From: a virus
Taxonomy: Duplodnaviria; Caudoviricetes
IMG/VR virus record: IMGVR_UViG_3300044453_000313
Location: 1-53,823 of that record
DNA length: 53,823 bases
Reading direction: 5' to 3' (one strand)
Within the stretch, counting starts at the first letter, position 1, and the number at the start of each line of letters is the position of its first letter. A program made the translations under genes and the position numbers. This document shows, one piece after another, positions 1 to 53,823 of the stretch. The notes beneath the pieces were generated by a model, which was given only the letters and a program-made list of their open reading frames with translations, was not told where the DNA came from and made no database searches.

Positions 1-1074
1 TCAGCGGGCGCCCGGGCGGCGGCTGATGGCATCGGCGGCCGCCGACTGGTGGCGCGGGTTGAGGTGTCCGTAAACCTCAAGAAGCATCTTCAGGGACATT
101 CCGAGGAAGTCCGCCAGCACCTGGAGGTCCTGCGTCGTCTCGACGTTCTGGATCCCCCAGCTTGCCGCCGTGTGGCGCAGGCAGTGCGGGATGACGCCGC
201 GATCGAGGCCGGCGTCCCGGCGGGTGGTCGCCCAAGCCCGCTTGGGGTCGGCGACCTCGACGCCGTCATAATGGATGACATGGGGGCAGTGACCGTCGAG
301 CTTTTTCCAGCGCTTGAGATGCGGCAGGAGCCGGGACGGGATCCGGATCGACGGCCGGCGCTTCTTGGTGATGCGCTCGCCGGCGCCGCGGCGATACATG
401 ACGCCGTGCTCCAGATCGAAATAACCGGTGTCGACGCTCGGCACCCAGCGCATGCGCTTGATGGCGCCCGAGCGGGTGCCGGTATAGATGCCGATCAGGA
501 TAAGCCTGGCAATGTGGTGATACTTGCGCCGGCGGGCGGCGTGCAGGAGCCTTGCCGCCTCGTCGCGCGTCAACCAGCGCAAGCGGGCCTCGCCCTTCTC
601 GGGCAACTCCAATTTGAAGCGGAAGGGCAGCCGGCGTTCGTCCAGATAGAAGTTGACGGCGGCGCGCAGGGATTCAAGTTCGCGCCTGGCGGTCGACGGC
701 TTGACGCCGTCCTCGACGCGCTTGTCGGTATAGGCGCGGCAGTGCGCGGGGGATAGGGCTGTCAGGGGAAGGGTGGCCCAATAGGGGACCAAGGGGGCGA
801 TATTGGCGTCTTCCTGGGAAGGCTTCGAAAGCTTCGGGACGCGGTAACTGGCGTAGAAGTTCAGCGCGTCCGCGATCGGGACAGATGATGGATCGAGGCT
901 GTCGCTTGGCCGGTATTTTTCGGCGTTGTACTCGCTGAGCTTTTTTTCCGCGCCCTCAAGGTCTGTTCCAGCGCAGCCCGTGCGGCGATAGCTTGATCCG
1001 TCGCGGATAATCCAGACGGTCCCGCCTTTTTCCTTTCTGAGTTCAAGGCGGGCGGGTTTTCTTGGACGCGGCAT
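1..1074 (-). CDS. int: Tyrosine recombinase (phage integrase)
   Basis: TGTR (catalytic Arg), HCLRH box II, C-terminal VYGH (catalytic Tyr); GAGG RBS upstream. Confidence 0.95.
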   Translation of the reverse strand: MPRPRKPARLELRKEKGGTVWIIRDGSSYRRTGCAGTDLEGAEKKLSEYNAEKYRPSDSLDPSSVPIADALNFYASYRVPKLSKPSQEDANIAPLVPYWATLPLTALSPAHCRAYTDKRVEDGVKPSTARRELESLRAAVNFYLDERRLPFRFKLELPEKGEARLRWLTRDEAARLLHAARRRKYHHIARLILIGIYTGTRSGAIKRMRWVPSVDTGYFDLEHGVMYRRGAGERITKKRRPSIRIPSRLLPHLKRWKKLDGHCPHVIHYDGVEVADPKRAWATTRRDAGLDRGVIPHCLRHTAASWGIQNVETTQDLQVLADFLGMSLKMLLEVYGHLNPRHQSAAADAISRRPGAR

Positions 1075-1265
1075 TTTTGCCTCATTTCCTGGACGGCGGC
1101 CGGGGTGGTGAAATACCGCCGGCCGATCTTTTCAAGACGCAGCCTGCCGCGCTCGTGCTCTGCCTTGAGCGTCGCGGGCCTGATCGCGTCATGAAACAGC
1201 ACTTTGCACGCCTGGTCCAGCGTGATCGGCGTGTCGTCGGTCCAGTTTTCCGGAAGGCAAACCAT
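861..1265 (-). CDS. Excisionase-like HTH protein; 3' part overlaps the integrase
   Basis: ITLDQACK...IRPATLKAEHERGRLRLEKIGRRYFTTPAAV pattern of HTH_17/Xis-like proteins, directly upstream of int; ATG 1265 chosen. Confidence 0.65.
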   Translation of the reverse strand: MVCLPENWTDDTPITLDQACKVLFHDAIRPATLKAEHERGRLRLEKIGRRYFTTPAAVQEMRQKCRVQENPPALNSERKKAGPSGLSATDQAIAARAALEQTLRARKKSSASTTPKNTGQATASIHHLSRSRTR

Positions 1266-1339
1266 TTTGCGAGGTCCTGAGTTGGTGCCCGGCGCCGCTT
1301 TGCGGTTCGCCGGGCGGTTGCCGATGGGGCGGCGTGGTT

Positions 1340-1780
1340 CTAGGCGAGGCGCGCGCTTGCGTGCCGGCAGTAGTCGCCGAATTTCAAGTCCGGCAACGCA
1401 TCGCGGATGTCGATCCAATGGCTGTATTTGGCGGCGGCGCGGGACGTTGCCGCGATCAGGACAGGATGCGGTGCGGAACTGCCCGGGGCGAATGTCACTT
1501 CAAAGAGCCGGTGCGGATCCCCGATGGCTTTCAAGTGCGCGGCAAGGGCCTGGCGTCCGGCGGCGGTGACATGAAACCAAGTCATGCCGCACTCGCTCGT
1601 CCGGCCTTCGCGCCAATATATGGAAGACCGGAAGGAATCTTTTGTGGACTCGTTGCTGACAGCGTAGTGATCGCGGTAACTCCGCGCATTGTTCAACGGG
1701 TCCACGGGGCGGCCGAGGGCATGGTCGATTTGATCCATGACCTTGTCCCTGAGATAGCGGTTGACGCAGGCTCTTTGCAT
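1340..1780 (-). CDS. Hypothetical phage protein
   Basis: ORF with AGGAG RBS in the leftward operon. Confidence 0.7.
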   Translation of the reverse strand: MQRACVNRYLRDKVMDQIDHALGRPVDPLNNARSYRDHYAVSNESTKDSFRSSIYWREGRTSECGMTWFHVTAAGRQALAAHLKAIGDPHRLFEVTFAPGSSAPHPVLIAATSRAAAKYSHWIDIRDALPDLKFGDYCRHASARLA

Positions 1781-1791
1781 GTCAGTCGCTC

Positions 1792-2295
1792 CTAACCCAG
1801 CTTCGCGCGGACCATGCAGTCCTTTGCCTCGATCAGCTTGCGCAGGCCTGCGGACTTCTCCGGACCGTCCGGCAGGTCCTGGTCCATCTGCCGCGCCAGT
1901 TCGCCAAAGGGGCGGCTGACGGCCTGCAGGTGTTCGGGCAGGTGCTCGAAGGCAAAATGTTTCATGATGGGGTCGGTCACGGTCTGCTTTCCTTCGCTGG
2001 CAGGGCGCTCCGTCAGCCGGATGTCATGGGCATTGCGGAGCGCGTTCATGACCGCCTCGGCATCCCTGGCGGCCTCGGGTTCGTCGTCCGCCTTGAGGCG
2101 CAGCACCTCGCGGCCGAGCGCGGCAATCGCGTGTGAGGCGATCGAACGGCTGCGCGCGCGCTGGTCCCGATTGCCGGGATCGCGGCCGCGTCCGGGCTTC
2201 ATGACATCGGTCAGCGCCTCGGCCGTTTCCGCGTCCAGCGGCTCGGCGCAGCGGCAGGTCGGGCACTGGTGGTGTGTCCTGGCGGCGAGGCTCAT
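1792..2295 (-). CDS. Phage protein with C-terminal helical-hairpin domain; possible in-frame internal start at GTG 1980 (62 aa)
   Basis: ATG 2295 overlaps the upstream stop (ATGA); GAAGGAAAG precedes GTG 1980; C-terminus FAFEHLPEHLQAVSRPF...PDGPEKSAGLRKLIEAKD. Confidence 0.65.
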   Translation of the reverse strand: MSLAARTHHQCPTCRCAEPLDAETAEALTDVMKPGRGRDPGNRDQRARSRSIASHAIAALGREVLRLKADDEPEAARDAEAVMNALRNAHDIRLTERPASEGKQTVTDPIMKHFAFEHLPEHLQAVSRPFGELARQMDQDLPDGPEKSAGLRKLIEAKDCMVRAKLG

Positions 2296-2759
2296 TGGAT
2301 GACCTTTGCGCAGACGTCCGGCGTCCTGTCCGGACCGTTGTAGGTAAGGGACAGCGGCTGCCTGTTGCCCTCGGCGCAGACGATCCAGATGGGGCTGCGT
2401 TCCTCCGGGCTGCCGCCGTTGTCGGCAATGTGGTTGCGGAGCATCCGGTCGAGGGTTTCGCCGTAAAGGATTTCTTCCGCGTGCCAAGACGTGTCGCCGT
2501 AATTCTCGACGACGGCGAGGAAGTCCGTCGACGGAAATTCGCCGTCGAGCACCCATTCGGTGCCGGTCCATGTGGCCTTGCGCCAGCCAAGAATGGTCAG
2601 GATGTCGAGGTCGAACCGTTCGCCCGGCCTGGCGGCGCGCTTGCGCCCGCACGCGGGGTCCGGTCCGGAAAGCCATTCGCGGATTCCGTCCAGCGTCGGC
2701 GTGTGCGGCACGACCTCGTCGCTGTAGTCGGAAAGGTAGTAATAGACACGCTCGCTCAT
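2292..2759 (-). CDS. Hypothetical acidic phage protein
   Basis: ATGA-coupled to both neighbours. Confidence 0.7.
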   Translation of the reverse strand: MSERVYYYLSDYSDEVVPHTPTLDGIREWLSGPDPACGRKRAARPGERFDLDILTILGWRKATWTGTEWVLDGEFPSTDFLAVVENYGDTSWHAEEILYGETLDRMLRNHIADNGGSPEERSPIWIVCAEGNRQPLSLTYNGPDRTPDVCAKVIQ

Positions 2760-3100
2760 GCTGCACCGTCCTCGATCGTTGGCCCGCCGGCGTCACTGAC
2801 CTGCTGTTGAAACGCGATGAAACGGGGATCCGTGCGGCGGATCGGCGTTGACCATGCGCGGTCAAAATCGGGCTCGACGAACCCCATGGATTTGATCATG
2901 TCGGCAATGACCGCCCTGTTCGCGTCAAAGAAGAAATCGCCCGCGTCATCCTGGTGCGCGTGATCCCGGCAAAGCGGAATGCCGCACATGACTGTCAGCG
3001 GCTTATGACTGTCGAGCGGCCAGCCCTTGGCGGGGACGTGCAGTTCTATCGCCCATTCGCCCTTGTGCTCGCAGCCGCGTTTCTGGCAGGTGGCGGTCAC
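2756..3100 (-). CDS. Hypothetical protein with Cys/His motifs
   Basis: GTG 3100 overlaps the upstream TGA; CQKRGC and LCRDH motifs. Confidence 0.6.
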   Translation of the reverse strand: MTATCQKRGCEHKGEWAIELHVPAKGWPLDSHKPLTVMCGIPLCRDHAHQDDAGDFFFDANRAVIADMIKSMGFVEPDFDRAWSTPIRRTDPRFIAFQQQVSDAGGPTIEDGAA

Positions 3101-3291
3101 AGCAGGCGCTCCCAAAGGCCAAGGATGCCGGAGACGATGGCAAGGACGGCAAGAAGAAAGACCTGCTTGCGGGTGCGTTCCAGATCGATCCGCAGCCGGG
3201 TGCAGCGGCGTTGCAGGTCCTTGATGTCGTCGGGCGGTGCGTCCGGGCGAAAATCGGGAGCGGAAAAACGCTTGTCAAACGGTGTGTTCAT
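3097..3291 (-). CDS. Small protein with C-terminal transmembrane helix
   Basis: VFLLAVLAIVSGILGLW; coupled start/stop. Confidence 0.6.
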   Translation of the reverse strand: MNTPFDKRFSAPDFRPDAPPDDIKDLQRRCTRLRIDLERTRKQVFLLAVLAIVSGILGLWERLL

Positions 3292-3698
3292 GACCTGCCG
3301 CCTTTGAGAACCTGGAAAAGGACCCCGGCGCCGCTGGGAGCCGGGCCGGGGTCAGTGGAGACTTGCCGCAAGCTCATGCCCGGGAGGACGGCGGGCGCGG
3401 CAGGTGTGGCACACGAGGGGTTATCCTCCTTTGCCTTCGGCTCCATGTCCTTTTGGGCGCCGAAGCTCTTCGACACGGCCGGGCGCCGTGTCCTGTCGTT
3501 GTGTCCTTCTGCGGGCCTGTCGCCGTGCCTGTCATGGGGGCGGGCGGCGCCGCGGCAGAAGGCGTCGATTTCCTGCCGCCGCATCTGCTCGCGCGTGTCG
3601 AGATAACCGAGCACGGCGGCCAAGATCACGAATGCCAAGGCGACGGCGACGAGGGGCAGAAAGGGCGCGGCGGCCTGCAGGGATTCAGTCAGGGTCAT
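3288..3698 (-). CDS. Hypothetical membrane-anchored protein
   Basis: N-terminal hydrophobic helix FLPLVAVALAFVILAAVLG; ATG 3698. Confidence 0.55.
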   Translation of the reverse strand: MTLTESLQAAAPFLPLVAVALAFVILAAVLGYLDTREQMRRQEIDAFCRGAARPHDRHGDRPAEGHNDRTRRPAVSKSFGAQKDMEPKAKEDNPSCATPAAPAVLPGMSLRQVSTDPGPAPSGAGVLFQVLKGGRS

Positions 3699-4557
3699 GA
3701 CGGTCCGCTTTCGCTTCCGGCGGGGTGGCGGCCTCGGCGATCTGCCGGGCGAGGTCGTGGATGGGGGCGGGACCGGCGACCGCATGGCCTGCCTCGGTGA
3801 GCGCGGCGGCGATTGCGGCAAGGGCCTCCGGCTTGCCATGGATGACGGCGTCGGTGTCCTGACCCGGGCGGTGCATGACCAGCGTTTCCAGAAGCTGGCC
3901 GCTGACATAGCGGTGCCCGCCGTTGCCGTCCGGCACCATGTAGGCCCGGCCGACGCCCTTTGCCGACTGGTAGAAACGGATTTGCGCCTTGACGCTCGCA
4001 AAGCATTTCTCGGCGCTGTCGGCGAGGGTTTCCAGCATCCAGACCCGTTCGCCGACCGGGACGTCCTTCGCCTCGCGGAACCATTTGAGGCCCTTCAGGA
4101 GCATGTCGAGGGACGAACGGGTGTTCGGAATGCTTGCGGTCATCGATGCGTCTCCGGGTTGATCGGTTTCCGGCAACGCTACCCGAGCGCCCGCGTTCCT
4201 GTCAGCGGGGACGAAAGGGCGGCCCTTGCCCGCTGCCGCCGGGACCGGACCGGGCAGACCCGCAAGCCCGGCGACGCGCCTTGCCCCGGCAAAACGCGAC
4301 AGGGACCGGGCCTCGGGCGTCCTTTCCGCGCGGGCCTGTCCGGCCCGCGAACAGGCGACGCGCCACGAATGGCAGGCCGACAGGGTGAAGCGCTGCGGCC
4401 CGCCGGGCCTTTCCGGTCCGGTCACGGGCATGCCCTGTTCGGCCCATGTGAGCACCTGCCAGACGCTGACGCCGAAGGTGCCGGCAAGCTCGCCCGCTGT
4501 CAGCAGCGCGTCGTCGACGCCCTCGGGCAGGGGGTAACGGATAATTTCGACTGTCAT
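3685..4557 (-). CDS. Protein with N-terminal gpNu1/TerS-like winged HTH; possible second in-frame start at 4143
   Basis: RYPLPEG...W...GMP...LSAC..WR aligns with the N-terminus of the small terminase at 22145; GGAG RBS before both 4557 and 4143. Confidence 0.65.
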   Translation of the reverse strand: MTVEIIRYPLPEGVDDALLTAGELAGTFGVSVWQVLTWAEQGMPVTGPERPGGPQRFTLSACHSWRVACSRAGQARAERTPEARSLSRFAGARRVAGLAGLPGPVPAAAGKGRPFVPADRNAGARVALPETDQPGDASMTASIPNTRSSLDMLLKGLKWFREAKDVPVGERVWMLETLADSAEKCFASVKAQIRFYQSAKGVGRAYMVPDGNGGHRYVSGQLLETLVMHRPGQDTDAVIHGKPEALAAIAAALTEAGHAVAGPAPIHDLARQIAEAATPPEAKADRHDPD

Positions 4558-4582
4558 GGCGCTGTCTCCAGCTTCCCATTTC

Positions 4583-4650
4583 GTGTACAAAATTTACAAA
4601 ATGAGAAATTGCGATTTTGGAAAATAGTGCGCGATTTGCACCATTGTCAA
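4583..4650. promoter_or_regulatory. Leftward early promoter/operator region (PL/OL-like)
   Basis: AT-rich; TTGACA on the minus strand near 4645-4650; GTGCGCGATTTGCAC (4627-4641) matches GTGCGCATTTTGCAC at 6574-6588 at 13/15. Confidence 0.6.
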
Positions 4651-4684
4651 CAGAAATGACAGGTCGCGATTCCGGTGCTACAGA

Positions 4685-5419
4685 GTGGAACTGCAAATTA
4701 TCGGTCTTGAACGGGAAACGGATTTGGCGCGCGGTATTGACATATATGGCCTTAGAGAAGCCTGGGGGGTGCTCAAGAACCGCATCTATTCAAGCGGCTA
4801 CACACTCAGGCGGGGCGCGTGTTTCGACGAACTTGAGGCGAGAATTTCTAACAGTGCCAAGCCGGCGTTGACCGAACACTTTTCGACAAAGGAAAATACC
4901 TACACCCCATCCATTGCGTTCTGGATATGTGTGGAAACCCTGGAGGGGGAAACTGTGGGCCGTGTTGCGGTGCGACTTGACCGCCTGGCCGACATGTCAC
5001 TGCTGGAGTTCTGGCGAAAATACTGGCGGCGCTGCTATCCCGGGATCGATGGCGGACGCGCGGAAATGGCTGATGTACAGCCAAGATTTGCGCTGAAAAT
5101 TAGCGGCTCGGTCGCTTATATCGGTGACTTGTTTATTGAAGAGGGGCACCGCAAGAACGGCATCGGGTCCGACCTGGTGAAGGTCGTTCAGATTGACGCC
5201 TTGGACGAGTGGAGTCCGGATTTCATCTACGGATGGATGACGCCGGAACACGTCGGCAGTCGTCTTTTTCCGTCATATGGCTTCAGGTGTGTACATTCTC
5301 ACGGAATATACTGGCGCAACGCTCCGGGCACAGTAGGCGCGAACCTGACATTCGTTGGGAATAGTCGTGATCACCTTGCCGATTTGATACTGGAGATAAC
5401 CACTTTTCGGAGCGCTTAA
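4685..5419 (+). CDS. GNAT-fold acyltransferase-like protein
   Basis: VAYIGDLFIEEGHRKNGIG resembles GNAT acyl-CoA-binding motif A; LFPSYGF resembles motif B. Confidence 0.6.
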   Translation: MELQIIGLERETDLARGIDIYGLREAWGVLKNRIYSSGYTLRRGACFDELEARISNSAKPALTEHFSTKENTYTPSIAFWICVETLEGETVGRVAVRLDRLADMSLLEFWRKYWRRCYPGIDGGRAEMADVQPRFALKISGSVAYIGDLFIEEGHRKNGIGSDLVKVVQIDALDEWSPDFIYGWMTPEHVGSRLFPSYGFRCVHSHGIYWRNAPGTVGANLTFVGNSRDHLADLILEITTFRSA

Positions 5420-5873
5420 TGCTGTAGCTCACAAGGTAGGATCCGACGCGCTTCCTGAATTTCAGTACCAAACGCTCATAGACAAGTTCCGGCTTGTGTG
5501 CACCGAGCAAGGTGCCGGTCCCGACCGTTTCGAAAACGGGTTCACCCATGAGCGCGTCACGGTACCCGTCCGCGACAAGCTTGCGATAGTTGTAGTCAAG
5601 CACCTGTTTCGGATTCTCGTTTTCGCAAATCTCGGCTTCCGGGTAGCGCGTCGCGAAAAGTGTTTCGGAACCGTAAAAGAGAATGTCCGGACTGTCGCCT
5701 TGACCTATCCTGTCGTCAAAGATGACCAGATAAGGCGAGACTTTGAGCAGCGTACTTGACTCCGGCATCTTGCCGTCATTTTCGAGCCATGTACGGAGCA
5801 GGAATTGTGCAGTCTCGTCCGCACCGCCGCGCTCGACTACGTCACTCGTATGTCGCTGGACAAAAGGTGTCAT
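5283..5873 (-). CDS. Stand-alone PAS-like (PAS_5/DUF1457-like) domain protein
   Basis: W...MP, YLVIFD, FYGS, Y..A..GEPVF and YERLVLKF follow the PAS_5 pattern. Confidence 0.5.
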   Translation of the reverse strand: MTPFVQRHTSDVVERGGADETAQFLLRTWLENDGKMPESSTLLKVSPYLVIFDDRIGQGDSPDILFYGSETLFATRYPEAEICENENPKQVLDYNYRKLVADGYRDALMGEPVFETVGTGTLLGAHKPELVYERLVLKFRKRVGSYLVSYSIKRSEKWLSPVSNRQGDHDYSQRMSGSRLLCPERCASIFRENVHT

Positions 5874-6127
5874 TGCATTTCAAGGTCCTTTGGCTTGTAA
5901 CCGCGCTTCATGGCTCGCCGTGCCACTCGGGACCTGCAGGCGAGGACCAGGCACATTTCCTGTTCAGGCGTCAGGTGCGTAAGACGGTCATGACCAAACC
6001 GCTTAAAGCACTCGAATTCTATCAAGTCCAAGCAATCGAACTTGCAAGCCTTGAAAATTAAATCAACCAAACTGTCTTCGTCATTGTTTCTTGGTACGCT
6101 GACGAGGCGTGGAGAAATGTAGTCCAT
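5870..6127 (-). CDS. Small hypothetical protein, probably co-transcribed with the repressor
   Basis: 85 aa; 26 nt downstream of the repressor; stop overlaps the start of the PAS gene. Confidence 0.55.
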   Translation of the reverse strand: MDYISPRLVSVPRNNDEDSLVDLIFKACKFDCLDLIEFECFKRFGHDRLTHLTPEQEMCLVLACRSRVARRAMKRGYKPKDLEMQ

Positions 6128-6153
6128 GACACTGCCTGCATCTATAAAATGTA

Positions 6154-6570
6154 TTACTTTCCGCTACGTCTTTGGAGAGTGTTATACAACTTTATGATGC
6201 GGTCAATATATTCCTCGTTCGTAAGCAAAACGCCTGCCTTGCGCTCGGCCTCTTCGACCTTCGCTTCTGCGAGTGACCACAATTCATCGGCGTCATCATC
6301 CGGAAAAACTGGTCCCTCTGCGTCATTGTCGTTTGACTTCTTCGCGATGCGGGCTTTGCCATATCCCGGCATCGCCGGGAGTTCGGCGTCGAAGTAGGCG
6401 GCGACGATCAGAAGCTCGTCGGCGCGCAGCCGGCGGGCGCCATTTTTCATTCTTGTTCTTTGTGGCGGCTTGAGGTCGAGGATCCGCCAGAGAGCTTCCC
6501 TGCGTTCCTCTTTGTCGTCAATGACTTCGTCCAGCCACTTTCGAATTATGTCAATGTTTTCGGTGCTCAT
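6154..6570 (-). CDS. CI-like XRE repressor without an S24 peptidase domain
   Basis: HTH-like RMKNGARRLRADELLIVAAYF; divergent from the cro-like gene; 138 aa. Confidence 0.7.
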   Translation of the reverse strand: MSTENIDIIRKWLDEVIDDKEERREALWRILDLKPPQRTRMKNGARRLRADELLIVAAYFDAELPAMPGYGKARIAKKSNDNDAEGPVFPDDDADELWSLAEAKVEEAERKAGVLLTNEEYIDRIIKLYNTLQRRSGK

Positions 6571-6571
6571 A

Positions 6572-6670
6572 ACGTGCGCATTTTGCACGTAATGATCCGC
6601 ATTGTCATTCTCCAAAGAGGCAACGGATTTTACATTTCGGCAATTGCCAAAATGTAAATTTCGTGCAATA
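6572..6670. promoter_or_regulatory. Divergent cI/cro promoter-operator region (OR-like)
   Basis: ACGTGC-N7-GCACGT at 6572-6590; 30-bp palindrome TTTACATTTCGGCAATTGCCAAAATGTAAA at 6629-6658 with one mismatched pair. Confidence 0.7.
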
Positions 6671-6711
6671 CCTGCCTGCTCATTCGCCATAATCATGAGC
6701 CGAGGCCTCCC

Positions 6712-7035
6712 ATGCACCTGGAACCTGCAACGTCCGTTATCAAGGAATTGGGCGGAGTTACGGTGGTTTCTGCACGGCTGGGCGTGAACCCGACGACGGT
6801 GCGCCGGTTCCGGTATCCAAAAGAGAAAGCCGGTACCGGTGGCTCTATCCCGAATGAGTACATTTTCGATCTCCTCAAATTCTCGTGCGAAATTGGCAAC
6901 CCGTTGCCTGTTGAGCGGTTGGTTCTGACACCGGCGCAACGTGCCGAACTGGAAAATCTTTCCGAGGTATTTTCCGATAAGGGCAAAAACACGTCATCCC
7001 CCGAAACCGGTAAAAATCGGGGGGCGGGTCTGTGA
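6712..7035 (+). CDS. Cro-like HTH regulator
   Basis: EPATSVIKELGGVTVVSARLGVNPTTVRRF...GTGGSIP motif typical of alphaproteobacterial phage Cro-like proteins. Confidence 0.8.
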   Translation: MHLEPATSVIKELGGVTVVSARLGVNPTTVRRFRYPKEKAGTGGSIPNEYIFDLLKFSCEIGNPLPVERLVLTPAQRAELENLSEVFSDKGKNTSSPETGKNRGAGL

Positions 7036-7049
7036 GAGTGCGTGCGGGG

Positions 7050-7661
7050 CTACCAGCGGCAGGCTTGCCGGAGCGGCTTGATGGCGTCTCTCAGGCCGCC
7101 GATGTTGAACGTCAGCGTCAGCGGGTCCTCACGGTAGGGGAAGAGGCGCAAGGTCAGCTTTTCTCTGTCAAACATGCGTTCGATAAAAGGCACCGCGCTT
7201 TCGGCGGTCCAAAGCCCGAGGGCGGAATTGTCGTTCGATTCTGCCATCGCGACGGAAAGGGCGGGCTCCTTGTCCAGCCGAAACGCGACTTCCCCGGTGC
7301 GCGGTTCCATGTCGGCGGGAAACAGGCAGCTTGTGTGCAGGATGACGGCGGTCTCGCCTTCCACGCACCTGATGGTGAACATGATGCGCGTGCTCCGGTT
7401 CCAGCCGCAGCGCGTCACCCGGTCGGAGGCGAGGGCCATGAAAACGCTCTCGCTGTCGTCCATCGGGGAGCGTTCAAGGCGCGTTGCCCATTCCAGCGGC
7501 GGGCCTTCCTGCTTTTCCGCCTGGTCGGAAACATACCTGAAGCAAAGTTTCCGCTGGATTTCATTCGTCATGGCCGCGCAGTCCTCAGCCGTGAAGTCCG
7601 CTGGCATGGCTGGCCCGGCGGCCAGTGCCGTCAGGATAAAGGCAAAAGCCCGGCGCTTCAT
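7050..7661 (-). CDS. Exported TagO/VasI-family (T6SS-associated) protein, moron
   Basis: Signal peptide; C...RKLC, SPMDDS, IRC, ALGLW...VPFI and C-terminal GL..AIKPLRQACRW motifs. Confidence 0.7.
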   Translation of the reverse strand: MKRRAFAFILTALAAGPAMPADFTAEDCAAMTNEIQRKLCFRYVSDQAEKQEGPPLEWATRLERSPMDDSESVFMALASDRVTRCGWNRSTRIMFTIRCVEGETAVILHTSCLFPADMEPRTGEVAFRLDKEPALSVAMAESNDNSALGLWTAESAVPFIERMFDREKLTLRLFPYREDPLTLTFNIGGLRDAIKPLRQACRW

Positions 7662-7732
7662 TTTTCCGTTCCCCGTTGCGACGGCTGCATCACAGCACCT
7701 TCGCGCGCAGAAGTCGAGCGGAGGCATGCCGC

Positions 7733-8110
7733 ATGAGCCTGCCGCGCCGCACGACCGAAAAGATCCGCCATGCGCTGAAGATCGCCACCAAGCGCACCGT
7801 GCAGGCCTGCGGCAGTCAGGACAGCGCCGCATCGATCACCCGTGTCGGCCCGAAAACCCTTTCCGACTATGGCAACACCGGCGAGCCGCGGCATGCGGAA
7901 CTGTTCATGCCGGTCGATGTGCTCGCGGACCTGATCATCGATTGCCGCGAAGGCGGCGAAGTCGCCCCGCTGCTTGAAACGCTCTGCGAACTTGCCGGAG
8001 GCCGGTTTGTGCCGGTCACCGGCAGCGGCCGGCGCGACCTGGTGGAAACGATCATGCGGGCCGCCGTGCAACTGCATGGCCTCGAAGAAACTCAGGATGC
8101 CGCCGAATGA
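7733..8110 (+). CDS. CII-like phage regulatory protein
   Basis: HTH-like TLSDYGN...FMPVDV; LCELAGGRFVP; position after cro. Confidence 0.65.
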   Translation: MSLPRRTTEKIRHALKIATKRTVQACGSQDSAASITRVGPKTLSDYGNTGEPRHAELFMPVDVLADLIIDCREGGEVAPLLETLCELAGGRFVPVTGSGRRDLVETIMRAAVQLHGLEETQDAAE

Positions 8111-8346
8111 GCCTGATCGGGAAATGCAGCAAGCAACAGTTCGAGCACGCATCCCTGCGGCTTCGCGGCCTTTCCACCGACAGGGCGGCCGCCGCAAATG
8201 CGGTGGTGCGGCTGGTCGATCAGGACGAACTGCTCGACGCGGCCCTTGGCGATGCCGGGGTGATGCGGTCCGACGCGGACCTGCTTGCCTTTGCGGCCGA
8301 GGTTCTTGCCGAACTTGCCAAAACCGCAAGGAGGACGGCGCCATGA
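8107..8346 (+). CDS. Hypothetical protein
   Basis: ATGA-coupled on both sides. Confidence 0.55.
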   Translation: MSLIGKCSKQQFEHASLRLRGLSTDRAAAANAVVRLVDQDELLDAALGDAGVMRSDADLLAFAAEVLAELAKTARRTAP

Positions 8347-8807
8347 GCCGCGCGCAGGACCGCGAAATCGCCCGGCTGCGCTCGGCGCTCTACCAGCGCG
8401 ACGCCCGCATCCTGGAGCTTGAGGCGCTGCTGGCGCGCGAGGGCGGTTATCCGGCCGCCTTCGGCCTGACGCACATGCAGACGCGCATGCTGGATTTCCT
8501 GATGCGCAAGGCCGGCGTGAAGCGCCGCGCCATGCACGCCTTTCTCTATGGCGCAACCGCGCAGAATGCGCCGTCCGAAAAGACGGTCAGCGTCCAGATT
8601 TACCTCATGCGCCGCAAGCTGGCGCCGCACGGCATCACCATCGAGCGCAGCGGCGGCAGCGGCTGGAGCCTGCCGGCACCGGCCAAGGCCCGCCTGCGCG
8701 AGGCCATCGACCGCGAGCTTTCCGCCTGTGCCCTTGCCCGTTCCGGCGAGGCCTCGCAGGACGAGGGCGGGGCCTTTGAACCATCTTCAACGGGAGCAAA
8801 TCAATGA
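8343..8807 (+). CDS. OmpR/CtrA-type winged-helix DNA-binding protein without a receiver domain
   Basis: LT..QTRMLDFL...LYG...PSEKTVSVQIYLMRRKL...I....GSGW. Confidence 0.75.
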   Translation: MSRAQDREIARLRSALYQRDARILELEALLAREGGYPAAFGLTHMQTRMLDFLMRKAGVKRRAMHAFLYGATAQNAPSEKTVSVQIYLMRRKLAPHGITIERSGGSGWSLPAPAKARLREAIDRELSACALARSGEASQDEGGAFEPSSTGANQ

Positions 8808-9388
8808 GCCTTGCAGAGGATATCTTTCTCGGCCGGTTGGTCTGGGCGGACCTGACGGCGGCGCAAAAGCGCGATGCCGTACACGACCAACTGGCCGAGG
8901 GCCGCACGGTGGACGAGGCGGCAGGCCTGCTGTCCGTCATCTATGGCCCGATCGGCGCCAATGCGGTGCGGGGCGTCATCAGCCGGCACGGCCTGGACGA
9001 GGACCTGCAGGTGATCGAGGCGCGGCGGATCCGCGCGGCCGACGAACTCAGGGCACGCTCGGCCCGCCAGCGCAGGCAGCGGCCGGTTCTGCTGCCGCGC
9101 CCCGAGCCGCTGCCGCAAATGCCTGCGGTGCGTCTCGGCGATGCACGCAAGAAAAAGGGCATCACGCTGCTCGACCTGAAGGCCTGGCATTGCCGGATGC
9201 CCACATGGGACAAGAACGCGGACGGGCTGGACAACAAGTTCTACTGCGGCAACCGCGCCGAAGAGGGCCGCAGCTACTGCGCCGGCTGCCTGGAGCGCAC
9301 CACGATAAGCCGGGCCGAGCGGCGGCGGAGCCAAGAAAGCGCACTGCTTGCCTTCCCGAAAAAGGGGAGGTTCCGCCGGTGGAAATGA
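8804..9388 (+). CDS. GcrA-family cell-cycle regulator-like protein
   Basis: C-terminal ITLLDL...CRMP...FYCG.....RSYC motif; N-terminal NAVRGVISR helix. Confidence 0.75.
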   Translation: MSLAEDIFLGRLVWADLTAAQKRDAVHDQLAEGRTVDEAAGLLSVIYGPIGANAVRGVISRHGLDEDLQVIEARRIRAADELRARSARQRRQRPVLLPRPEPLPQMPAVRLGDARKKKGITLLDLKAWHCRMPTWDKNADGLDNKFYCGNRAEEGRSYCAGCLERTTISRAERRRSQESALLAFPKKGRFRRWK

Positions 9389-9861
9389 GCGTTCTTCTGC
9401 GGGGCGATACCCGCCAGACCCTGAAAACCTATTCCTGGGCGCGGGCACAACACCGGCTGCGGCTTGCCAGCTATACCGCCGGGTTCACCGCGGCGCGCGA
9501 CCTGATCGCCACGGAAACCGGCGTCGAGCCGGCGAAGGTCGCCGCCGTGCTGGCGGGCGGCTTTTCCAGCCGGGACACGCAGGAGCGGCTTGCCCGCTGG
9601 AACGGGCTGCGCCTTGCCACCTGCCACGGAAAGCCGGTGCTGGTCGCGGATTATGAGGCGGCCGGAGCGGGTCCTGCGGCGGATCCCGTGCCCCTTGCCG
9701 CCGCCGGTTGCGGTGCCGTGCCGCTGACCCCGGAAACCGTCAAGGCCCGGGTGCGGGCGCTGCTCGGCAGCGCCGCCGACGAACCCGAGGCAAGCGGCCG
9801 GGCCGCCTTTGCCGCGCAGATGCGCCCCGGTTCGAGGTCCGCGACAGGGGGGGCGCTGTGA
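9385..9861 (+). CDS. Hypothetical protein
   Basis: ATGA-coupled start at 9385. Confidence 0.55.
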   Translation: MSVLLRGDTRQTLKTYSWARAQHRLRLASYTAGFTAARDLIATETGVEPAKVAAVLAGGFSSRDTQERLARWNGLRLATCHGKPVLVADYEAAGAGPAADPVPLAAAGCGAVPLTPETVKARVRALLGSAADEPEASGRAAFAAQMRPGSRSATGGAL

Positions 9862-10052
9862 TGGCCGCGCGCATGCCGATCACCGACCGCATGGTCGACG
9901 CGGCGATCGAGGCCGCATTTGCCTGCGCCAAGGAATGGGGCGAGGTGCCGGCGACCGCGACGGTTGCGGACCTGCGCAACCCGGAGCTTTCCCGCATCGC
10001 GATGCGCCGCGCCCTGGAGGCCGCCGCATCCCACAAACAGGGGGACGCATGA
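9861..10052 (+). CDS. Small hypothetical phage protein
   Basis: TGATG coupling; ITDRMVDAA...MRRALEAA motif. Confidence 0.55.
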   Translation: MAARMPITDRMVDAAIEAAFACAKEWGEVPATATVADLRNPELSRIAMRRALEAAASHKQGDA

Positions 10053-10246
10053 TGCCGGCAAGGATGCCTGACGACTACAGCGCCAATCACGCCATGGCCG
10101 ACCGCATTGTCGCCTTCTGGCGCGAGCGCGGCCTGGCGGTGGACCTGGAAATCACATCGGTCGGCACCGGCAAGTTCGGCGGCTTTTTCCAGATCCGCTC
10201 CGACATGGTCGACGGCCTGCCCGTCCCGGAACGGAGGGCCAAGTGA
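10049..10246 (+). CDS. Small hypothetical phage protein
   Basis: RIVAFWRERG...IRSDMVDGLP; coupled. Confidence 0.6.
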   Translation: MMPARMPDDYSANHAMADRIVAFWRERGLAVDLEITSVGTGKFGGFFQIRSDMVDGLPVPERRAK

Positions 10247-10902
10247 TGTCTACCGCTCACCTTGACCGGGTGTTTGAAGTTGCCGTCAAAACTCCGGAGG
10301 GCCGCGCGTCGGGGACATATGCCACGGCGACCTGTGCCTGCGGACGGTCTGACGACATCCTCGTCAAACGCAGTGCCGGAGGGCGCGTGCCGACCGCCGA
10401 GCCTTACGCTCGCCGTTTCAGGAATCGCGGATGGGATGTCGGGAACCGCATTGGCGGGCATACCTGCCCCGACTGCAAGGGCGGCACCAAGGCCGACAGC
10501 AAAGCGGCAGGGGCAGAGGCGGACACCAAGCCCGCAGCGGCGCCGAAGGCGGATCCGCCGCCGCAGGCGAGGCCCGACGACCGGCGCCGGATCCTGGAAG
10601 CGCTGGATATCGTGTTTACGCCCGAGGACGGTTTCGACGCCGGCTTCGACGATGCCAGCGTCGCCAAGGAACTGAACGTGCCGCGCCGCTGGGTGGAAGA
10701 GGTCCGCGAGCAGTTTATCGGCCCGATCCCAGAACCGAAGGTCGACCATATCGCCGAGGCGCGCAAGCTCCTGACCGACCTGGCATCCGCCGCGGTGCGG
10801 CTTCAGAACGCCATCGAGCAGGCAAATGCCGAGCGCTCGCGCATCCGCGCCCTGCAGGCGGATATCGACCACATGCTGAAACTGGCCGGAGGTGGAAAAT
10901 GA
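10246..10902 (+). CDS. Hypothetical protein with Zn-ribbon-like CxC/CPDC motifs and an HTH-like segment
   Basis: GGAGG RBS; CACG, HTCPDC, DASVAKELNVPRRWV. Confidence 0.65.
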   Translation: MSTAHLDRVFEVAVKTPEGRASGTYATATCACGRSDDILVKRSAGGRVPTAEPYARRFRNRGWDVGNRIGGHTCPDCKGGTKADSKAAGAEADTKPAAAPKADPPPQARPDDRRRILEALDIVFTPEDGFDAGFDDASVAKELNVPRRWVEEVREQFIGPIPEPKVDHIAEARKLLTDLASAAVRLQNAIEQANAERSRIRALQADIDHMLKLAGGGK

Positions 10903-11069
10903 TCGTCCTGCGCGTGCTTGCTGGCGTCCTGGCGGCGCTCTTGATCCTGGCAATCCTGCCGCCGCTGGCGCTGTCGTGGTGGTTCGGCGTCATCACCGGG
11001 GTGCTGTACGGCATCGGGCGGCGGCTGGTCGACTTCGCATCCGGGGACAGGGCGGAGGGCGACACATGA
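10899..11069 (+). CDS. Small membrane protein
   Basis: Hydrophobic 56-aa ORF, ATGA-coupled. Confidence 0.5.
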   Translation: MIVLRVLAGVLAALLILAILPPLALSWWFGVITGVLYGIGRRLVDFASGDRAEGDT

Positions 11070-11518
11070 TGGACCTGCCGACGAACCTTGCGCACATGCG
11101 GCCGGACCGCGTGCCCGATTTCGTGATCGGCGAACCGGCCTATCTGGAGCGCTGGTGGATCCTGCCGCGCAACCCGACTTTCAACATCTACTATCACCGC
11201 ATCCTGCGCGATGACGACGACCGCGCCCTGCACGATCACCCGTGGCCGAGCTTTTCGATCATGGTGCGCGGGCAGTTGCGCGAGGTCACGGTGGACGGGC
11301 CGCGCATCGTGCGGGCCGGGGACTGCGTCTATCGCGGCCCGGAAATGGCGCACCGGCTGGAACTGATCGACGGCCAGCCCGTCGAGACGCTTTTCATCAC
11401 CGGGCCGCGCGTGCGCGAATGGGGCTTTCATTGCCCCAAGGGCTGGGTGCATTGGGAAGATTTCACCGCGCCGGGCGACAGCCGGCTTGTGGGCCGTGGC
11501 TGCGGGGAAATGTCATGA
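11066..11518 (+). CDS. Cupin-fold phage protein
   Basis: LHDHPW...E and AHRLEL metal-binding cupin motifs. Confidence 0.7.
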   Translation: MMDLPTNLAHMRPDRVPDFVIGEPAYLERWWILPRNPTFNIYYHRILRDDDDRALHDHPWPSFSIMVRGQLREVTVDGPRIVRAGDCVYRGPEMAHRLELIDGQPVETLFITGPRVREWGFHCPKGWVHWEDFTAPGDSRLVGRGCGEMS

Positions 11519-11904
11519 ACCCCGATTACGCACACCTTCTGAAAGGCGCGACGCTGGATTATGCGCGGCTCGGTCTAGCCATCAAGGCGGTGATTGCTGA
11601 ACGCGGCTGCACCCTGCAGGACGTTCAGGCGCAGACGCGCGTGTCGCGCGCCTCCGTCAGCCGGGCGACGGCGGGCATCGAGATTTCCACCGGGCCGCTG
11701 CTGCTGCTGTGCATTTGGGCGGACCTGAACCCGTTTGAACTTCTGCGGCCGGTGGAAATGCCCGAACCCGCGACCGGACTTGCCGGAGACGTGGGCGATT
11801 ACAGGGTGTTTCACGGGCGACAGGGCGTGAAACTACCTGAAAAACAAAGGCAATTGCGGACGAGCAGCCTTGGCAGCCGAAAGGGGAGGGCGCGCCATGC
11901 GTGA
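11515..11904 (+). CDS. XRE-type HTH protein
   Basis: TLQDVQAQTRVSRASVSRA. Confidence 0.65.
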   Translation: MNPDYAHLLKGATLDYARLGLAIKAVIAERGCTLQDVQAQTRVSRASVSRATAGIEISTGPLLLLCIWADLNPFELLRPVEMPEPATGLAGDVGDYRVFHGRQGVKLPEKQRQLRTSSLGSRKGRARHA

Positions 11905-13234
11905 AACCTTCCTCGACGGGCGCGTGACGCTGCTGTGCGGCGACAGCCTGGACCTTCTGAAAGACCTGCCGGACGACAGCATCGACAGTTGCGTCACCGA
12001 CGCGCCGTATCATCTGACCAGCATCGTCAACCGCTATGGATCTCCGGATTCCAAGGTCACGGTGAACAAGCCGGAAAGTGCTGTCTACAAGCGGCAGGCT
12101 ACCGGCTTCATGGGCAAGCAATGGGACGGTGGCGACATTGCCTTCAAGCCGGATATCTGGCGTGCGGTCTATCGCGTCCTGAAGCCCGGCGGCTATCTGC
12201 TTGCCTTCGCTTCGACGCGCGGGTTCGGGCGGATGTCGCATGCCATTGAGACGGCCGGGTTCATTCAGCATCCGCTGATTGCCTATCTGTTCGATCCGGA
12301 CCCGGCGACGGCCGCTTTTCTGGCCGCCCTTTCCGAAGAGCAGTTCGCGGCGCTGGCGCGGCTGGTCGACCTTCAGGACGGCGGCCTGCTGGCCTGGCTG
12401 TTCGGGTCCGGCTTTCCGAAGGCGACCCGCATTCAGGCGGAAGGCTTCGACGGCTGGCGCTACGGCGGGCAGAGCCTGAAGCCGGCCATTGAACCGGTGT
12501 TCATGGGACAGAAGCCTTTCAGCGAGAAGAACGGCACGGCGAACATTCTGAAGCACGGCACGGGTGGTGTGAACATCGACGGGTGCCGTGTTGGCACCGA
12601 TAAGGTTGGTTGGTCTGGGGCTGCTGCTGGCAGTGAAGACAGCACGCAGTCCGGCGGCAGAAACTACCGTATGCGTGGTGGCGAGGCGCGGCCAGTTGAT
12701 GGCCGGTGGCCCGCGAACGTGATCCACGACGGCAGTGCGGCGGTGCTGGCGGGCTTTCCGGAGGCGCCGGGACAGCAGGGCGTGGTCACCGGCGGGGAAC
12801 CGACCGGGGCCGGTTTCAGCGGCGATGTTTATGCTTTCCGCACCAGCGACCGGAAAGCCGCCATTCCGCGCCCGGATTCCGGTTCGGCCGCCCGCTTTTT
12901 CTATTCCGCCAAGGCCGACGCCCAAGACCGCATCGGCTCCAGACACCCGACTGTCAAGCCCGTCGACCTGATGCGCTACCTGGTGCGGCTGGTGACGCCG
13001 CCGGGCGGCACGGTGCTGGACTGTTTTGCAGGCACCGGGACGACCGGCGAGGCGGCATTTTACGAGGGCTTCAACGCGGTGCTGTGCGAGCGCGAGCCGG
13101 ACTATCAGGCCGATATTCGCCGCCGCATGGCGCTTTGTGTTGCAGGACCTGACGAGCGCCGGCGCGAAAGCGTCAAGGCCCGGCAGGGCGGTCAGCCGGA
13201 AGACTTCGGGCCGCTGTTTTCAACCCAGCCATAG
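11897..13234 (+). CDS. DNA adenine-N6/cytosine-N4 methyltransferase (beta class)
   Basis: CGDSL, VTDAPY (DPPY variant), RVLKPGG, HPTVKP, VLDCFAGTGTT. Confidence 0.9.
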   Translation: MRETFLDGRVTLLCGDSLDLLKDLPDDSIDSCVTDAPYHLTSIVNRYGSPDSKVTVNKPESAVYKRQATGFMGKQWDGGDIAFKPDIWRAVYRVLKPGGYLLAFASTRGFGRMSHAIETAGFIQHPLIAYLFDPDPATAAFLAALSEEQFAALARLVDLQDGGLLAWLFGSGFPKATRIQAEGFDGWRYGGQSLKPAIEPVFMGQKPFSEKNGTANILKHGTGGVNIDGCRVGTDKVGWSGAAAGSEDSTQSGGRNYRMRGGEARPVDGRWPANVIHDGSAAVLAGFPEAPGQQGVVTGGEPTGAGFSGDVYAFRTSDRKAAIPRPDSGSAARFFYSAKADAQDRIGSRHPTVKPVDLMRYLVRLVTPPGGTVLDCFAGTGTTGEAAFYEGFNAVLCEREPDYQADIRRRMALCVAGPDERRRESVKARQGGQPEDFGPLFSTQP

Positions 13235-13243
13235 GAGCAAGAC

Positions 13244-13624
13244 ATGGCGAGGACTATCAGGAATCTGGACCAGCTTATCGGCCTTCTGAACAAGGGCCGG
13301 TTTGCCGAGAAGTGCGACGAGGAACTGTTGCGCGTCATGGAGGCGCTGGCCGAACTGCCTGGCGAAAAGGGCAAGGCCAAAATCACCATCGAAATCACCA
13401 TCGCCCGCGATCATGAACTCGTCAACGTGGTGCCGGTGGTGAAGGCCAAGCTGCCGGAAACCGGCACGTTCTCGGCAACGCCCTTCTGGGAAGACGGCGG
13501 CGCGTTGTCCGTCGAGCACCCGAACCAGCGCGACATGTTCGCCGGGCCGCGCTCGGCGCCCGCAATGCCCGTGCCGGCCGCGTCCGACCGCGAGGACCGC
13601 GAACGGGCGGACATCAACGGCTGA
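13244..13624 (+). CDS. Hypothetical phage protein (usual partner of DUF2303)
   Basis: AGGAG RBS; KAKITIEITI...VKAKLP...FW....L...HPNQ. Confidence 0.7.
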   Translation: MARTIRNLDQLIGLLNKGRFAEKCDEELLRVMEALAELPGEKGKAKITIEITIARDHELVNVVPVVKAKLPETGTFSATPFWEDGGALSVEHPNQRDMFAGPRSAPAMPVPAASDREDRERADING

Positions 13625-13669
13625 GCGTCACGCCCGGCCACAATCCCCTCCTAAAAAGGATCTTTTGAC

Positions 13670-14596
13670 ATGGATGATCGCAACACGCCGGACATGAACC
13701 GGCCGACCGCCGACCTGATCGAGCGCCTTGCCGTCGAGGGCGGCAAGGTGCAGATGGGCGAGGTCAACACCAAGGGCCTCGGCCCGGGCCTGCCGGAAAA
13801 GGTGCCGTTTGTCTGGGACGCCAAGGACCAGCAGGCGGTGTCGCTGAAAGCGCTGATCGAAGGCCACCGCCAGATGCCCGAGCGGCGGCGGGGCACCGCG
13901 CATGTGACGACGCTGCAAAGCTTCATCGATCTTGCCAACCGGCACAAGGACAGCGATTCCGTTCTCTTCGGCAAGACGTCGTGGCCGGCGCCGCGCCTGA
14001 CGGCGGTGCTGGATTATCACAAGCAGGACGGCGCCGCCCGGCACAACGGGCACCGCGTCGACTATGACTTCCCGGTAACCGAAGAGCTGAAAGCCTGGAT
14101 CGAGCATAACGCGAAGGGCATGTCGCAGGCGGACTTTGCCGTTTTTCTTGAGGACCATGTGCCGGAACTCGCCAGCGCGAGCGAGGAAGAGAAACAGTAT
14201 TACGAGCCGAAATTCAATGTCCGGTTCGCCGAACCCATGGAACTGATGCAGTTGTCGCGGCAACTGGAAATCCACGTCAATTCGAGTTTCAGGCAGCGCG
14301 AAATCCTGCAGAGCGGCGAGCGCGTCATCGAGTTCAAGGAAGACCATCAGACCGCGCAGGGCGAAAAGGTCGACGTGCCGGGCCTCTTCATGGTCGCGGT
14401 TCCCGCCTTCCTGGACGGCGCGCCGGTGCGCATGCCCGTGCGGCTGCGCTACCGCGCCAAGGGCGGCGGCGGCGTTGTCTGGTTCTATGAAGTCTTCCGC
14501 TGGGAACACTTCCTGCGCGAGCGGGTGAAGGCCGACCTTGACATCGCCGCCAAGGAAACGGGCCTGCCCGCCTATGAGGGCGCGCCGGAAAGCTGA
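13670..14596 (+). CDS. DUF2303 (YfdQ-like) family protein
   Basis: GTAHVTTLQSFI, AVLDYH, MSQADFAVFLED, VRLRYR. Confidence 0.85.
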   Translation: MDDRNTPDMNRPTADLIERLAVEGGKVQMGEVNTKGLGPGLPEKVPFVWDAKDQQAVSLKALIEGHRQMPERRRGTAHVTTLQSFIDLANRHKDSDSVLFGKTSWPAPRLTAVLDYHKQDGAARHNGHRVDYDFPVTEELKAWIEHNAKGMSQADFAVFLEDHVPELASASEEEKQYYEPKFNVRFAEPMELMQLSRQLEIHVNSSFRQREILQSGERVIEFKEDHQTAQGEKVDVPGLFMVAVPAFLDGAPVRMPVRLRYRAKGGGGVVWFYEVFRWEHFLRERVKADLDIAAKETGLPAYEGAPES

Positions 14597-14607
14597 GACG
14601 TGACCCG

Positions 14608-14640
14608 CAGGCGCCCCGCGCGGGGCGCCTGTTCTTTCTC
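14608..14640 (+). terminator. GC-rich hairpin, possible intrinsic terminator
   Basis: Perfect palindrome CAGGCGCCCCGCGCGGGGCGCCTG followed by TTCTTT. Confidence 0.5.
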
Positions 14641-14662
14641 TCCAAGGCAAGGGGGCAAGGCA

Positions 14663-14920
14663 ATGGCATTCGATTGGAACCGGGTTCTGTTCACCTGCGC
14701 AATCTGCCGGCGCGACATACTCGCGCGGCACAGCCACGCCGGGCGGCAGCATCAACTTGAGCCGGTTTGCAGGATTTGCGATCGCGATTACGGCGGGCCT
14801 GAGCCGCAGCATGGCGCCTTCCGCGACCGCCGCCGCGCTGTCCAAGTCTCTGCCCTTGCCGAAGCACTGCGCTGCCTTGCTGCAAACAAGATCTATGGAG
14901 GCGCCAATGGCCGCGCGTGA
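14663..14920 (+). CDS. Small CxxC...CxxC protein
   Basis: CAIC and CRIC motifs. Confidence 0.5.
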   Translation: MAFDWNRVLFTCAICRRDILARHSHAGRQHQLEPVCRICDRDYGGPEPQHGAFRDRRRAVQVSALAEALRCLAANKIYGGANGRA

Positions 14921-15155
14921 TTACGAAAGCCAGCCGGAAACCGAAAGCCTCGGCATTGACACGGTCATCCGTGGGCTTTGCGGCGACCTTGAAGCGCTGC
15001 GCAAGGGAGAGATTTCGCCGCAGGAGGCGATGGCCCGAAGTGCCCTTGCAAAGCAGATTTTCAACGGCTTCCGGATCTACCTGAACGGCTCGAAGTTCCT
15101 TGCCGATCAGGCGCGGCCGGTCGGCAACCAGATCGGGGGCAAGGGCGATGCCTGA
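14907..15155 (+). CDS. Hypothetical protein
   Basis: GGAGG RBS, ATG 14907. Confidence 0.6.
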   Translation: MAARDYESQPETESLGIDTVIRGLCGDLEALRKGEISPQEAMARSALAKQIFNGFRIYLNGSKFLADQARPVGNQIGGKGDA

Positions 15156-15468
15156 ACGCATCCAGATGACCCGGTCGAAGCCCTGGCGGGCCGGGCACCC
15201 GCACGCGGTCAAGGTCGACCGCTCGACGAAATGGGGCAACCGCTACCGGGTCGGGGATCCGTCGCCGGTCACCGGCGACCCCATGACGGCGGAAGAGGCC
15301 TGCGACCTGTTCGAATGCCATGTCGTGCCGACCCTGCCGGTGCATGAACTGGCGGGCAAGGACCTGGCCTGCTGGTGCAGGCCGGGCGCGCCCTGTCATG
15401 CGGACGTTCTGCTGAAATACGCCGCGCGCTGCGCACCGAAAGAGGGGGGGCCAAGTGATGGCCGATAG
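15148..15468 (+). CDS. DUF4326 family protein
   Basis: VDRSTKWGN, LAGKDLACWC, PCHADVL. Confidence 0.85.
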   Translation: MPERIQMTRSKPWRAGHPHAVKVDRSTKWGNRYRVGDPSPVTGDPMTAEEACDLFECHVVPTLPVHELAGKDLACWCRPGAPCHADVLLKYAARCAPKEGGPSDGR

Positions 15469-16609
15469 GACCAAGATCGAATGGACGGACGCGACCTGGA
15501 ACCCCATCACGGGCTGTTCGCTCATATCCGAAGGCTGCCGCAACTGCTATGCGGCGGAACTCGCCGCGAGCCGGCTGAAGAACACGCCGGAACGCTTCGG
15601 TCTTGCCAAGCGCAACGCGGCCGGCGTCGCGCAGTTCACCGGCAAGGTGCGGTTCAATGAGAAGTGGCTGGACCAGCCGCTGCGCTGGAGGAAACGCCGC
15701 CGGATTTTCGTCTGCGCGCACGCGGACCTCTTTCATGAAAACGTGCCGGACGCGTGGATCGACCGGATATTCGCCGTCATGGCGCTGTGCCCGCAGCATA
15801 CGTTTCAGGTGCTGACCAAGCGGCCGGAACGGATGCGGGCCTATCTTTCATGCATGGGGTCGCGCCTGCGGATCGATGCGCAGCGCAAGGCCGTTCAGGA
15901 AGGACGGGGCGTCAACATCTACGCCTTTTATGACGTGGTCGGTTCTCCGCCGGGGGAAACCCGGGGGGAATGGGCCGCGAACTGGCCGCTGCCGAATCTT
16001 TGGGCGGGTGTCTCGATCGAGGACCAGCCGACAGCGGACACGCGCATTCCATACCTTCTGCAGACGCCCGCGGCCGTGCGCTTCGTCTCTGCCGAGCCGC
16101 TGCTCGGGCCGCTGAGCCTTCGCAATATCTTGAAGTACAACGCGCAGGGACGGCCGTGGATAGATGCTTTGCGTGGCCTTGTCACTCGGGGTCAATATCT
16201 CGCGCGCTCACCCTCTGAATGTTCATTCAACACTTCGACGCGGATCCCGGGGGAACTGCCCGGCCTCGATTGGGTGATCGTCGGCGGCGAAAGCGGGCGC
16301 CGTGCCCGGCCGATGCATCCCGCCTGGGTGCGGCGGATCCGCGACGATTGCGCGGTGGCCGGCGTGCCTTTCCTCTTCAAGCAGTGGGGCGCCTGGCTTC
16401 CGCGCAGTCACGCGGAACATCTTGGCGACGAAATCAACGATCTGCCATTGGGCGAATTTCACACGCCGGACGGCGAATGGATGGACGCCTGCATGTGTTC
16501 CGAAGGTGCCGCCGACATGCCGATGTTTCAGGTCGGCAAGGGCGCCGCCGGCCGTCTTCTCGACGGCGTCGCGCATGACGCCTTTCCGGCAACGGGGAGG
16601 GCGGCATGA
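15458..16609 (+). CDS. DUF5131 / phage Gp37-Gp68 family protein (radical-SAM-like)
   Basis: TKIEWTDATWNPITGC..ISEGCRNCYA, FQVLTKRPER, SAEPLLG, WVIVGGESG, FKQWG. Confidence 0.9.
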   Translation: MADRTKIEWTDATWNPITGCSLISEGCRNCYAAELAASRLKNTPERFGLAKRNAAGVAQFTGKVRFNEKWLDQPLRWRKRRRIFVCAHADLFHENVPDAWIDRIFAVMALCPQHTFQVLTKRPERMRAYLSCMGSRLRIDAQRKAVQEGRGVNIYAFYDVVGSPPGETRGEWAANWPLPNLWAGVSIEDQPTADTRIPYLLQTPAAVRFVSAEPLLGPLSLRNILKYNAQGRPWIDALRGLVTRGQYLARSPSECSFNTSTRIPGELPGLDWVIVGGESGRRARPMHPAWVRRIRDDCAVAGVPFLFKQWGAWLPRSHAEHLGDEINDLPLGEFHTPDGEWMDACMCSEGAADMPMFQVGKGAAGRLLDGVAHDAFPATGRAA

Positions 16610-17055
16610 CCGAGCTTCCGGACATCGCTCTTTCCGTCCGCCAGCCCTGGGCCTGGGCGATCATCCATGCCGGCAAGGACATTGAAAACCGTTTCTGGAA
16701 ATACAGCAATCCGGGGCTGCGGTTCCGGGGGCGGGTCGCCATCCATGCCGCGAAGGGCATGACGCGCGAAGAATACGAGGACGGTGCCGACTGGATTCGC
16801 CGCTGCGGCGCAAATTGTCCGCATGCTGTCGCGCTAGATCGCGGCGGCATCATCGGCACGGTCGAGATAGTCGACGTCGTCCGCGTCTCGTCCAGCCCGT
16901 GGTTTTTCGGTCCTTGCGGCCTGGTGCTGCGTGACCCGCAGCTTTGCGAGTTCATTCCGGCCGTTGGGGCGCTCGGTTTCTTCAAGTGGAAGAGGGCCGG
17001 CGCGGAAATCGTTCCGGCGCCTGCCAAGTGGGCACTATCGGAGGGGCGTGGCTGA
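16606..17055 (+). CDS. ASCH domain protein
   Basis: ALSVRQPWAWAI...GKDIENR...RGRVAIHA. Confidence 0.85.
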   Translation: MTELPDIALSVRQPWAWAIIHAGKDIENRFWKYSNPGLRFRGRVAIHAAKGMTREEYEDGADWIRRCGANCPHAVALDRGGIIGTVEIVDVVRVSSSPWFFGPCGLVLRDPQLCEFIPAVGALGFFKWKRAGAEIVPAPAKWALSEGRG

Positions 17056-17414
17056 TGGCGGTCTATGTCGATGATATGCAGGCGTCGTTCGGCCGCATGG
17101 TCATGTGTCACATGTGGGCCGACACGCTGCCGGAACTGCTGATGATGGCCGACATGATCGGCGTTGCGCGCAAATGGCTGCAACAGCCGCCGAAGGCCTC
17201 GTGGGTTCACTTCGATATCGCGAAGTCAAAGCGCGCCCTGGCGGTGCGCTACGGCGCCATTGAAACCGACCGGTTCGGCCCGGTGGAACACACGGCCCGG
17301 CTTCTTCTGAAATCCGACAACCCGGAAACCGTCGCCCGTGGCAGCCGGCAGCTTGAGGCCGTCGCAGCATGCCGCGCACGGCGCGCGGGCGAAGCGCAGG
17401 GGAGCCTGATCTGA
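17055..17414 (+). CDS. DUF4031 family protein
   Basis: MAVYVDD...MCHMWADT..EL..MA..IG...WLQ...HFDI. Confidence 0.8.
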   Translation: MAVYVDDMQASFGRMVMCHMWADTLPELLMMADMIGVARKWLQQPPKASWVHFDIAKSKRALAVRYGAIETDRFGPVEHTARLLLKSDNPETVARGSRQLEAVAACRARRAGEAQGSLI

Positions 17415-18745
17415 TGCTTTACGGCAGCGTCTGTTCCGGCATCGAGGCGGCGACGGTGGCCTGGCATCCGCTCGGCTGGAAACCGGCGTTTTTTTCCGAA
17501 ATCGAGCCGTTCCCCTGTGCCGTGCTGGCGCATCACTATCCGGACATTCCGAACCACGGCGACATGACGCAATTCGAAAGGTGGCCCGCACATGCAATTC
17601 GGCTTCTCGTTGGAGGAACCCCCTGTCAGGACTATTCCGTCGCGGGACTGCGTCTCGGCATGGCTGGCGGCCGGGGTCAGCTCACCCTTGTCTTTGTCGA
17701 AATTCTTGGCAGATACCGCCCCGCCTGGTTTGTCTGGGAGAACGTCCCCGGTGTTCTTTCAAGCAACGAGGGACGAGACTTCGGCCGCTTTCTGGGCGAA
17801 CTCACGGGCCACGGCATCGAGCCGCCCGCCGGCGGCTGGAAAAACGCCGGCATCGTCACCGGCGGACCCGACAGCTACGGCGTCGCCTGGCGTGTGCTTG
17901 ACGCTCAGTTTACCCGAACACGCCTCTTCCCTGCCGCCGTCCCGCAACGGCGGCGCCGTGTGTTCGTTGTTGGATATCTTGGAGACTGGCGCCCCGCCGC
18001 GGCGGTACTTCTTGACGGCGAAAGCCTGCGCGGGGATCCTCCGCCGCGCCGGGAACAGGGGCAAGGAATTGCCGGAACTCTTAATGCACGCTCTGAGGGC
18101 GGTGGCGGACTTGGAACCGATTTCGAGCTAGGCGGCGGCCTGGTGCCGGAGGTTGCGAACCCGCTGACGGCCCGCATGCACAAGGGCGTCAACACGACCA
18201 TGGACGAGGGGCAAACCATGGTCGCGCACACGCTCAAGGCCGAGGGATTCGACGCCTCGGAGGACGGCAGCGGACACGCGGCGGTCGCTTACGGTTTGCT
18301 GTCGGATGCCAGCAGGGACGGAAGCGCCAAGACCCCAAGCGCGGACGCGGAAGGGCGGGTCCGCCTGCGCGATCCCGGCCTCGGTGTTTCGGAAGGCATC
18401 AGCCCGACCTTGGACAGTTCGGGGCCGCATGCCGTCGCAAGCGCCCTGCAGGTCCGCCGCCTGACCCCGCGCGAATGCGAGCGCCTGCAGGCCTTCCCCG
18501 ACGATTACACCCGCATTCCGGGCGCGGCCTCCGGCGGCTGGCGCGACATCGACGAGGACGAGGACCTTGACGAACTGCGCACCCTCGGCCTGCCGCTGAA
18601 ACTCAGGGGCAACCGCTGGCGGGTGCAGGACCCCGACGGCCCCCGTTACAAGGCGCTCGGCAATTCCATGGCCGTCAACGTCATGCAGTTGCTCGGCGAG
18701 CGCATCGACATGGTCGACCGGCTGATCAGAGAGGGCAAGTCATGA
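17414..18745 (+). CDS. DNA (cytosine-5) methyltransferase
   Basis: SVCSGIE (motif I), GGTPCQ (IV), WENV (VI), QRRRRVF (VIII), RRLTPRECERLQ (IX), ALGNS (X). Confidence 0.95.
   Translation: MLYGSVCSGIEAATVAWHPLGWKPAFFSEIEPFPCAVLAHHYPDIPNHGDMTQFERWPAHAIRLLVGGTPCQDYSVAGLRLGMAGGRGQLTLVFVEILGRYRPAWFVWENVPGVLSSNEGRDFGRFLGELTGHGIEPPAGGWKNAGIVTGGPDSYGVAWRVLDAQFTRTRLFPAAVPQRRRRVFVVGYLGDWRPAAAVLLDGESLRGDPPPRREQGQGIAGTLNARSEGGGGLGTDFELGGGLVPEVANPLTARMHKGVNTTMDEGQTMVAHTLKAEGFDASEDGSGHAAVAYGLLSDASRDGSAKTPSADAEGRVRLRDPGLGVSEGISPTLDSSGPHAVASALQVRRLTPRECERLQAFPDDYTRIPGAASGGWRDIDEDEDLDELRTLGLPLKLRGNRWRVQDPDGPRYKALGNSMAVNVMQLLGERIDMVDRLIREGKS
17592..18131 (+). CDS. Alternative-frame ORF nested in the C5 methyltransferase (M.EcoHK31I beta-like)
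   Basis: CSLLDILETG..PRRYFLTAKACAGILRRA..RGKELPE.L motif in a second frame; start uncertain. Confidence 0.5.
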   Translation: MQFGFSLEEPPVRTIPSRDCVSAWLAAGVSSPLSLSKFLADTAPPGLSGRTSPVFFQATRDETSAAFWANSRATASSRPPAAGKTPASSPADPTATASPGVCLTLSLPEHASSLPPSRNGGAVCSLLDILETGAPPRRYFLTAKACAGILRRAGNRGKELPELLMHALRAVADLEPISS

Positions 18746-19551
18746 ACCCGTACCTGCTGCCCGACGGCCATGTCAGCATCGCTTTCAGCGGCGGGCGCAC
18801 GAGCGCTTTCATGCTGCACCGGATCCTGGAAGCGAACGGCGGCCTGCCGGACCGCTGCGAGGTCACATTCCAGAACACCGGCCGCGAAATGCCGCAGACG
18901 CTCGATTTCGTGGCCGAGGTCGGGCGCCGCTGGGGCGTCGAAATCACCTGGCTCGAATACCGGGCGGAAAAGCCGCTTTTCGCGGTTGTCGGCTATCAGG
19001 GCGCCAGCCGCAACGGCGAACCCTTCGAGGCGCTGATCCGGCGCAAGAAGGCGGTGCCGAACGTCGCGCAGAAATGGTGTTCGGCCGAACTCAAGAGCCG
19101 GACCGCAAAGCGTTACCTGGTTGCCAAGGGCTGGCGGCGCTGGACCAATTTTGTCGGTTTCCGCGCGGACGAACCGCACCGGGACGCCTTTCCCGACAAC
19201 CGCGCGACCGCGGCACTGCCGCTGCGGCTGGCAGGAGTGACGCAGGACGATGTCGCCGCCTTCTGGCGCGCGCAGCCCTTCGACCTTGCCCTGCCGGTCG
19301 TCAACGGCGTCACCATCGGCGGAAACTGCGACGGCTGTTTCCTGAAGTCCGAACAGTACATTGCCGCGTTCTCGCGCGATTTCCCGGCCCTGGCGGGCTG
19401 GTGGGAACGCCTTGAGGACTTCACCGGCCACACGTTTTCCAAGCGCTACAGCCGGCGCGACCTGCGCGAGTTCATCGAGCGGCAGGGCGACTGGATGCTG
19501 TCGGCCGAGGGTGCGCTTTGCCAGAAGGAAGAGGGGGAGTGCTGCACATGA
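18742..19551 (+). CDS. PAPS-reductase / adenine-nucleotide alpha-hydrolase family protein
   Basis: PP-loop AFSGGRTS, FQNTGRE, CSAELK, GFRADE, NCDGCFLK. Confidence 0.8.
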   Translation: MNPYLLPDGHVSIAFSGGRTSAFMLHRILEANGGLPDRCEVTFQNTGREMPQTLDFVAEVGRRWGVEITWLEYRAEKPLFAVVGYQGASRNGEPFEALIRRKKAVPNVAQKWCSAELKSRTAKRYLVAKGWRRWTNFVGFRADEPHRDAFPDNRATAALPLRLAGVTQDDVAAFWRAQPFDLALPVVNGVTIGGNCDGCFLKSEQYIAAFSRDFPALAGWWERLEDFTGHTFSKRYSRRDLREFIERQGDWMLSAEGALCQKEEGECCT

Positions 19552-19874
19552 GCGACAGGGCCGAAAACCACGTTCTGGAGCGCCTGGCCGCGCGCGGCGT
19601 TCCCGACCCGAGCAGGCGCCGCACCGTGCTGATGGCGCTTGCCGGGGCGCATATCGACGGACCGTTCCAGATCGACACCGGCGAGCTTGCCCGCAAGGCG
19701 GGCCTCGGACCGGTCGACCTGTGGTTCGTATTGATCGACCTGCACCGGCGCGACCTGGTGCATGTCAGCAATGTCGGCGGCCGCATGACCGTCGTCTTTC
19801 CCTTCGACCTTCCCCCCAAACACCCGGCCTATGTGTCCGCGTTGCCGGCAGCGAAAAAGGAGGCTGCTGAATGA
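19548..19874 (+). CDS. Hypothetical winged-HTH-like protein
   Basis: ATGA-coupled; ELARKAGL helix. Confidence 0.5.
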   Translation: MSDRAENHVLERLAARGVPDPSRRRTVLMALAGAHIDGPFQIDTGELARKAGLGPVDLWFVLIDLHRRDLVHVSNVGGRMTVVFPFDLPPKHPAYVSALPAAKKEAAE

Positions 19875-21181
19875 GCGAGCCAAGGCTATCTGTCATACCG
19901 GCAGCGGCCGCCACTGACCCCGAAATCAAGCCGCGCGACCTGCAACTGCTCTGCGTTCTCGGGCGGCACACGGACAAGGGCGGCTGGTGCCGCCGCAGTC
20001 AGGTGAAGATGGCGGCCGAAATGGGCTGTGCCCGGTCGACGGTGTTCTCCGCCGTCGAGCGCCTGGTGAAACGCGGCTATCTGGAGCGGCACCTCGTCGA
20101 GACGGATTCCGGCCGGGACAGCGCGCACCTTTACCGGGTCGTTCTGGATCCCGTCATCGCCAATCTTTCCGCTGTTCAGGCAGAGGAAACAATGGAGGAA
20201 AACGGCGCCGGCGACCCCTGCCGGTATATCGGCACCCCTGCCGGTATATCGGCACCCCCTGCCGGTCCAGAACCGGCACCCCCTGCCGGTCCAGAACCGG
20301 CACCCCCTGCCGGTCCAGAACCGGCACCCCCTGCCGGTCCAGAACCGGCACCTAGTATAACGACCCCTCTTAACGACCCCTCCTTAACGAAGAGAGAGAG
20401 CGCGGGCGCGGACGGGCCGGAAGAGGATTGTTCAACCGCCAGCCGCGATACCTGGAAACGCCGGTTCAGGAAGGCACACGCCGAATGGCCGACCTATGCC
20501 AGCGACAGCGCCGACCGGGCGGAGGCCGAATGGTTCGCCCTGAGCGAGGAAGACCGCACCGCGGCCGCCGATCTGTTGCAGGCCTATGTCCGGCATGTGA
20601 GGGGCACCGGCCGCAAGGCCTTCTGTGCCTTCGGCGTCTACCTGCACGACCGGCTGTGGACGCGGCTGCCGCCGGCGCTCGTCTCCAAGGGCGGTGCGCT
20701 GGAGGTGGCGGCCCCGTTCGGCAAACTCTGGTCGGCCGTGCGCTTCGCCGACCTGATGCGCCCGCCCTATGGAAAGCCGCCTGTTGTCACCGTGACGGAA
20801 GAGGAACTGATCGGGCGCGGCCTCTACACCCGCGAACGCCTGCTGCGCGACAAGCGGGCAAACACCGGATGGCCGAGGGTCAACGACATGCAGGACCATG
20901 CCCGGCGGGGCAGGGGCGTCACCGTGCCGCCCGAGCTTGAGCCGTTCGGCAACCTCTTCGAAATGATCCGCAAGGGGTCGGACCTGTGGCACGCCTGGAA
21001 GGACCTGCACGCGGAACGCGGCTGGCCCTGGTTCGCGCCCGACTGCCCCGAGTGGGTAGGCCTGCCGGCCGCGCCCGAGGATCCTGCGACCTACAACAGC
21101 CCGCTAGAGGCTGCACGGGCGGCGCTTGCCCGCTTCGAGACTGAGCACGCGACCATTGACCGGAAGGATGCGGCGGAATGA
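19871..21181 (+). CDS. Replication initiator (N-terminal HTH_36-like domain)
   Basis: CRRSQVKMAAEMGCARSTV...L...GYL; internal tandem repeats as in lambda O. Confidence 0.75.
   Translation: MSEPRLSVIPAAAATDPEIKPRDLQLLCVLGRHTDKGGWCRRSQVKMAAEMGCARSTVFSAVERLVKRGYLERHLVETDSGRDSAHLYRVVLDPVIANLSAVQAEETMEENGAGDPCRYIGTPAGISAPPAGPEPAPPAGPEPAPPAGPEPAPPAGPEPAPSITTPLNDPSLTKRESAGADGPEEDCSTASRDTWKRRFRKAHAEWPTYASDSADRAEAEWFALSEEDRTAAADLLQAYVRHVRGTGRKAFCAFGVYLHDRLWTRLPPALVSKGGALEVAAPFGKLWSAVRFADLMRPPYGKPPVVTVTEEELIGRGLYTRERLLRDKRANTGWPRVNDMQDHARRGRGVTVPPELEPFGNLFEMIRKGSDLWHAWKDLHAERGWPWFAPDCPEWVGLPAAPEDPATYNSPLEAARAALARFETEHATIDRKDAAE
20214..20352 (+). repeat. Iteron-like tandem repeats (putative replication origin)
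   Basis: 2 x 20 bp ACCCCTGCCGGTATATCGGC followed by 4 x 24 bp ACCCCCTGCCGGTCCAGAACCGGC. Confidence 0.85.
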
Positions 21182-21768
21182 AGAGGAAAGACGAACACTC
21201 GGAAAAACTGACATCGGAGCTTGAGTTGCTTGTATCCTTCGTTCGTCGTTATCCACTGAAATGGATCATCGTCTATTGCGACCCGCAGTGCGAACGGCGG
21301 GCCTTTCGCGGGCTGATGGAAAAGGGCGTCATGGCCTGGCTGCCCGAACAGGAAATCGAGCGGCGGCACCCGAAGTCAAAGCGCAAGTTCACCGTCCGCA
21401 AACCGGTCTTTCCGCGTTACATCTTCGCCGGGCTTGACCCTCTGCAGTGCCAGTCCTTCGCCATGGTGACCGACTGCGACGGCGTCGAAGGTATTGTAAA
21501 GGCAGACGAAAACGAGGCGCCGGTGCTCTTCCCGATCGACGACCTTTGCCCGCTCATGCGGCGTATGCTGAGCGGCAGGAAGGTCAGCGACGGCGACCTA
21601 TTCAAGATCGGTGACCGCGTCAAGATCGTCGCCGGCGTGTTCTGCGGCTTCAAGCTGACGGTCGAACAGTATGACGAGCGGCGCGGCAAGATCCGCGGCG
21701 GCGTCGACATCTTCGGCCGCCAGACTCCGGTGGAACTGGAGGTTGACGAGGTCAAGCTTTCGGCGTAG
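21178..21768 (+). CDS. NusG-family transcription antiterminator paralogue
   Basis: NGN domain (WIIVY..P..E, PVFPRYIF, DGVEGIV) plus KOW (IGDRVKIVAGVFCG...IFGRQTPV). Confidence 0.85.
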   Translation: MKRKDEHSEKLTSELELLVSFVRRYPLKWIIVYCDPQCERRAFRGLMEKGVMAWLPEQEIERRHPKSKRKFTVRKPVFPRYIFAGLDPLQCQSFAMVTDCDGVEGIVKADENEAPVLFPIDDLCPLMRRMLSGRKVSDGDLFKIGDRVKIVAGVFCGFKLTVEQYDERRGKIRGGVDIFGRQTPVELEVDEVKLSA

Positions 21769-21945
21769 CAGATTCGGCAGGACGACTCTCTGAATCCCCC
21801 GGGCCTGATGCTGGCAACGACCAGACGCTAATAGGCGACCGGGGCAGGAACCCGGCCACACGTAAGCCGCCCCTCTGTCGGGTGCAGTGTCGGCGCGAAG
21901 GGTTCCTATGGCAAACGCATAGCGACCGACCCCGGTGAACGGAAA
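21769..21945 (+). ncRNA. Candidate structured late-leader RNA
   Basis: Nested complementary segments ACCGGGG/CCCCGGT, AGGAACCC/GGGTTCCT, CTGG/CCAG, CTATG/CATAG. Confidence 0.35.
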
Positions 21946-21950
21946 ACCCT

Positions 21951-21977
21951 GAAGGCCCGCAGCGATGCGGGCCTTTC
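21951..21977 (+). terminator. Hairpin terminator before the late operon
   Basis: AAGGCCCGCA-GCGA-TGCGGGCCTTT. Confidence 0.6.
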
Positions 21978-22038
21978 GCACATCGACCCGTCGGCCCCAT
22001 CGCCTCGACCTGTTTCACGGCCAGCGCGTGAAACACGC

Positions 22039-22100
22039 GGGTCCTTCCAGCGGAAAAATCTAAAGCGGGTCGGGCGGCAGCGCTTGGCGTGCGGGTTTTT
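22039..22100 (+). other. Putative cos site (cosQ/cosN-like)
   Basis: GGGTCCT (identical to lambda cosQ) at 22039-22045, then AAGCG-GGTCGGGCGGCAG-CGCTT and GCGGGTTTT, just upstream of terS. Confidence 0.6.
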
Positions 22101-22144
22101 GGTCGCCCGGGCGGGGTGGTTTTTTCATTGTTGTTGTTATTGTC

Positions 22145-22792
22145 ATGAAAGAGCTCACCGACAGCGATATCGAGCAGCTTTGCAAGCGCTATCCCCTGCC
22201 CGAAGGCATGCAGGATTGCGTGATGACGCGCGAGCAACTGGCCTACGCGCTCAACACGACGCTGAACTCGATCACCAGTTGGCTCAACAAGGGGATGCCG
22301 GCGCTCGTCGTCGGCGGGCAGGGCAGTGCCTACCAGCTTCAGCTTTCCGCCTGCTGGGCCTGGCGGCAGGCCTACAAGGCGGAAGAGGACCAGCGGGTCG
22401 ACTTCGCGAACGAAATGGCCGCCAAGATGCGCCTGCACCTGGTCGGCGGATCCTCCGGCGATTCCATCGAAGCGCTCGACCCGAAGTCGCGCAAGGAAAT
22501 CTATTCCGTCCAGATCGAGCACGAGCGCTTTCAGAAACAGCGCAACGAACTGCTGGAGCGGGCGGAGGTCCAAGACGCCTTTGCAATCACGTTCGGGATT
22601 ATCCGCGACGAAATGAACGCGGCGCCGGACGTCATCGAGCGCAAGAACGCCCTTGACCCGAAGTCGGTTCAGGACCTTGTCGACATCTGCGATACGCTGG
22701 TCGTGAAGTGCCGCGACGCGATCGAACGGTACTGGCAGAACCGTCCCGTAAAGGAAGCCGTCGAGGAAAAGCGGGACCTCTTCGATGCATGA
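22145..22792 (+). CDS. terS: Terminase small subunit (gpNu1/DUF1441-like)
   Basis: N-terminal wHTH with W...GMP, followed by coiled coil; overlaps the terL start. Confidence 0.85.
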   Translation: MKELTDSDIEQLCKRYPLPEGMQDCVMTREQLAYALNTTLNSITSWLNKGMPALVVGGQGSAYQLQLSACWAWRQAYKAEEDQRVDFANEMAAKMRLHLVGGSSGDSIEALDPKSRKEIYSVQIEHERFQKQRNELLERAEVQDAFAITFGIIRDEMNAAPDVIERKNALDPKSVQDLVDICDTLVVKCRDAIERYWQNRPVKEAVEEKRDLFDA

Positions 22793-24926
22793 CGCGCAGG
22801 CCTGGAGGCGGTTTCTTCCGGACTTGCCGACCCCGCAATTCGCGGATCCGTGGCGGGACGCCATCCAGCCGGCGCTGCGGGTCCTGAACCCGAACCGCCG
22901 CATCGACGTCGCAAGCTGGGCGGAGGAAAACCGCAAGGTTTCGACGGCGTCGGGGCTGCAGAGGTGGCGCAACGATTTCGCGCCCTACATGACCGAGCCG
23001 TCGCGGATGGCGACGTCGCGGCGATACCGGGCCTGCGCCTTCTGCGGCCCGGCGCGCACGGTGAAGTCGGAAAGCCTGGTGCTGAACACGATCGGGCACC
23101 GCATCGACTGCAACCCGCGCGACATGCTGGTCGTCTGCTCGACCAAGGACACGGCCAAGCAGTTTTCCGAGCGCAAACTGGCGCCGATGCTGCGGGACAA
23201 CCCGGGCCTGGGCGGCAAGCAGATGTCCGGACGCGGCGCGGACAACATCCACGAAAAGCTTTTTGCGGGTGACATGAACCTGCAAATCCGCTGGCCGGTC
23301 ATCGGCTACTTTTCGCAGAACGAGTATTTCGACGTCATCCTGACCGACCTGGACCGCATGACGGAAGACGTCGACGGCGAGGGGGCGCCGTTTCTCCTGG
23401 CGCTGAAGCGCGTCCAGCACGCCGGCAGTCAGGGCATGGTCATCGCCGAATCGTCGCCCGGATTCGTGGTGACCGTCGACGACTTCGAACCGGGCACCCT
23501 GCACGAAATGCCGCCTTGCGACGGCGGTATCGTGCCGATCTACAACACCGGCACGCGCGGCGGGTGGTACTGGACCTGCCCGCACTGCCACGACCCTTTC
23601 CGGCCGTTGTTCGAGCGGCTGCATTACGAGCGCAAGGCAACGCCCGGCGAAAGCGCCCGCACGGTCGAAATGGTCTGCCCGAACGGCTGCTGCATCGGTC
23701 CGGACCGCAAGCACGACCTGAACCGGGACGGGTTCTGGCTGCACGAGACCGGCGACGGGCAAAGCGTCGTCCCGATCGACGACGAGGACGTGCGCGACAC
23801 AGACGTCGTTTCCTACGCCATGGAGGGACCGGCGGCCGCCCTGCAGACCTGGGCCGAGCTTGTGCGGGTCAATGAACAGGCGCTGCAGACGCTCGCCAAG
23901 ACCAACAGCGACAAGGACCTGAAGACAACGGTCTTTCAGGACCAAGGCCGCCCCTATCGCCCGCGGGTGCGGGAACTTGGCGAGGCGCTGTCGGCCGAAA
24001 CGCTGAAGGCGCTGGCCGAACCCTATCCGATGAAGATTGCGCCGGGTGCAACGCGGTTCATCACGGTGCAGGCGGACGTCCAGCCGAACCGCTTTGTCGT
24101 GCAGGTCGATGCCTGGGGCGTCGGCCTGGAGCGCTGGCTGATCGACCGTTTCGACATCCACGAGCCACCGGAAGACGCGCCGGGCGCCGGCGAGCGGGCG
24201 ATCGACACGGCGCGTTACTATGAGGACTGGAAGGTTCTGACCGCGCTGCTGACAAAGTCCTATCCCGTGGCGGGAACGGGTTTTGCGCTTCTGCCGCGCG
24301 CCATCATCGTCGACCTGCACGGCGCCAAGGGAACGACGGATCATGCGTATCACTGGTGGCGCAGCAACCGGAAGCACGGCAACAAGGACCGCTGCTACAT
24401 CCAGCGCGGCCGGGGCGGCCCCGACGTCGAGCGCGCGGTCTACAAGAGCCCGGAGAAGGTGCAAGGCTCCAAGCGCCGGCGCAAGACCGACCTGATGATC
24501 GTTCAGACCGGCACGGATCCCCTCAAGGACGAGGTGATCATGTCGCTCACGCGCAAGGAGCCGGGACCGGGCAAGTACCATCTGCCGGAAACCCTGCCGG
24601 ACAACATCTTCGACGAGTTCGCCGCCGAAGTGCGGACCGATGACGGGTGGCGTCTCCGCAAGAGTGGCCTGCGGAACGAAGCGCTTGACCTGGCGGTCTA
24701 CGGCAAATCGCTGGCGATCGTCCTGAAGGCGGAAAGCTTCTGGGAAAAGCGCACGCCGTCCTGGGCACTGCCGATGGACAGCAACGATTACGCGGTGCCG
24801 ATCGAGGCCGCGATTTCCAACGAGGAACCGGAATCAGAAACGTCGGACAACGCGGAGCCGCCGGCAAGGGTCGAACCTCGATCCACACCGCGTCCGCGGG
24901 GCCGTCGCAGCGGTTGGATGGGGTGA
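22785..24926 (+). CDS. terL: Terminase large subunit (GpA family)
   Basis: PYMTEP, GPARTVKS, DLDR, ESSP, CPHC, ADVQ, RNEALDL. Confidence 0.95.
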   Translation: MHDAQAWRRFLPDLPTPQFADPWRDAIQPALRVLNPNRRIDVASWAEENRKVSTASGLQRWRNDFAPYMTEPSRMATSRRYRACAFCGPARTVKSESLVLNTIGHRIDCNPRDMLVVCSTKDTAKQFSERKLAPMLRDNPGLGGKQMSGRGADNIHEKLFAGDMNLQIRWPVIGYFSQNEYFDVILTDLDRMTEDVDGEGAPFLLALKRVQHAGSQGMVIAESSPGFVVTVDDFEPGTLHEMPPCDGGIVPIYNTGTRGGWYWTCPHCHDPFRPLFERLHYERKATPGESARTVEMVCPNGCCIGPDRKHDLNRDGFWLHETGDGQSVVPIDDEDVRDTDVVSYAMEGPAAALQTWAELVRVNEQALQTLAKTNSDKDLKTTVFQDQGRPYRPRVRELGEALSAETLKALAEPYPMKIAPGATRFITVQADVQPNRFVVQVDAWGVGLERWLIDRFDIHEPPEDAPGAGERAIDTARYYEDWKVLTALLTKSYPVAGTGFALLPRAIIVDLHGAKGTTDHAYHWWRSNRKHGNKDRCYIQRGRGGPDVERAVYKSPEKVQGSKRRRKTDLMIVQTGTDPLKDEVIMSLTRKEPGPGKYHLPETLPDNIFDEFAAEVRTDDGWRLRKSGLRNEALDLAVYGKSLAIVLKAESFWEKRTPSWALPMDSNDYAVPIEAAISNEEPESETSDNAEPPARVEPRSTPRPRGRRSGWMG

Positions 24927-24935
24927 GGTCGGACT

Positions 24936-25157
24936 ATGCCGGAAACTGTTGAATCGCTCGAAGCGCAACTGACAGCCCTCAAGAAGGCGAAGCGCGCCGG
25001 CGTCCTGAAGGTCGAGCATGACGGCAAGGCGACGACGTTTCGGTCGCTGAAGGATATGGACGTGATCATTCAGGACCTGAAAAAGGAAATCGCCACCCTT
25101 AACGGCGAGACGAGGGTCCGGACGCATTTCGCGTTTCAGTCCGGAAAGGGGCTCTGA
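24936..25157 (+). CDS. gpW-like head completion protein
   Basis: 73 aa between terL and portal; GVLKVEHDGK..TFRS. Confidence 0.8.
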   Translation: MPETVESLEAQLTALKKAKRAGVLKVEHDGKATTFRSLKDMDVIIQDLKKEIATLNGETRVRTHFAFQSGKGL

Positions 25158-25160
25158 TCC

Positions 25161-26723
25161 ATGGCGACTGCAAAACCGCGTTTCCGGGTCAAGGCCGGCC
25201 GCAAGGCCTGGACGGCGTCAACGTCCCTGGGCGGTGTTCCGCAGAAGCCGAAGCCGCAGGCGTTTGATGCCGGGCAATCGGGCCGGCGCCTGAAGGGCTT
25301 CACGACCTCGACGCAGGAAATCAACCGGCAAATTCGCAGTTACGGCCGCACCGTCGTCGCGCGCTCGCGGTACCTGTCGCAGAACAATCCCTACGCGGCG
25401 CAGGCGAAGCAGGTCTATGTGTCGGCGCTGACCGGGTCCGGCATCAAGCCGTCGTCCCTGTTTGCCGACAAGTCGGTCAAGGAAGAACTGCAAAAGGCCT
25501 GGCTTGAGTGGACCGACGAGGCGGACGCCGACGGCCTGACGGACCTCTACGGTCAACAGGCAACGATTGCCGGCGAAATGTTCGACACCGGCGAGTGTTT
25601 TGCCCGCTTCCGCGCGCGGCGCCCGGAAGACGGCCTGAGCGTGCCGCTGCAGGTTCAGTTGCTGCCGTCCGAAATGCTGCCGCTGGACGACAACCGCAGC
25701 CTGCCGAACGGCAACTATGTGAAGATGGGCGTCGAGTTCAACGCCTTCGGCAAGCGCGTCGCCTATTGGTTCCTCCGCCGTCATCCGGGCGCCGATCACG
25801 TCAATTACCGCCGGGACTATGTCGGCCTGAATGTGCGCGTGCCGGCGGAAGAGGTCCTGCACATTTTCGACCCGACCGGGTTTGCCGGGCAGATCCGGGG
25901 CATTCCGCACACGCTGTCCGCGATCGTCACGGCAGCGGTTCTCGATTCCTATGAAGACGCCGAACTTGAACGCAAGCGCATAGCGGCCCTCTTTTGCGGC
26001 TTTGTCCGCACGCAGAACGGCGACGAGCCGGCCGATCATCCCTTTCACGAATCCGTCAAGAAGGCGCAGGAAGCGGGCGAACTGCATGCCGATATCGGCA
26101 TGGAACCCGGCATGTTCCTGGACCTCAATCCGGGCTGGAGCGTCGATTTCGCGGCGCCCGCCGATGTCGGCGGCAACTTCGAGGCGTTCCAGTACCGGTA
26201 CCTGTTGCGCATGGCGGCCGGTTTCGGGGTGCCGTATGCGTCCATGACGGGCGATCTCCAGAAGACAAGTTACGGAACCTTGCGCGGGGGGCTGATCGAG
26301 TTCCGCCGCAGGATCGAAGCCAAGCAACACAACGTCATGGTGTTTCAGTTCTGCCGGCCGGTCTGGCGCCGCTGGTTTGCCGACGCGGTCCTCGCAGGCG
26401 CGCTGAGCGTGCGGCCGTCGGAGTTCTTCGCCGCGCCCCGCGAATACCTGCGGGTCAAGTGGCAGACACCGAAATGGGAGTGGATCGATCCGCTCAAGGA
26501 CCGCATGGCCGAACTGCTGGCGGTTCAGGCCGGGTTCAAGTCGCGCTCCGACGTCATCGAGGCGGAAGGGTACGACCCGGAAGAAACGGACACCCGCATC
26601 GCGAACGACAAGAAGCGCGAGGAAGAACTCGGCCTGAAGTTCTCCGAAAGTCAGTTCGCGGATGCCATGGTCGCGGCGCTCAAGGCCGACGAGGAAAACG
26701 GAGACAAGACCGATGGCGCATGA
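25161..26723 (+). CDS. Portal protein, lambda family
   Basis: ARSRYL..NNPYA, GVEFN..G.RVAY, GQIRGIP, WIDPLKD. Confidence 0.95.
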   Translation: MATAKPRFRVKAGRKAWTASTSLGGVPQKPKPQAFDAGQSGRRLKGFTTSTQEINRQIRSYGRTVVARSRYLSQNNPYAAQAKQVYVSALTGSGIKPSSLFADKSVKEELQKAWLEWTDEADADGLTDLYGQQATIAGEMFDTGECFARFRARRPEDGLSVPLQVQLLPSEMLPLDDNRSLPNGNYVKMGVEFNAFGKRVAYWFLRRHPGADHVNYRRDYVGLNVRVPAEEVLHIFDPTGFAGQIRGIPHTLSAIVTAAVLDSYEDAELERKRIAALFCGFVRTQNGDEPADHPFHESVKKAQEAGELHADIGMEPGMFLDLNPGWSVDFAAPADVGGNFEAFQYRYLLRMAAGFGVPYASMTGDLQKTSYGTLRGGLIEFRRRIEAKQHNVMVFQFCRPVWRRWFADAVLAGALSVRPSEFFAAPREYLRVKWQTPKWEWIDPLKDRMAELLAVQAGFKSRSDVIEAEGYDPEETDTRIANDKKREEELGLKFSESQFADAMVAALKADEENGDKTDGA

Positions 26724-27624
26724 AATCCGCCGCGTGCTGGCCGCCTTCGCGGCCGATCCCTGGTTCATCGACCCGCGCAAGGCAGAGCAGATCGTCGCGC
26801 TGCTGGAGCTTCGCGCAGCGCACGGCCCGCGCGCCGAACCGTTCCGCAAGAACGGCGCGGCGATGCGCGAGGAAGTGCGCACGACAAAGGGCACGGTCGC
26901 GGTGCTGAATCTCTTCGGCACGATCATGCCGCGCGTGGAAGCCGTGGAAGACGTTTCGCAGCAATCGGCCCTGATGGTGCCGTTTCAGAATGCGTTCCAG
27001 CGCACGGCGGCCGACCCGTCGCTGACCGGCATCATTTTGAACATCGACAGCCCGGGCGGGCGGGTGGACCTGGTGCCGGAAACCGTCGCGATGATCCGCA
27101 AGGCGCACCGCGCCGACCGGCCGATCATCGCGGTTGCCAACACCCTGGCCGCGTCCGCTGCCTACTGGATTGCCACGGCCTGCGACGAAATCGTCGTGAC
27201 GCCGTCCGGCGAGGTCGGATCGATCGGCGTCTATGTGCTCCATCAGGACATTTCCGAGGCGCTGGCCGCCGCCGGGATCCGCATGCAGTTCATTTCGGAA
27301 GCCGCCCGCAAGACCGAGGGCAATCCATTCGAACCGCTCGGCGACGAGGCGCGCAAGGCGCTGCAGGCGAACGTCCGATACTACTATGACATGTTCGTCG
27401 CCGACGTCGCCAAGGGGCGGCGGGTCAAGGAAAGCGTCGTGCGCGCGGATCCGGAAAAGACGGACGCACATTTCGGCGGCGGCCGGACCTATCCGGCGAA
27501 AGAGGCGGTCCGCCTCGGCATGGCCGACCGTGTCGCGACACTCGACGAGACGATAACCCGCCTCATTGGCGGCGGCGCGCGGACCAGTTCGCGGGCCTCG
27601 GTCCAGCGCCGGCAAGTTCTCTGA
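26713..27624 (+). CDS. S49 prohead protease (gpC-like)
   Basis: IDSPGG, AASAAYWIA, VGSIGV. Confidence 0.92.
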   Translation: MAHEIRRVLAAFAADPWFIDPRKAEQIVALLELRAAHGPRAEPFRKNGAAMREEVRTTKGTVAVLNLFGTIMPRVEAVEDVSQQSALMVPFQNAFQRTAADPSLTGIILNIDSPGGRVDLVPETVAMIRKAHRADRPIIAVANTLAASAAYWIATACDEIVVTPSGEVGSIGVYVLHQDISEALAAAGIRMQFISEAARKTEGNPFEPLGDEARKALQANVRYYYDMFVADVAKGRRVKESVVRADPEKTDAHFGGGRTYPAKEAVRLGMADRVATLDETITRLIGGGARTSSRASVQRRQVL

Positions 27625-27716
27625 GTTTTTCGAAATCCGTTCCGGGCCACCCGCCGCGCCGGGCGCGCGGGGCTGCGGTCCATTCCCTTTCCCCGGTGAC
27701 TTCATAGGAGGCCTAA

Positions 27717-28235
27717 ATGGCTCACAAGCTTGTTGCCCTTCTGGCAGCGCAGACGGCTCTCAAGAATGAGGCCGACAAGATCCTGGCCGGCGTAAGCGAT
27801 CCGGAGACGGAACTGACCGTAGCGCAGGACAAGCGCCTTGAGGAAATCAAGGCCGAGGTTCGCAAGAACGACGAGGAAATCGCCGCCCTGGCCGCCGCCC
27901 TGCCGGCAGAGACGGAACCGGAAACCAAGCCGGCACCGGCACCGGCCGCGCTGGATACCGAGGCGGCCAGTGCCGCCGAACGCGAACGCATCAAGGACAT
28001 TCTCGCCGTCTGCAAGACCTTCAAGTGCGATGACCGCGCACAGGGTTTCATCGACGGTAAACAGACCTTCAAGGAGGCATTCGACACGCTGCAGCGCGAA
28101 CGGGCGACCGAGTCCGACAGCGCGGTCACGCACGCCGGCAATTCCGGCAAGAAGGCCGAAGGCGCACCGATTCCGAGCGCATCCCAGATCTACGCTGCGC
28201 GCAGCAAGGCGCGCGCTGCCCGTCTCACCGCCTGA
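27717..28235 (+). CDS. Scaffold-like protein (Nu3-like)
   Basis: AGGAGG RBS; AAERERIKDI motif; located between protease and decoration protein. Confidence 0.6.
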   Translation: MAHKLVALLAAQTALKNEADKILAGVSDPETELTVAQDKRLEEIKAEVRKNDEEIAALAAALPAETEPETKPAPAPAALDTEAASAAERERIKDILAVCKTFKCDDRAQGFIDGKQTFKEAFDTLQRERATESDSAVTHAGNSGKKAEGAPIPSASQIYAARSKARAARLTA

Positions 28236-28296
28236 CCGCCTCAAGGGCAAGGCGGACCACTCCCCAAAACAGTGCTGATCCTGAAAGGAAACAGTC

Positions 28297-28674
28297 ATGA
28301 CGACGCTTACCATGGGTGCCCGTGACGAGGAATTTATCCTCTCCGAAGCAAGCGGCAGCCGGTCCCGTTCCAATGCGACGCTGAAAAGCGGTGAAAACCT
28401 CAAGTCCGGCCAGCTTCTGCAGGACGACGGCACCGGCAAGCTGATCGCCTGCGACGGTGTCCTGAACACTGCCGGCGACGAACTCGAAACGCCGCTTGCC
28501 GGCATCCTCTGCCGGGCGACCGATGCCACCGACGGCCACACCCCGTGCGTGATCCTCGACGCGCATGCGGAGGTCAAGGACGGTTATCTGATCTATCCGG
28601 ACGAATCCACCGCCGGCGGCGAGAAGGCGGCGGCGATCGCGAGCCTCCTGGCGCTCGGCATCAAGGTTCGCTGA
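28297..28674 (+). CDS. Head decoration protein (gpD-like)
   Basis: EFILSEASG.RSR...AGIL...AEV...L..LGIKVR. Confidence 0.85.
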   Translation: MTTLTMGARDEEFILSEASGSRSRSNATLKSGENLKSGQLLQDDGTGKLIACDGVLNTAGDELETPLAGILCRATDATDGHTPCVILDAHAEVKDGYLIYPDESTAGGEKAAAIASLLALGIKVR

Positions 28675-28767
28675 CGCGCACCGCGCGCCGGCTCGGCCCT
28701 TCCTGCCGCCTGGGCAGCGGCAACTGTCCCGCCGTCAGGCGCGGCCTTTCCATAGGGAAATCATCAC

Positions 28768-29781
28768 ATGTTGAACATCTTTGACGACGACGCCTTCAGC
28801 CTTCAGCGGCTGACGGCGACCTTCAACGACATTCCGGAAGTCCCGACCATGATCGGCGACCTCGGCGTGTTCGAGGAAGAGGGCGTCGACACGCATATCG
28901 TGTCGATCGAAAAGGAAAACGAGGGTCTGTCGCTCGTTGCCGAAAGCCCTTACGGCGGTGTTGGCGAAACGGTGACCGGCGAAAGCCGCGACATTCTCGA
29001 CATTCGCGTTCCGCACTTCCAGCGCGACGATTCCGTCAAGGCGATCGAGGTGCAGGGCAAGCGCGAACTCGGCTCTGAAAACCAGCTTGAAACCGTCATG
29101 AGCCGGGTGGAAAAGAAGATGGCGCGGCACGCCCGTTCCTTCGACTTCACCCTTGAACATCTGCGGCTTGGCGCAATCAAGGGCCTGGTGCTGAACAAGG
29201 CCGGGAATACCATCCTGAACACGTTTGACCGGTTCGGCATCGCCCAGCCGGCGGCGGTCAACTTCGCCCTGAACTCCAGTTCGACCGACGTGCAGGGCAA
29301 GTGCCAGCAGGTGCTGGACGCGATCGAGGACGCCCTTGAAGGACGCGGCATGCCGACGCGCGTCTGGGGTCTTGCCGGCGAGGGCTTCATGCAGTCGCTG
29401 TGGTCGCATGCCAAGGTCGCCGAAACCTACAACGGCTGGCAGGATGCGGTGCAGCGTCGCGGCGACCCGCGCCTGCCGTTCGAGTATGGCGGCATTTCCT
29501 GGAAGCGCATGCGCGTCAAGCCGAAGGCAAAGGCGGCGAACGGCGGCAACCAGTTCATTGCCTCCAACGAGGTCCGCTTTGTGGTCGAAGGCGTGCCGGA
29601 ACTCTTCATCACCCGGTTCGCTCCGGCGGATTACGAGGAAACGGTCAACACGACCGGGCTGCCGCGTTACGCCAAGCAGTATCCGACCCCGAACGGCAAG
29701 GCCCGCATGCTGGAAATGCAGATGAACGCCATCTGCCTTTGCACCAAACCCGACGCGCTGCAGAGCGGTACGGCCAGCTAA
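28768..29781 (+). CDS. Major capsid protein (lambda gpE family)
   Basis: IFDDDAFS, TLEHLRLGAIKG, FAPADYEETVNT.GLP.YAK. Confidence 0.93.
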   Translation: MLNIFDDDAFSLQRLTATFNDIPEVPTMIGDLGVFEEEGVDTHIVSIEKENEGLSLVAESPYGGVGETVTGESRDILDIRVPHFQRDDSVKAIEVQGKRELGSENQLETVMSRVEKKMARHARSFDFTLEHLRLGAIKGLVLNKAGNTILNTFDRFGIAQPAAVNFALNSSSTDVQGKCQQVLDAIEDALEGRGMPTRVWGLAGEGFMQSLWSHAKVAETYNGWQDAVQRRGDPRLPFEYGGISWKRMRVKPKAKAANGGNQFIASNEVRFVVEGVPELFITRFAPADYEETVNTTGLPRYAKQYPTPNGKARMLEMQMNAICLCTKPDALQSGTAS

Positions 29782-29811
29782 GGCTGGCCCAAGCCGAAGG
29801 GGGACTGATCC

Positions 29812-30117
29812 ATGGCGGAACTCGTCATCACCTTCTCCAAGATCGACTCCAGCGAGGGCTTTGATGCCCCGCTGGCGCGCGGTTCCGATTGCCGCACCGA
29901 AGTCGTCACCATGCCGGACACCGGCACCCTGGTCGCCGCCGGCGAGCAGGCTGTCGAACTTCTGGCCGATGCCGATTGCTGGGTGGCAATCGGTCCGGAG
30001 CCTGACCCGAACCTCGCCACGGACGGGACCGGCGTGACACGGAAACTGAAGGCGGGCCTGCCGTATTGCTACGGCCTGCGCGACGGCGACAAGGTCGCCG
30101 TCGTGGCGGCGGCCTGA
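29812..30117 (+). CDS. Small beta-rich protein, possible capsid accessory
   Basis: Directly after the MCP; ADADCWVAIG..P...GDKVAV. Confidence 0.55.
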   Translation: MAELVITFSKIDSSEGFDAPLARGSDCRTEVVTMPDTGTLVAAGEQAVELLADADCWVAIGPEPDPNLATDGTGVTRKLKAGLPYCYGLRDGDKVAVVAAA

Positions 30118-30129
30118 CGGGCTTTCCTG

Positions 30130-30747
30130 ATGCTGCATCTTTGGACGGCGCCCCGGTGCTGGCCGGGTGAAACGGTGTTCATCCTTGCCTCGGGGCCTTC
30201 CGTCAAGCAACTGGATCTGTCGCCCCTCAAGGGGCGGCGGGTCATCGCCGTCAAGTCCTCGCATCTGACCTGGCCGACGGCGGACGTTCTCTTTTTCGCG
30301 GACTCGCGCTGGTGGCGCGACCCGAAACTGAAGCCCCGCACCTTCGAGGGGCTGATCGTATCGACCGCAACATCGATCGCCGACAAGGCCAGCCGCGCGC
30401 GCATCAGGATGATGCTCAAGCGCAATCCGGTGGCCCTTGCCGAGGAACGGCACGCGGTCGCGCTGGAGCGCACGTCGACGACGGGTGCGATCAACCTGGC
30501 GGTTCATTTCGGCGCGGCGCGCATCGTTCTGCTCGGCGTCGACGGCAAGATCGCACCAGACGGAACGCGGCACTGCCACGGGGTCAAATGGCCCTATCCG
30601 CTGGTTGAAACCTGCTTCGACGATCAGGCGCGGGAATATGCCGCCATCGCACCGAGCGCGGAACGGCTCGGGGTCGAAATCGTCAACGCGAATCCTGACA
30701 GCGCCATTTCCGTTTGGCCGCGCAAACCCTTTCAGGACTGCTTATGA
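30130..30747 (+). CDS. DUF115/Maf/sialyltransferase-like glycosyltransferase
   Basis: VFILASGPSV, ADVLFFAD..WW, AINLAVHFGA.RIVLLGVD. Confidence 0.6.
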   Translation: MLHLWTAPRCWPGETVFILASGPSVKQLDLSPLKGRRVIAVKSSHLTWPTADVLFFADSRWWRDPKLKPRTFEGLIVSTATSIADKASRARIRMMLKRNPVALAEERHAVALERTSTTGAINLAVHFGAARIVLLGVDGKIAPDGTRHCHGVKWPYPLVETCFDDQAREYAAIAPSAERLGVEIVNANPDSAISVWPRKPFQDCL

Positions 30748-31454
30748 AAACCTCCATTCATGTCGGTTTCGACCCGCGCGAGGTCGACGGGTTTGCCGTC
30801 GCCTGCGCCTCGATCCGCCGTCACCTTACCCTGCCGATCCCGGTGCGCGGCCTGGTGCTTGCCGACCTGCAGGCGCGCGGCCTCTACAGCCGCCCGACGC
30901 GCATGCAAGACGGCAAGATGTTCGACGAACTTTCCGGAACGACGGTTTCGACCGAATTTTCAAACTCGCGGTTCCTGGTGCCGCACCTCGAAGGATACGA
31001 GGGCTGGGCGCTCTTCATGGATTGCGACGTTCTGGTGCGCTCGAACCTTGCCCGGCTGTTCGATGTCGCAGACCCGACCAAGGCCGTGCAGGTGGTCAAG
31101 CACGATCACCGGCCGCAAAACACGGTCAAGATGGACGGGCAGGTGCAAACGCAATACGCGCGCAAGAACTGGTCAAGCGTGATGCTGCTGAATTGCGGCC
31201 ATCCCGCAAACCGGGCCTTGACGGTGGACCTGGTCAACAGTCTTCCGGGCCGCGACCTGCACCGCTTCTGCTGGCTATCGGACGACCTGATCGGCGATCT
31301 CGACCAGTCGTGGAACTGGCTTGCGGGCCATTCCCCGGAAGAGATCACGCCGGACATTGTCCACTTCACCGATGGCATCCCCTCGATGCCGGGATATGAA
31401 AACAGCGCCTATGCCGACGAATGGCGGGCGGAACTGCGCCGGTGGGCGGCATGA
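30744..31454 (+). CDS. GT-A (GT8/CDI-like) glycosyltransferase
   Basis: GFDPRE, STEFS.SRFLVP, FMDCD (DxD), RKNWSSVML, WNWL, HFTDG. Confidence 0.85.
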   Translation: MKTSIHVGFDPREVDGFAVACASIRRHLTLPIPVRGLVLADLQARGLYSRPTRMQDGKMFDELSGTTVSTEFSNSRFLVPHLEGYEGWALFMDCDVLVRSNLARLFDVADPTKAVQVVKHDHRPQNTVKMDGQVQTQYARKNWSSVMLLNCGHPANRALTVDLVNSLPGRDLHRFCWLSDDLIGDLDQSWNWLAGHSPEEITPDIVHFTDGIPSMPGYENSAYADEWRAELRRWAA

Positions 31455-32209
31455 CGCGCTTTGCCGCCGTTTCGACCTTCAACGCCGATGGGCTGGCGCT
31501 CTACGGCCAGACACTGGCGCGGACCTTCGACGCCTTCTGGCCGGCCGACGTCGACCTGCGGCTCTACTGCGAGGGCTGGGATGCGGCCGACCTTGCGCCG
31601 ATCGGCCGGCGGGTCGAGGTGCTGGAACTTGCGGCGGTGTCGCCCTGGCTGACCGAGTTCAAGACCCGGCACGCACACCGGACGTTCCGGAATTTCCGTT
31701 ATGACGGGGTTCGCTTCTCGCACAAGGTCGCGGCACTCTGTCATGCGGCGCAGAGCCTTGATCCGGATTACCTGATCTGGCTCGATGGCGACATCGTCAC
31801 CCATGCGCCGCTGACGCTCGCCGACCTGCAGGCGCTGGCGCCCGGCGCCGACGAGTGGGTGGCCTGGCTCGACCGCCGCTTTCCGCAATATCCTGAATGC
31901 GGGTTCTACATCCTCAACTGCCGGCACAAGGACCATGAAAGCCTGATCGGCTGTTTCGAAGCGATGTACCGCGACGGGCACCTCTACGGCCTGTCGGAAT
32001 ACCACGACAGCTATGTGCTGCAGCACGTCGTCATGACTTGCGACGTCAAGTGGAAATCTCTCTCCGGGGCGGGATGGGACACGCATCACCCGCTGGTCAA
32101 CGGGCCGCTTGGTGCCTGGTTCGATCATCTGAAGGGCGACCGCAAGCGCGGCGGCCGCTCGCGCCGGAGCGACCTGCGGGTCCGGCGGCAGGAGGACTAC
32201 TGGAAATGA
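31451..32209 (+). CDS. Nucleotide-diphospho-sugar transferase-like protein
   Basis: RFSHKV, LIWLDGD (DxD), ECGF, HDSYV, DHLKG. Confidence 0.7.
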   Translation: MTRFAAVSTFNADGLALYGQTLARTFDAFWPADVDLRLYCEGWDAADLAPIGRRVEVLELAAVSPWLTEFKTRHAHRTFRNFRYDGVRFSHKVAALCHAAQSLDPDYLIWLDGDIVTHAPLTLADLQALAPGADEWVAWLDRRFPQYPECGFYILNCRHKDHESLIGCFEAMYRDGHLYGLSEYHDSYVLQHVVMTCDVKWKSLSGAGWDTHHPLVNGPLGAWFDHLKGDRKRGGRSRRSDLRVRRQEDYWK

Positions 32210-32853
32210 CCGCAATGAAGGAAATCGGCGGCATCTGGCTGCCGGCCGGCGATCAGCATTTCAAGGACCAGCTTCGGCACGGTCCGGTCATCGGCGGCAA
32301 GGCGACTTACCAGTATCGCAAGTATCAGGCCGCACTGTCGCGGGTCGAGAAGCGCGAACACGCCGTCGATGTCGGGGGGCATGTGGGCCTCTGGTCGCGG
32401 GTGATGGCGATGGACTTTGAAAAAGTGTCCGCCTTCGAGCCGCTGGCCGCGCACCGCGCGTGTTTCGCCCGCAACGTCGAGGCGGCAAACGTGACGCTGC
32501 ACCCTTATGCGCTCGGCAGTGTCCCCGGGGAACTCTGTCTGCACATGCCCGAGGACAACACCGGACATGCGCATGTGCGCGAGGACGGCGAGGAATGTCA
32601 GGCCCTGCGGCTGGACGATCTGACCTTGCCGCCGCTCGATTTCCTGAAAATCGACGTCGAGGGCTTTGAGCTTGAGGTGATCGCCGGCGGCGAAGAGACG
32701 ATCCGCCGCGACCGGCCGGTCATGGTGGTCGAGCAAAAGGCGGACAATGCCGAGCGCTACGGCCGCGGCCGCTGGGATGCGGTCAACCTGCTGAAGTCCT
32801 GGGGCATGCGTGAAGCCGTCGTTATCGGCGGTGATCACGTCATGATCTGGTAA
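32206..32853 (+). CDS. FkbM-family SAM methyltransferase
   Basis: VDVGGHVG, AFEP, KIDVEGFE. Confidence 0.9.
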   Translation: MTAMKEIGGIWLPAGDQHFKDQLRHGPVIGGKATYQYRKYQAALSRVEKREHAVDVGGHVGLWSRVMAMDFEKVSAFEPLAAHRACFARNVEAANVTLHPYALGSVPGELCLHMPEDNTGHAHVREDGEECQALRLDDLTLPPLDFLKIDVEGFELEVIAGGEETIRRDRPVMVVEQKADNAERYGRGRWDAVNLLKSWGMREAVVIGGDHVMIW

Positions 32854-32857
32854 AACC

Positions 32858-33637
32858 ATGTGGTGCTGTGTAACACCCGAGCGGCGCAAGAAGACGCTGC
32901 GCATCATGGAGGCCCTGGCGGCGGGATGCGGCGGCAGGGTCTGCGTCGGTCCGCCGCCGGATGACGGTCCTTTCGCCGTCTGGGGGCACAAGTGGCTGTC
33001 CGAACGGATCGTGCCGAAGGCGCATGCGCAGGGCCGGCCGTGGTGGTTCGTCGATAACGGCTATCACCTGCCGGCGCGCGGCGGTCCCGAAGGCTATTAC
33101 GCTCTCACCTTTTGCGGCATCGCGCCGGTGCTGCTCGACGACGCACCCCGGGACCGGCTGCGGATCCGCATGGCGCCCTGGCGGCGGAACCATGACGGGC
33201 CGGTGCTGCTGGCGCTGCCCGGCCGGGACTATGGCCGCATGCTCGGCCTCGACATGGAATCCTGGAACGAGCGGATCCGCAAGACGATCGGGCGCCACAC
33301 CGACCGGCGGGTGATCATTCGCGACAAGGCGAGCCTGCGGCCGCTGGCGGAGGATCTTGCCGAGTGCTCGGTGGTGGTGACGCATTCCAGCAAGGTCGCG
33401 GTTGATGCCGTGATTGCCGGAGTCCCGGCGATCGTCGAGCCGAGCAATCCGGCGGCGCCGGTCTGTTCGACCCGCCTGGAGGATATCGAAACGCCGCTGA
33501 TGCCCTCGCGGGCCAAGTGGTGGGCCTCTTTGATGGCGCAACAGTTCACGCTTGACGAAATGCGCAGAGGCTTCGCGGCCGAGGCGATGCAGGCGATCCG
33601 GGACCAGCGGGGCGGGGAAAACACAGATGCCGCTTGA
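32858..33637 (+). CDS. KpsC/KpsS-like (GT-B) glycosyltransferase
   Basis: WFVDNGY, IIRDK, VVTHSSKVAVDAVIAGVP. Confidence 0.55.
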   Translation: MWCCVTPERRKKTLRIMEALAAGCGGRVCVGPPPDDGPFAVWGHKWLSERIVPKAHAQGRPWWFVDNGYHLPARGGPEGYYALTFCGIAPVLLDDAPRDRLRIRMAPWRRNHDGPVLLALPGRDYGRMLGLDMESWNERIRKTIGRHTDRRVIIRDKASLRPLAEDLAECSVVVTHSSKVAVDAVIAGVPAIVEPSNPAAPVCSTRLEDIETPLMPSRAKWWASLMAQQFTLDEMRRGFAAEAMQAIRDQRGGENTDAA

Positions 33638-33977
33638 TTACGGTGCGGTGCTCTTTGCGCCGATCTATCTGGTTTACGGCGTCGAGGCCGTGTTGACGCT
33701 TCAGGATACCGCCGGAACGCAGTTGACCCTGACCGTCATCGACATGACGGACGGCATCGAGACCGGCGACGGGGTCGACGTCGGAACGGTCGTGCCCGGT
33801 GCCGTTTTCCAGCTTTCGGAACTGACGGGGCAGGGCTTCGCACGCGCCGACCTCGACAGGGCCTCGATTACCTTCAACGGCGGTACCTGGAAGATTGTCA
33901 ATCATGTTCCGAAGCCGGTCCCGAGCGGCGAGGCGAACGGTGAAATCCTGCTGACACTGGAGGAAACCAATGTCTGA
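33627..33977 (+). CDS. Head-tail joining protein (gpFII-like)
   Basis: Size, beta-rich pattern and position before the tail genes. Confidence 0.55.
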   Translation: MPLDYGAVLFAPIYLVYGVEAVLTLQDTAGTQLTLTVIDMTDGIETGDGVDVGTVVPGAVFQLSELTGQGFARADLDRASITFNGGTWKIVNHVPKPVPSGEANGEILLTLEETNV

Positions 33978-34413
33978 CCCGCGCGAACAGATCCTTGCCC
34001 GCCTGGTCGAAATCGGCGGCACGATCCCGGCTTTCAAGTCGGTTGCACGGAATTTCATCGGCATCGCCGAAACGGCCATGCCCGCCTTTGTGGTCCTCGA
34101 CGGCGACGAATCCGCCGAGGACACCGACAGACCGTCGCGCGGACCGACCGCGCCGCGCGTCGTGGTGATGACGCCTGAAGTCTTCATTCTCCTGCCGAAG
34201 GAATCCGACCTCGTCGGAACAGCACTCAACGAACTCCGGGCGCTTGTCATCAACGCCATTGCGACCGATGCGACGCTGACGGGCCTTACCCTGAACGGCC
34301 ACGGCGCCCGCTATGAGGGCGCCGCGACCAGCCTGTCGCGTGCGCGCAGCCTGCTCGGCGAGGCGGGCCTGGCCTTTTCCTTTCCCTACCTGATGCGCCC
34401 CGGCGCGATCTGA
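33970..34413 (+). CDS. Tail terminator/completion protein (gpU-like)
   Basis: REQILARL, D.TL.GL; precedes the tail tube gene. Confidence 0.6.
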   Translation: MSDPREQILARLVEIGGTIPAFKSVARNFIGIAETAMPAFVVLDGDESAEDTDRPSRGPTAPRVVVMTPEVFILLPKESDLVGTALNELRALVINAIATDATLTGLTLNGHGARYEGAATSLSRARSLLGEAGLAFSFPYLMRPGAI

Positions 34414-34426
34414 TCCCGACCCCTTT

Positions 34427-34444
34427 GGAAGGCTTCGGCCTTCC
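34427..34444 (+). terminator. UUCG-loop hairpin in the late operon
   Basis: GGAAGGC-TTCG-GCCTTCC; weak U tract. Confidence 0.35.
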
Positions 34445-34545
34445 TGCCCTCACCGGCCCTTGGGCAAGGCCTCACGGAGCGGCTTCCGCTCCATTCCCGC
34501 AACCGCGTCCAGACGAGTCTGGCCGCGTTCTGAAGGAGCCTCTTC

Positions 34546-35073
34546 ATGCCTGCATCCCCGAACCCGCTGAACTACTACATCGGTAAAGGCAAGATCTACT
34601 GGACGCCCGAAGGTGGCGTCGAGCGGGACGTCGGCAACGTTCCCGAAATCGAATACACCCCGTCGACCGAGAAGCTTGAGCACAAGTCCTCGCGCACGGG
34701 CGTCAGTTCGACCGACCGCACGGTCGTTCTGGAAAAGGCCATGACCGTGCGGATTGTCCTGGAAGAGTTCACCGCGGCAAACATCGCCATGCCGATGCTT
34801 GATTCCGAACCGGTCGATAACACCGACGGCACCACGACCGTCCGGATGCTCAAGGACCCCGAAATCAAGGGCGCCCTGCGTTTCGAGGGCACCAACGACG
34901 TCGGCCAGCGCGTGGACATCCTTACGCCGCTCGTTTCGTTCGGCCCGTCCGGATCCTTCAGCCCGATCACGGACGAATGGGGGCAGATGGAAATCACCGG
35001 CGACGTGCTGGTGAACGAATACACCGACGGCACGTCCGACTTCGGCACCATCACCGTTACCGACGTCAGTTAA
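34546..35073 (+). CDS. Major tail (tube) protein
   Basis: YYIGKGKIY, DVGNVPE, EH.SSR.G, GALRFEG.N..G. Confidence 0.8.
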   Translation: MPASPNPLNYYIGKGKIYWTPEGGVERDVGNVPEIEYTPSTEKLEHKSSRTGVSSTDRTVVLEKAMTVRIVLEEFTAANIAMPMLDSEPVDNTDGTTTVRMLKDPEIKGALRFEGTNDVGQRVDILTPLVSFGPSGSFSPITDEWGQMEITGDVLVNEYTDGTSDFGTITVTDVS

Positions 35074-35087
35074 GGCGCCGTTATCAG

Positions 35088-35120
35088 CGCCGGCCGCCTC
35101 CGGGTGGCCGGCGGTCTTTC
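35088..35120 (+). terminator. Hairpin after the tail tube gene
   Basis: CGCCGGCCGCC-TCCG-GGTGGCCGGCG followed by GTCTTT. Confidence 0.4.
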
Positions 35121-35151
35121 CTCAAGCCCGATAATCAAAAAGGAGGCCCGC

Positions 35152-35571
35152 ATGGCGGGATTGCTCGATATTGCACCGGTCACCGACACGGTGCCGGTAA
35201 ACGGCACGGACGTCGCTGTCGGAGGTGTTTCCGCAAAGGGTATAGTCACCCTGTTCCTGCGGTTTCCGGAATTGCGCAAGGTCGTGACCGGCATGGAGGT
35301 TTCCAGAGAGCGCTGGTTTGAAATCGGCGCCGACGCGATCGCGGCCATCATTGCCGCCGGATGCGGCGCCCCTGGCGATCCGGAGCACGAGGCGGTTGCG
35401 GCGAGCCTGCCGGCGGAATCGCAGATCGATCTTATTCAGGCGATTTTGAGGGTGACGATGCCGGGTGGCCTCGGCCCTTTTATGGAAAAGCTGACGGCCC
35501 TCGCAAAGGTCGCCGGCGGTCTATCAAATACGGCGCAGGCTACGAAATCGCGCAAGCCGTCGAAGAGCTGA
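35152..35571 (+). CDS. Tail assembly chaperone (gpG-like)
   Basis: AGGAGG RBS; located between tube and tape measure; contains a slippery heptamer. Confidence 0.75.
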   Translation: MAGLLDIAPVTDTVPVNGTDVAVGGVSAKGIVTLFLRFPELRKVVTGMEVSRERWFEIGADAIAAIIAAGCGAPGDPEHEAVAASLPAESQIDLIQAILRVTMPGGLGPFMEKLTALAKVAGGLSNTAQATKSRKPSKS

Positions 35572-35756
35572 TTTCCTGCGGGCATTCGCCGGCGGATGTC
35601 TGGGATTACACGCCCCGGCAGATCGTCGGGTTTCTGAATTTCGCCTCCATCCGCAAGCGGAAAGAACGGGCGGCGCTTCTTTCCATGACCTTCAACGGCG
35701 CCCGCGCGAAGCCGCAGGACGTCAACAAGCAACTGAAGGAACTGCAGAAGGACTAG
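35475..35756 (+). CDS. Tail chaperone -1 frameshift extension (gpGT-like)
   Basis: In-frame C CCT TTT at 35475-35481; -1 frame open to 35756 (GHSPADVWDYTPRQ). Confidence 0.65.
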   Translation, partial: PFYGKADGPRKGRRRSIKYGAGYEIAQAVEELISCGHSPADVWDYTPRQIVGFLNFASIRKRKERAALLSMTFNGARAKPQDVNKQLKELQKD

Positions 35757-35758
35757 CC

Positions 35759-36424
35759 ATGGCCCGTCAATTGAAGATTGCCCTGACACAGATCAGCGAG
35801 GGTTTTGATGCGGCGATGCGGGAAAAGTACCGGCCGCTTGCCGAGGCCGGGCAGGAAACGATTCAGGAAGTCAGCGACCGTATCAAGACGGCTGGCCGGG
35901 CGCATATTGCCGGGGCGGGGTTTTCCATTCGCTGGCAGAACGCACTCCGCGGGGAAGTCTATCCCAAGCGGAAGTCCTCGCTGAACGCGGCGGTGCTGAT
36001 CTATCACAAGATTCCCTATGCCGACATTTTCGAAAGCGGCGGCACGATCCGCGGCAAGCCGACCATGTTCGTGCCGCTGTCCACGACCCCGCGCAAGCTC
36101 AAGGGCAAGGCGTTGACGGCTGACCGGTACCGCCGCGAAGTCGGCCCGCTGACCCTGATCAACCGGCCCGGTAAAAAGCCGATCCTGGCAGCACAAATGG
36201 CTGTCAGCGAACGGCAGGCACGGCGCGGGGAAACGGGAAAGGTCACGGTGCCCAAGCTCCGCAAGGGGGCGGCGCAGTCGGGTATCGTCCGGGCTGTTCC
36301 GCTGTTCGTCGGCGTCGATAGCGTGACCCTGAAAAAGCGGCTTTCGCTGACTGAAGTCATCGACGGCGAGGTCAACGCGATCGAGCGGATTTTCACGGAA
36401 AAGGTATCGAAAAAGGACCTTTGA
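35759..36424 (+). CDS. Basic tail completion/neck protein (gpZ-like)
   Basis: Basic; IFESGGTIRGK; VPLFV. Confidence 0.55.
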   Translation: MARQLKIALTQISEGFDAAMREKYRPLAEAGQETIQEVSDRIKTAGRAHIAGAGFSIRWQNALRGEVYPKRKSSLNAAVLIYHKIPYADIFESGGTIRGKPTMFVPLSTTPRKLKGKALTADRYRREVGPLTLINRPGKKPILAAQMAVSERQARRGETGKVTVPKLRKGAAQSGIVRAVPLFVGVDSVTLKKRLSLTEVIDGEVNAIERIFTEKVSKKDL

Positions 36425-36550
36425 CGCGTCCCGAGCTTGAACAGCAGGCCCGGCTTCTTTTCGCCGCCGCAAGCAGTACGGCCAAGGCCAAGGCCGCAGG
36501 CAGAAACCTCTTCATTCTCAACCTCCGGCCGAACCTTACGGAAACCCCAA

Positions 36551-39500
36551 ATGGCACGCAAGACGATCAAGCAGCGCATCGCGCTGGACGGCGGCAAGGA
36601 GATCCGGCGCGAGTTCGAGGAACTCGGCGACGCCGGCGCGAAGGCCTTCAAGCTGTTGCAGCAGGCGGCCGACGAACTGAAGGGGCCGTCCTCGGCGTTC
36701 CTGAAATCGCTCGATCAGGCGCAGAAGCGCCTGGCGGAGGCCGGCAAGCAGTTCCGCACCATCGGCAAGGACCTGCAGGATGTCGGCCGGTCGTTCTCGA
36801 CCCGCGTGACGCTGCCGATCGCCGGCGCAGGCGCTGCGGTGCTGAAACTGGCGGGCGACTTCGAGGCCGGCATGAACCGGGTCGGGGCCGCGAGCCGGGC
36901 GTCCGCGGCCGAAATCAACGAGGCGCGCGAGCAGGCGCTGAAGCTCGGTCAGGACACGCCGTTTTCCGCCCGGCAGGCTGCCGAGGCCATGGAAGTGCTG
37001 ATCAAGAACGGCCTCGACATGGCGCAGGTGCTTGGCGGCGCGACCGACGCATCGCTGGCGCTTGCCGGGGCGACCGGCTCCGAACTGGCAAGCGCGGCCG
37101 ATGTCGCGACCGACGTGCTGCAATCCTTCAGCAAGCAGGTCGGCGACCTCAAGCCCGCCGTCGACCAGATCACCGGCACCCTGCTGGCGTCCAAGTTCGG
37201 CTTTGACGACTACCGGCTCGCTCTCGGGCAGGCGGGCGGTGTCGCCGGGGGGCTTGGCGTCGAGTTCGAGGACTTCAACGCCGTCCTGGCCGCGACCTCC
37301 AATCTGTTCTCGTCCGGCTCCGACGCCGGCACCAGCTTCAAGACCTTCCTGACCCGGTTGACGCCGACCTCCAAACAGGCGGCGGCGGCGATCGAGGAAT
37401 ACGGCCTAGAGTTCTTCGACGCGGCCGGAAACATGCGGTCGATGGGCGAGGTGGCGGAGGAACTGCGCACCAAGCTCGGGCAGCTTTCCGAAGAACGGCT
37501 GAACGACGTCCTGAAGACGATTTTCGGGGTCGACGCTCTGCGCACGGCTATCGGCCTGATGCGGCAGGGCGCCGACGGCGTCGAGCGGCTGCGCTCGGCA
37601 ATCGCGCAGGGCAATGCCGAGGAACAGGCCGCCGCCCGCCTGCAGGGCCTGAACGGTGCGCTTGAGCAGTTGAGCAGCGCGGTGGAAACCCTGTCGATCC
37701 GGATCGCCGAAGCCGGCCTGATCGATGTCGTCACCGACCTGGTGAAGGGCTTCACCGATTTCGTGAAGGAACTGTCGACGACGAGCCCGGAAATGCTCGC
37801 CTTCGCGACGAAACTTGCAGTCGTCGCCGCCGCCATCGGCCCGGTGCTGATCGGCCTCGGCCTGATGGCAAGCGGCGTTTCCGCCCTGCTGACGCCGGTC
37901 CGCCTCGCGATCAACGGGTTCATCGCGCTCGCCGCCAAAATAGGCGTGTTCAAGGCCGCGCTTGTTTCAACCGGCCTGGGTGCGGTTATCGTGGGGATCG
38001 GCGCGGGGATCGGCTATTGGGCCACCTATGTCAGCGACGCGACGGCCGCGCTGCGCCTGCACGAGGGCGTCGTCGGCGATGTCGAGGACGCCTACCGCAA
38101 GGCAGGTTTTGAAGTCGCCAAGATGACGCAGGAGGTCCGCGACCGCCTGACGCTTGAGGCGCGTGAATCGCTGACAAAATTGCGGGACGCCTTCAAGACG
38201 ACTTTCGAGGACGTGTCGCAGCGACTTTTTGAGTTGCGGCGGCAAGAAGGTGTCGGCCCGCTGGTGCAGGACTTTATTGATGGAAAGTCGAGTGTCGAGG
38301 ACTTTGCCGCAGCGCTTACGAAGATCGGGCTGAATAATCCCGAACTTCAAAAGGGTATTCTCCAGATACTTGAGATCACAAAGCCCCTCGAAGACCTTTC
38401 GGCCAAGATCAACAGGAACAGCGACGAACTCGCCCTTCTGGAAGGGCATATGTCGGACGCCGCCTATCAGGCGAAATACTACGCGGACGAACAGCGCGCG
38501 CTTGCGCGGGCGAGCGAGGACGCGGGAAAGAAGGTCACCGAAACGGCGCAGGCCGTGGAAAAGCTCGGCCAGTCGATCACGGTGCATTCCGGCAAGGGCG
38601 GGGACAGCGTCAAGCGGGTCTATGACCTGGTGGACGGTGTCGCCAAGGCGACCGAGGACAGCAAGGCGAGCCTTGAGGACGTTTCGGCGAGCGCCGAGAA
38701 GGCCGGCGAGAAGGTCGGCAGGGTCAAGGACGACATCACCGCGCTAATGGTGTCGGTGCCGGAGGAACTGCGCGGCCAGCAGACCCCGGCCGACGTGCTG
38801 ACCGAAGGCCTGGACGGTGCCAAGCAGCAACTGACCGAAACGCTTTCCACCATCCCGGCGGAAGCCAAGACGGCGGTGGACGGCCTGGTCGCGGAGGTCG
38901 GCCGGGTTCAGCCGGCGGTCGCGGCTGCCATCGGCGGCGGCGCGGACGCGGCGCAGGGTGCGGGCGGCGGCACCGCCGCAAGCGGCATTGCCGAGGCACT
39001 GACGCGGCCCTTCGAGGACGCCCGCGCCCGGATCGCGGCAGCGCTTGCCGAAATCGCGCCGGTGATCGTCAACACCTTCGCTGCCGTGAATGCCGCCGCG
39101 AGCGAGCAGGGCGCAAGCCTCGGCGATGCCCTGGTCGCTCCATTCGATATCGCCGCAGCGCGGATCGCGGCGATTCTTGAGCGCATGGTTTCCGCCGTGA
39201 AAGCCAATTTTCAGGACGTGTTGTCCGCTGTCCGGTCGCTGACATCGCAGCTTCAGGCGGCGGTGTCGCAACTGGAAAGCCTGGCACGGCGGGCAGAAGC
39301 CGCGGCGGCGCGCGCGCAGGCCGCAAGTGCCAGCGCATCGGGCCGGGCAAATGGCGGGCCGGTCGGAAACGGCGGCGGCGGTTTTGCCGGCGGCGGCAAG
39401 GTATCCGGCCCCGGCACCGGCACCAGCGATTCCATTCTCTCCTGGCTGTCGGACGGCGAATTTGTGCTGCGGGCGCGGGCGGTGCGCAAGTACGGCCTCG

Positions 39501-39811
39501 GTCTGCTTTACGCCCTGAACAACATGCAGTTGCCAAAGGACTTCTTCAAGGGGTTCGCGGGCGGCGGTCATGTCGACCTTTCCGGCATCGTGTCCGGCCT
39601 GACGACCGGCATGCGGGTGCCTTCACGAATCCCGGCGCTTGCCGGCGGCGGACCGGCGCCGTCCTCCGGCGGGCGTCCGCTGACGCTGGTCCTGGACGGG
39701 CAGCGGTATGAACTGTTGGCCCCGGAGGACACGGCAGACAGCCTGGCGAAACATGCCAGCCGGCAAAGGCTGCGCGTCGCGGGCAAGGCACCAAGCTGGA
39801 GCACATCCTAA
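36551..39811 (+). CDS. Tape measure protein
   Basis: Long Ala-rich helical protein; DFEAGMNRV, TPFSA.QAA, AGTSFKT; C-terminal GPGTGTSDSI..WLSDGEFV. Confidence 0.93.
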   Translation: MARKTIKQRIALDGGKEIRREFEELGDAGAKAFKLLQQAADELKGPSSAFLKSLDQAQKRLAEAGKQFRTIGKDLQDVGRSFSTRVTLPIAGAGAAVLKLAGDFEAGMNRVGAASRASAAEINEAREQALKLGQDTPFSARQAAEAMEVLIKNGLDMAQVLGGATDASLALAGATGSELASAADVATDVLQSFSKQVGDLKPAVDQITGTLLASKFGFDDYRLALGQAGGVAGGLGVEFEDFNAVLAATSNLFSSGSDAGTSFKTFLTRLTPTSKQAAAAIEEYGLEFFDAAGNMRSMGEVAEELRTKLGQLSEERLNDVLKTIFGVDALRTAIGLMRQGADGVERLRSAIAQGNAEEQAAARLQGLNGALEQLSSAVETLSIRIAEAGLIDVVTDLVKGFTDFVKELSTTSPEMLAFATKLAVVAAAIGPVLIGLGLMASGVSALLTPVRLAINGFIALAAKIGVFKAALVSTGLGAVIVGIGAGIGYWATYVSDATAALRLHEGVVGDVEDAYRKAGFEVAKMTQEVRDRLTLEARESLTKLRDAFKTTFEDVSQRLFELRRQEGVGPLVQDFIDGKSSVEDFAAALTKIGLNNPELQKGILQILEITKPLEDLSAKINRNSDELALLEGHMSDAAYQAKYYADEQRALARASEDAGKKVTETAQAVEKLGQSITVHSGKGGDSVKRVYDLVDGVAKATEDSKASLEDVSASAEKAGEKVGRVKDDITALMVSVPEELRGQQTPADVLTEGLDGAKQQLTETLSTIPAEAKTAVDGLVAEVGRVQPAVAAAIGGGADAAQGAGGGTAASGIAEALTRPFEDARARIAAALAEIAPVIVNTFAAVNAAASEQGASLGDALVAPFDIAAARIAAILERMVSAVKANFQDVLSAVRSLTSQLQAAVSQLESLARRAEAAAARAQAASASASGRANGGPVGNGGGGFAGGGKVSGPGTGTSDSILSWLSDGEFVLRARAVRKYGLGLLYALNNMQLPKDFFKGFAGGGHVDLSGIVSGLTTGMRVPSRIPALAGGGPAPSSGGRPLTLVLDGQRYELLAPEDTADSLAKHASRQRLRVAGKAPSWSTS

Positions 39812-40243
39812 ATGGCGGGCGAAACCCTACTCGCGATGACCGGCAACGGGATCGCGCCCTATTCGGCGCGCGGTCTCGAACAGACCCTGCAGCCGATCGC
39901 GGCTGCGGGCGACCTGCAACGGACGATCAACGGAGACCTGAAAGACCTCTCCGAACCGCAACTGCGTAAATACACGTCGACGATTACCGGATCCGATCAC
40001 CTGTCGCCGGCGGTCTGCGGCATCTGGCCGGGAACGCTGGTGACGGTCGATTGCGTCGCCGAGCTTGCCTATCCGACCGCGACCGGATCGCCGGGGCGGC
40101 CGGTGGTTGCCGGATCCTCGCGCGTCGAGGGGGCCTATACCTATTACCGGCCGCAACTGACGATGATGGTCGTTGACTGGAACCTGCGCGAGGACGAGTG
40201 GGGCCGGCAGGTTGCCTGGTCGATGGAACTGGAAGAAGTATGA
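39812..40243 (+). CDS. Distal tail protein-like
   Basis: Follows the TMP; RTINGDL, C-terminal WSMELEEV. Confidence 0.6.
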   Translation: MAGETLLAMTGNGIAPYSARGLEQTLQPIAAAGDLQRTINGDLKDLSEPQLRKYTSTITGSDHLSPAVCGIWPGTLVTVDCVAELAYPTATGSPGRPVVAGSSRVEGAYTYYRPQLTMMVVDWNLREDEWGRQVAWSMELEEV

Positions 40244-42003
40244 CGACCTTCTATTTCGCATGGGTAGATCAGGAGGATGACACGTTTTCCGGTGCCTTCC
40301 TGCGGGAAGACGAGGACGTGTTTTCCTTTGAACTGGCGCACAACGAGGGCGGATTCTGCGCGCTGACGCTGTTGATCCGGAACCCGAACAAGGGCCTGCT
40401 GAACCCGTCGCGCAAGCAATGGGCCTGGTTCTCGGTCGACCTCGGCGACACGGCCGGCGGGCAGCCGCTGTTCTTCGGCCGGCTGGTCGGCATGCCGGAA
40501 ACGCTCGTCCGGCAGACCGTCCGCCTGACCTTTCACGCCCGCCCGCCCGATTATGCGGCGCGCAAGGAAACGGCGGCGGCGGCGCTGCGCGTCGCGCCCT
40601 ATTGGGATCCGGTGTGGATCACGCCGGACCTTGCCGGCGATCCCGACGCCGTCCTGGAAAGCCGCTCGGCGCTCTGGCATATCGACAGGGTCACCCATGC
40701 GGTGACCGTGTCCGACATCCTGGAGGGCGAGGACGGGCTTATCGACCTCGGCGACGACGTCATCCGCAATTCGATCGAACTGAATTTCGGCGACATTCCC
40801 GCCACCAAGATAACCTGCACCGCGACGGTCGGATGGGATCAGGCCGCCCTTGGCAGCTATGATCTGAAACCGGCGCTGCTCGCCGCAGCCAAGGCGGCCG
40901 GCACCACGACGCCGGGCACGATTTCCTCCTTTACCGGTCACGGGCTGATGCTGGACTGGCCGACGGAAGGGGCGCGCATCGGCGGCGGCTGGAGCTTCGG
41001 CGAGTGTTCGATCCGCCGCGCAGACGGTGTCAGTGTGCCGACGGACTACGTCACGCAGGTCCTGTCGTCCAATAACGGCTGGTTCGGCGCCAACACGGCG
41101 GAGTGGCCGTGCTGGAAGATGATCCCGACCTACAATGTCGCCTATGACGTGACGCGGCGGCGGACCGAGGTGCTGCGCTTCACCTTGACGGCGGACACGC
41201 AGGCTTTCATCGCGGATCCGGACGACATGGAACCGCTCAACCTGACGCTGTCCTCCGACCTCGTCGGCGAGCCTGTCGACGCCGAAGAGGCGCTGCCGAT
41301 CGGCTCACGGCTGCGCCGGGCCTATTTCTCGACCGAGCGCGGCCGGCAATCGGTCGAATACCTGGTTACCGTCTGCCGGGCGCGTCTGCGTGCCCGCGCC
41401 CGCGCGGTCCAGATCCGGGGCGTCACCAGCCTGGCAAACGGCGTCGATTTCTCCTGCCGCAAGTCGCTGCGCGTCGAGGACGCCCGCCTGCCTGGCGGCG
41501 CGGCGACCGGAAAGATCATTTCCTATGCGCTTGCGCTTGACGGCAACACCGGCAGGGCGACCGCGTCCTTTGTCATCGGCTGCGCCGTCGGCAAGGGCAA
41601 CGCCATTTCGGAGGCCGTCGGCGCGCCGACCTATGCCGAGGACGGCTATGCGGAAACCGGCTGGCAGCGCTACGCCGGCGCTTCGGCCGAAGTCGTTTCC
41701 GGCGAGGTCACGGTGTTCGACTATTCCGACATCCTGCCCGACGACGACGGGCTGGACTTCACACAGCTTACGCAGGAACAGGTCCTGCAGAGCCTGACCG
41801 TGATCAACGGGGAAACCGCGCAGCGCGCCCTGATCGGCGCTTTCGGCGCGACGGTCGACGAGACGGGCAACGCGCTCGATCAGGCCTACACCGAGGTAGA
41901 CCTCTACCTGCACCCGATTTCCAAGGGTCCGTTTGAAACCGTCTATGACATTACGGTGAGCGACCTTGCCCTGCCAAAGACTATCGACCTGGAAGCGGCT
42001 TAA
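40240..42003 (+). CDS. Tail tip/hub protein
   Basis: ATGA-coupled, 587 aa, position in the tail module. Confidence 0.6.
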   Translation: MTTFYFAWVDQEDDTFSGAFLREDEDVFSFELAHNEGGFCALTLLIRNPNKGLLNPSRKQWAWFSVDLGDTAGGQPLFFGRLVGMPETLVRQTVRLTFHARPPDYAARKETAAAALRVAPYWDPVWITPDLAGDPDAVLESRSALWHIDRVTHAVTVSDILEGEDGLIDLGDDVIRNSIELNFGDIPATKITCTATVGWDQAALGSYDLKPALLAAAKAAGTTTPGTISSFTGHGLMLDWPTEGARIGGGWSFGECSIRRADGVSVPTDYVTQVLSSNNGWFGANTAEWPCWKMIPTYNVAYDVTRRRTEVLRFTLTADTQAFIADPDDMEPLNLTLSSDLVGEPVDAEEALPIGSRLRRAYFSTERGRQSVEYLVTVCRARLRARARAVQIRGVTSLANGVDFSCRKSLRVEDARLPGGAATGKIISYALALDGNTGRATASFVIGCAVGKGNAISEAVGAPTYAEDGYAETGWQRYAGASAEVVSGEVTVFDYSDILPDDDGLDFTQLTQEQVLQSLTVINGETAQRALIGAFGATVDETGNALDQAYTEVDLYLHPISKGPFETVYDITVSDLALPKTIDLEAA

Positions 42004-42015
42004 GGATCCCGGCAC

Positions 42016-42420
42016 ATGGCACAATACACACCTTTCGGTCCGTCCTATCCCTGGTCGGTGCCCTGGGCGGGCAACGGCGAGCGGTTTCTCGCCGACCTGC
42101 TTGCCCGCAAGCCGAAGGAAGACGACACCGCCGAGGCGCATGCGCGCCACGGCAAGCCGTCGCGGTTTGACGTCGTGCTGCGCGGCGAGGTGTTCGCGCC
42201 GCGCATCAACATCGTCAACTGGCCGGACTATCCCGGCGGCGAGGACGAGCCCGAACAGCCGGTCAAGGACTGGGTGGAAATCGCCGGCACGCGCAAGACG
42301 TCGGAAGAGCGCATCGAGAACCCGGACGACGACCAGCAATATGTCATCGTCGAGCGCACGGAACAGGCCGTGTTCCGCACCAATTCCGGCGACATCGTCC
42401 GCATGACGTTCGCGAACTAG
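42016..42420 (+). CDS. Putative tail protein
   Basis: RIENPDDDQQYVIVER motif; position. Confidence 0.55.
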   Translation: MAQYTPFGPSYPWSVPWAGNGERFLADLLARKPKEDDTAEAHARHGKPSRFDVVLRGEVFAPRINIVNWPDYPGGEDEPEQPVKDWVEIAGTRKTSEERIENPDDDQQYVIVERTEQAVFRTNSGDIVRMTFAN

Positions 42421-42430
42421 GGGAGGGGCG

Positions 42431-43237
42431 ATGTCCGGCAGTGAGGCAGATCCTGTCCGCCTTGATCCCTTCACGCGGATAACGGAGGTCGGCTGGAACA
42501 TCTGGACGCATCTTTGCTTTGAAATCCAGATCAGCGTCGTCAACGGGGGATCGGTTTCCAACGTCCCGACCGATCCGAAGCCGGGACCGCCGGGATATAT
42601 TCCCATTCCGGAAGCGGATTACAACGCAGAAAACGGGTTCCTGGTCATCGGCAGAGACGCAAATCAGGAATATGCGACGGGATACTCCGAAACGACGATC
42701 GATTGGGGCGCTGAAGTCACCACGATTTACGGCTGGAAAAAGACCAACAGCGTCGAGGAAGAGGACAACTGGACGACGATAAACTCGGGATTCGAGATCG
42801 TCGGCGGCCTGCCCTCGATCGGGCAGACAGGGGGCTATGCCATCAATGAGGCCGGAGGTGTCTGTCAGGCGCTCGGGTTCGGTCCTTTCCCCCAAAGCGG
42901 TTTCGACGAAACGCAGACGCCCGAGGAAGATCTTGAAGGGATGTATATCCCGAACGATCCCTCCAAGCCGTTCAACTGGGGGCCGTCGCAATCCTGGAAG
43001 CTCGGCACGAGCGGCCGCTATGACGGCGACTTCTTCTGGGGTGGCTATGCCTCGACGGCCTACGATTGGGGATCCTATCACCACAAGGAAATCAACTACT
43101 ACATCGACGCCACGATCGACGGCACGGCCATAACGGTCAAATACAAGGGGCAGACATTCAGGGGCATCGGCTTCCGCGCAACCGGATTCACCAAGGGCTT
43201 TCTGCTTCTCAAACGCGTAAACCTTCCGGAAGAGTGA
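42431..43237 (+). CDS. Putative tail protein
   Basis: RLDPFTRITEVGW N-terminus; Gly/aromatic-rich. Confidence 0.55.
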   Translation: MSGSEADPVRLDPFTRITEVGWNIWTHLCFEIQISVVNGGSVSNVPTDPKPGPPGYIPIPEADYNAENGFLVIGRDANQEYATGYSETTIDWGAEVTTIYGWKKTNSVEEEDNWTTINSGFEIVGGLPSIGQTGGYAINEAGGVCQALGFGPFPQSGFDETQTPEEDLEGMYIPNDPSKPFNWGPSQSWKLGTSGRYDGDFFWGGYASTAYDWGSYHHKEINYYIDATIDGTAITVKYKGQTFRGIGFRATGFTKGFLLLKRVNLPEE

Positions 43238-43241
43238 TCAC

Positions 43242-43814
43242 ATGATAATCTATCGCGGCACTGGTGCCTGGGGCGCGGGCAAGGGGTCGAACCTCACACC
43301 GCCCGAAATCGACGGCAATTTCTGGGAGCTTGTTCAGCGCCTGACCGCGCTGGAATCCGATCCGCCGTCACCCGATGAAATCGACAACATCACCCAGAAC
43401 GGCGACACGATTACCGTGCATATGCAGAGCGGCGCCACCTTCGGCCCGTTCACCCTGCCGCGTCCGGTGTTCCGGCCGACGGTCGGCGTCGACATCACCG
43501 TCTCGACCTATACCCCGACGACGGCGAATACAGGCTATTACCACAATTGCACGCATGCGGCAGGCTGCGCGGTGACCATTCCGCCGAACTCGGCGGCGCC
43601 GTTCCTGGTGGACGCGGAAATGCATTGGCGGCAGGGCGCGGCTAACGCCATCAGCTTCACCGCCGGGGCGGGCGTTACGCTGCGGGGGATTGACGGCTAC
43701 CTGCTCCAGTCGGCCGCGCAAGGGGCAGTGATCACCGCCAAATGCCGGGGCGACGACATCTGGGATCTCTTCGGCATGTTTGCCGAGGACACGACCACGG
43801 GGACGGCCGGCTGA
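43242..43814 (+). CDS. Tail fibre/adaptor-like protein
   Basis: KGSNLT..EIDGNF N-terminus; VTIPPN...WDLFG domain. Confidence 0.55.
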   Translation: MIIYRGTGAWGAGKGSNLTPPEIDGNFWELVQRLTALESDPPSPDEIDNITQNGDTITVHMQSGATFGPFTLPRPVFRPTVGVDITVSTYTPTTANTGYYHNCTHAAGCAVTIPPNSAAPFLVDAEMHWRQGAANAISFTAGAGVTLRGIDGYLLQSAAQGAVITAKCRGDDIWDLFGMFAEDTTTGTAG

Positions 43815-44521
43815 TGTATGGCGCAGTTGCTTCCATGCTGTTGCTGCAACAGGGCGGTTATATGCCGGTCGGCGGCGACGCGCTCGCCTATGCGGATTTC
43901 GTCGAAGGCATCTATGAACTGGACGGTGCCGCCTCGACGCTGGAGGACATGTTTTCCGGCACCGACCCGGGCGGGTTCTCCGGCAGCGGAATGAAGGTCG
44001 CCTTTGCCAACTCGAACCGGCCGGCCGCAACCGCGGCACTGAGGACGATCATCGGCGACGGCCTGGCCGGCGGCATCACGCTGCTCTTTGAAATGCAGAT
44101 GGCGACGGCAGCGGCCGGCGGGCCGCTGATGGGCGTCAACGATCCGGATTACACCGAGGCAATCGAGGTCAATTCGCAGCCCGGGGCGTCCGATTATGGC
44201 GACCTGAATTTCGGCACCAACACGCTCTCGCTGAACAAGCCGGGGACGAACCGCTACGCCTTCACCCTGTCGCGCGACCTGGGCGGCGGCTCCTACCGCA
44301 ACGCAGTCTCTGTCAACGGGTCGGCGATCGTCACAAACATCGCCCATTATCAGAACCTGACCTACCCCCTGGCGGACCGGTTCATCACGCCCGGGATTGC
44401 CGCCGTGACGCTCGGCGAGATTGCCGATTGGGGTTACCAGAACGAAAACGAGTTCTTCCGCAAGTTCGCGGTTTACGGGCCAATGACCGATTCCGAACTC
44501 GTCACACTCAGCAGTCTTTGA
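43814..44521 (+). CDS. Putative virion protein with lectin/LamG-like C-terminus
   Basis: TGATG-coupled; AVSVNGS...VY..MTDSEL..LS ending. Confidence 0.5.
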   Translation: MYGAVASMLLLQQGGYMPVGGDALAYADFVEGIYELDGAASTLEDMFSGTDPGGFSGSGMKVAFANSNRPAATAALRTIIGDGLAGGITLLFEMQMATAAAGGPLMGVNDPDYTEAIEVNSQPGASDYGDLNFGTNTLSLNKPGTNRYAFTLSRDLGGGSYRNAVSVNGSAIVTNIAHYQNLTYPLADRFITPGIAAVTLGEIADWGYQNENEFFRKFAVYGPMTDSELVTLSSL

Positions 44522-44667
44522 TCTGTCTTCACGCTGTCGCGGCGTTGCCGCTGCGCTTCAGCCAAGACCTGGTTCCCGGGCGCGCAAACGTGCGCGGCGG
44601 GCTTGCCCTTGCGGCCTTCGGCCGTTCAACGCCCTTCTCACGACATCCGAAACAGGAGTGGACAGTC

Positions 44668-46038
44668 ATGTCGGCACTCAATCTCGCCCTTCGCCTCGGC
44701 CTCGGGCTGCCGGGACCGCTGCAGTTTGGCGGCGGCGGCGGCGGTGGTGGTGGTGGTGGCGCTCCTGACATGGCGATCGCCATAACGTCGTTCGTGGCAT
44801 CGACCGGAGGCGGGAACCAGACTGTCACGACTTCGGATCTCGGCGGCAGGATTCCGAATGGTGTCTATCTAGTCGCTACGTCGGCGGTCGCAAACAACAC
44901 TTACACCTCTCAAAGTCGGCTCTCCCAAGGTGCAACGGACGGCACAAATCATTGGTGTGCTGGCAGCGCTAAGCACGGGGCAACTTCACCAACACGCCGG
45001 CGCGGAACGACGGACTCTGTCCTGATGGTGCTTGACGTGGCGGGGAATACCCTTGCCGAGGCCGCCCTGGTGGAATTTGTCGAAAACGGGATAGTCCTCA
45101 ACTGGCTCGTCACTCCGGCCGCAGGGTATCAAGTCGCCGCATATTTCTTCGCAGGGGCGGACTTGCCCGTCAAGGTCGGCGTCTTCACTGGCGATGCATC
45201 GGGCGCGGCAGTAGCGACGCCGTTTGAACCGAGGTTCATCATATTCGGCGGCCACAACGGCCTGTTGGACGACGTTTCGGACAGCGCTGCCGCAAACCAG
45301 TTCATTGGCTTCTGTGCAAAATATGGCAATTACCTGATGCAAAGGTCGGTGGGTGCGGCGTCGCCCGCCGGGGGGGATGCTTATTCGGACGTTTACAATT
45401 ACGCAGCGGTGCAGTCCCTCGAACCAAACCCGACATATACGGTTAGCGTGACGGGAATCACTGACGCGGGCTTCAGCCACAAGGCAACCAATTCCTACGC
45501 TGAATCCGACCAGTTCGGTTATATCGCTGTTGGTGCTCCGAAGGGAATTTCGGTGTGGCTGGGCGTCGAGAACATGCCGACCTCGACCGGTAATTTCAGC
45601 TTTACAGGAGTTCCGTTTCAGCCCGACACAGTGCTTTTTGCGCACAATCGGAATGTTTCAACCCGGAACTATTTCATCGGCTTTGGCGGGTTCGACGCAA
45701 GCAACTTTGTCACCCGGCACACTGCGCACCAAGATGGTCTCGGGGGCGCGGGTTCCGCCGCGAGCAATGACGGCTATTTGTCCGCGAATGTCAGTACGAG
45801 CCTTGCCGAACGGGCGTCGTTTGTTTCGTTCAACAGCGACGGGTGGACGTGGAATGTCACGACCGCCTTTGTCAATTACAGCACCGTGGTTTCGCTGGCT
45901 ATTGCCTTTGAGCCAGAGGCCCCGCCGCCGGACACCGTCACAGTCGGCGCGATGAAATCATATGGCATCTACAAGACCCGCGAACACGCAGTCATCGTGG
46001 GCGCAATGAAGGCTTATGCCATCTACAAGGAAGTGTAG
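44668..46038 (+). CDS. Putative receptor-binding/fibre protein
   Basis: AGGAG RBS; LRLGLGL N-terminus, poly-Gly linker, PFEPRFI/PFQPDTV internal repeat. Confidence 0.55.
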   Translation: MSALNLALRLGLGLPGPLQFGGGGGGGGGGGAPDMAIAITSFVASTGGGNQTVTTSDLGGRIPNGVYLVATSAVANNTYTSQSRLSQGATDGTNHWCAGSAKHGATSPTRRRGTTDSVLMVLDVAGNTLAEAALVEFVENGIVLNWLVTPAAGYQVAAYFFAGADLPVKVGVFTGDASGAAVATPFEPRFIIFGGHNGLLDDVSDSAAANQFIGFCAKYGNYLMQRSVGAASPAGGDAYSDVYNYAAVQSLEPNPTYTVSVTGITDAGFSHKATNSYAESDQFGYIAVGAPKGISVWLGVENMPTSTGNFSFTGVPFQPDTVLFAHNRNVSTRNYFIGFGGFDASNFVTRHTAHQDGLGGAGSAASNDGYLSANVSTSLAERASFVSFNSDGWTWNVTTAFVNYSTVVSLAIAFEPEAPPPDTVTVGAMKSYGIYKTREHAVIVGAMKAYAIYKEV

Positions 46039-46054
46039 GGGAAAGGATAGGCAC

Positions 46055-47014
46055 ATGGCTGTTTTGGATTTCTGCTTCAACCTCACGGACATAATCGAAA
46101 ACGGAACTGTGAGCGGCGCACTTGCTGACACAGACGCCGGGCCATATGTCGATGAAGGCATTCGGGACTACAATGCGCCGGTTGTCGCGTTCGTGGAATT
46201 TGCCGAAAGGTCGTCCGCCTGGATGACGTTTGTAGAATACTTTTCCAGTTCGGACATGAGGACTGGCGGAATTTACTTTCTCGACGCGGCGGGGTCTGAA
46301 ATTGCTTCGATCCGCTCCAATACCTCTGAAACATTCCAAATGTATGTCGGGGGAGCCTTGGAGGGCACTTCGTCACCTTATGCGTTCGGGGCGCAATTCC
46401 CAAGGTTCGACTTCCACTTGAACGTCAATGCATCCGGGGAGTTTACTTTCTATATTGCAGGTAGTCCGGTGCTTTCATTCAGTGGCGACACTGCAAACAG
46501 TGGCGCGTTCTCTGGTGTTGCGCGGATTGAGCATCGGGGCATCGCCGTGTCAAGCTCTTCAGGCATATACAACATGCTTGCGACCGATGACGACAGCCGC
46601 CTCTACCATGTTCAGCAGTTGTCCCTGACGGCGCTTGGTGCCGATCAGGACTGGACGGGCGACTACACTGCCATTACCGAAGATGGTTACGGCTTCGGCG
46701 CGGTGATGACGTCTGAGACATCTGGCAACAAGGCGACCTTTGTTACTGAAAACACAGACGGTGCATTCGCAAGCGGTTATGACGTCGCGGCCGTTGCCAT
46801 TTCCGGGGTTGCCCGCAATTCTTTCGGGCAAGACCGTATTAGCGGCATGGTTCGGTCAAATGGTGCATATGGGTACGGCCCGATAGTCGAACTTATGCCC
46901 TTTGACACCAACTTCAAGGCCTTGCTTACGGTGGACCCGAATACCGCCGGAGCCTGGTCGATCGCCGCCGTCGATGCCATGCAAGTAGGCTTCGACCATA
47001 TCGCCCCAGCCTGA
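46055..47014 (+). CDS. Putative virion/receptor-binding partner protein
   Basis: Beta-rich; C-terminal DPNTAGAWSIAAVDAMQVG. Confidence 0.55.
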   Translation: MAVLDFCFNLTDIIENGTVSGALADTDAGPYVDEGIRDYNAPVVAFVEFAERSSAWMTFVEYFSSSDMRTGGIYFLDAAGSEIASIRSNTSETFQMYVGGALEGTSSPYAFGAQFPRFDFHLNVNASGEFTFYIAGSPVLSFSGDTANSGAFSGVARIEHRGIAVSSSSGIYNMLATDDDSRLYHVQQLSLTALGADQDWTGDYTAITEDGYGFGAVMTSETSGNKATFVTENTDGAFASGYDVAAVAISGVARNSFGQDRISGMVRSNGAYGYGPIVELMPFDTNFKALLTVDPNTAGAWSIAAVDAMQVGFDHIAPA

Positions 47015-47032
47015 TCCCGTGACCTGATATCG

Positions 47033-47056
47033 ATCGCCGCCGGATCCGGCGGCGAT
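47033..47056. terminator. Perfect 24-bp palindrome between the tail and lysis modules
   Basis: ATCGCCGCCGGATCCGGCGGCGAT. Confidence 0.45.
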
Positions 47057-47124
47057 GCTGATTTTCTGCCCGCGCAAACATCGCGGCGCTTTTCTTCCCA
47101 AAACCTGAACCCGGGAGATTTCCC

Positions 47125-47931
47125 ATGAAACTTGTCCCCGACTGGCGGCAGGTCGTCGCCACTTCCTTGAGCTTCTGGATGCAGGCGGCGGGCCTGCTTC
47201 TGCTCGTCCTGATCGAATTGCGCTTTGCGGTGACCGGTGCCGACACCGACCCGGTGTTCGCCTGGTGGCTGGGGGTCGGCTTCCTGCTCGCCGGCCTTGC
47301 CGGGCGCCTCTTCCAGCAGGGCCTTTCGCCGTGGCGCGAGTGGCTGCGGCTCGGCGCCGTCGCCGTGCTCGTTCTCCTGGCGGCGCTGGCGCTGGCATCC
47401 ACCGCCCGCGCGGCGGCCGAACCGGGCGCTGCCGTGTCGGCCGCGGCCGGCAAGGTGGACATGGCGCTGCCCTACAGCGAGGCCGATGCGCTCAACGAGG
47501 CCGTGCCGTTCATCGCGCAGGAGGAAGGGCTGCGGACAAAGGCCTATCTCGACATCGTCGGGGTGCCGACGATCTGCTATGGCTCGACGCGCGGCGTGCG
47601 GCTCGGCATGGAAAAGACCCGGGCGGAGTGCCTGGACCTGCTGCGCAGCGAGGTCGCCGAATACCGGCACGGCCTGCACCGCTATATCAAGCCCGCGGCC
47701 CGGCTCTACCATCTGACCCCGAAACGGGATGCGGCCTATACCTCGACCGCCTTCAACTGCGGGATAGGCGCTATCGGCAAGAGCACCGCCGTCCGCCGGC
47801 TGAACGCCGGCGACATCAAGGGCGGGTGCGAGGCGCTGACCTGGTGGAACAAGGCGGGCGGGCGCGTGGTGCGCGGCCTCGTCGCCCGGCGCACCCGCGA
47901 GCGGGCGCTGTGCCTGGACGGCGTCAGGTGA
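47125..47931 (+). CDS. GH24 lysozyme endolysin with N-terminal multi-TM extension
   Basis: EEG...AYLDIVGVPTICYG catalytic triad, FNCG, GLVARRTRE; three hydrophobic segments upstream. Confidence 0.9.
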   Translation: MKLVPDWRQVVATSLSFWMQAAGLLLLVLIELRFAVTGADTDPVFAWWLGVGFLLAGLAGRLFQQGLSPWREWLRLGAVAVLVLLAALALASTARAAAEPGAAVSAAAGKVDMALPYSEADALNEAVPFIAQEEGLRTKAYLDIVGVPTICYGSTRGVRLGMEKTRAECLDLLRSEVAEYRHGLHRYIKPAARLYHLTPKRDAAYTSTAFNCGIGAIGKSTAVRRLNAGDIKGGCEALTWWNKAGGRVVRGLVARRTRERALCLDGVR

Positions 47932-48398
47932 TCGGGTTCCTGCAGGAGGCGGCCGCCATTGCCGCGACGCTCGCGCAATGGGGCGTGACGCTTGCCGCCC
48001 TCGTCGCGGCGGTGCTGGCCTGGGGCGGGCGCTTTCACCCGGCCGCGCGCGGTCCCGCATCCGAGCTTTTTGTGCTCGCCTTCGGCGCTGCAATCGCCGT
48101 CGCGGCCTGGACCGGGTCGGCGATCCGCCACGACAGCCGGCAGCAACTGGAACAGGCGCAGCGCGACCTTGAGCGCTGGCGGCAGGTCGCCGAGGAACAG
48201 GCCAAGCAGCGCGCCGAGTTCGCCGCCGTCGCGTTCCGCCAAACGGAACTGGCGCAGGAGCGGGCGCAGGAACTGGAGCACATTCAGGAGGTCGTCGATG
48301 ACTATGAAGATGCCCTGGCGTCGGGGATTGCTGGCGCTTGCGCTGCTGACGACGCTTACAGCCGGGCGATGCAGTCCATCCGGATCCGGCGGCCCTGA
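47928..48398 (+). CDS. Rz-like inner-membrane spanin
   Basis: GTGA-coupled; N-terminal TM segments, coiled coil, C-terminal Cys. Confidence 0.6.
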   Translation: MIGFLQEAAAIAATLAQWGVTLAALVAAVLAWGGRFHPAARGPASELFVLAFGAAIAVAAWTGSAIRHDSRQQLEQAQRDLERWRQVAEEQAKQRAEFAAVAFRQTELAQERAQELEHIQEVVDDYEDALASGIAGACAADDAYSRAMQSIRIRRP

Positions 48399-48588
48399 CC
48401 TGCGGCATCCGGCCCTGCCGGAACCGGCGCCTGATCTGGCGTCGCCCTGCCGTGACCCGGGCCTGAGCGGCGACAAGGGGCGCGATGCCATCCGCCACCG
48501 GCAGGCACTCGCCGACTGCGAGGCGCGCCGGCGCGGCTGGTCGGCCTTCTATCGCGACGTGCAACAGGCTCACGGGGGAGCGCCATGA
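48298..48588 (+). CDS. Rz1-like outer-membrane spanin lipoprotein
   Basis: Overlaps the Rz 3' end; AGGAGG RBS; signal peptide then Cys (atypical lipobox); Pro-rich; PC...DC. Confidence 0.55.
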   Translation: MTMKMPWRRGLLALALLTTLTAGRCSPSGSGGPDLRHPALPEPAPDLASPCRDPGLSGDKGRDAIRHRQALADCEARRRGWSAFYRDVQQAHGGAP

Positions 48589-48890
48589 ATTTTCTCGGAC
48601 ACGAGTTTTCCTTTTGGGCAACGACGATCGCGGCAATCCTGCTGAAAGCGATGTTCAGCCGGGCGCGGTCGGTCTGGTCGTCGGTGATATCGGCCGCCGC
48701 CGGGCTGTTCTTCGCCTATGTCTTCACAAACCCGTTTCTCGACTATTGGGGATACGATCCGGACACATACAAGGTCGCGACGGCCGTGGCGCTGTCCTGG
48801 ACCGGGGAAATGATCATGCGGGCCATCGTCAATGTCTGCGAGGATCCGAACCAGCTTCGGGAATGGGTCAAAGCCTGGAGGGGCAAATGA
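48585..48890 (+). CDS. Holin-like membrane protein
   Basis: 101 aa, 2-3 hydrophobic segments, basic C-terminus, in the lysis cassette. Confidence 0.5.
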   Translation: MNFLGHEFSFWATTIAAILLKAMFSRARSVWSSVISAAAGLFFAYVFTNPFLDYWGYDPDTYKVATAVALSWTGEMIMRAIVNVCEDPNQLREWVKAWRGK

Positions 48891-49381
48891 GACGCCGCGT
48901 TGCCGCATCCTTCACCTGCCGGCCGCGGCTGAAGGAAATGCACTGGTTCCTGGCAATCATGGGGCTATTTGTGCTGATGGCCGGGACGGCGCAGTTCAAC
49001 CGGCTGCTGCCGGCGTCGCACTGGCTGGAGGTGACCGGGCTGCATGTTCATGACACGGCGGCCGGCACCAGCCCGAAAATGCGGGTCGACCGGGTGATCC
49101 ACCGGCCGTTTCAGGCGGACTGGATTGTGACGGTGATGCGCGAAAACTGGTCGGGCAACGGTTTCTCGACCTTCTGCACCGCGCGCGGCGGCAACGACTA
49201 CCGGCCGGGCGCGCAACTGCCGGACACGCTGGACCTCGACTGGTGGACGTGGCCGGTGCGCTGCGATCTGCCGCCGGGGCGCTACCGGGTCAAGACGCTG
49301 TGGCGCCTGACCCTGCCGGAGAACGTCGTCAAGGACGTGCGGGTGACGTCGAACATCTTCAGCGTTTGGCGTCCGGATTAG
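48887..49381 (+). CDS. Membrane-anchored hypothetical protein
   Basis: TM helix then beta domain with CDLPPGRY. Confidence 0.6.
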   Translation: MRRRVAASFTCRPRLKEMHWFLAIMGLFVLMAGTAQFNRLLPASHWLEVTGLHVHDTAAGTSPKMRVDRVIHRPFQADWIVTVMRENWSGNGFSTFCTARGGNDYRPGAQLPDTLDLDWWTWPVRCDLPPGRYRVKTLWRLTLPENVVKDVRVTSNIFSVWRPD

Positions 49382-49520
49382 CGGCCAGTTCCTTCATGTG
49401 GCGATCGAAGGCAACCCGGAAACGGGCGGCCCAAAGCGCGGCCTGGTGCGGAAAGATCCACACCCAGAAAATCACCGCGACAATCGCGGCCATGATCATC
49501 GAGACGGCAAAATCAAGCAT
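49359..49520 (-). CDS. 53-aa single-pass membrane protein (not in the ORF track)
   Basis: GAGG RBS; MLDFAVSMIMAAIVAVIFWVWIFPHQAALWAARFRVAFDRHMKELAANPDAKR. Confidence 0.5.
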   Translation of the reverse strand: MLDFAVSMIMAAIVAVIFWVWIFPHQAALWAARFRVAFDRHMKELAANPDAKR

Positions 49521-49544
49521 TGTCTTACCTCTTCTGAATCAATC

Positions 49545-49579
49545 GGGCGCCGGTTTCACACCCGGCGCCCTTTTTATTT
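49545..49579 (+). terminator. Intrinsic terminator ending the late operon
   Basis: GGGCGCCGG-N8-CCGGCGCCC followed by TTTTTATTT. Confidence 0.75.
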
Positions 49580-49646
49580 GAGGTTGCGTTAACCTTACGC
49601 CCGCAACCGTGGCAAGGCAACCGGAAAGGCGAGGGGCTTTCCGTGA

Positions 49647-49898
49647 TCAGATTGTTCGAGTAAATTCACGCGCCTCAAAAACGGGCTCTGAGCGGACTTC
49701 AACCATAAAGCGTTTTGTTTGATGACCAAGCCGCACGCTCGTATGGAGATCGCGCCATTCGACGTCCTTGCGGCACCGTTCGCTTGCCGCCTTTATCGCA
49801 GCATCATCGAAGCCGTCAGCGAGATACGAATGGCTTTCGTTATATTCCGGTCCACGTTCGCCAAGGTCCTGGAACCAAACTTCAAAGATTTTAGCCAT
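49647..49898 (-). CDS. Small hypothetical protein
   Basis: ATG 49898 with purine-rich RBS. Confidence 0.55.
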   Translation of the reverse strand: MAKIFEVWFQDLGERGPEYNESHSYLADGFDDAAIKAASERCRKDVEWRDLHTSVRLGHQTKRFMVEVRSEPVFEAREFTRTI

Positions 49899-49914
49899 AG
49901 CCGCGCCTTTCCGT

Positions 49915-50130
49915 TCAGTCTTGCAAAAGATCTCTCGCCATGGCCTCGGCCAGACATTCGGGCTTGTAGTCGTGAGCGTGCTTGGCAAGCCATGCAACGC
50001 AGCCTTGGACAGCTTCCCTGCGTCCTAATTCAGCAAGCTTCACTATTTCGTCGAAGGCCTCGACGGCATCGGGATTTATCTGCGCGACCAGCACCCTTGC
50101 ATAGGCCACGTGGTCTTTGGGATAGCGCAT
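49915..50130 (-). CDS. Small hypothetical protein
   Basis: GAGGAGG RBS. Confidence 0.55.
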   Translation of the reverse strand: MRYPKDHVAYARVLVAQINPDAVEAFDEIVKLAELGRREAVQGCVAWLAKHAHDYKPECLAEAMARDLLQD

Positions 50131-50151
50131 GATCCTGCCTCCTCGGGCCGG

Positions 50152-50340
50152 TTAAAACAGCGGTGCCGGGAACCGCGCGGAAATGTATTCCGTGATGCGG
50201 TGCAGGGCTTCGGGGTCGAGGCCTTCGCACTGACCTTTTTCGAGAATCGTCAGCATCGCCGAAAGCACACGAATCTCGGGGTCCGGATTGTCCCAAAGCA
50301 CCTCCATGCAAGGAGGGGTGTATGCGGCGTTCTCGGTCAT
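50152..50340 (-). CDS. Small hypothetical protein
   Basis: GAAGGAAG RBS; DPEIRVLSAM...RITEYISARF. Confidence 0.55.
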   Translation of the reverse strand: MTENAAYTPPCMEVLWDNPDPEIRVLSAMLTILEKGQCEGLDPEALHRITEYISARFPAPLF

Positions 50341-50509
50341 TGGGGCTTCCTTCGAAAACTAGTGGCTGGGTGGCCCTGCCCGGGTGCTTCTACTGCTCAA
50401 TCACAGCGCCTGCAGCTTCCCCGTATTCATCACACATGCACCGCTCGACATGCGCTCCACCGTGTTGATTTTGGCGGAAATCACACCGCGCCACGGCTCG
50501 AATGGGTTG

Positions 50510-50605
50510 TCGCCTGTAAATGTATTTACAATTATAGAACTGTCAATAACTTTATTGCATTGTATTGCCTCGTATTGACATTTGCAGACTCACCCGGCAT
50601 ATGGC
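50510..50605. promoter_or_regulatory. AT-rich divergent promoter region
   Basis: TTGACA on both strands; near-palindrome TGTAAATGTATTTACA at 50515-50530. Confidence 0.5.
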
Positions 50606-50610
50606 AAAGC

Positions 50611-50799
50611 ATGGAAATGGGCCGCCAAAAGAAAACGGTCAGCTACTCGCTCGACCCCGACCTGCTGAAGGACTTTGACGCGTGGATCGCCGCGCAGCCG
50701 GTGCCGCCGACAAAGACCGCGGCGGTCGAGGCCGCAATGCGCAAGCTGATGGCCGATTATCCCGTTTCCGAACCAGACAAGGGCAAGAAGGCGAACTGA
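50611..50799 (+). CDS. Ribbon-helix-helix regulator
   Basis: KKTVSYSLDPDLLKDFDAW.....TKTAAVEAAMRK. Confidence 0.7.
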   Translation: MEMGRQKKTVSYSLDPDLLKDFDAWIAAQPVPPTKTAAVEAAMRKLMADYPVSEPDKGKKAN

Positions 50800-50928
50800 C
50801 GCCTGCCTGCCGTTCAGCGGTCGCGGCCCGGGTGTCTCCGCCGGGCGTAAGCCGATAAGGCAGTGCAACTGCCAAAGGGCCGGGGGTTCCCGGCCGCCGC
50901 TGTTCCGATCGAGGAAGGGCCTTGGAAG

Positions 50929-51246
50929 ATGGGAACGCCGCTATATGACCGGATGCTCGCCTATGACTATGGCGATCAGGAACGCGCTGATCTGATGCGC
51001 GAGGTCTGGGAGGGGACACCCTTCATGACAAACTGCAACAGTGGTTCCATAGCGTCAGACCGCGAGCGGGAAATCAACGACTGGTGCCGCGAACACTTCG
51101 GCGACGAGGCCTGGCCGATCCACGGCCGGCCGGGCAATTGGCAGCGCGGCGGCGCGACCGTTTACGGCTGGACCTGGTACGGATTCAGGACCGCCGAAAT
51201 GCTCAAGCAGTTCGAAGCCGCCTGGGAATGCAAAGACGAGAACTGA
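50929..51246 (+). CDS. Hypothetical Trp-rich protein
   Basis: DWCREHFG...W...YGFRT.E....F. Confidence 0.6.
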   Translation: MGTPLYDRMLAYDYGDQERADLMREVWEGTPFMTNCNSGSIASDREREINDWCREHFGDEAWPIHGRPGNWQRGGATVYGWTWYGFRTAEMLKQFEAAWECKDEN

Positions 51247-51258
51247 GGAGACGAGACG

Positions 51259-51690
51259 ATGGACATGACGCATTCCTTTTCTCCGGAATCCGACCCGATC
51301 ATGCCGGAAATCAGCGATGAACGGCTTGTCGAGTTGGCAAAGACGTTTCCGCTTATTCACCCGGATAAATCCGGCGAGTATCGGATTGTTGATCTTTCCC
51401 CGCATGACATGAAGACGCTCCGCAACACGTCTTGCATATGGAGCCCGAAACTCGGAAGTGCTGTCGCCATCGGCGCAGAACAGCGCCGGGTACACTTCTA
51501 TGTCTCGTGCGGTTATCACGGCCTCTTTAAGCCGTCTGTCGCGGAGGTGCTGTCGCAAGCGCCGATTGATGATCTTGAGCGTAGCGGGTTCGATGCCTTC
51601 TATATCGATGACCATGTCGAAATTCTAAGGTCTGGCGGGTTCCAAAAGGCGACGGCGTGTTTCGTCCGTCTTTGGAAAAAGAACTCGTAA
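51259..51690 (+). CDS. Hypothetical protein
   Basis: GAGGAG RBS; GYHGLFKPSVAEVLSQ motif. Confidence 0.65.
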   Translation: MDMTHSFSPESDPIMPEISDERLVELAKTFPLIHPDKSGEYRIVDLSPHDMKTLRNTSCIWSPKLGSAVAIGAEQRRVHFYVSCGYHGLFKPSVAEVLSQAPIDDLERSGFDAFYIDDHVEILRSGGFQKATACFVRLWKKNS

Positions 51691-51708
51691 ACAGGGGAGT
51701 CGGCGCCG

Positions 51709-51888
51709 ATGACCAGAATTGAATTTCGGCTGTGTCATCTGAAGTCATACGGGCGCAAACTCCGTTACGAGTTCAAGCGCGTGCAGCTTGTTAGAGCAGC
51801 CGAAATTCAGGTCCGCAAAGGTCGCGGCAGTCTTCCGCTTCCGAGCAGCGGTTATTGGAAAAAACCGAAATTTGTTTGTGACTCATAA
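51709..51888 (+). CDS. 59-aa basic hypothetical protein (not in the ORF track)
   Basis: GGGGAG RBS; fills the gap between neighbouring genes. Confidence 0.35.
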   Translation: MTRIEFRLCHLKSYGRKLRYEFKRVQLVRAAEIQVRKGRGSLPLPSSGYWKKPKFVCDS

Positions 51889-51897
51889 GGAGCGGAC

Positions 51898-52578
51898 ATG
51901 CGGCAGAAAATCCGGTTGCTGAATTATGACGACGCCCGCGAAGAGTTTCAAAAGCAGGTGCTGGAAGAGTTGCAGCTTGAAGAGCGGATGACGGCAGACG
52001 AAATCCTGCAGGCGGCGGCGGTCATTCTTGCAAGGTCCGACTGCTCGGATCCGCCGGCGGCGATAGCGGAAGCCGCCGCCGAAATCTACATGACCCGTCT
52101 GGACGACCTGGTCAACGCCTCGGTTCTGGAAGTTCTGACCGTGTGGATTTCGGAACTCGATTTGTGTGTTTTCCTCAGAGGTTCGGACAATCCGGAAACA
52201 GCGGCGGCGCCGCACATAGAGTTCATGGTCAACTCTGACCTTAATTCGCTGATCAGGCTGCCGCTAGAAAGTTTGCTGCTGGAACATGCCGAGCCGGAGG
52301 ACCTGCCGGGCCTGGCCTCGGCGCTGCGCCGCCTGGCGGACCGCATCGAAGGGAAGCCGGACCGCCGCCAAAGGTTCACCTACAGCGAACCGCCTGCGCC
52401 TGGCGACGTTGAAACTGTGTGCGCTCTGGTTCGTAGTACACTTGAATCGTTTGAGCCTGAAGTTTCCGTCCGGAACTACTTCCGCAGTCACTACGGGTCT
52501 TTCGGTCACAAAGATCGAATGGAAATCATCGGCCGGCAGATTGTCGTGAGCGGCGGCGTGCTTGAAGATCAGCCGTGA
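51898..52578 (+). CDS. Hypothetical acidic protein
   Basis: TAAGGAG RBS; 226 aa. Confidence 0.65.
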   Translation: MRQKIRLLNYDDAREEFQKQVLEELQLEERMTADEILQAAAVILARSDCSDPPAAIAEAAAEIYMTRLDDLVNASVLEVLTVWISELDLCVFLRGSDNPETAAAPHIEFMVNSDLNSLIRLPLESLLLEHAEPEDLPGLASALRRLADRIEGKPDRRQRFTYSEPPAPGDVETVCALVRSTLESFEPEVSVRNYFRSHYGSFGHKDRMEIIGRQIVVSGGVLEDQP

Positions 52579-52611
52579 TGAAACTGGAGCGGTGGTTTGA
52601 GGATCCTGGTC

Positions 52612-52700
52612 GGGGTCAGTAACAAGTCCCGGGTGGAAACATGGAAACAAGTTCCTGGTGGAAACAAGACTGACGGGTTCGATTCCCGTCGACCTCGCTA
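52612..52700 (+). ncRNA. tRNA-like element (acceptor stem and T-arm, no canonical D or anticodon arm)
   Basis: GGGGTC/GACCTC stem; GACGGG-TTCGATT-CCCGTC T-arm; ends in GCTA. Confidence 0.4.
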
Positions 52701-52731
52701 AGCATAAGAAGCGATTTCCTCATTTTCGGGA

Positions 52732-52760
52732 TTGACACATAGGGCCAATGGCCCTATGTT
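52732..52760 (+). promoter_or_regulatory. Sigma70 promoter with overlapping perfect operator palindrome
   Basis: TTGACA-17 nt-TATGTT; ACATAGGGCCA-A-TGGCCCTATGT at 52737-52759. Confidence 0.8.
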
Positions 52761-52767
52761 GTGAAGG

Positions 52768-53141
52768 TCAACAGGGCAATGAAGCCCGCCGAAAATGGAG
52801 ACGAAAATGACCTTCAGCAAATGGCTCGACACCTTCCTTTCCGAAAAGGGCATCGACCTGGAAAAGACCCTGACCGTGGAAGGCGCTTCCGGCCCGAACT
52901 ACATGCCGGTTGAAATCATCGTTCAGGCCATCAAGGCGGCATCCGCCGCCGAGCAACAGCAAATCAAGACGATGTTTGTCCGCATCGATTTCGTCAACGG
53001 CGACGTTCTCGACTTCCTCAAGCACCTCGGCAAGGCCATCGCGATCTGAGCGACAGGCCGCAGGAGGGTCCGGCACTGCCGGACCTTCCCCGCACCATTC
53101 AACAGGGCAAGGACGCCCGCCAGCACCGGAGACGAAAATGA
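52768..53141 (+). repeat. Duplicated 43-nt leader/RBS module (52768-52810 and 53099-53141)
   Basis: TCAACAGGGCAA..GCCCGCC..GGAGACGAAAATGA, 36/43 identical. Confidence 0.85.
52807..53049 (+). CDS. Small protein, anti-defence candidate
   Basis: 80 aa; GGAG RBS; first gene after the operator-containing promoter. Confidence 0.7.
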   Translation: MTFSKWLDTFLSEKGIDLEKTLTVEGASGPNYMPVEIIVQAIKAASAAEQQQIKTMFVRIDFVNGDVLDFLKHLGKAIAI

Positions 53142-53605
53142 ATACTTTCACCCAGCCGACCGACCGCGCATCCGCCATCGCCTTTCTCGCCGAACTGCAG
53201 GCCAAGGGCCTTTCCTATCATCCCGACGACTGCGCCCGCGAGTGCCTTGCAGGCCACGGTCTGACCGCCGGGGCGCTGGACGAAATCAGCGCCAACATGG
53301 CCGCGACCTTCGCCTTTGTGGATCCCTATATCGTCGGGATGGGCCTGTCGCACGGCTTCACGCCCGCCGACGAGGACCAGATCGCCGAATGCGCCGACCT
53401 TTACGAGGGCGAGGACATCGCCTTTTTCTGGCAGTGGAACGGCGTCGTCTTTGCGCAGTTTCGGGACGGCGACGCGGATTATCTGGTGATCCTCCTGAGC
53501 GACGAGCACCGCCTGCAGTGGTTTCATGAAGTCAAGGACGTCATCCGCAGGTTCTGCGAAGAGGAAGGCGTCGAGATTGTCGAAGACGAACAGGGGAGCA
53601 ACTGA
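53138..53605 (+). CDS. Highly acidic protein, anti-defence/DNA-mimic candidate
   Basis: 155 aa; about 30 D/E versus 8 K/R by hand count; GGAG RBS. Confidence 0.7.
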   Translation: MNTFTQPTDRASAIAFLAELQAKGLSYHPDDCARECLAGHGLTAGALDEISANMAATFAFVDPYIVGMGLSHGFTPADEDQIAECADLYEGEDIAFFWQWNGVVFAQFRDGDADYLVILLSDEHRLQWFHEVKDVIRRFCEEEGVEIVEDEQGSN

Positions 53606-53607
53606 TC

Positions 53608-53823
53608 ATGACGCCGACAGAGTTCAAGGAGGCTCGGCGCAAGCTGGGCCTTTCCGCCGCCGATCTTGGCGACATCCTGAACACGGATCCGCGCACCATT
53701 CGCCGCTGGGAGGACGAAAGCGGCACGCGCCCGCCGAATCCGATTGCCTGCCGCGTGCTGGAATGGATGCTTGCCGGATACCGTCCGCCGCAGTTCCCGG
53801 CAAACGACCCCGGCAAGGCCTAG
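53608..53823 (+). CDS. Small XRE-HTH protein (Aca-like position)
   Basis: MTPTEFKEARRKLGLS..DLGDILNTDPRTIRRWE; last gene of the operon. Confidence 0.85.
   Translation: MTPTEFKEARRKLGLSAADLGDILNTDPRTIRRWEDESGTRPPNPIACRVLEWMLAGYRPPQFPANDPGKA

Follow-up and report, generated by a model that had tools for sequence, protein, structure and literature searches.

The operon at the end of the window, the whole stretch of 53,823 nt of DNA analysed here, is probably (at roughly 60%) a self-repressed, Aca-type cassette against host defence, carried by a temperate, siphovirus-like alphaproteobacterial phage and situated at the prophage edge beside the att/integrase region. We demonstrate the anatomy of this operon, the link between its operator and its HTH regulator, a covarying leader hairpin, the variable cargo genes of related operons and the presence of counter-defence genes in some of these sister operons. 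Anti-defence proteins have mostly been found by guilt-by-association with a few Aca regulators of gammaproteobacteria, betaproteobacteria and Firmicutes. The analysis here delineates an Aca-like family of regulators in alphaproteobacteria and their phages, together with a searchable operator consensus and a leader motif.

A profile search of the 53,823-nt record identified integrase, terminase, portal, capsid, tape-measure and endolysin genes, and the window is a temperate phage with a marine-type alphaproteobacterium as host. The region 52580-53823 gave no DNA similarity match in phage or plasmid collections. Contigs from four DNA sequencing runs agreed with the window without a single difference, and in three of the four the contig reached 330 nt beyond the window's end. 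ORF1, ORF2 and the HTH gene lie on the same strand, separated by 88 nt and 2 nt, and no promoter-like site was found between them; as in acr-aca operons, a small HTH gene is thus located downstream of small genes in one operon. The promoter, the inverted repeat and all three reading frames had been described in an initial annotation, and each of them was recovered here (Table 1).

Table 1. Features of the operon and of the adjoining region, in positions of the window.
Feature	Position	Strand	Details
Two 21-nt direct repeats, AACAAGTCCCGGGTGGAAACA and AACAAGTTCCTGGTGGAAACA	52621-52666	+	90% identity; 25 nt start to start
tRNA-type 3ʹ fragment	52673-52699	+	T-arm and 3ʹ acceptor strand; unique in the record
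Sigma-70-type promoter	52732-52760	+	-35 TTGACA 52732-52737; 17-nt spacer; -10 TATGTT 52755-52760
Operator, perfect inverted repeat	52737-52759	.	arms 52737-52747 and 52749-52759
Operator conserved core	52739-52757	.	ATAGGGCCAATGGCCCTAT; family consensus ATAGnnCCAnTGGnnCTAT
Leader copy 1, predicted whole 5ʹ UTR of ORF1	52768-52810	+	repeat search and alignment; GGGC 52774-52777, AATGAA, GCCC 52784-52787, then GCC, SD GGAG 52796-52799, ATG 52807
ORF1	52807-53049	+	80 aa, pI 5.2, phrog_6004; profile match and predicted fold
Intercistronic stem-loop, ORF1/ORF2	53063-53089	+	12-bp stem, 3-nt loop, -27.9 kcal/mol, no U tract
Leader copy 2, before ORF2	53099-53141	+	84% identical to copy 1; GGGC 53105-53108, AAGGAC, GCCC 53115-53118, SD GGAG 53127-53130, ATG 53138
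ORF2	53138-53605	+	155 aa, two domains; profile search and predicted structure
HTH regulator, XRE/MqsA-type, Aca3-like	53608-53823	+	71 aa; HTH_3, PHROGs and Aca3 profile match

The recurrence of the operator in the same -35/-10 register upstream of HTH homologues is the strongest argument against a chance arrangement. The promoter itself agrees with the consensus at 10 of 12 positions, and promoter-like sites are not rare (three in 49000-53823 versus 1.6 ± 1.2 in shuffles). The two 11-nt arms of the operator, with 1 nt in between, are 100% complementary, and the palindrome occurs nowhere else in the 53,823-nt record, not even with three mismatches allowed, while 0 of 100 shuffles contained a match. 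When 42 sources (41 genome loci and the window, 461,713 nt in all) were scanned for ATAGnnCCAnTGGnnCTAT at no more than two mismatches and with a palindromic middle, the site preceded the HTH gene in 25, with no match elsewhere and none in 20 shuffles; as only sites with a complementary mirror position were accepted, their symmetry was imposed by the scan and is not its result. In all 25 aligned sources the operator lies inside the -35/-10 spacer in a fixed register, TTGnnn-N-operator, in which its right-hand TAT forms the -10 element. The central dinucleotide varies (GG, CG, GC, GA or TG). Among viral contigs, the operator was present upstream of the HTH gene in 20 of 80 loci and gave no match at or past it. 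Combined, 45 of 122 homologous sources carry the operator upstream of the HTH gene and never elsewhere, and the remaining 77 have no site detectable at up to two mismatches. The suggestion that the palindrome serves as an operator is thereby strengthened, as it is conserved with, and tied to, a regulator family; an inverted-repeat operator in the core promoter is again an attribute of acr-aca operons.

The regulator passed the cut-off of Pfam HTH_3 (PF01381) marginally (24.5 bits versus 23, residues 7-35) and matched phrog_14076 and phrog_7950 (1.7e-10). Its homologues form 135 clusters and are widespread in alphaproteobacteria and phages, with record titles naming Rhodobacteraceae/Paracoccaceae, Pseudovibrio, Roseibium, Devosia and Aureimonas. 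The best PDB match of the family profile was Aca3 (9vt3_A; E 8.9e-6, 28.7 bits), with all lower-ranking matches at E 3e-3 or worse. The alignment with Aca3 is distant and comprises 47 columns (profile positions 2-48 of 70), about 17 of them identical to the profile consensus. The initial annotation of the HTH protein as Aca-like is supported at the level of the family, whose nearest solved relative is Aca3. Similarity to the MqsA family TIGR03830 (28 bits, cut-off 61.8) was confined to the HTH part (profile positions 65-103), and the 71-aa protein does not belong to this family, lacking the zinc-ribbon CxxC N-domain of MqsA. The Xre-like antitoxin family PF20432 was likewise matched below its cut-off (E 1.4e-4, 22.6 versus 25.8 bits). 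A predicted homodimer scored 0.39, with the mark at 0.42. The 71-aa protein is the predicted autorepressor of the window operon and would bind the DNA of the operator to repress it. We regard the HTH family and its operon as a new Aca-like family; no description of it was found in the literature searched on Aca3 and on anti-CRISPR-associated genes in Rhodobacteraceae.

A short hairpin followed by a Shine-Dalgarno (SD) sequence precedes cargo genes throughout the family and occurs twice in the window; it had not been reported by the initial annotation. Within 2.6 kb upstream of HTH genes we counted 110 such hairpins (0.41 per kb) versus 45 elsewhere (0.06 per kb), and 99 of the 110 are followed, no more than 40 nt further on, by an SD and a start codon. 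Pairing in the 24 aligned leaders reached 95.8% of the cells versus 88.2% in shuffles, none of 500 of which attained the observed value, although the hairpin has only four base pairs and covariation in such a palindrome-like element cannot separate an RNA structure from a DNA site. Sliding the partner columns reduced pairing to 24-46%, and the pair 7-18 was GC in 18 leaders, AU in four, CG in two and broken in none. By analogy with the RNA control exerted by Aca1 and Aca2, the leader is likely to provide a second, post-transcriptional layer of regulation in this family, in which the HTH protein may bind the hairpin RNA. At least two hairpins were present in 16 sources, and the repeated hairpin-SD leader may mark cassette boundaries. 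A reading of the leader as a short upstream ORF, considered as its loop often holds an ATG, was rejected: several loci, with AACGAA and AATAGA loops, lack the ATG, and the ATG does not maintain a constant frame with the gene that follows.

Both cargo proteins of the window have confidently predicted folds and no clear structural relative. ORF1 matches the functionally unannotated family phrog_6004 nearly end to end (E 4.2e-29; residues 1-79 against positions 2-84 of the 88-position profile). Its homologues, which do not start at the upstream in-frame ATG 52795, form 35 clusters with at least 200 occurrences in IMG/VR. The predicted fold (a helix, a beta-hairpin and three helices; pLDDT 93.7) gave no Foldseek match in the PDB at E<=0.001. 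The tie of ORF1 to the HTH regulator comes from the window operon alone, because none of 80 viral loci with ORF1 homologues carried the HTH partner or the operator. These loci did not provide a functional lead through a conserved neighbour either, the largest neighbour family being present in 8 of the 80. ORF2 is very acidic, as had been noted before, with a pI of 4.14 and a net charge of -22 (30 D+E versus 8 K+R). Its helical N-domain (about residues 3-70) contains a YHPDD motif and is also found alone or fused to other domains; the C-domain (residues 73-155) is alpha/beta and very acidic. The predicted structure (pLDDT 92.3) had no Foldseek match in the PDB at E<=0.001, a wide VIA-align search reached a best Z of 5.4, below the level that exceeds a common arrangement, and the ESM Atlas returned no usable feature match and structure rows all with a TM below 0.5 by query. 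Single-protein pattern searches with ORF2 in viral and genome contigs yielded no match. The three ORF2 homologues found (in the window, L018 and L166) are each located directly upstream of the HTH gene, and we propose that ORF2 is the resident cargo of the window's sub-lineage. ORF1 appears to have been inserted later ahead of ORF2, together with a leader copy of its own. The second leader copy, placed before ORF2 together with the inserted ORF1, is also a hint in the window that the leader can be a recombination joint.

The neighbourhoods of HTH homologues, an inspection of which had been recommended initially, showed a conserved HTH gene behind variable upstream genes, with known counter-defence genes in two. 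Between operator and HTH gene, 78 operons contain, by a crude count, 110 cargo ORFs of about 70 families, many with a pI of 4-5. The first cargo gene of L022 encodes an AcrIC5 homologue (PF22147, E 1.9e-19, 69.9 bits, cut-off 27), and that of L012 encodes ArdC (PF08401, E 3.7e-40, with MPTase-PolyVal; anti-restriction phrog_7245, 1.7e-87), which occurs in three loci of the HTH family. In a Pfam scan with one representative per larger cargo family, LPD29, DUF4942, DUF932 and GP88 were matched by one representative each, the LPD29 and GP88 families being present in two loci each, and 40 of the 44 representatives had no match. LPD29 and R-M genes are described as occurring in Aca-controlled operons (PMC13551039). 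The commonest cargo, in 19 of 121 loci, is a protein of 54-73 aa that carries a membrane helix at its C-terminus (phrog_6330, functionally unannotated); it is atypical of an Acr and compatible with other roles, for instance as a toxin or in exclusion or lysis control. A recognised counter-defence name was given to a gene in only about 5 of the 78 operons.

Taken together, we suggest the following mode of action. Upon entry of the DNA into a repressor-free cell, the near-consensus sigma-70 promoter would fire and cause a burst of ORF1, ORF2 and HTH protein. The latter, presumably as a dimer, would then bind the palindromic operator and shut the promoter in a negative autoregulation; such binding would close the promoter because the -35/-10 spacer is taken up by the operator, which also contributes the first bases of the -10. 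The hairpin GGGC-AAUGAA-GCCC, about 8-10 nt before each cargo SD, could be bound by the same protein, by which translation would be throttled. The cargo would be exchangeable, with ORF2 as the resident and ORF1, with its leader, as the later arrival.

In such an operon, the products of ORF1 and ORF2 would have a counter-defence function, and by association they are plausible candidate immunity inhibitors. Neither matched an Acr or anti-defence family in Pfam, PHROGs function, NCBIfam, PADLOC or PDB sequences, nor AcrIC5 (PF22147) or ArdC (PF08401) at E<=1, and a validated Acr or its homologue upstream of the HTH gene was found only in L022. Of the initial proposal of two inhibitors with an Aca-like repressor, the Aca-like operon was borne out by the comparison of the family, whereas ORF1 and ORF2 resemble no known inhibitor. 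A bolder version, which we offer tentatively and consider rather doubtful, would make ORF2, with its new predicted fold and charge of -22, an inhibitor of the nucleic-acid-mimic type, ORF1 a second and widespread inhibitor, the HTH protein a dual DNA/RNA regulator and the leader the joint at which cassettes are swapped. If so, a 71-aa protein would close the promoter via ATAGnnCCAnTGGnnCTAT and control each cistron via the GGGC-AAUGAA-GCCC hairpin.

The operon might also be an accessory, self-regulated "moron" cassette whose cargo serves exclusion, host takeover, prophage-encoded defence or lysogenic conversion. The HTH protein would still be an autorepressor, and AcrIC5 and ArdC would be two among many kinds of cargo in a general-purpose slot. 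The membrane-anchored protein as the most frequent cargo and the large share of representatives without Pfam annotation agree with this, as do the surroundings of the operons, which adjoin R-M systems in L004 and L036 and lysins or integrases elsewhere, at prophage edges where morons gather. Aca-like genes without acr genes are, moreover, described as frequent (PMC9410906). We nevertheless consider this explanation somewhat unlikely: the cargo that can be named belongs to the counter-defence and polyvalent-protein repertoire (AcrIC5, ArdC, LPD29, DUF4942, DUF932), matches to known defence proteins were absent among the cargo (none from PADLOC for ORF1, ORF2 and the two cargo representatives scanned), and a strong promoter under tight autorepression is the design expected of proteins needed upon entry.

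A type II toxin-antitoxin-like module, with the upstream gene or genes as toxin and the HTH protein as antitoxin and autorepressor in the order of higBA or mqsRA, appears improbable. It shares with the window the gene order, a gene in toxin position 2 nt ahead of the HTH gene, autoregulation (predicted for the window) at a promoter palindrome and a weak similarity of the HTH domain to XRE/MqsA/HigA antitoxins, seen in the TIGR03830 and PF20432 matches and in PDB matches to HigA2 and MbcA-type antitoxins (E about 3e-3 to 2e-2); a similarity of Aca proteins to antitoxins has been pointed out (PMC9410906), and the frequent small membrane cargo could be a membrane toxin. However, toxin families matched neither ORF1 nor ORF2, all antitoxin matches stayed below the curated cut-offs, and the 71-aa protein is devoid of an extra toxin-binding domain. 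The cargo is acidic, and a net charge such as that of ORF2 is, to our knowledge, unlike known type II toxins. The free swapping of unrelated cargo, including AcrIC5 and ArdC, would not be tolerated by a cognate pair.

The position of the operon raises the question of whether the HTH protein controls integration or excision, as a recombination directionality factor or integrase regulator, with the palindrome as a part of the att region. A tRNA-like, att-type fragment, a putative attachment-site core around which ARAGORN found no complete tRNA, precedes the module by 33 nt; the direct repeats before this fragment are possible arm-type sites of the recombinase and belong to the context outside the operon. 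Rfam gave no match on the whole record at gathering thresholds and only sub-threshold matches at E<=10 on 52500-53200, among them a tmRNA T-arm match at 52673-52689 (E 0.012). In L013 and L018, complete tRNA genes precede the operator by 170-366 nt. In a circular record, the module would abut the 3ʹ end of int. HTH and integrase genes are convergent neighbours in L013, L163 and L168, and a Xer recombination activation factor family of NCBIfam was weakly matched (18.8 bits versus a cut-off of 70). Nonetheless, a search with five query recombinases found a recombinase in only 8 of 121 HTH loci, many loci adjoin lysins, terminases, R-M genes or primases instead, and the operator always resides in the HTH operon's own promoter at the fixed -35/-10 register, whatever the surroundings. 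We thus regard a role in integration as very improbable and retain the counter-defence cassette as the preferred explanation.

By means of the operator consensus and the leader motif, about 78 operons have been gathered; their cargo falls into about 70 families, most of them uncharacterised proteins that are small and acidic, and AcrIC5 and ArdC act as positive controls within the set. Provided that these markers hold, they offer a list of candidate inhibitors that includes ORF1 and ORF2, and a third or fourth independent case of joint promoter and 5ʹ UTR control.

Among known systems, Aca3 of Neisseria meningitidis is closest, being likewise a small XRE/MqsA-type HTH protein (70-76 aa versus 71 aa here) encoded last in a short operon with a strong promoter. 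It is described to repress its own operon promoter, and Aca families in general repress acr promoters via inverted repeats within the core promoter (PMC9410906). The differences are considerable: the sequences are distant (identity of about a third in 47 columns), the hosts here are alphaproteobacteria and their phages and not Neisseria, and the cargo comprises AcrIC5-like proteins, ArdC, the membrane protein and unknowns, with no type II-C Acr seen. Furthermore, leader covariation is present in the window's HTH family, unlike in aca3 operons, for which PMC13551039 describes covariation as insufficient to call an RNA motif. The same source describes binding of Aca2 and Aca1 to RNA motifs in 5ʹ UTRs. 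With Aca2 (acrIF8-aca2 of Pectobacterium phage ZF40) and Aca1, the window shares the promoter-overlapping inverted repeat, a 5ʹ UTR hairpin by the ribosome-binding site and the regulator as last gene (PMC13551039). Aca2, however, belongs to an unrelated protein family (DUF1870, about 125 aa, with a dimerisation domain), and RNA binding by the window's HTH protein is putative; in contrast to both systems, the window family repeats the hairpin-SD leader before internal cistrons. AcrIC5 was first found beside aca1 in Pseudomonas (PMC7913775). No sequence similarity of ORF1 or ORF2 to AcrIC5 or ArdC was detected. The slot of the latter two in L022 and L012, first after operator and leader, is the one that ORF1 occupies in the window.

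The right end of the window holds the operon that the initial annotation had proposed as acr-aca-like, with two candidate inhibitors, and its promoter, inverted repeat, ORF1, ORF2 and terminal HTH gene were all confirmed in the sequence. The negative charge of ORF2 is concentrated in its C-terminal half. Two features had been overlooked there. A 43-nt leader that begins near the predicted transcription start and extends to the start codon of ORF1 recurs with 84% identity before ORF2; both copies contain a small hairpin (GGGC, 6-nt loop, GCCC) and, after it, GCC and the Shine-Dalgarno sequence GGAG. The second copy is separated from ORF1 by a highly stable stem-loop of 12 bp (-27.9 kcal/mol, lacking a U tract), perhaps an element for RNA processing or stability, perhaps the scar of a cassette insertion.

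Features of the operon and of the phage record that contains it
Feature	Position (nt)	Strand	Description
Tyrosine integrase	1-1074	minus	PHROG/Pfam scan
Endolysin	47125-47928		PHROG/Pfam scan
Promoter	-35 52732-52737; -10 52755-52760		TTGACA, 17 nt, TATGTT
Predicted operator	52737-52747 and 52749-52759		inverted repeat, perfect 11-nt arms
Leader, copy 1	52768-52810		before ORF1
ORF1	ATG at 52807		80 aa; homologues share this start
Stem-loop	53063-53089		between ORF1 and leader copy 2
Leader, copy 2	53099-53141		before ORF2
ORF2			155 aa, pI 4.14, net charge -22
HTH gene	53608-53823		last in operon, 71 aa, HTH_3; starts 2 nt past ORF2 stop

Relatives of the HTH protein form 135 clusters in a large protein collection, nearly all of 64-75 aa and many of them 60-88% identical, and come from Rhodobacteraceae/Paracoccaceae, Pseudovibrio, Roseibium, Jiella, Aureimonas and similar genera. 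Alignment with this family yielded 59 genome loci, of which 41 good ones (L003-L043) were kept, while 18 weak or partial matches (L044-L061) were left out ahead of all counts. A palindrome search upstream of the HTH genes repeatedly recovered the operator of the window in these loci, and the motif ATAGnnCCAnTGGnnCTAT, allowing at most two mismatches over 14 fixed positions with a palindromic middle, preceded the HTH gene in 25 of 42 sources (the 41 loci and the window), a count into which central symmetry is built because the scan required a complementary mirror position. Twenty-three of these matches lie within 1.2 kb of the HTH gene and two at -1404 and -1532; elsewhere in the 461,713 nt of the 42 sources the motif was not found, nor did it occur in shuffled sequence (0/20). 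Among 80 viral contigs with HTH homologues, the operator stood upstream of the HTH gene in 20 and at or after it in none. The promoters align to a fixed design, in which a TTGACA-like -35 element ends one base ahead of ATAG and the -10 element starts with the operator's right-hand TAT, with variation in the two central bases (GG, CG, GC, GA or TG). Such a conserved palindrome is what the site of a dimeric repressor looks like, and the comparison ties this predicted operator to the HTH family far more strongly than the window alone. We regard it as very probable that the HTH protein is the autorepressor of the operon. The phage record holds a single copy of the repeat at up to three mismatches (0/100 shuffles matched); therefore, the predicted regulator appears to control only its own operon in this phage.

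The genes between operator and HTH gene vary widely. A crude ORF call, based on a GC3 filter that overlooks some genes including ORF1, counted, over 78 operons with operator or leader, 110 cargo ORFs that belong to 70 families, many with a pI of 4-5. The commonest cargo in the genome loci is a lone protein of 54-73 aa with a helical N-part (LADDKMRAEIAKL...) ahead of a C-terminal membrane helix and a stop codon overlapping the HTH start; it was found by tblastn in 19/121 loci (e.g. L024, 5837-6001) and matches phrog_6330, to which no function is assigned. The sole cargo of genome locus L022 is an acidic 64-aa protein matching Pfam AcrIC5 (E 1.9e-19, 69.9 bits against a cut-off of 27). In locus L012, an ArdC gene (ArdcN, E 3.7e-40, plus a zincin peptidase domain; phrog_7245 'anti-restriction protein', 1.7e-87) directly follows operator and leader as the first cargo gene, and two small proteins and the HTH gene come after it; ArdC-like cargo recurs in L177 and L201. 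Four of 44 cargo representatives scanned had Pfam matches (LPD29, DUF4942, DUF932 and GP88), and LPD29 as well as R-M genes are described within Aca-controlled operons in PMC13551039. The nameable cargo is thus part of the counter-defence repertoire of mobile elements, but most cargo is unnameable. R-M genes also lie directly upstream of two HTH operons (MmeI-type in L004, 1891-5472; an Eco29kI pair in L036, 3535-5627), thus placing defence and putative anti-defence genes side by side.

ORF2 is very rare, with two clusters among 5.8 billion proteins. An exhaustive search returned 24 representatives at E<=1e-3, most matching only the N-terminal 70 residues, a domain (motif YHP[DE]D...DCL) that is found alone or fused to various other domains. 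The full-length homologues that could be placed, in loci L018 (48%) and L166 (64%), stand behind the same operator and, as the sole cargo, immediately precede the HTH gene. ORF1 belongs to phrog_6004 (E 4.2e-29), a family common in uncultured phages, with homologues in at least 200 IMG/VR stretches, whose contigs range in length from a few kb (several <6 kb) to 356 kb; the 80 homologue loci kept contained neither this HTH (0/80) nor this operator (0/80), and no conserved neighbour. Comparison of the window with L018 and L166 suggests that it arose by insertion of ORF1, the stem-loop and the second leader copy between the promoter-leader and ORF2. Both proteins gave confident structure models: that of ORF2 has two domains (AlphaFold2, pLDDT 92.3) and found no Foldseek match at E<=0.001 and a best Z of 5.4 in an exhaustive aligner; that of ORF1 (pLDDT 93.7) found no structural match. 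In another locus (L001, 5500-9031), an ORF1 homologue is part of a longer operon behind TTGACA-17-TATATT, in which a different leader hairpin (GATGC-AATCAA-GCATC, GATGC-AATTAG-GCATC) is repeated before two genes. Five ORFs follow, none above Pfam cut-offs and two with sub-threshold matches (Bromo_TP, E 3.9e-4; DNA_pol3_beta_2, E 5.8e-3), and the last gene encodes a 75-aa HTH_3 protein; it looks like an analogous cassette system under another regulator.

Taken together, we read the locus as a counter-defence operon of the Aca type that represses itself and encodes two candidate inhibitors, ORF1 and ORF2 (probability about 0.6). The main competing explanation keeps the same regulation and gives the cargo another accessory role; we grant it a minority share of the probability. 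A toxin-antitoxin pair fits the data poorly and is improbable. Still less probable is an excision regulator, likewise a poor fit, even with the operon next to an attachment-site-like region.

This region (52621-52699) lies 33 nt upstream of the -35 element. It comprises a tRNA-type fragment of T-arm and acceptor strand (52673-52699), not embedded in any tRNA, in which Rfam matches a tmRNA T-arm (E 0.012), and two 21-nt direct repeats immediately 5' of this fragment; it resembles an attachment site accompanied by arm-type sites. Complete tRNA genes occur 170 nt (L013) and 366 nt (L018) upstream of the operator, the HTH gene is next to an integrase gene in convergent orientation in L013, L163 and L168, and the two ends of the record coincide exactly with stop codons, that of the integrase gene (1-3) and that of the HTH gene (53821-53823). 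We therefore favour a circular genome opened between the HTH gene and int, with the prophage order attL, operon, int; read-through from the strong promoter would then be antisense to int. For a provirus recorded in host order, by contrast, the operon would be located immediately outside attR. Contigs from three sequencing runs extend exactly 330 nt beyond the window's end. Both topologies place the operon at the prophage edge, and its interpretation is independent of this choice.

PHROG and Pfam scans of the whole virus record, which at 53,823 nt coincides with the window, describe a temperate siphovirus-type genome, which also encodes a replication initiator, a Q-like antiterminator, small and large terminase, portal, major head and tail proteins and tape measure; the operon is at its extreme right end, 3' of three ORFs (50863-52578) that could not be annotated. 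Two genes of the early region encode a VasI-like protein (7053-7832; E 3.4e-10 to a family associated with type VI secretion) and, pointing to a putative alphaproteobacterial host, a cell-cycle regulator resembling GcrA (8804-9385). Also in the early region, two DNA methyltransferase genes and a PAPS-reductase (DndC-like) gene (11870-13231, 17369-18742, 18742-19548) are possible further counter-restriction functions.

The 24 leaders, both window copies included, align well. Pairing in their 4-bp helix extends to 95.8% of cells, compared to 88.2% in column shuffles (0/500 reach the observed value), and pairing falls to 24-46% when the partner is slid; pair 7-18 is GC in 18, AU in 4 and CG in 2 leaders with none broken, and pair 8-17 includes two G-U cells. 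In 122 sources, hairpin density was 0.41 per kb in the 2.6 kb preceding the HTH gene and 0.06 elsewhere (about seven times), 99/110 hairpins were followed within 40 nt by a Shine-Dalgarno sequence and start codon, and 16 sources had at least two, each preceding a gene. The position just after the predicted start site, the repeats inside the promoterless operon interior and the G-U pairs argue for an RNA role of the predicted hairpin. Alternatively, the element may be a DNA site, in keeping with its just four base pairs and palindrome-like shape. An upstream ORF, suggested by the frequent AATGAA loop, was rejected, as neither ATG nor frame is conserved. The leaders, one per cistron, may double as cassette joints. 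The central dinucleotide of the operator is partly linked to the stem (GG with GGGC, GA with GGAC in 2/3 loci, TG with GCGC in 2/3); one protein could read both, or this could be mere shared descent.

The kind of system is known, while no description of this regulator family, operator or leader was found in the searchable literature, which does not cover the supplements of the Aca papers; all three are apparently undescribed. According to PMC13551039, Aca2 and Aca1 bind 5' UTR hairpins, which the leader here would resemble, whereas covariation in aca3 operons was too low to call an RNA motif. In a search of all PDB sequences, the top match of the HTH family profile is Aca3 (9vt3_A, E 8.9e-6, profile positions 2-48); HTH domains of antitoxin type and of phage repressors trail it by three orders of magnitude. 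NCBIfam gives the HTH protein a sub-threshold match to the MqsA-type HTH, which Table 1 of PMC9410906 likewise names as fold neighbour of Aca3. Because the relation is distant and the hosts differ, we use the name 'Aca3-like' and not Aca3. PMC9410906 describes ten Aca families in which a core promoter close to consensus encloses a conserved inverted repeat and the cognate Aca acts as repressor, and the HTH family studied here fits this description of promoter and repeat.
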